Shown here piece after piece: positions 1-10,190 of a stretch of 10,190 bases of DNA. The notes beneath the pieces are model-generated. The model did not search any database. It had not been told where the DNA came from and saw only the letters and a list, made by a program, of their open reading frames with translations. The DNA is from Oligoflexia bacterium (lineage in GTDB: Bacteria; Bdellovibrionota; UBA1018). The DNA lies in the NCBI GenBank assembly GCA_043732485.1, contig JAYTHP010000190.1:1-10190 (forward strand), in the 5' to 3' direction. Positions within the stretch are counted from its first letter, which is position 1, and the number at the start of each line of letters is the position of its first letter. The translations under genes were made by a program, and so were the position numbers.

Positions 1-95
1 CCCCTCCTGCGACTGCTCAGTCGTAGGTCAAGCCAGGCGATTGTGCGAGGGGAGAGCAAGCAAGACGAGAGAGCAAAAGAGAGAAAAAAGAAGAG

Positions 96-138
96 AAAAA
101 ACCGGGCGTTATAAAGTCAGCAGGCAGCAACACGCCCG
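96..138 (-). terminator. Possible intrinsic terminator for the minus-strand lipoprotein gene
   Basis: 7-bp inverted repeat CGGGCGT (103-109) / ACGCCCG (132-138) about 25 nt past the stop at 164, followed on the minus strand by T-runs (A-runs at 84-89 and 96-101 on +). The 22-nt loop is atypically long. Confidence 0.35.
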
Positions 139-163
139 TTGCCCGTCCGGCTACTGCCTCATT

Positions 164-1063
164 TTACTGCAGCGGCTTAGGTGGCGCCGGGGGCTGCGGA
201 CTGAGCAAAGGCACCTTTGCGGCCGCGGGGCCACCCGTCTGCGCAGGCGGCGTCCTGACTGCTACTGCTGGCGGAGGAGGAGCAGCTGGAGGGGTTCCGG
301 CGCTGGTGGGGTCCTCAGCTGTCACCGTAAAGGATTGATTTTGTGCAGGTTTATTGCCAGTTTTAATGAACTCTACTGCAGCGTCATCATTAGACTCGCC
401 GCCCGGGTTTCCAGCCGCTTGCGCCTGATCCTTAGGAGGTGGCAGCTCGGAGAGATGATTTTCAAGAGGGCGCCACAAACCAAAGGGGTTGGCGGGGGCC
501 ACTAAATCGAGCGTGCCTTGAGCGCTGATTTCGGTTTTACGGAAGAAAATCCAAGGGCTCCAATCGCGGTAACGCTCCATGGCAAACCTGAGATAGCGGG
601 TGTCTTGGAACTGGGTTAAAAACTCCCGGGCCAGCGGGGCTAAAAATTCAAAGGTTTCAACGGTCTTGCGCTGGCGCTCTTCTAAATAGACTTCATCGCG
701 CAAGTCGAGCTGAAGCCCCAGCAACTTGCCATAAAAGCACCAGTGATAAAGGGACGGATCTTCGTGCACTAGCCTGGCAAGCGCAGCCTTGCGCCTAGCG
801 TAACTCAAGCTCACTTGCTCCATCCGGTGAAAGGGACCATCACACGACAAGAGCACATCATCTAAGGAAGGGGCTTCGGGCCTTAAAAAGAGATTTTGCA
901 AATCCCCCAGCTGGCTGGTCGCCGGGTGAGGGACGCGCACATAGGAAGGGGGCAAGAAACTGGCGGCGCCTTCGGGACGAATCTCACCGGTTTGGCATCC
1001 CATAACGCCACTCCAGAGCAGGACCACTACCAGCAAGCCTTGGCTTAAAGTTTTGTTTTTCAT
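164..1063 (-). CDS. Hypothetical lipoprotein (~299 aa) with helical core and Pro/Ala-rich C-terminal tail
   Basis: Long ORF (track start GTG 1081; ATG at 1063 preferred). N-terminus MKNKTLSQGLLVVVLLWSGVMG-C has basic n-region, hydrophobic h-region and lipobox-like VMGC (Cys23). Two further Cys (LSCD, HWCF) could form a disulfide. No family recognised. Confidence 0.8.
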   Translation of the reverse strand: MKNKTLSQGLLVVVLLWSGVMGCQTGEIRPEGAASFLPPSYVRVPHPATSQLGDLQNLFLRPEAPSLDDVLLSCDGPFHRMEQVSLSYARRKAALARLVHEDPSLYHWCFYGKLLGLQLDLRDEVYLEERQRKTVETFEFLAPLAREFLTQFQDTRYLRFAMERYRDWSPWIFFRKTEISAQGTLDLVAPANPFGLWRPLENHLSELPPPKDQAQAAGNPGGESNDDAAVEFIKTGNKPAQNQSFTVTAEDPTSAGTPPAAPPPPAVAVRTPPAQTGGPAAAKVPLLSPQPPAPPKPLQ

Positions 1064-1183
1064 GAGGATTGCTTCACACACACCTTCGCTTCAATTTCCC
1101 CTCTTTTAAGCATTTGCCGCGTTTGCCTAAAAAAGGAGTTTTTAACGGCTTCTCCACCTACACCCCACTGCTCACGGCGCAAT

Positions 1184-1235
1184 TTCGTAACCTGAATTCG
1201 CAACCTGAATTCGCAACCTGAATTCGCAACCTAAA
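1184..1235. repeat. Tandem repeat, 4 x 13 bp (TTCGYAACCTRAA)
   Basis: Copies: ttcgtaacctgaa 1184-1196, ttcgcaacctgaa 1197-1209, ttcgcaacctgaa 1210-1222, ttcgcaacctaaa 1223-1235. No spacers. Confidence 0.95.
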
Positions 1236-1237
1236 GA

Positions 1238-1263
1238 TGAGTGAGAAAAGGAGCACTCACTCA
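1238..1263. repeat. Perfect 8-bp inverted repeat with 10-nt loop
   Basis: TGAGTGAG (1238-1245) - AAAAGGAGCA - CTCACTCA (1256-1263). Confidence 0.85.
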
Positions 1264-1345
1264 CACTGTTGACTCGGCATAAAATTCCATCGGCAAATTT
1301 TCCCACTTTCCTAAAGAAAATCTTCGCCATCGCCTTAATAAACTA

Positions 1346-1372
1346 TTAAGAGATTCCGCTTGGCTCCGAAGA
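1346..1372 (+). promoter_or_regulatory. Candidate sigma28 (FliA)-type promoter
   Basis: TTAA (1346-1349) - 15 nt - TCCGAAGA (1365-1372) resembles the sigma28 consensus TAAA-N15-GCCGATAA. It lies directly upstream of SD AAGGAG (1381-1386) and ATG 1396. Confidence 0.5.
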
Positions 1373-1395
1373 AGATCAAGAAGGAGCGAGAGCAT

Positions 1396-2730
1396 ATGAC
1401 ACACGGAGCATCTTGGAAAAAAGCTGCAGTAATTTTGACGCTGAGCTTTCCATTAGGGGCAAGCAGTGGGGAGAGCGATCCTACGGCTGCGACGGCCGCA
1501 CCTCAAGCGGCGACCGCAAACTCGCCTGTCAGCGCACCTGATGCGACCACTAGCCTACCCCTACCGTCCAATGCTCCGCTTGCAGCAAGCCCGCAAGACC
1601 CTAAGTTTGCGCCGCCGCTCCCGCCTCCGGGGCCCTTCAGCGCGCCGCCGCTGCCGATGCAGCAAGCCTACTCGACTGCGGCCAATGACGCGCCAGCGCT
1701 TGGCACCCCGCCTACTGAGGAGTCCAAAGAGCAACAGCGTAATTTTTATGAGGTTTTAGACGATGTTTTGGGGGATTTTGAATTTGATCTGAAAAACGGC
1801 AACGTGGTGGGCTTGGCCGAAATAGCCCTACGCAACATCTCCGTCAGCGAAAACGTCCCAGAAAGCTTCAAAAGCCACCTCGAGCCCCTGATTACCGAAA
1901 GAATCCTCAAGACCACAAAAACCCGCATGCTGCAATGCCTGCCTTGTAAGGCCAGAAAAACTAGTCTCCGAGGCGATCAAGTGGTGATCTCTTCGCCACA
2001 AAACTCGCAAGAGGAGCTCAGTCGCATAGCCCACATGGCCGGCATCAGTCATTTTCTAGACCTCGCCTTCTTGTACCAGCCAAGCGGGATTGTCCTATCT
2101 TTTTACATCACCGACGCCGACTCAGGCAGTGTCATTTGGTCCAGGACGTACAACTCCGAGACCTCGCGCGCCTCGGCCTTCAGACGCGGCGTCGATTATA
2201 GCCAAATCGATCAGGCCCGCAGCAAGACGGAATACTCGCCCACCTTGCAAGGTCGGGTGATCTTAAGCTTTATCTCTGAGCCCTCGCTCCCCAGTAAGCA
2301 AAATTGCCTCGGTCTGGGCTATCGCCTGGTGGAGCGCTACGATAACCGCAAAAAGGAAATTGGTTTTGAGGCTAATTACAAGACCGACGCCACCACGATT
2401 GTCAGCTCAGCCAATCAATCAAGCCTGGGTCTTTATAACTTTAAGAGTATCAATCTCACGCTACTCTTCTTGCATACCTGGAACTTTATTGGCGAAGAGG
2501 AAAACTATAACGCTGTTAGGACGGCTTTTACGCTGGGCGTGGGTGGCACCTATGCTTCGGGATTCTTAGGAGGCCTGGTGCGCGGGAGCTTTGAGTTCCG
2601 GCTCGCCAAGCATTACGCCCTTTCCTTGTTAGTCGGCTATCGCCCTCCTGCCGAGGCCTTTGTCGGGACCACCTCGTCTGGCACCGTGCAAGGCTTAGCA
2701 CTCGGCGCAGGAGTGAATTATCTTTTTTAA
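1396..2730 (+). CDS. Exported outer-membrane protein (~444 aa): signal peptide, Pro-rich linker, CsgG/FlgO/TolB-N-like alpha/beta domain, C-terminal beta-barrel
   Basis: SD AAGGAG 9 nt before ATG 1396 (track start TTG 1360). Signal peptide WKKAAVILTLSFPLGA. Middle domain patterns IALRNISV..., LSRIAHMAGISHFLDL...LSFYITDADSGSVIWSRTY are typical of CsgG/FlgO/LpoB-like folds. The last ~160 aa are amphipathic strands ending LGAGVNYLF (terminal-Phe BAM signal). CDS is secure; domain labels are by eye. Confidence 0.75.
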   Translation: MTHGASWKKAAVILTLSFPLGASSGESDPTAATAAPQAATANSPVSAPDATTSLPLPSNAPLAASPQDPKFAPPLPPPGPFSAPPLPMQQAYSTAANDAPALGTPPTEESKEQQRNFYEVLDDVLGDFEFDLKNGNVVGLAEIALRNISVSENVPESFKSHLEPLITERILKTTKTRMLQCLPCKARKTSLRGDQVVISSPQNSQEELSRIAHMAGISHFLDLAFLYQPSGIVLSFYITDADSGSVIWSRTYNSETSRASAFRRGVDYSQIDQARSKTEYSPTLQGRVILSFISEPSLPSKQNCLGLGYRLVERYDNRKKEIGFEANYKTDATTIVSSANQSSLGLYNFKSINLTLLFLHTWNFIGEEENYNAVRTAFTLGVGGTYASGFLGGLVRGSFEFRLAKHYALSLLVGYRPPAEAFVGTTSSGTVQGLALGAGVNYLF

Positions 2731-2773
2731 CCCACTGGAAAACACCTTAAAATCGGGAACGCCTCAAGGCCCA

Positions 2774-2787
2774 GTGTGTGTGTGTGT
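2774..2787. repeat. (GT)7 dinucleotide microsatellite, intergenic
   Basis: gtgtgtgtgtgtgt read directly. Confidence 0.85.
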
Positions 2788-2950
2788 TTGAATGCGAGAG
2801 TGTCCCACAAAAAAGCGTCCCCTGTGACAAGAACGCATCGGAAAGCGCTCTGACAGAGCAGAACAGACGAAGCAAAGTAGGATCGGAGAAAACAGGACCT
2901 TAAAAGCCTGAGTGGTCGGTTTGAAGGAGAGAGAGAAAGAGAGAAAAAAA

Positions 2951-3799
2951 ATGGATTTTAAAAGTCAAACACCCCCCCCGCATCATAGACCGCGCTCGCA
3001 ACTCCGCCCGCAACCCCGCCCGCTTACACTCAGCCTTGCGCTCGCACTCGCACTCGTCAGCCTTCGTTGCGCAGGCGGCGGCGTGAAATCAACTGACACC
3101 TCAGTCCCGATTAACAATCCCTTTGGCAAAACCTTTAACCCGGCCGCCCAAATCAAAGATCCTTTAATTTTACGCAGCCGCCAAGGCGATCGTTCCTGGG
3201 AGTTAGAAATCCCACAAAATCGCAGACAACCCGGAGACTTCGCCATTCCCTTTGCTCCGGCCCAGGCGCAAGGACAACCCCCCAAACCATCGACGTTCTC
3301 CTCAAGCCTAAGTCAATCGGACGGTGCCAGCGGCAATAGCACTGACGGCAGCGCAGCAGAGGGCACCTCCTATCAGGGCGCCCAACCAGGGGTATCGGAC
3401 CGGGAAATTGTGCAAGAATTAGGGCGGGGCTCAGAATCACTCAACATGAGGCGCGCGGCAGTGGAGCAGGAGCTTGATTTAGTGACCAGTGACGACTCTG
3501 ACCCGCGTGTGGGGCAAAAAAGTTACCTGGGCGATCTTGATCACATCAAGCAGCTGTTTCGTGCGCAGCGCTTCGAGGCGGCCCTCATTGAAACCGATTT
3601 GATGATTCGCACCTATCAAAATGACCCAAAACTGCACGAAATGCGCGGCACTTTGCTCAGTCGCTTAGGGAAAATGGAACTCGCCATTCGCTCCTGGCAG
3701 CAATCGCTGCATTTGAATCCCAAAAATGAAGCCCTCAAACAATTTATTCAACGCGCCAATGCTCGCTTGATGAGCCAAAGCACTGTGAGGAATCCATGA
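2951..3799 (+). CDS. Exported (possibly lipo-) protein with C-terminal TPR repeats (~282 aa)
   Basis: ATG 2951 after a purine-rich tract (track start GTG 2912). Hydrophobic LTLSLALALALVSLR-C (Cys40, non-canonical lipobox). C-terminal TPR pattern LFRAQRFEAALIE...PKLHEMRGTLLSRLGKMELAIRSWQQSLHLNPKN. Stop overlaps the next start (ATGA 3796-3799). Confidence 0.8.
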   Translation: MDFKSQTPPPHHRPRSQLRPQPRPLTLSLALALALVSLRCAGGGVKSTDTSVPINNPFGKTFNPAAQIKDPLILRSRQGDRSWELEIPQNRRQPGDFAIPFAPAQAQGQPPKPSTFSSSLSQSDGASGNSTDGSAAEGTSYQGAQPGVSDREIVQELGRGSESLNMRRAAVEQELDLVTSDDSDPRVGQKSYLGDLDHIKQLFRAQRFEAALIETDLMIRTYQNDPKLHEMRGTLLSRLGKMELAIRSWQQSLHLNPKNEALKQFIQRANARLMSQSTVRNP

Positions 3800-6270
3800 A
3801 CCACCAGCACCACCCCCACCAGCCCTCCGGCAAACCTTTCACCGCAAGCGCCCGCCACTTCTTGAGTCTCCTGAGCGCTGCCTACGGCCCTACTTATCTC
3901 CTGCTCCTTGGAGGCAGTCTGTCGCTCTTGTTGCCGCAGGTGACTTGGGCACGCTTTAAGCCAGAAGAGGCGCTCAAGAAGGAATACCAGCTCAAGGTAC
4001 AAAAAATTGTCGAGCCGATCCTCGCCAAATACTGCCCTGACCAGTGTAAGTTGCTGGGGGTGACCATCCAAGTCGATCTCGCCCACCCCGACAGCGTGCA
4101 ACCGGGCTTTGATGACCTCAACGTGCTGGAGAAAACTGAGCTTGAACCCGCAGCCGGGAGCTTGAAGATTCTCATGGACGAAAAACTAGGCCCCAACTCG
4201 CGTACCCGGATCAATGATTTGATCCAAGAGTACTTAGACACCTTCAATTTCCATATCGCCATTGAGAACATCACGCAGCATTTTCCACAAACCCAAGGGA
4301 CGGAAGCAAAAATGCTGGAGATGCGCCAGCGCATCTCCAAGCGCTTCAGCGATGTGATGGAAGAAACCCTGCAGCAGTTTTGTCCCAAGACCTGCTTACT
4401 GGGTGAAGTCGAGCTCCTCACCGAGCGCATCACGGGCGATGAGTTGCAAAACGGTGATCCCAATGAGTTCTACCAGGAAGGTGATTACGCCATCAGAATC
4501 AAAGACTTACGAGCTTCAATCTTGATGGATGACCGTTTGAACCCGCAAGAGCAAGCCAATTTGCTGGAGATCTTCAAGGTCAAGGCTCATGGCTTCAAGC
4601 ACGTCAGCATCAACGCACGCGCGCTTAAGTTTCCCAAGAATGCCTCAAGCCTTGAGGCGGCCAGCGAGCTGGGTGGGGGACAAGGCCAAGTCGGTGAAGG
4701 GCGCGGCGGGCTGAGGGAACAAAACACGGTGAACGGCACGACTGAGAAGAACTTGAACTCCAAGAGTGAGCAAAAATCCGTGAATGAGACCAATCTCTCG
4801 AGCAAAGCGGCGACTGAGAAAAAAGAAAGTCTGCTGAATGACACGAAAACCCAAGAATTCAGTCAAGACACCCGCAAGGAAAAGCTTGAGCGCTATGAGA
4901 AAATCGAGCGTGTTGAAAACGGCGACGCCGTGCAAGCGCAACTCAAGACCTTCCAGTTTTATAGCTTCCTGTTTGCAGCCTCGCTGCTGGCCATGCTCTT
5001 GTTCATCGCGCTGCAAGTCTCAAGCGTCAAAGCCCTCAAAGCGAAGCCTGAGACCACCCCGCTTCCCTATTTCCCGCTGCCTGCTCCCCTCCCTCACGCT
5101 GAGGAGAAGAGCGGTAAGACCAATGAGGCCAAGTCCGGAGCCGAGTCGTCGTCGTCAGCCGCCAGGAATAAGAATCGCCCGCTACTCACCCAGTACGAAG
5201 TGGAACGCTTGTACAACGAGCTGGTCTTGATCTTCTCGGAGCAACCCCGGATCGCCAAACACGTCTTTAGCCGCATTTTAACGGAAGAAGGTATCGAAGT
5301 GACCGCCCAGTACATCGATATCTTTGGGGAAACGATCGTACTCGATCTCTTGCGCGATCCCGGGCTGCAGGCCAATATGAACGAATTAGTGGAGTATTAC
5401 GGTCAACATCCCATGGAGTTAACGGCTGATCAGAAGCTTGAGCTGTTGCGCAAGCTCGAGAACCGCACGGTGGCAAGCAAACTGGCCTTACACCGCGGCC
5501 CGGCCTCCCAGCTGTTTGATTACCTCTCGGAGCTGGACGGTCTGCAGATCTGGGAGCTGATTCGCAGTGAGTCGCTGACCGTGCAATCGATCGTCTTGAC
5601 GCAAGTCGATATGCAAAAGCGCGCGGCGGTGTTTGCCAAGATTGATCCAGAAATGCGCATCCAACTGCTGACCGAACTGACCCGGGTGGATTACTTGCCG
5701 CGCGACTATATCTTTCAAGTGGCCTTGGCCTTGAAGCAAAAGCGCTCTGCCAATCCGAAACTCAACACTGAGGCCTTACCAGGCTCCGAAGTGCTAGTGA
5801 ACTTGCTAGAGAAAACTGGCCATGAGATGCAACGCACCGTGCTGCGTGAGTTGCAGCAATCCAGCCCTGAGAACGCCCAGATGGTGAAGAACAAGCTGCT
5901 CAGCATTGAGACTCTCAAGTACTTGCGCGACGGCCAGCTCAAGGAAGTGGTCTTAAGTCTCAAGCACGATGAGATTGCGCAATTTCTCTCAGGCACCAGC
6001 CCAGAGATGAGCGAGTTGCTATTTAAGAAGCTACCAGAAGACCTGGTGCTGGACTTGCGCGAGATGGTGGAGTCGATCCCGAGCGTTAACCACGAAACCT
6101 ACCTCGCGTTGGAGCGTAAACTACTGAACCGCATGAAAGTCTTGATCCAAGCAGGCCAAATCAACCTGTTTGAGACTAATGACCGGATGTTTGGCGCCGA
6201 CTTTACGCTCTTTAGCCCAGGGATCCCGAGCGGTAGCGGCAACGGGGCGGCGGAGAAAGTGGTATCATGA
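3796..6270 (+). CDS. Membrane-anchored FliG-domain protein (824 aa), probable FliF-like/FliG-like fusion rotor protein
   Basis: N-terminal signal/anchor (YLLLLGGSLSLLLPQVTWA). Two ~116-aa repeats each with CPxxC, ILMD and FP. TM at res ~388-406 (nt 4957-5013). C-terminal ~250 aa aligns by eye with FliG middle and C domains (FDYLSELDGLQIWELIRSE..., PGSEVLVNLLE, NPENA-like SPENAQMVKNKLLSIETL, ERKLLNRMKVLIQAGQINL). Directly upstream of motA/motB. Confidence 0.8.
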   Translation: MNHQHHPHQPSGKPFTASARHFLSLLSAAYGPTYLLLLGGSLSLLLPQVTWARFKPEEALKKEYQLKVQKIVEPILAKYCPDQCKLLGVTIQVDLAHPDSVQPGFDDLNVLEKTELEPAAGSLKILMDEKLGPNSRTRINDLIQEYLDTFNFHIAIENITQHFPQTQGTEAKMLEMRQRISKRFSDVMEETLQQFCPKTCLLGEVELLTERITGDELQNGDPNEFYQEGDYAIRIKDLRASILMDDRLNPQEQANLLEIFKVKAHGFKHVSINARALKFPKNASSLEAASELGGGQGQVGEGRGGLREQNTVNGTTEKNLNSKSEQKSVNETNLSSKAATEKKESLLNDTKTQEFSQDTRKEKLERYEKIERVENGDAVQAQLKTFQFYSFLFAASLLAMLLFIALQVSSVKALKAKPETTPLPYFPLPAPLPHAEEKSGKTNEAKSGAESSSSAARNKNRPLLTQYEVERLYNELVLIFSEQPRIAKHVFSRILTEEGIEVTAQYIDIFGETIVLDLLRDPGLQANMNELVEYYGQHPMELTADQKLELLRKLENRTVASKLALHRGPASQLFDYLSELDGLQIWELIRSESLTVQSIVLTQVDMQKRAAVFAKIDPEMRIQLLTELTRVDYLPRDYIFQVALALKQKRSANPKLNTEALPGSEVLVNLLEKTGHEMQRTVLRELQQSSPENAQMVKNKLLSIETLKYLRDGQLKEVVLSLKHDEIAQFLSGTSPEMSELLFKKLPEDLVLDLREMVESIPSVNHETYLALERKLLNRMKVLIQAGQINLFETNDRMFGADFTLFSPGIPSGSGNGAAEKVVS

Positions 6271-6384
6271 CCCATCTCACCTTATGCCACTCAGGCACAT
6301 TGAGTCGAGCTTTGGGAAGAAACCAGACAAGAACAACAATCTATTAACCTGCAGCAGCGGCACCTTTTGTTGGGAGATTTTCAC

Positions 6385-7176
6385 ATGAACTATTCGTCAC
6401 TCCTTGGGATTATTTGTGGTTTAGCCACCTTTTTTGGCTCCTTGCTCTCTACCGGCTCCAGCATCAGGTTTTTCATCGATCTCCGCGGGATCCTCATCGT
6501 GGTCGGAGGTACACTCTCAGCCGCCAGCATCTCGTTTCCGATTGCCAAGGTGTTAGCCCTCATGAAAGTCTTCTTCCTCAGGGTCTTAGGCCGGCATCAG
6601 ATTGATCGCCAAACCATGATCACCCAGTTCCTGGAAATCAACAAGCGGCTTGCAGCCTCCGACTCAGGAGCGGTAGAAGGCATGCTGCCGCAACTCAACC
6701 ATGAATTCTTCAAGGAGGCTGTGCAACTCGTTCACCAGGGGGTGTTAACGGCCAGTGAGATCCAACGCACGCTTGACACCCGCTTAAAAACCATCGAGGT
6801 GCGCTATTTACAAGAAGCCAACATGTTTCGGGTGATTGGTCGCTTTCCTCCGGCCTTTGGCTTGCTTGCCACCACCTTGGGGATGATCACCTTATTGCAA
6901 AAAATTGGTGAAGCCGATAGTCAAAAAATGATCGGTCCTGCCATGTCTATTGGTTTGATTGGCACGCTGTACGGGATTAGTCTCGCCAACTTGATGCTGA
7001 TCCCCATTGCTGAGAATCTCACCGAGCGCACCCACGAAGAGGTGCGGTTACGTAAAATGATCATTGCAGGCGCCGTCTTACTGAAGAATCAAGCAAGCCC
7101 CCTCTTGCTGCGCGAACACCTCAACTCCTACCTACTCCCAGGCGAGCGCGTGACGCGTCAGAAGGCTGCAGCATGA
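6385..7176 (+). CDS. motA: Flagellar-type stator A subunit MotA/PomA family (263 aa)
   Basis: SD GGGAG (6372-6376) before ATG 6385. Motifs ILIVVGGT (TM2), PAFGLLATTLGMI (TM3), IGPAMSIGLIGTLYG...ANLMLIPIAENL (TM4). ATGA overlap with motB. Confidence 0.95.
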   Translation: MNYSSLLGIICGLATFFGSLLSTGSSIRFFIDLRGILIVVGGTLSAASISFPIAKVLALMKVFFLRVLGRHQIDRQTMITQFLEINKRLAASDSGAVEGMLPQLNHEFFKEAVQLVHQGVLTASEIQRTLDTRLKTIEVRYLQEANMFRVIGRFPPAFGLLATTLGMITLLQKIGEADSQKMIGPAMSIGLIGTLYGISLANLMLIPIAENLTERTHEEVRLRKMIIAGAVLLKNQASPLLLREHLNSYLLPGERVTRQKAAA

Positions 7177-8081
7177 GCGAAAACTCTCCCTTCGGTGGTT
7201 CTTCTATTTCTGCTAAAAAAGACTCCAAGCTGCAACTCATGCCTCCAGTAGCGGTGCATGAGTTGGAAGAAGCCGAACCGCGCGCGAGCGAAGGGGATGA
7301 GTCCAATTGGCTGATCTCCTACGCCGACATGATGACGCTCTTGTGTGGTTTTTTCATCATGCTGTTTAGTCTCTCCACCCTAGAAGAGAAGAAATTTGAC
7401 TCCTTCAAAGAAGCCATGTCCAAACAAATGGGTGGCAAGTTTGAAGCCAGCAAACCCGCCACCTTAAGTCCGCCCCCCCCCTCGGTCACTGCCCCACCGC
7501 CTGCTAAAGCCGCAGGCGTGGTGATGCCCACCCACTTAGAGCGCTTAGGCGACATCCTCAAAAGTGACCCCGAGCTCACCCACAAAGCCCGGGTGACGAC
7601 GGATCCAAAAAGCCTAATGATTACCTTCCAATCGACCCTATTTTTTGAAACCCTCAGCACCCAGCTCACCCCGCCTGCCCATCACCTGCTTACTCGCATC
7701 ATGGAGCAAATCCAAAAATACGAGAACCAAGTGCATACTCCTTTTAAAATCATTATTGAAGGCCATACCGACAGTAGACCCATCACCTCGGGGATCTACC
7801 CCAGCAACTGGGAGCTCTCTGGCGCTCGCTCCGCCCGCGTGGTCAGGCTGTTTCTTGAGAAAAACTTCCAACCCACCCAGCTCACGGCCATCGGCTACGC
7901 CGACACCCATCCCGAGGTGAACGCCCGCACCAAGGACGGCAGCTGGAATGAAGCCCTGCTGATCCAAAATCGCCGAGTGGTGATTCGCATCATCGAAGGG
8001 CAAAATGAGTCGATTCCCTATCCGGCAGCACTCGCCGCCGCCCCTGCCCCGACCGTCAAAGCCTTACCGCAAAAACAGTAG
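7173..8081 (+). CDS. motB: Stator B subunit MotB/PomB family with OmpA-like peptidoglycan-binding domain (302 aa)
   Basis: NWLISYADMMTLLCGFFIMLFS TM with the essential Asp (D52, nt 7326-7328). OmpA-C motifs IIIEGHTD, YPSNWELSGARS, GYADTHP, NRRVVIRI. Confidence 0.96.
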   Translation: MSENSPFGGSSISAKKDSKLQLMPPVAVHELEEAEPRASEGDESNWLISYADMMTLLCGFFIMLFSLSTLEEKKFDSFKEAMSKQMGGKFEASKPATLSPPPPSVTAPPPAKAAGVVMPTHLERLGDILKSDPELTHKARVTTDPKSLMITFQSTLFFETLSTQLTPPAHHLLTRIMEQIQKYENQVHTPFKIIIEGHTDSRPITSGIYPSNWELSGARSARVVRLFLEKNFQPTQLTAIGYADTHPEVNARTKDGSWNEALLIQNRRVVIRIIEGQNESIPYPAALAAAPAPTVKALPQKQ

Positions 8082-8095
8082 GCAAATATTGCCCC

Positions 8096-8137
8096 TTGAC
8101 CAGATCTAAGCCTTTTGTGATTATTAAATAAAAGGAG
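8096..8137 (+). promoter_or_regulatory. Candidate sigma70 promoter and ribosome-binding site for the 8148 gene
   Basis: TTGACC (8096-8101) - 17 nt - GATTAT (8119-8124); SD AAGGAG 8132-8137. A small hairpin GGCAA-ATA-TTGCC (8081-8093) lies just upstream. Confidence 0.45.
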
Positions 8138-8147
8138 ATCAAAATCA

Positions 8148-9233
8148 ATGCAATGGAATTGCCCACAATGCGGAGTCTACCTCACCCTACCCCAAGAGTC
8201 ACTCGGAACTGGCTGGGCATTTTCCCGGTGTTATCAATGCGCGGGATTTGCACTGATTCGTCGCACCGAGGTTAACGTCATTAAAGTCGACCGCGCCCCG
8301 CCAGGCGAGCGCGTACTGCTGCCTGAAGCCCTACGTCCTGGGAAGTTTGCAGCCGCCGCAGCCTCCTCCTCCTCCTCCCCCCAAAGCAACGCGCACGCAA
8401 CCTCAATCCCGTTGCTCCGTGAATTTAACTCACACTTGATGCCAGAGACGACCACCACTACGCCGCTATCGTCGCCTGCCCATCTTAGATCGCTTGGAGG
8501 ATCTCTTGGAGTCAGCTTCTCCGAGCACGGCGCAACTGCGGACGAAAGCCACCTTCACAGCCCTCCCAAACTGCTCACCGCTGGTTCTCCCGTCGGCCAG
8601 CCCGAAACCCGCGGCGGTAGCTCGGCCAGACGCTACCTCACCTCCTGGATGTCGCTTGCAATTTATGCCTCAGGCTTCGTGTGCGTCGGGAGCGGCGCTT
8701 ATCTCGCCATCCAAGTGCAAAACTATATTACCCACCTGATGCCAACCCAGCGCCACCCTGCCGCAGCCGTCATCAGCAGTAACCCTAACAACAGTGCTGC
8801 CCACAAACCGGGGCCAAGCCAGGCTCTCGCGCCCTCGTCGCTAGCCGTTGCTCCGACGCTTGCTCCTCCGCTGCTTGACCCCAAACAAGGACAACAAGTC
8901 GCCATGATTACCGATAAAATGCAGCAAAGCGCCATGGCCCCCATCCCCGCTGACAGCAACCACCCGCCCACGCTGCTCCCACCCACACCACCAGCCTCCG
9001 CTCCCAAAGTGTGGATCAGACTTCAAGGCGCGCAACTCCACCTCGGACCAGGGACCCAGTCCGCCGTGGTCGGACAAGCCGCAACCGGGCAAGCCTACCA
9101 GGTGTTGCAAGCGACCGAGTCGGGCTGGTCTTTCCTCCAAGAGGATCCCCAAAACCCATCCCTGAGCGCCAACGCCTTGCCGCTCCAAAAAGGTTGGGTT
9201 AAGAACGAGTGGCTAACGCACTCGCACCCCTAA
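8148..9233 (+). CDS. Bitopic membrane protein: N-terminal zinc ribbon (MJ0042/zinc_ribbon_4-like), TM helix, Pro-rich linker, C-terminal SH3b-like domain (361 aa)
   Basis: Strong SD. CPQC-x19-CYQC at the extreme N-terminus. TM WMSLAIYASGFVCVGSGAYLAI (nt ~8646-8711). C-terminal AQLHLGPGTQSAVVGQAATGQAYQVL...GW...KGWVKNEWL matches the bacterial SH3 pattern (NLRxGPG...GW...GWV). Confidence 0.85.
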   Translation: MQWNCPQCGVYLTLPQESLGTGWAFSRCYQCAGFALIRRTEVNVIKVDRAPPGERVLLPEALRPGKFAAAAASSSSSPQSNAHATSIPLLREFNSHLMPETTTTTPLSSPAHLRSLGGSLGVSFSEHGATADESHLHSPPKLLTAGSPVGQPETRGGSSARRYLTSWMSLAIYASGFVCVGSGAYLAIQVQNYITHLMPTQRHPAAAVISSNPNNSAAHKPGPSQALAPSSLAVAPTLAPPLLDPKQGQQVAMITDKMQQSAMAPIPADSNHPPTLLPPTPPASAPKVWIRLQGAQLHLGPGTQSAVVGQAATGQAYQVLQATESGWSFLQEDPQNPSLSANALPLQKGWVKNEWLTHSHP

Positions 9234-9809
9234 GCCTACGGCGACGTTTTTATCGTCGGCTGTTCACGAAACTTAAGCGCATGGCGGCGGCAAGGAGCGG
9301 GATGGAGTGAAACCCTCACCCGCCGCAGTCTGATTGCTTGTGATCACACTGTCAGGGGCCTGAGAGGGGAGAAGCGCTTGGCAGTTGCGTGGTAAACTGC
9401 CCATATAGCCCTGTTTCGGAAAATTCGATTTTCCTTTAGCCTCCTAGCGCAGGTAATCCCCGGGACGGTAGGCCTTAAGCGCTTGGCTTTCTTTACGATT
9501 CACTCGGATTACGACCTTCTCTTAGGACTGATTTTAGGCCCTAACCCTCTGATCTGATTCAGGAAAAATAATTAAAAAACTGCCTTACTCCTGTTATTCT
9601 ACCAAATCTACCAAATTCTTTCAAAATTAACATTTTGGCCATCTTGCTCGCCGGTTTCTTTTTTGACGCAAGGAGTCATGCTTAACTGAACCCAAGGTAA
9701 GCGACCGACAGCATATCAGCCCCACCCCCCGCTTTCCATCCGTAAACCACTAGAAATGGAGTCATTAAATGACCCTGTCACACAGCAGGGGGTTGGCCGC
9801 CGACAGGTG

Positions 9810-9937
9810 GGTGAACTAATTACTACCGCTGCGAAGGATCTCTGGTGAGGGACCGGCGGCTTTTTAGGGGATCGGAGACTGGGGTCTTTGCACGCCGTTA
9901 GCACGACGGGTGGGCGAAGCGGGGTTGCAGTATGGCA
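9810..9937. repeat. Direct repeat copy 1 (>=128 bp)
   Basis: Matches 10063-10190 with 5 substitutions and no gaps in 128 nt. Confidence 0.95.
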
Positions 9938-9984
9938 TCGCCTGGGACCAGGCTGATCCAGCGTCAGCGCCGTAGGACCTTGAC

Positions 9985-10021
9985 GGGGTCTTTAGAGGAT
10001 ACAGGTGCTTTTAAAGACCCC
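9985..10021. repeat. Perfect 10-bp inverted repeat between the two direct-repeat copies
   Basis: GGGGTCTTTA (9985-9994) ... TAAAGACCCC (10012-10021), 17-nt spacer. Confidence 0.85.
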
Positions 10022-10062
10022 CGGCTCTTATCGAGTCTATGGTATCGAGAGGCCCTGCTGTC

Positions 10063-10190
10063 GGTGAACTAATTACTACCGTCGCGAAGGAGCTCTGGTG
10101 AGGGACCGGCGGTTTTTTAGGGGATTGGAGACTGGGGTCTTTGCACGCCGTTAGCACGACGGGTGGGCGAAGCGGGGTTGCAGTATGGCA
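10063..10190. repeat. Direct repeat copy 2 (truncated by window end)
   Basis: 123/128 identical to 9810-9937; period 253 bp. Confidence 0.95.

Follow-up and report, generated by a model that had tools for sequence, protein, structure and literature searches.

The window, the whole stretch of 10,190 nucleotides analysed here, carries six co-directional open reading frames where the preliminary description had placed them, and a divergent gene. The features are as follows.

164..1063, minus strand: orf0, a divergent lipoprotein-like gene, not core, usually linked to subtype 1 of the module
1396..2730, plus strand: orf1, predicted outer-membrane protein with a periplasmic TolB_N/LpoB/CsgG-type domain and an 8-stranded beta-barrel ending in Phe
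2951..3799, plus strand: orf2, TPR protein whose N-terminal Cys is conserved (weak Pfam match to TPR_1, E 8e-4, under cut-off)
3796..6270, plus strand: orf3, 824-aa FliF-FliG-like fusion (Pfam, AF2 model, Foldseek, VIA, hhalign)
orf3, aa 56-161 and aa 167-280: two ring-building-type domains in tandem, then a disordered linker
orf3, about aa 388-406: the single TM helix
orf3, aa 467-489: FliF-C-like helix
orf3, aa 497-794: FliG N-M-C
6271..6384: gap, where most relatives carry a cNMP-binding gene of ~168 aa, absent in the window
6385..7176, plus strand: motA, flagellar-type (PomA/MotP-like; Pfam MotA_ExbB E 5e-19; NCBIfam MotP/MotA/PomA E ~1e-36, under cut-offs)
7173..8081, plus strand: motB, with TM Asp (WLISYAD), plug (Pfam MotB_plug E 1e-15) and OmpA-type peptidoglycan-binding domain (OmpA E 8e-13)
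8148..9233, plus strand: orf6, zinc ribbon, TM and periplasmic SH3, accessory (Pfam SH3_3 weak, under cut-off)

The frames of orf2 and motA are already open from 2912 and 6367, respectively. None of the six frames is broken, stops and starts overlap, and the ATGA coupling described at 3796, where the orf2 stop overlaps the fusion start, and at 7173 is seen in the sequence. The reported lack of fT3SS, rod, hook, fliM and fliN genes was borne out by Pfam and NCBIfam, which found no other flagellar gene in the window; an Rfam scan gave no match at E <= 0.1. The host genome (G000; 89% complete) has a separate ordinary flagellar set, flgB-flgC-fliE-fliF-fliG-fliH-fliI, and two motA genes besides that of the module.

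The FliF-FliG-like fusion

Pfam FliG_M and FliG_C matched orf3 over their cut-offs (E 7e-7 and 6e-11), and hhalign paired it with the host's own FliG at 97%. Foldseek recovered FliG from the AF2 model with E 1e-8. VIA aligned aa 497-794 with FliG 4-326 (Z 14.3, 281 aligned, rmsd 19.8 for the hinged whole) and aa 701-789 with FliG_C (Z 11.8, 89 aligned, rmsd 1.6). FliG_N of orf3 is seen in the predicted structure only, Pfam FliG_N being unmatched in the window protein. TIGR00207, the equivalog of the stand-alone cytoplasmic FliG of ~335 aa, gave 48 bits against a cut-off of 227 for this 824-aa membrane protein. orf3 is a natural FliF-FliG-like fusion, predicted to contain a full FliG (N-M-C).

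The two periplasmic domains are predicted to fold like the FliF S-ring. Foldseek matched the model to the FliF MS-ring with E 2e-5, and VIA superimposed aa 166-280 on the S-ring (Z 11.5, rmsd 2.1, 98 aligned), so that the earlier proposal of a rotor supplied by the locus itself gains strength from the predicted structure. By sequence, domain 1 duplicates domain 2 (hhalign 95.7%), though in structure it can also be laid over RBM2. The alpha-beta-beta-alpha-beta fold is a widespread one, and among Foldseek's top 1000, where alternative folds were compared, MamB-CTD (Z 9.6) and OsmC (Z 9.1) also match the periplasmic domain. At the sequence level, hhalign found no match between the window's periplasmic domains and a six-row FliF alignment, and the FliF-C match was weak (E 0.11-0.13). 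In fusions of the Bdellovibrio type, aa 27-279 correspond to FliF 233-551, i.e. RBM3, TM2 and the C-terminal helix (hhalign 79.8%, E 1.4e-5), and the metagenome member L193 matches Pfam YscJ_FliF_C (PF08345) over cut-off together with FliG N/M/C. YscJ_FliF (PF01514; TM1, RBM1 and RBM2) had no match in the fusion, and the FliF alignment of the single-domain subtypes starts only at aa 233.

The EHPQ motif occurs in 0/33 aligned fusions vs 6/6 ordinary FliGs; EHPQR of FliG is described as the FliM interface (PMC7355467, available text). In a FliG tree of 39 rows, which has no outgroup and hence is unrooted, the 6 ordinary FliGs split from the fusions with an SH-aLRT of 96. The charges of the FliG torque helix are R281, D288, D289 and R297 in E. 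coli numbering. Among them, R281 and D289 are also named in the accessible part of PMC7564593. In subtype 1, the charged positions of this helix are strongly conserved, which speaks for the motor reading: aa 756 is acidic in 51/51 and aa 757 Glu in 49/51 sequences, Lys/Arg occupies aa 748 in 47/51 and Arg aa 766 in 47/51. The fusion family keeps the acid pair and the Arg of the torque helix, but the position equivalent to R281 is acidic in 51/51. The torque helix also differs from subtype to subtype.

Partner genes and their conservation

Of the 80 loci, nearly all informative ones have barrel, TPR lipoprotein, fusion, motA and motB side by side. This conserved gene neighbourhood, together with 209 full-length homologues, ruled out both a stand-alone oddity and a misassembled flagellar operon. 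The core genes keep together in five different orders, and rearranged versions were found elsewhere in Bdellovibrionota; some fusions (L005, L156, L175) have no adjacent motAB. A word-index search with the fusion of genome G059 gave only itself; a profile search recovered relatives.

orf1 was adjacent in 65/65 informative loci; four homologues found apart from the other module genes (L115, L116, L118, L120) were excluded from the subtype counts. Its AF2 model (pLDDT 88) predicts a TolB_N/LpoB-like alpha/beta domain and an 8-stranded OmpA/NspA-like barrel, with Foldseek matches to TolB (E 8e-6), the OmpA barrel (E 1e-5), LpoB (E 6e-5) and NspA (E 8e-5). Look-alike clusters in the ESM Atlas carried LpoB (62-96%) and CsgG (25-74%). 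Because of this model and these look-alikes, the label CsgG/FlgO-like given earlier holds for the superfold only; it is not a specific assignment. No Pfam family matched orf1. The orf2 family has a consensus N-terminal Cys, with a strict lipobox pattern in 29/73 frames, and orf2 is likely a lipoprotein by these sequence features. It was adjacent in 64/69 loci by a strict window, and the 5 misses gave a match in a separate search.

Two genes outside the core escaped the preliminary description, which missed orf0 and could not see the cNMP gene usual between fusion and motA. orf0 was adjacent and divergent in 49/58 informative loci and has a conserved N-terminal GC motif; it gave no Pfam or NCBIfam match of weight, and its best Atlas score was only 0.76. 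The zinc-ribbon/SH3 gene orf6, listed earlier among the co-directional genes, proved not to be core: it was adjacent in 43/60 informative loci and, like the cNMP gene, was not detected beside subtypes 2-5. Its family shows CxxC..CxxC in 45/45 frames, with SH3_3 and Zn_ribbon_4 in homologues.

motA and motB were adjacent in 67/68 and 65/66 informative loci, respectively. In the alignment, the MotA channel Pro/Thr are kept and the MotB TM Asp motif is present in 62/67 frames. The R90/E98-type motif of MotA is altered: ordinary copies read ARKEG..A.E, and in subtype 1 the helix is divergent, with KK/KR and an E/D further on. In a MotA tree of 45 rows, covering about every fifth subtype-1 locus and containing long-branch joins, the module MotAs form no single supported clade.

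A candidate rotary motor and its alternatives

The cluster probably encodes a flagellum-independent rotary motor, in which a predicted ring of the fusion would be turned by a dedicated MotA/MotB stator. An undescribed motor with another job is likely because a related five-gene module, of a divergent subtype, lies in two draft genomes, 89% and 91% complete, without detected flagellar genes. Searches of these two, G059 and G052, for FliF, FlhA, flagellin, rod and FliM/N gave nothing, and the module MotA is their only MotA-type gene; the other 10 genomes of their class had no FliG-like match. These two genomes support the flagellum independence proposed in the preliminary description. None of the refuting conditions set there was borne out. 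Its wider reading of a self-contained motor stands in part, through conserved synteny, the separate flagellar locus, the related module where five flagellar families were not found and the predicted FliF S-ring-like folds; the zinc-ribbon/SH3 gene has to be taken out of the core.

In such a motor, the fusion would oligomerise via its RBM3-like domains and stacked FliG domains into a membrane ring of its own. MotB would be anchored to peptidoglycan, ion flow would turn MotA5, geared against FliG_C, and the ring would be turned in one direction by its dedicated stator. The missing EHPQ motif implies that there would be no FliM/FliN switch and hence no chemotactic reversal. In subtype 1, the cNMP protein may regulate the motor. 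As single-domain subtypes have no RBM1/RBM2 export-gate cradle, type III export, rod and filament would be lacking, and torque would instead go via the TPR lipoprotein to the outer-membrane barrel. Given a motor, we tentatively suggest as its leading output that surface proteins anchored in the outer membrane are moved or presented, to contact surfaces or for motility; this step is the weakest. On balance, we lean towards a second class of MotAB-FliG rotary machine in bacteria, with a one-gene rotor ring and without filament, export gate or switch, turning an outer-membrane complex. Such a machine may have arisen from the flagellar motor by reduction, or it may serve as a living model for a pre-flagellar one.

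Several observations count against the motor reading. Close carriers are flagellated, and carriers without detected flagellar genes number only two, both of them draft genomes with a divergent subtype. The rotor-stator charges are altered, the window copy has drifted and its cNMP gene is missing. The periplasmic fold is common, the window's domains do not match FliF at the sequence level, the module MotAs form no single supported clade and some fusions lie without an adjacent motAB.

It is unlikely that the cluster is instead a non-rotary transducer of the Tol/Ton kind, in which MotAB turns but no ring rotates, the fusion being a scaffold or lever that pulls the TolB_N/LpoB-like domain of the barrel in order to remodel the outer membrane or wall or to drive export. 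The resemblance of the orf1 N-domain to TolB_N and LpoB, the changed canonical rotor-stator charges and the variation of the torque helix between subtypes would suit such a device. In contrast, MotA scored far better with PomA/MotP (E 1e-36) than with TolQ (E 6e-4), and the B subunit is MotB-type, carrying a flagellar plug and an OmpA domain, not an ExbD/TolR one; no TonB/TolA-like gene was found among the recurrent neighbours. Moreover, the FliG_C fold is kept (rmsd 1.7 to MotAB-bound FliG), as are ring-type domains in every subtype.

The cultured predator Bdellovibrio bacteriovorus likely has a rotary machine of the proposed class at motAB2-Bd3014. The fourth version of the module (subtype 4; L173/L174) fits Bd3021-Bd3014 by gene order and sizes, so that motAB2 (Bd3021/Bd3020) is likely the stator of this subtype; the gene at the Bd3019 place lies on the other strand in L173, L174 and L177. 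In motA of L174 and L173, the in-register site for the published Bd3021 primer has 4 and 5 mismatches out of 20, which is weak support given these mismatches and an unrelated 5-mismatch site in L179. Bd3014 is listed as hypothetical and was not found in any paper text searched. If the assignment is right, one of the 'three flagellar stators' would serve a machine other than the flagellum.

This locus bears on the rather improbable reading of the module as a flagellar accessory, either an alternative stator set or an outer ring docking on or co-assembling with the ordinary basal body. Flagellin is present in all close carriers (51/51) and FliF in 50/51, and flagellin genes lie within 10 kb in 25/80 loci. 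Morehouse 2011, by its title, and a 2026 review in its available part (PMC13689555) give all three Bdellovibrio motAB pairs to one flagellum, and motA2/motB2 expression changes in fliL mutants (PMC11323537). A swimming phenotype could, however, arise by stator cross-talk without a flagellar role of the fusion. An accessory role is also at odds with the lost EHPQ motif and with the module in G059 and G052, where five flagellar families were not found; flagellin is the only flagellar family among the recurrent neighbours, with no linked export gate, rod, hook or FliM/FliN. According to published HD100 RNA-seq (PMC3627812, accessible data), the motAB2-Bd3014 locus is nearly silent when flagellar fliG is high (RPKM pairs: Bd3014 4/5, motA2 3/2, fliG Bd3403 2046/8, motA3 332/25). 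Furthermore, motAB3, not motAB2, is reported in the available text as the pair present across all strains compared (bioRxiv 2025.02.19.638989). FliL Bd1076 bound MotB3 but not MotA2/MotB2; such two-hybrid negatives are weak, because the pairs MotA2-MotB2 and MotA3-MotB3 scored negative in the same test (PMC11323537, accessible part).

A mechanosensor or ion-gated signalling hub, in which outer-membrane load changes stator engagement and is read through the cNMP-binding and zinc-ribbon proteins, is very improbable. The cNMP gene does lie between fusion and motA in 61/80 loci (Pfam cNMP_binding E 6e-18 in relatives), and Bdellovibrio stator mutants are reported to alter c-di-GMP and lifestyle (PMC11323537, available part). 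Against a hub, neither reader gene was detected beside subtypes 2-5, the cNMP gene is missing in the window and without a match in the 89% complete host genome at E <= 10, and no cyclase or kinase was consistently linked among recurrent neighbours. That the family is functional and only the window genome's copy is decaying is hardly to be expected: its fusion departs from the family at the conserved torque-helix positions 748, 757 and 766, the cNMP gene is lost and its MotA has the longest branch among the subtype-1 MotAs in the tree, but six intact frames with overlapping stops and starts, the retained MotB Asp and MotA Pro/Thr and 10 other loci that likewise join fusion directly to motA argue otherwise.

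Comparison with known systems

To our knowledge, no system has been described in which a FliG ring outside the flagellum is driven by MotAB. Our literature search found no description of the module or of MotAB driving a non-flagellar FliG ring, and the accessible part of PMC13277936 contains nothing on fusions or Bdellovibrio. If the motor reading is true, no flagellar-type motor known would be simpler than this natural rotor-stator module of five genes. It would bear on how stator and rotor came together, and structural work would gain a small chassis. Through its likely match to Bd3014-Bd3021, the module would be present in a bacterium that is genetically tractable and for which motAB2 mutants have been published. 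The three stator pairs of Bdellovibrio could then be explained in another way; in the available texts, motAB2 is printed as one of the flagellar pairs.

With the flagellar rotor-stator core (FliF MS-ring, FliG and MotA5B2/PomA5B2) the module shares the predicted FliG N-M-C and FliF RBM3/S-ring folds, TM2, the FliF-C-like helix, a flagellar-type MotA and a MotB with plug, Asp and OmpA domain. In contrast to that core, its rotor is one polypeptide, without RBM1/RBM2 in single-domain subtypes and with a duplicated domain in the window, a short beta-collar insert, EHPQ lost and changed charges. It has barrel and TPR partners of its own, no linked export gate, rod, hook or FliM/N, and it is also carried by genomes in which searches for flagellar genes found none.

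Engineered or selected FliF-FliG fusions, such as the Salmonella deletion fusion and Vibrio FliFG, can form rings (PMC7355467, PMC10941966, PMC11481574). As far as the available parts of these papers go, they contain full FliF inside a flagellum and lack a dedicated stator operon; unlike the module, they are not natural. A natural FliF-FliG fusion is known from Chlamydiaceae, in a non-flagellated bacterium (Bergeron 2016, PMC4768692). In the accessible text, this protein has ~330 aa, two TMs, a retained RBM2-like part and only a FliG_M-like part, lacks a SpoIIIAG-like RBM3 and is tied to the injectisome, with no stator mentioned. Tol-Pal, TonB-ExbBD and AglRQS-Glt resemble the module as ion-driven 5:2 motors linked to outer-membrane partners, and the TolB_N-like domain of orf1 extends the likeness. 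Unlike them, the module shows no TolA/TonB-like transducer, and its flagellar-type stator has a FliG rotor as partner.

Genomic context of the module

Contig C190, which the window covers entirely, belongs to a host genome of 2.58 Mb that is 89% complete. The reading of the locus as co-directional, ATGA-coupled genes in the preliminary description was borne out, and a lipoprotein-like gene (orf0) lies divergently oriented upstream.

1184–1235: a 13-nt unit in three tandem copies, located in the promoter region between the divergent genes orf0 and orf1
1396–9233: six co-directional reading frames
3796 and 7173: ATGA overlaps
9807–9937 and 10060–10190: direct repeat of 131 nt, 95% identical, with an inverted 20-nt copy in between

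In Pfam and NCBIfam searches, the 824-aa product of orf3 (the window protein) matched FliG_M and FliG_C, MotA was of the flagellar type and MotB contained a plug and an OmpA domain; there were also matches to TPR and SH3 domains, both of them weak. The supposition that the locus is distinct from the flagellar one also stood, as flgB-flgC-fliE-fliF-fliG-fliH-fliI and two further motA genes lie elsewhere in the genome, which also encodes FlhA, rod genes, FliM/N and six flagellin-family matches.

Several other elements were observed. A very divergent third motA-like gene (L083:6486-8665, G000:C220) has a downstream partner without a match to the motB profile. Outside the module, the genome carries a stand-alone FliG_C frame of 151 aa (G000:C19:17503-17811), and two other genomes carry FliG_MC-like frames of about 280 aa that likewise stand alone (L158:6847-7695 and L159:5940-6761). 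The 131-nt repeat, which had no match in Rfam and has kin (about 83%) on contig C159, may be a small element, mobile or repeated, and the 13-nt units are a possible regulator-binding array.

A natural FliF-FliG fusion

The fusion family is a natural joining of the back half of FliF to FliG, an origin that follows from a chain of hhalign links and from the Pfam domains of a metagenome member. The two periplasmic domains of the window protein are a duplication (95.7%) and had no match to FliF by sequence in hhalign. Domain 1 is linked to the subtype 2 fusion (93%) and weakly to that of subtype 3 (16%), which aligns with the subtype 4 fusion over its full length (99.6%), and the latter matches FliF 233-551 (79.8%, E 1.4e-5). 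One metagenome fusion exceeded the Pfam cut-offs for YscJ_FliF_C and FliG N, M and C.

In the AlphaFold model of the window protein, a tandem pair of alpha-beta-beta-alpha-beta domains is followed by a disordered linker, a single TM helix and a cytoplasmic part made up of helices; domain placement is unreliable because of a pTM of 0.33 and a mean pLDDT of 74.5. All 20 Foldseek matches at E <= 0.001 were FliG or FliF. In structure comparisons of the model, residues 166-280 resembled the FliF S-ring (Z 11.5, rmsd 2.1, 98 residues), residues 498-794 matched FliG from its N-terminus onward, and residues 703-790 matched FliG_C in the MotAB-bound form (Z 11.3, rmsd 1.7, 88 residues), followed in the ranking by unrelated folds (Z <= 9.6).

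The ring-building domains RBM1 and RBM2 are missing from the family. According to one study, these hold the export gate and a ring can form from RBM3 alone (PMC11739650). EHPQ, described as the FliM-binding motif in PMC7355467, occurs in none of 33 aligned fusions versus 6/6 ordinary FliGs. The torque helix of subtype 1 keeps the conserved charges, but has an acidic residue at the R281-equivalent position. A hydrophobicity scan suggests an N-terminal signal peptide in most homologues scanned, with the window protein below the threshold used. At the C-terminus, 26 of 51 subtype 1 fusions in alignment A1 end in a VAGW/VSGW-type motif (VAGW, VSGW, VGGW and ASGW counted), possibly a docking peptide; the window protein ends in KVVS.

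Conservation and variants of the module

The module is real and conserved. Among 7999 scored candidates, 209 were full-length homologues of the fusion, and most of the named ones belong to Bdellovibrionota. We analysed the best 80 of 87 confirmed genome loci, counting adjacency where flanks were long enough. The gene neighbourhood held together: orf1 (barrel) adjoins the fusion cluster in 65/65, motA in 67/68 and motB in 65/66 informative loci. The TPR gene orf2 is adjacent in 64/69, with matches in the other five, whereas accessory linkage is looser (orf6, zinc ribbon/SH3, 43/60; orf0, 49/58). A cNMP-binding gene directly follows the fusion in 61/80 loci. At L005, orf6 takes this position, where cNMP, motA and motB are absent.

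Across 301 genomes of the phylum, 51 of the 68 from the host's order carry subtype 1, which was not found in the remaining 233; one weak match outside the order proved to be subtype 2. The carriers, related genomes and hence not independent counts, are flagellated (FliF 50/51, flagellin 51/51).

Subtype 2 (barrel-TPR-motA-motB-fusion) is carried by G059 and G052, in which FliF, FlhA, flagellin, rod and FliM/N were all unmatched while control genomes gave matches. Misbinning is possible because both are drafts (91% and 89% complete), yet they share gene order and neighbours. Each has one MotA-type gene, and the sole FliG_C of G059 is that of the fusion. No FliG-like match was obtained in the 10 further genomes that make up their class. 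Subtype 3 (barrel-TPR-fusion-motA-motB) matched strongly in 17/301 genomes, with the complete five-gene set in 14, contig ends cutting it in two and motAB not adjacent in one. Subtype 4 was present in four of five genomes picked for a second FliG-like match. In G113, G198 and G101 it runs motA, motB, a gene on the opposite strand, a PEGA/TPR lipoprotein, a small barrel and the fusion, and its genes include one for a membrane-anchored protein. G258 has TPR-fusion-barrel-like gene-motA-motB, plus another fusion without a stator. Of ten metagenome loci, three show a complete fifth order, fusion-barrel-TPR-motA-motB, and the others are short contigs; orf1 comes after the fusion in all nine reaching that far. 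Taxonomic labels of related sequences were Bacteroidota for one cluster member and Deltaproteobacteria for another protein. Some genomes harbour two copies or subtypes (L160 on G226:C83, G258:C98 and G164).

A proposed motor and its alternatives

The module is probably an unswitched rotary motor, whose ring, rotation and contacts we infer. The fusion protein would build an inner-membrane ring, MotA5B2 units anchored to peptidoglycan would gear to its FliG_C, and torque would pass from the ring via the TPR lipoprotein to the barrel, without a switch. The module MotA retains the channel Pro/Thr with an altered rotor-contact motif, MotB retains its Asp, and orf2, a TPR protein, has a conserved Cys near the N-terminus. 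The orf1 product is predicted to be an 8-stranded barrel carrying a TolB_N/LpoB-type periplasmic domain. That such a set serves as a Tol/Ton-like transducer seems unlikely.

Still less likely is a flagellar accessory. All three Bdellovibrio motAB pairs reportedly drive one flagellum (Morehouse 2011), which counts against a separate motor, as do the same statement in a 2026 review (PMC13689555) and altered motA2/motB2 in fliL mutants (PMC11323537).

A subtype 4 fusion has the database entry 'FliG C-terminal domain-containing protein [Bdellovibrio bacteriovorus]'. Six co-directional genes at the subtype 4 loci L173/L174 have sizes of 1728/1740, 969/960, 576/591, 879/891, 960/969 and 801/810; Table S1 of Karunker 2013 gives 1734 bp for Bd3014, 978 for Bd3016, 585 for Bd3017, 909 for Bd3018, 618 for Bd3019, 960 for motB2 and 882 for motA2 (PMC3627812). 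By gene order and size, the Bd3014-motAB2 locus appears orthologous to subtype 4. It is not co-expressed with flagellar genes under the conditions of those data, because the RPKM values differ: 4/5 for Bd3014, 3/2 for motA2 and 14/9 for motB2, against 2046/8 for fliG and 332/25 for motA3 (PMC3627812). Judging by fliG, we take the first value of each pair as attack phase and the second as growth phase. motAB3 is common to all strains compared and epibiotic strains lack motAB2, according to bioRxiv 2025.02.19.638989.

A sensory role is highly improbable, and decay of the copy in the own genome, where the torque helix has drifted at three of subtype 1's conserved charged sites, is slightly less likely still.

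For the rotary motor, our first choice of output, on circumstantial grounds, is moving or presenting surface proteins, because of the G059 neighbours and very large proteins after some subtype 4 loci. Beside the module, both flagellum-less carriers encode a MIDAS-adhesin-like protein and a TPR protein together with a barrel of the OMP_myx_plus type (L084:1-7280, L117:11600-18000; HMM matches in G059, sequence likeness in G052), a neighbourhood reminiscent of gliding clusters. The proteins of about 1560-1780 aa after subtype 4 fusions (L175:3556-13501, L177:11438-19000) are possible surface cargo.

The module is apparently unpublished: no description was found in the paper text searched, outside which most subscription journals lie, and 'Bd3014' was absent from all of it. 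If the module rotates, it is a categorically new kind of system. On the features tested it belongs neither to FliG nor to FliF nor to the flagellar system, although it may work like the flagellar rotor-stator core. The nearest natural case in the literature searched is the FliF-FliG fusion of Chlamydiaceae, whose make-up differs from that of the fusion described here.

Follow-up and report, generated by a model that had tools for sequence, protein, structure and literature searches.

A putative one-chain FliF-FliG rotor subunit encoded beside flagellar-type stator genes in an Oligoflexia bacterium

The analysed window, the whole stretch of 10,190 nucleotides from an Oligoflexia bacterium, contains a gene (gene D; 3796..6270, + strand) for a FliF/FliG-like fusion protein of 824 aa. 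On balance, gene D was read as a reduced one-chain FliF-FliG rotor subunit of a putative non-flagellar, ion-driven rotor-stator complex that is coupled to the outer membrane. More tentatively, and with doubt slightly outweighing confidence, the module around gene D is proposed to be a minimal flagellum-independent motor with a one-gene MS/C-ring rotor, a dedicated MotAB pair and an outer-membrane barrel, which would be an ancient paralogue of the core of the flagellar motor, fused in Bdellovibrionota, Aliivibrio and Vibrio or split in Marinimicrobia. A preliminary description of this DNA had interpreted gene D as a natural FliF-FliG fusion. This interpretation was supported by the order of signal peptide, RBM3 repeats, transmembrane helix, FliF-C-like helix and FliG N, M and C domains, by bridging relatives and by the existence of a split form.

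Gene D and its domains

Gene D was assigned from its open reading frame, from Pfam, structure and profile matches and from its homologues. The frame contains no internal stops, and a search of 5.8 billion proteins returned at least 176 relatives at E≤0.001. The best 120 of the 176 have lengths of 731-839 aa, and for the 120 matches listed the identity to gene D is mostly 41-48% and the query region is covered to 95-100% in 119. Organisms named among these 120 matches are Bdellovibrionota, Bdellovibrionales, Oligoflexia and Bdellovibrio sp., the others being unclassified. Contigs of two sequencing runs, which are possibly the source of the assembly, span positions 3700-7300 with zero differences, and a contig of a second study covers 4903-5379, from the transmembrane helix to the start of FliG-N, again with zero differences. 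The gene D open reading frame is therefore real and conserved, and the assembly artefact considered in the preliminary description is excluded, because the homologues listed match in length and coverage and contigs, one of them from a second study, span the junction.

All features of gene D given below lie on the + strand. The protein begins with a predicted cleavable signal peptide (res 1-52; 3796..3951) in place of the first transmembrane helix (TM1) of FliF; in a simple pattern scan a hydrophobic core was seen in 118/119 and an AxA-like site in 117/119 homologues. It is followed by two periplasmic repeats with the alpha-beta-beta-alpha-beta fold of FliF RBM3, repeat 1 at res 56-161 (3961..4278) with a Cys80/Cys84 pair and repeat 2 at res 167-277 (4294..4626) with the invariant residues Cys196/Cys200. 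The RBM3 fold of both repeats is well supported, and gene D in this part belongs to the FliF RBM3 (S-ring) domain. Past the N-terminus the sole hydrophobic segment is a transmembrane helix at the position of FliF TM2 (res ~388-406; 4957..5013), assigned by hydrophobicity and by the homologues, all 119 of which have exactly one such helix when scored. No Pfam match to YscJ_FliF (PF01514) was obtained anywhere in the window, and RBM1 and RBM2 were not found in gene D by profile comparison (≤9%), nor was TM1, there being one transmembrane helix only. Relative to FliF, gene D thus has a duplicated RBM3 and a shortened collar insert and is devoid of TM1, RBM1 and RBM2.

In the C-terminal part, FliG-M (res 570-654; 5503..5757) and FliG-C (res 660-791; 5773..6168) are firmly assigned, with Pfam matches above the cut-off for FliG_M (584-654, E 7e-7) and FliG_C (685-791, E 6e-11), and gene D belongs to both domain families. 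All eight solved-structure matches of gene D were FliG chains or a FliF-FliG construct. The score against the canonical FliG equivalog TIGR00207 was 48.3 bits, under the curated cut-off of 226.7. An MgtE N-terminal repeat (PF03448), the alternative named in the preliminary description for this region, was tried and not favoured: its match lies below the Pfam cut-off, while those of FliG_M and FliG_C lie above theirs, and its fold match is no better than that of FliG.

Two functional sites are altered. The EHPQ motif of FliG-M is the contact to FliM. At this site gene D reads ESLT, and its clade is of the ESLT type with the Glu alone retained, whereas E.PQ is present in 23/23 canonical FliG proteins. 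In the torque helix (res 746-759) the canonical Arg, R281 in the numbering of E. coli and Salmonella in the part of PMC7564593 available, is replaced by Asp749. The site is Asp or Glu in 120/120 gene D matches listed, in comparison to an Arg pattern in 20/23 canonical FliG. The acids after it are retained in 117-118/120 of the matches listed, with gene D itself having Met at one of them. The Aliivibrio form and the P0262-type split forms described below retain the Arg. For flagella, the same part of PMC7564593 pairs MotA R90/E98 with FliG D289/R281.

Between the transmembrane helix and FliG-M lie a FliF-C-like kinked helix pair (res ~466-497; 5191..5286), in which Pro484 is invariant in 120/120 matches listed, and FliG-N-like helices (res 498-566; 5287..5493) recognized by profile and structural alignments. 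The two junction peptides pointed out in the preliminary description are separated by three residues, the first lying at res 473-495 (nt 5212-5280) and the second starting at res 499 (nt 5290). When res 460-572 were compared with a canonical FliF-C + FliG-N profile based on 30 genomes from the phylum, HHalign gave a probability of 29% (E 6e-4), which was better than 60/60 column shuffles, and the alignment kept the register proposed earlier, including the invariant Pro. Reversed and order-swapped controls of the junction stayed at <2%. Structural alignments of gene D to full FliG begin at res 496-499 versus res 4-7 of FliG. Evidence against the junction is that with a close-homologue profile of gene D it reached only 1% and the FliF-C helix 8%, and that the FliG-M window scored 23.2 against 26.3; for FliG_N no Pfam match was present in gene D and direct HHalign gave 2%.

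Bridging relatives were collected as 14 proteins of 557-724 aa from weak matches and 8 open reading frames from loci; one duplicate and locus L060 were removed and the remainder was divided by eye into 13 and 7. In this comparison, which was not blind because the 13 had been picked partly on the ground that many contain an RGD-type motif like the one at the end of FliF RBM3, their single periplasmic domain matched FliF RBM3 with 97% (RBM1 and RBM2 <1%), their cytoplasmic start matched FliF-C + FliG-N with 94%, and gene D was matched with 87% and 95% in the repeats and with 90% in res 460-572. As judged from these profiles, the FliF-C/FliG-N junction of gene D is weak directly and probably bridged by the relatives (90%, 94%). 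Of the earlier assignment of res 470-824, FliG_M and FliG_C hence stand firmly, FliF-C/FliG-N stands at 29% directly and at 90% and 94% by bridging, and a Pfam FliG_N match is absent.

Operon, host genome and distribution

Gene D is flanked by genes that are largely conserved with it. Gene B (1360..2730, +) encodes a predicted outer-membrane protein with a TolB-N/LpoB-like domain and an 8-stranded OmpA-type barrel ending in Phe, both parts being model-based predictions. Gene C (2912..3799, +), the stop of which overlaps the start of gene D, encodes a predicted lipoprotein with C-terminal TPR; the TPR matches are under the Pfam cut-off, and a lipobox-like Cys was present in 27/34 open reading frames of the gene C family. 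Downstream of gene D, motA (6367..7176, +; PomA E 1e-29) encodes a flagellar-type stator A subunit and motB (7173..8081, +) a protein that contains a plug, the conserved Asp in the membrane and a peptidoglycan-binding domain of the OmpA type. Together with the MotA fold, these elements of MotB are the features of a flagellar stator, and all of them were found in the module pair; the best NCBIfam match was MotA/PomA/MotP (E 2e-36) versus TolQ (6e-4). The canonical rotor-facing Arg...Glu motif was not found, the Arg column being lost in 33 MotA proteins of the clade, which have a basic pair 2-3 residues before that column and an acid shifted downstream by about one residue. None of the seven open reading frames of the window that were scanned matched a TonB/TolA family.

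For comparison, 34 relative loci were fetched around a subset of the strong gene D matches. The order B-C-D-motA-motB was complete in 31/34, and the other three stop at contig ends. Usually linked is the divergent gene A (164..1081, - strand; 30/34 loci), a predicted lipoprotein for which profile searches found no known family, and often linked is gene G (8148..9233, +; 23/34 loci) with a Cys-pair N-terminus, a transmembrane helix and a weak SH3-like C-terminus (SH3_3, E 0.002, under the Pfam cut-off). A stand-alone cyclic-nucleotide-binding gene lies between gene D and motA in 29/32 relative loci holding both. In the window its site is a spacer of 96 nt (6271..6366, +), and no PF00027 match was found in the host genome, which is 89% complete.

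A non-rotating role is conceivable on this basis, in which gene D would tether and gate MotAB as a sensor or gated ion channel under envelope stress, signalling by ion flux or by the cyclic-nucleotide-binding protein. The acidic replacement of the torque-helix Arg throughout the 120 matches listed, the cyclic-nucleotide-binding gene within the operon in 29/32 loci and a two-component pair upstream in Aliivibrio are compatible with it. Nevertheless we consider it unlikely, as the entire FliG M + C part is kept at 41-48% identity across the clade (matches listed), the Aliivibrio form and the P0262-type split forms keep the Arg, and the cyclic-nucleotide-binding gene is dispensable, being missing in this window and in loci L046-L048.

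A gene D match with E<1e-100 was detected in 44/60 related genomes, namely in 32/36 of the family and in 12/24 from the rest of the order. In a sample of 120 genomes from across the phylum, 11 had the two-repeat form, all of them in this order, and single-repeat forms were seen elsewhere. The host genome also has canonical fliF + fliG on another contig (C171), six Flagellin_N matches and, judging from a second MotB plug on contig C116, a second motAB. Six open reading frames of the C171 fliF-fliG cluster had zero homologues in any module locus examined; five of them we take to be FlgB, FlgC, FliE, FliH and FliI, and the sixth was left without a name. In two genomes, G124 (91% complete) and G110 (89%), genes B, C, D, motA and motB form a module of the single-RBM type, and at this completeness no match to FliF, canonical FliG, flagellin or FlhA was obtained in either. 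In these two genomes, whose modules are distant forms, co-occurrence with export apparatus, FliF and flagellin was thus not observed. Since the module is present in genomes without a detectable flagellum, it is likely an envelope motor and not one for swimming.

The single-repeat form also occurs in Aliivibrio, Vibrio and one Shewanellaceae MAG. Genes C, D, motA and motB were found in this order in 8/8 of these loci, with a B-like gene upstream that had an HMM match in 5/8. A two-component pair lies upstream of the module in the Aliivibrio loci. When the primers of PMC3948606 were mapped, the module motA/motB of A. fischeri ES114 was identical with the published motA2/motB2, which according to passages of that paper are outside the FlrA regulon. 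These data bear on the reading of gene D as an accessory or alternative flagellar rotor that joins or replaces FliF/FliG conditionally, with MotAB as an extra flagellar stator. All module parts are flagellar-type and the host is flagellated, engineered FliF-FliG fusions form rings (PMC11481574, in part), and a biofilm model of A. fischeri showed down-regulation of motA2/motB2 along with fliA (10.1101/2023.08.07.552283, in part). We nonetheless regard such a rotor as distinctly improbable, given that gene D is without RBM1/RBM2 and TM1 and has an altered EHPQ site, that the module occurs in two genomes without FliF, FlhA and flagellin, and that motA2/motB2 insertion mutants showed normal soft-agar swimming (PMC3948606, passages available).

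Split form and phylogeny

A tree of the FliG M + C domains (85 rows, 224 columns) was computed in a quick IQ-TREE run; it is unrooted and has long branches. On one side of a division with SH-aLRT 97 are 42 membrane-anchored proteins and 3 of the split form, and on the other are 23 canonical FliG and 17 further soluble proteins resembling FliG; within these limits the fused forms are set apart from canonical FliG. In this quick tree the Vibrio fused forms do not group with Vibrio FliG, nor does the gene D clade group with its own canonical FliG. The two-repeat clade (96) joins single-repeat forms mostly carrying a Cys pair (97), and therefore the RBM3 duplication of the gene D clade looks derived.

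The three split-form members are soluble FliG-like proteins that cluster with the fused forms, two being labelled Marinimicrobia. In split-form metagenome loci an abutting upstream open reading frame was present in 79/80, with RGD in 75, and motA + motB were matched in 48/48 loci with enough flank; no match to gene B was found in these Marinimicrobia-type loci. The upstream protein consists of signal, RBM3, a long polar, probably coiled-coil segment, transmembrane helix and FliF-C helix. Its RBM3 matched FliF RBM3 with 98% and the gene D repeats with 81% and 75%, and its FliF-C helix reached 95%; the FliG-like protein is encoded by a separate downstream gene, the N domain of which reached 99%. 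The split-form junction matched the gene D family with 2.7% only, though above 30/30 shuffles. This two-gene form beside motAB supports gene D being a fusion. It is therefore highly improbable that gene D is not a fusion by descent and that FliG-MC was attached to unrelated RBM-like and helical domains: Pfam matches to FliF and FliG_N are missing and the direct profile matches are weak, but the bridging relatives match FliF RBM3 (97%), FliF-C + FliG-N (94%) and gene D (87-95% and 90%), and the split form exists.

Proposed mechanism and comparison with known systems

In the proposed motor, the RBM3 repeats of gene D would oligomerise in the periplasm into an inner-membrane ring, and the FliF-C helix would co-fold in cis with FliG-N. 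MotB would bind peptidoglycan, and the contact of MotA with FliG-C would rely on a charge pattern of their own that departs from the canonical one. Binding of FliM is not proposed because EHPQ is altered; the rotor would operate without the FliM switch and hence without chemotactic reversal. The cyclic-nucleotide-binding protein may tune the motor in most relatives and would have been lost in the host genome. The outer membrane would receive the force through genes C and B, flagellar parts thereby doing work of the Ton/Tol kind, and candidate outputs are transport, envelope remodelling and surface attachment. A related possibility, to which we give little weight, is a motor for surface motility or prey attachment, in which an adhesin complex of the outer membrane would be moved by the rotor in the manner of gliding machines. 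Rotor, stator, lipoprotein and barrel together span the envelope, and the module is frequent in this order, the named members of which belong to Bdellovibrionota; on the other hand, it also occurs in Aliivibrio and Vibrio, for which we know of no gliding, no adhesin or track genes were seen in the module loci, and outside this order the module is patchy.

If the envelope motor is real, it would represent the flagellar-type motor in its simplest natural version, without export gate, rod, switch and filament, and would allow one to ask whether the motor core is able to function, and might have evolved, independently of the flagellum. To our knowledge, torque generation by FliG and MotAB is known from flagella only. 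The orphan stator pair motA2B2 of A. fischeri would gain a likely role, and stator mutants already exist in ES114. Moreover, extra fliG and motAB annotations need not mean extra flagellar parts.

Flagellar FliF + FliG with MotA5B2/PomA5B2 share with the module the RBM3 fold, the transmembrane helix, the FliF-C-like helix, the order of FliG N, M and C and, in the stator, plug, membrane Asp and OmpA-like domain. In contrast to them, gene D is a single chain with a signal peptide for TM1, repeats with Cys pairs, a short insert and altered EHPQ and torque-helix Arg sites, and the module has no nearby rod, export or switch genes, its partners being a barrel and a TPR lipoprotein. The module would work like a flagellar rotor-stator core, yet it is not a member of FliF, canonical FliG or the flagellar system. 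Laboratory FliF-FliG fusions exist in Salmonella and consist of full flagellar proteins, neither natural nor reduced. The engineered Vibrio fusions (PMC11481574, PMC10941966) are likewise one polypeptide and form rings, but are laboratory constructs of full proteins.

The natural fusion of Chlamydiaceae (PMC4768692, in part) has ~330 aa, two transmembrane helices, an RBM2-like part and a FliG-M-like region only, and is injectisome-linked. It is alike in being natural, in joining a reduced FliF to a FliG part and in its non-flagellar setting; unlike it, gene D has RBM3-type repeats and all of FliG N/M/C and is accompanied by its own MotAB, no stator being described for Chlamydia in those passages. 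The A. fischeri motA2B2 locus has the five-gene module in the same order as the window with a single RBM3, and in the passages of PMC3948606 available only the stator genes are treated, with no description of the fusion gene that lies upstream of them. In the accessible parts of the literature, including PMC12505986, PMC13277936, PMC11323537, PMC13023049 and 10.1101/2025.02.19.638989, no account of the module was found; the Chlamydia FliF-FliG(M) fusion and the laboratory fusions are already in print, and the module itself is likely undescribed. The 5:2 motors Ton, Tol-Pal, Agl-Glt and Zorya (PMC12505986, in part) share with it the ion motor in the inner membrane, envelope partners and a non-flagellar job, and the TolB-N-like fold of gene B resembles Tol-Pal. 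Compared with Ton and Tol, the stator of the module is flagellar-type and has a FliG-containing partner instead of a TonB/TolA-type transducer.

Cyclic-nucleotide-binding gene and gene G

Between gene D, which encodes the 824-aa FliF/FliG-like fusion, and motA, most relatives carry a stand-alone cyclic-nucleotide-binding (cNMP) gene that is absent from the window. No cyclic-nucleotide-binding domain was found in the whole genome of the Oligoflexia bacterium (G000, 89% complete), and this genome-wide absence is consistent with loss of the cNMP gene from its operon. An ORF of 26 codons (6267-6347), for which no similarity was detected, overlaps the stop of gene D at the place where the cNMP gene of the relatives starts. 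Gene G (8148-9233), which encodes two N-terminal Cys pairs, one TM segment and a C-terminus with weak resemblance to SH3, was linked to the module of genes B, C, D, motA and motB in 23 of 34 loci.

Repeats and a stand-alone FliG_C protein

The intergenic stretch that separates genes A and B, which are transcribed divergently, contains a 13-nt tandem repeat of about four units (1184-1235). An element of approximately 57 nt (about 9389-9448) has related copies on nine other contigs of the genome. At the contig end, a 131-nt direct repeat (9807-9937 and 10060-10190; copies 95% identical) gave no match in Rfam, and related copies are present on contig C159. Elsewhere in the genome, a FliG_C-only stand-alone protein of about 145 aa (G000:C19:17485-17940, minus strand) is encoded beside genes that appear to specify ribonucleotide reductase. 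Other genomes contain comparable short ORFs (L064, L098).

Related loci in other genomes

In the Aliivibrio loci L099-L101 and L105, the module is immediately preceded by genes for a response regulator and a sensor kinase, which share its strand, and is followed by what appears to be a molybdoenzyme/cytochrome c pair. Flagellated Bdellovibrionota genomes (loci L097, L063, L059, L060) harbor additional, divergent paralogues with a single RBM domain, some of which are separated from motAB by several genes; for some, motAB was absent within the fetched stretch. Two paralogues occur together in some genomes. In the Marinimicrobia-type split-form loci (L135-L214), where the FliF-like and FliG-like parts are separate genes, the genes upstream of motA encode a protein of 450 aa that ends in a TPR region, together with one or two additional conserved secreted proteins.
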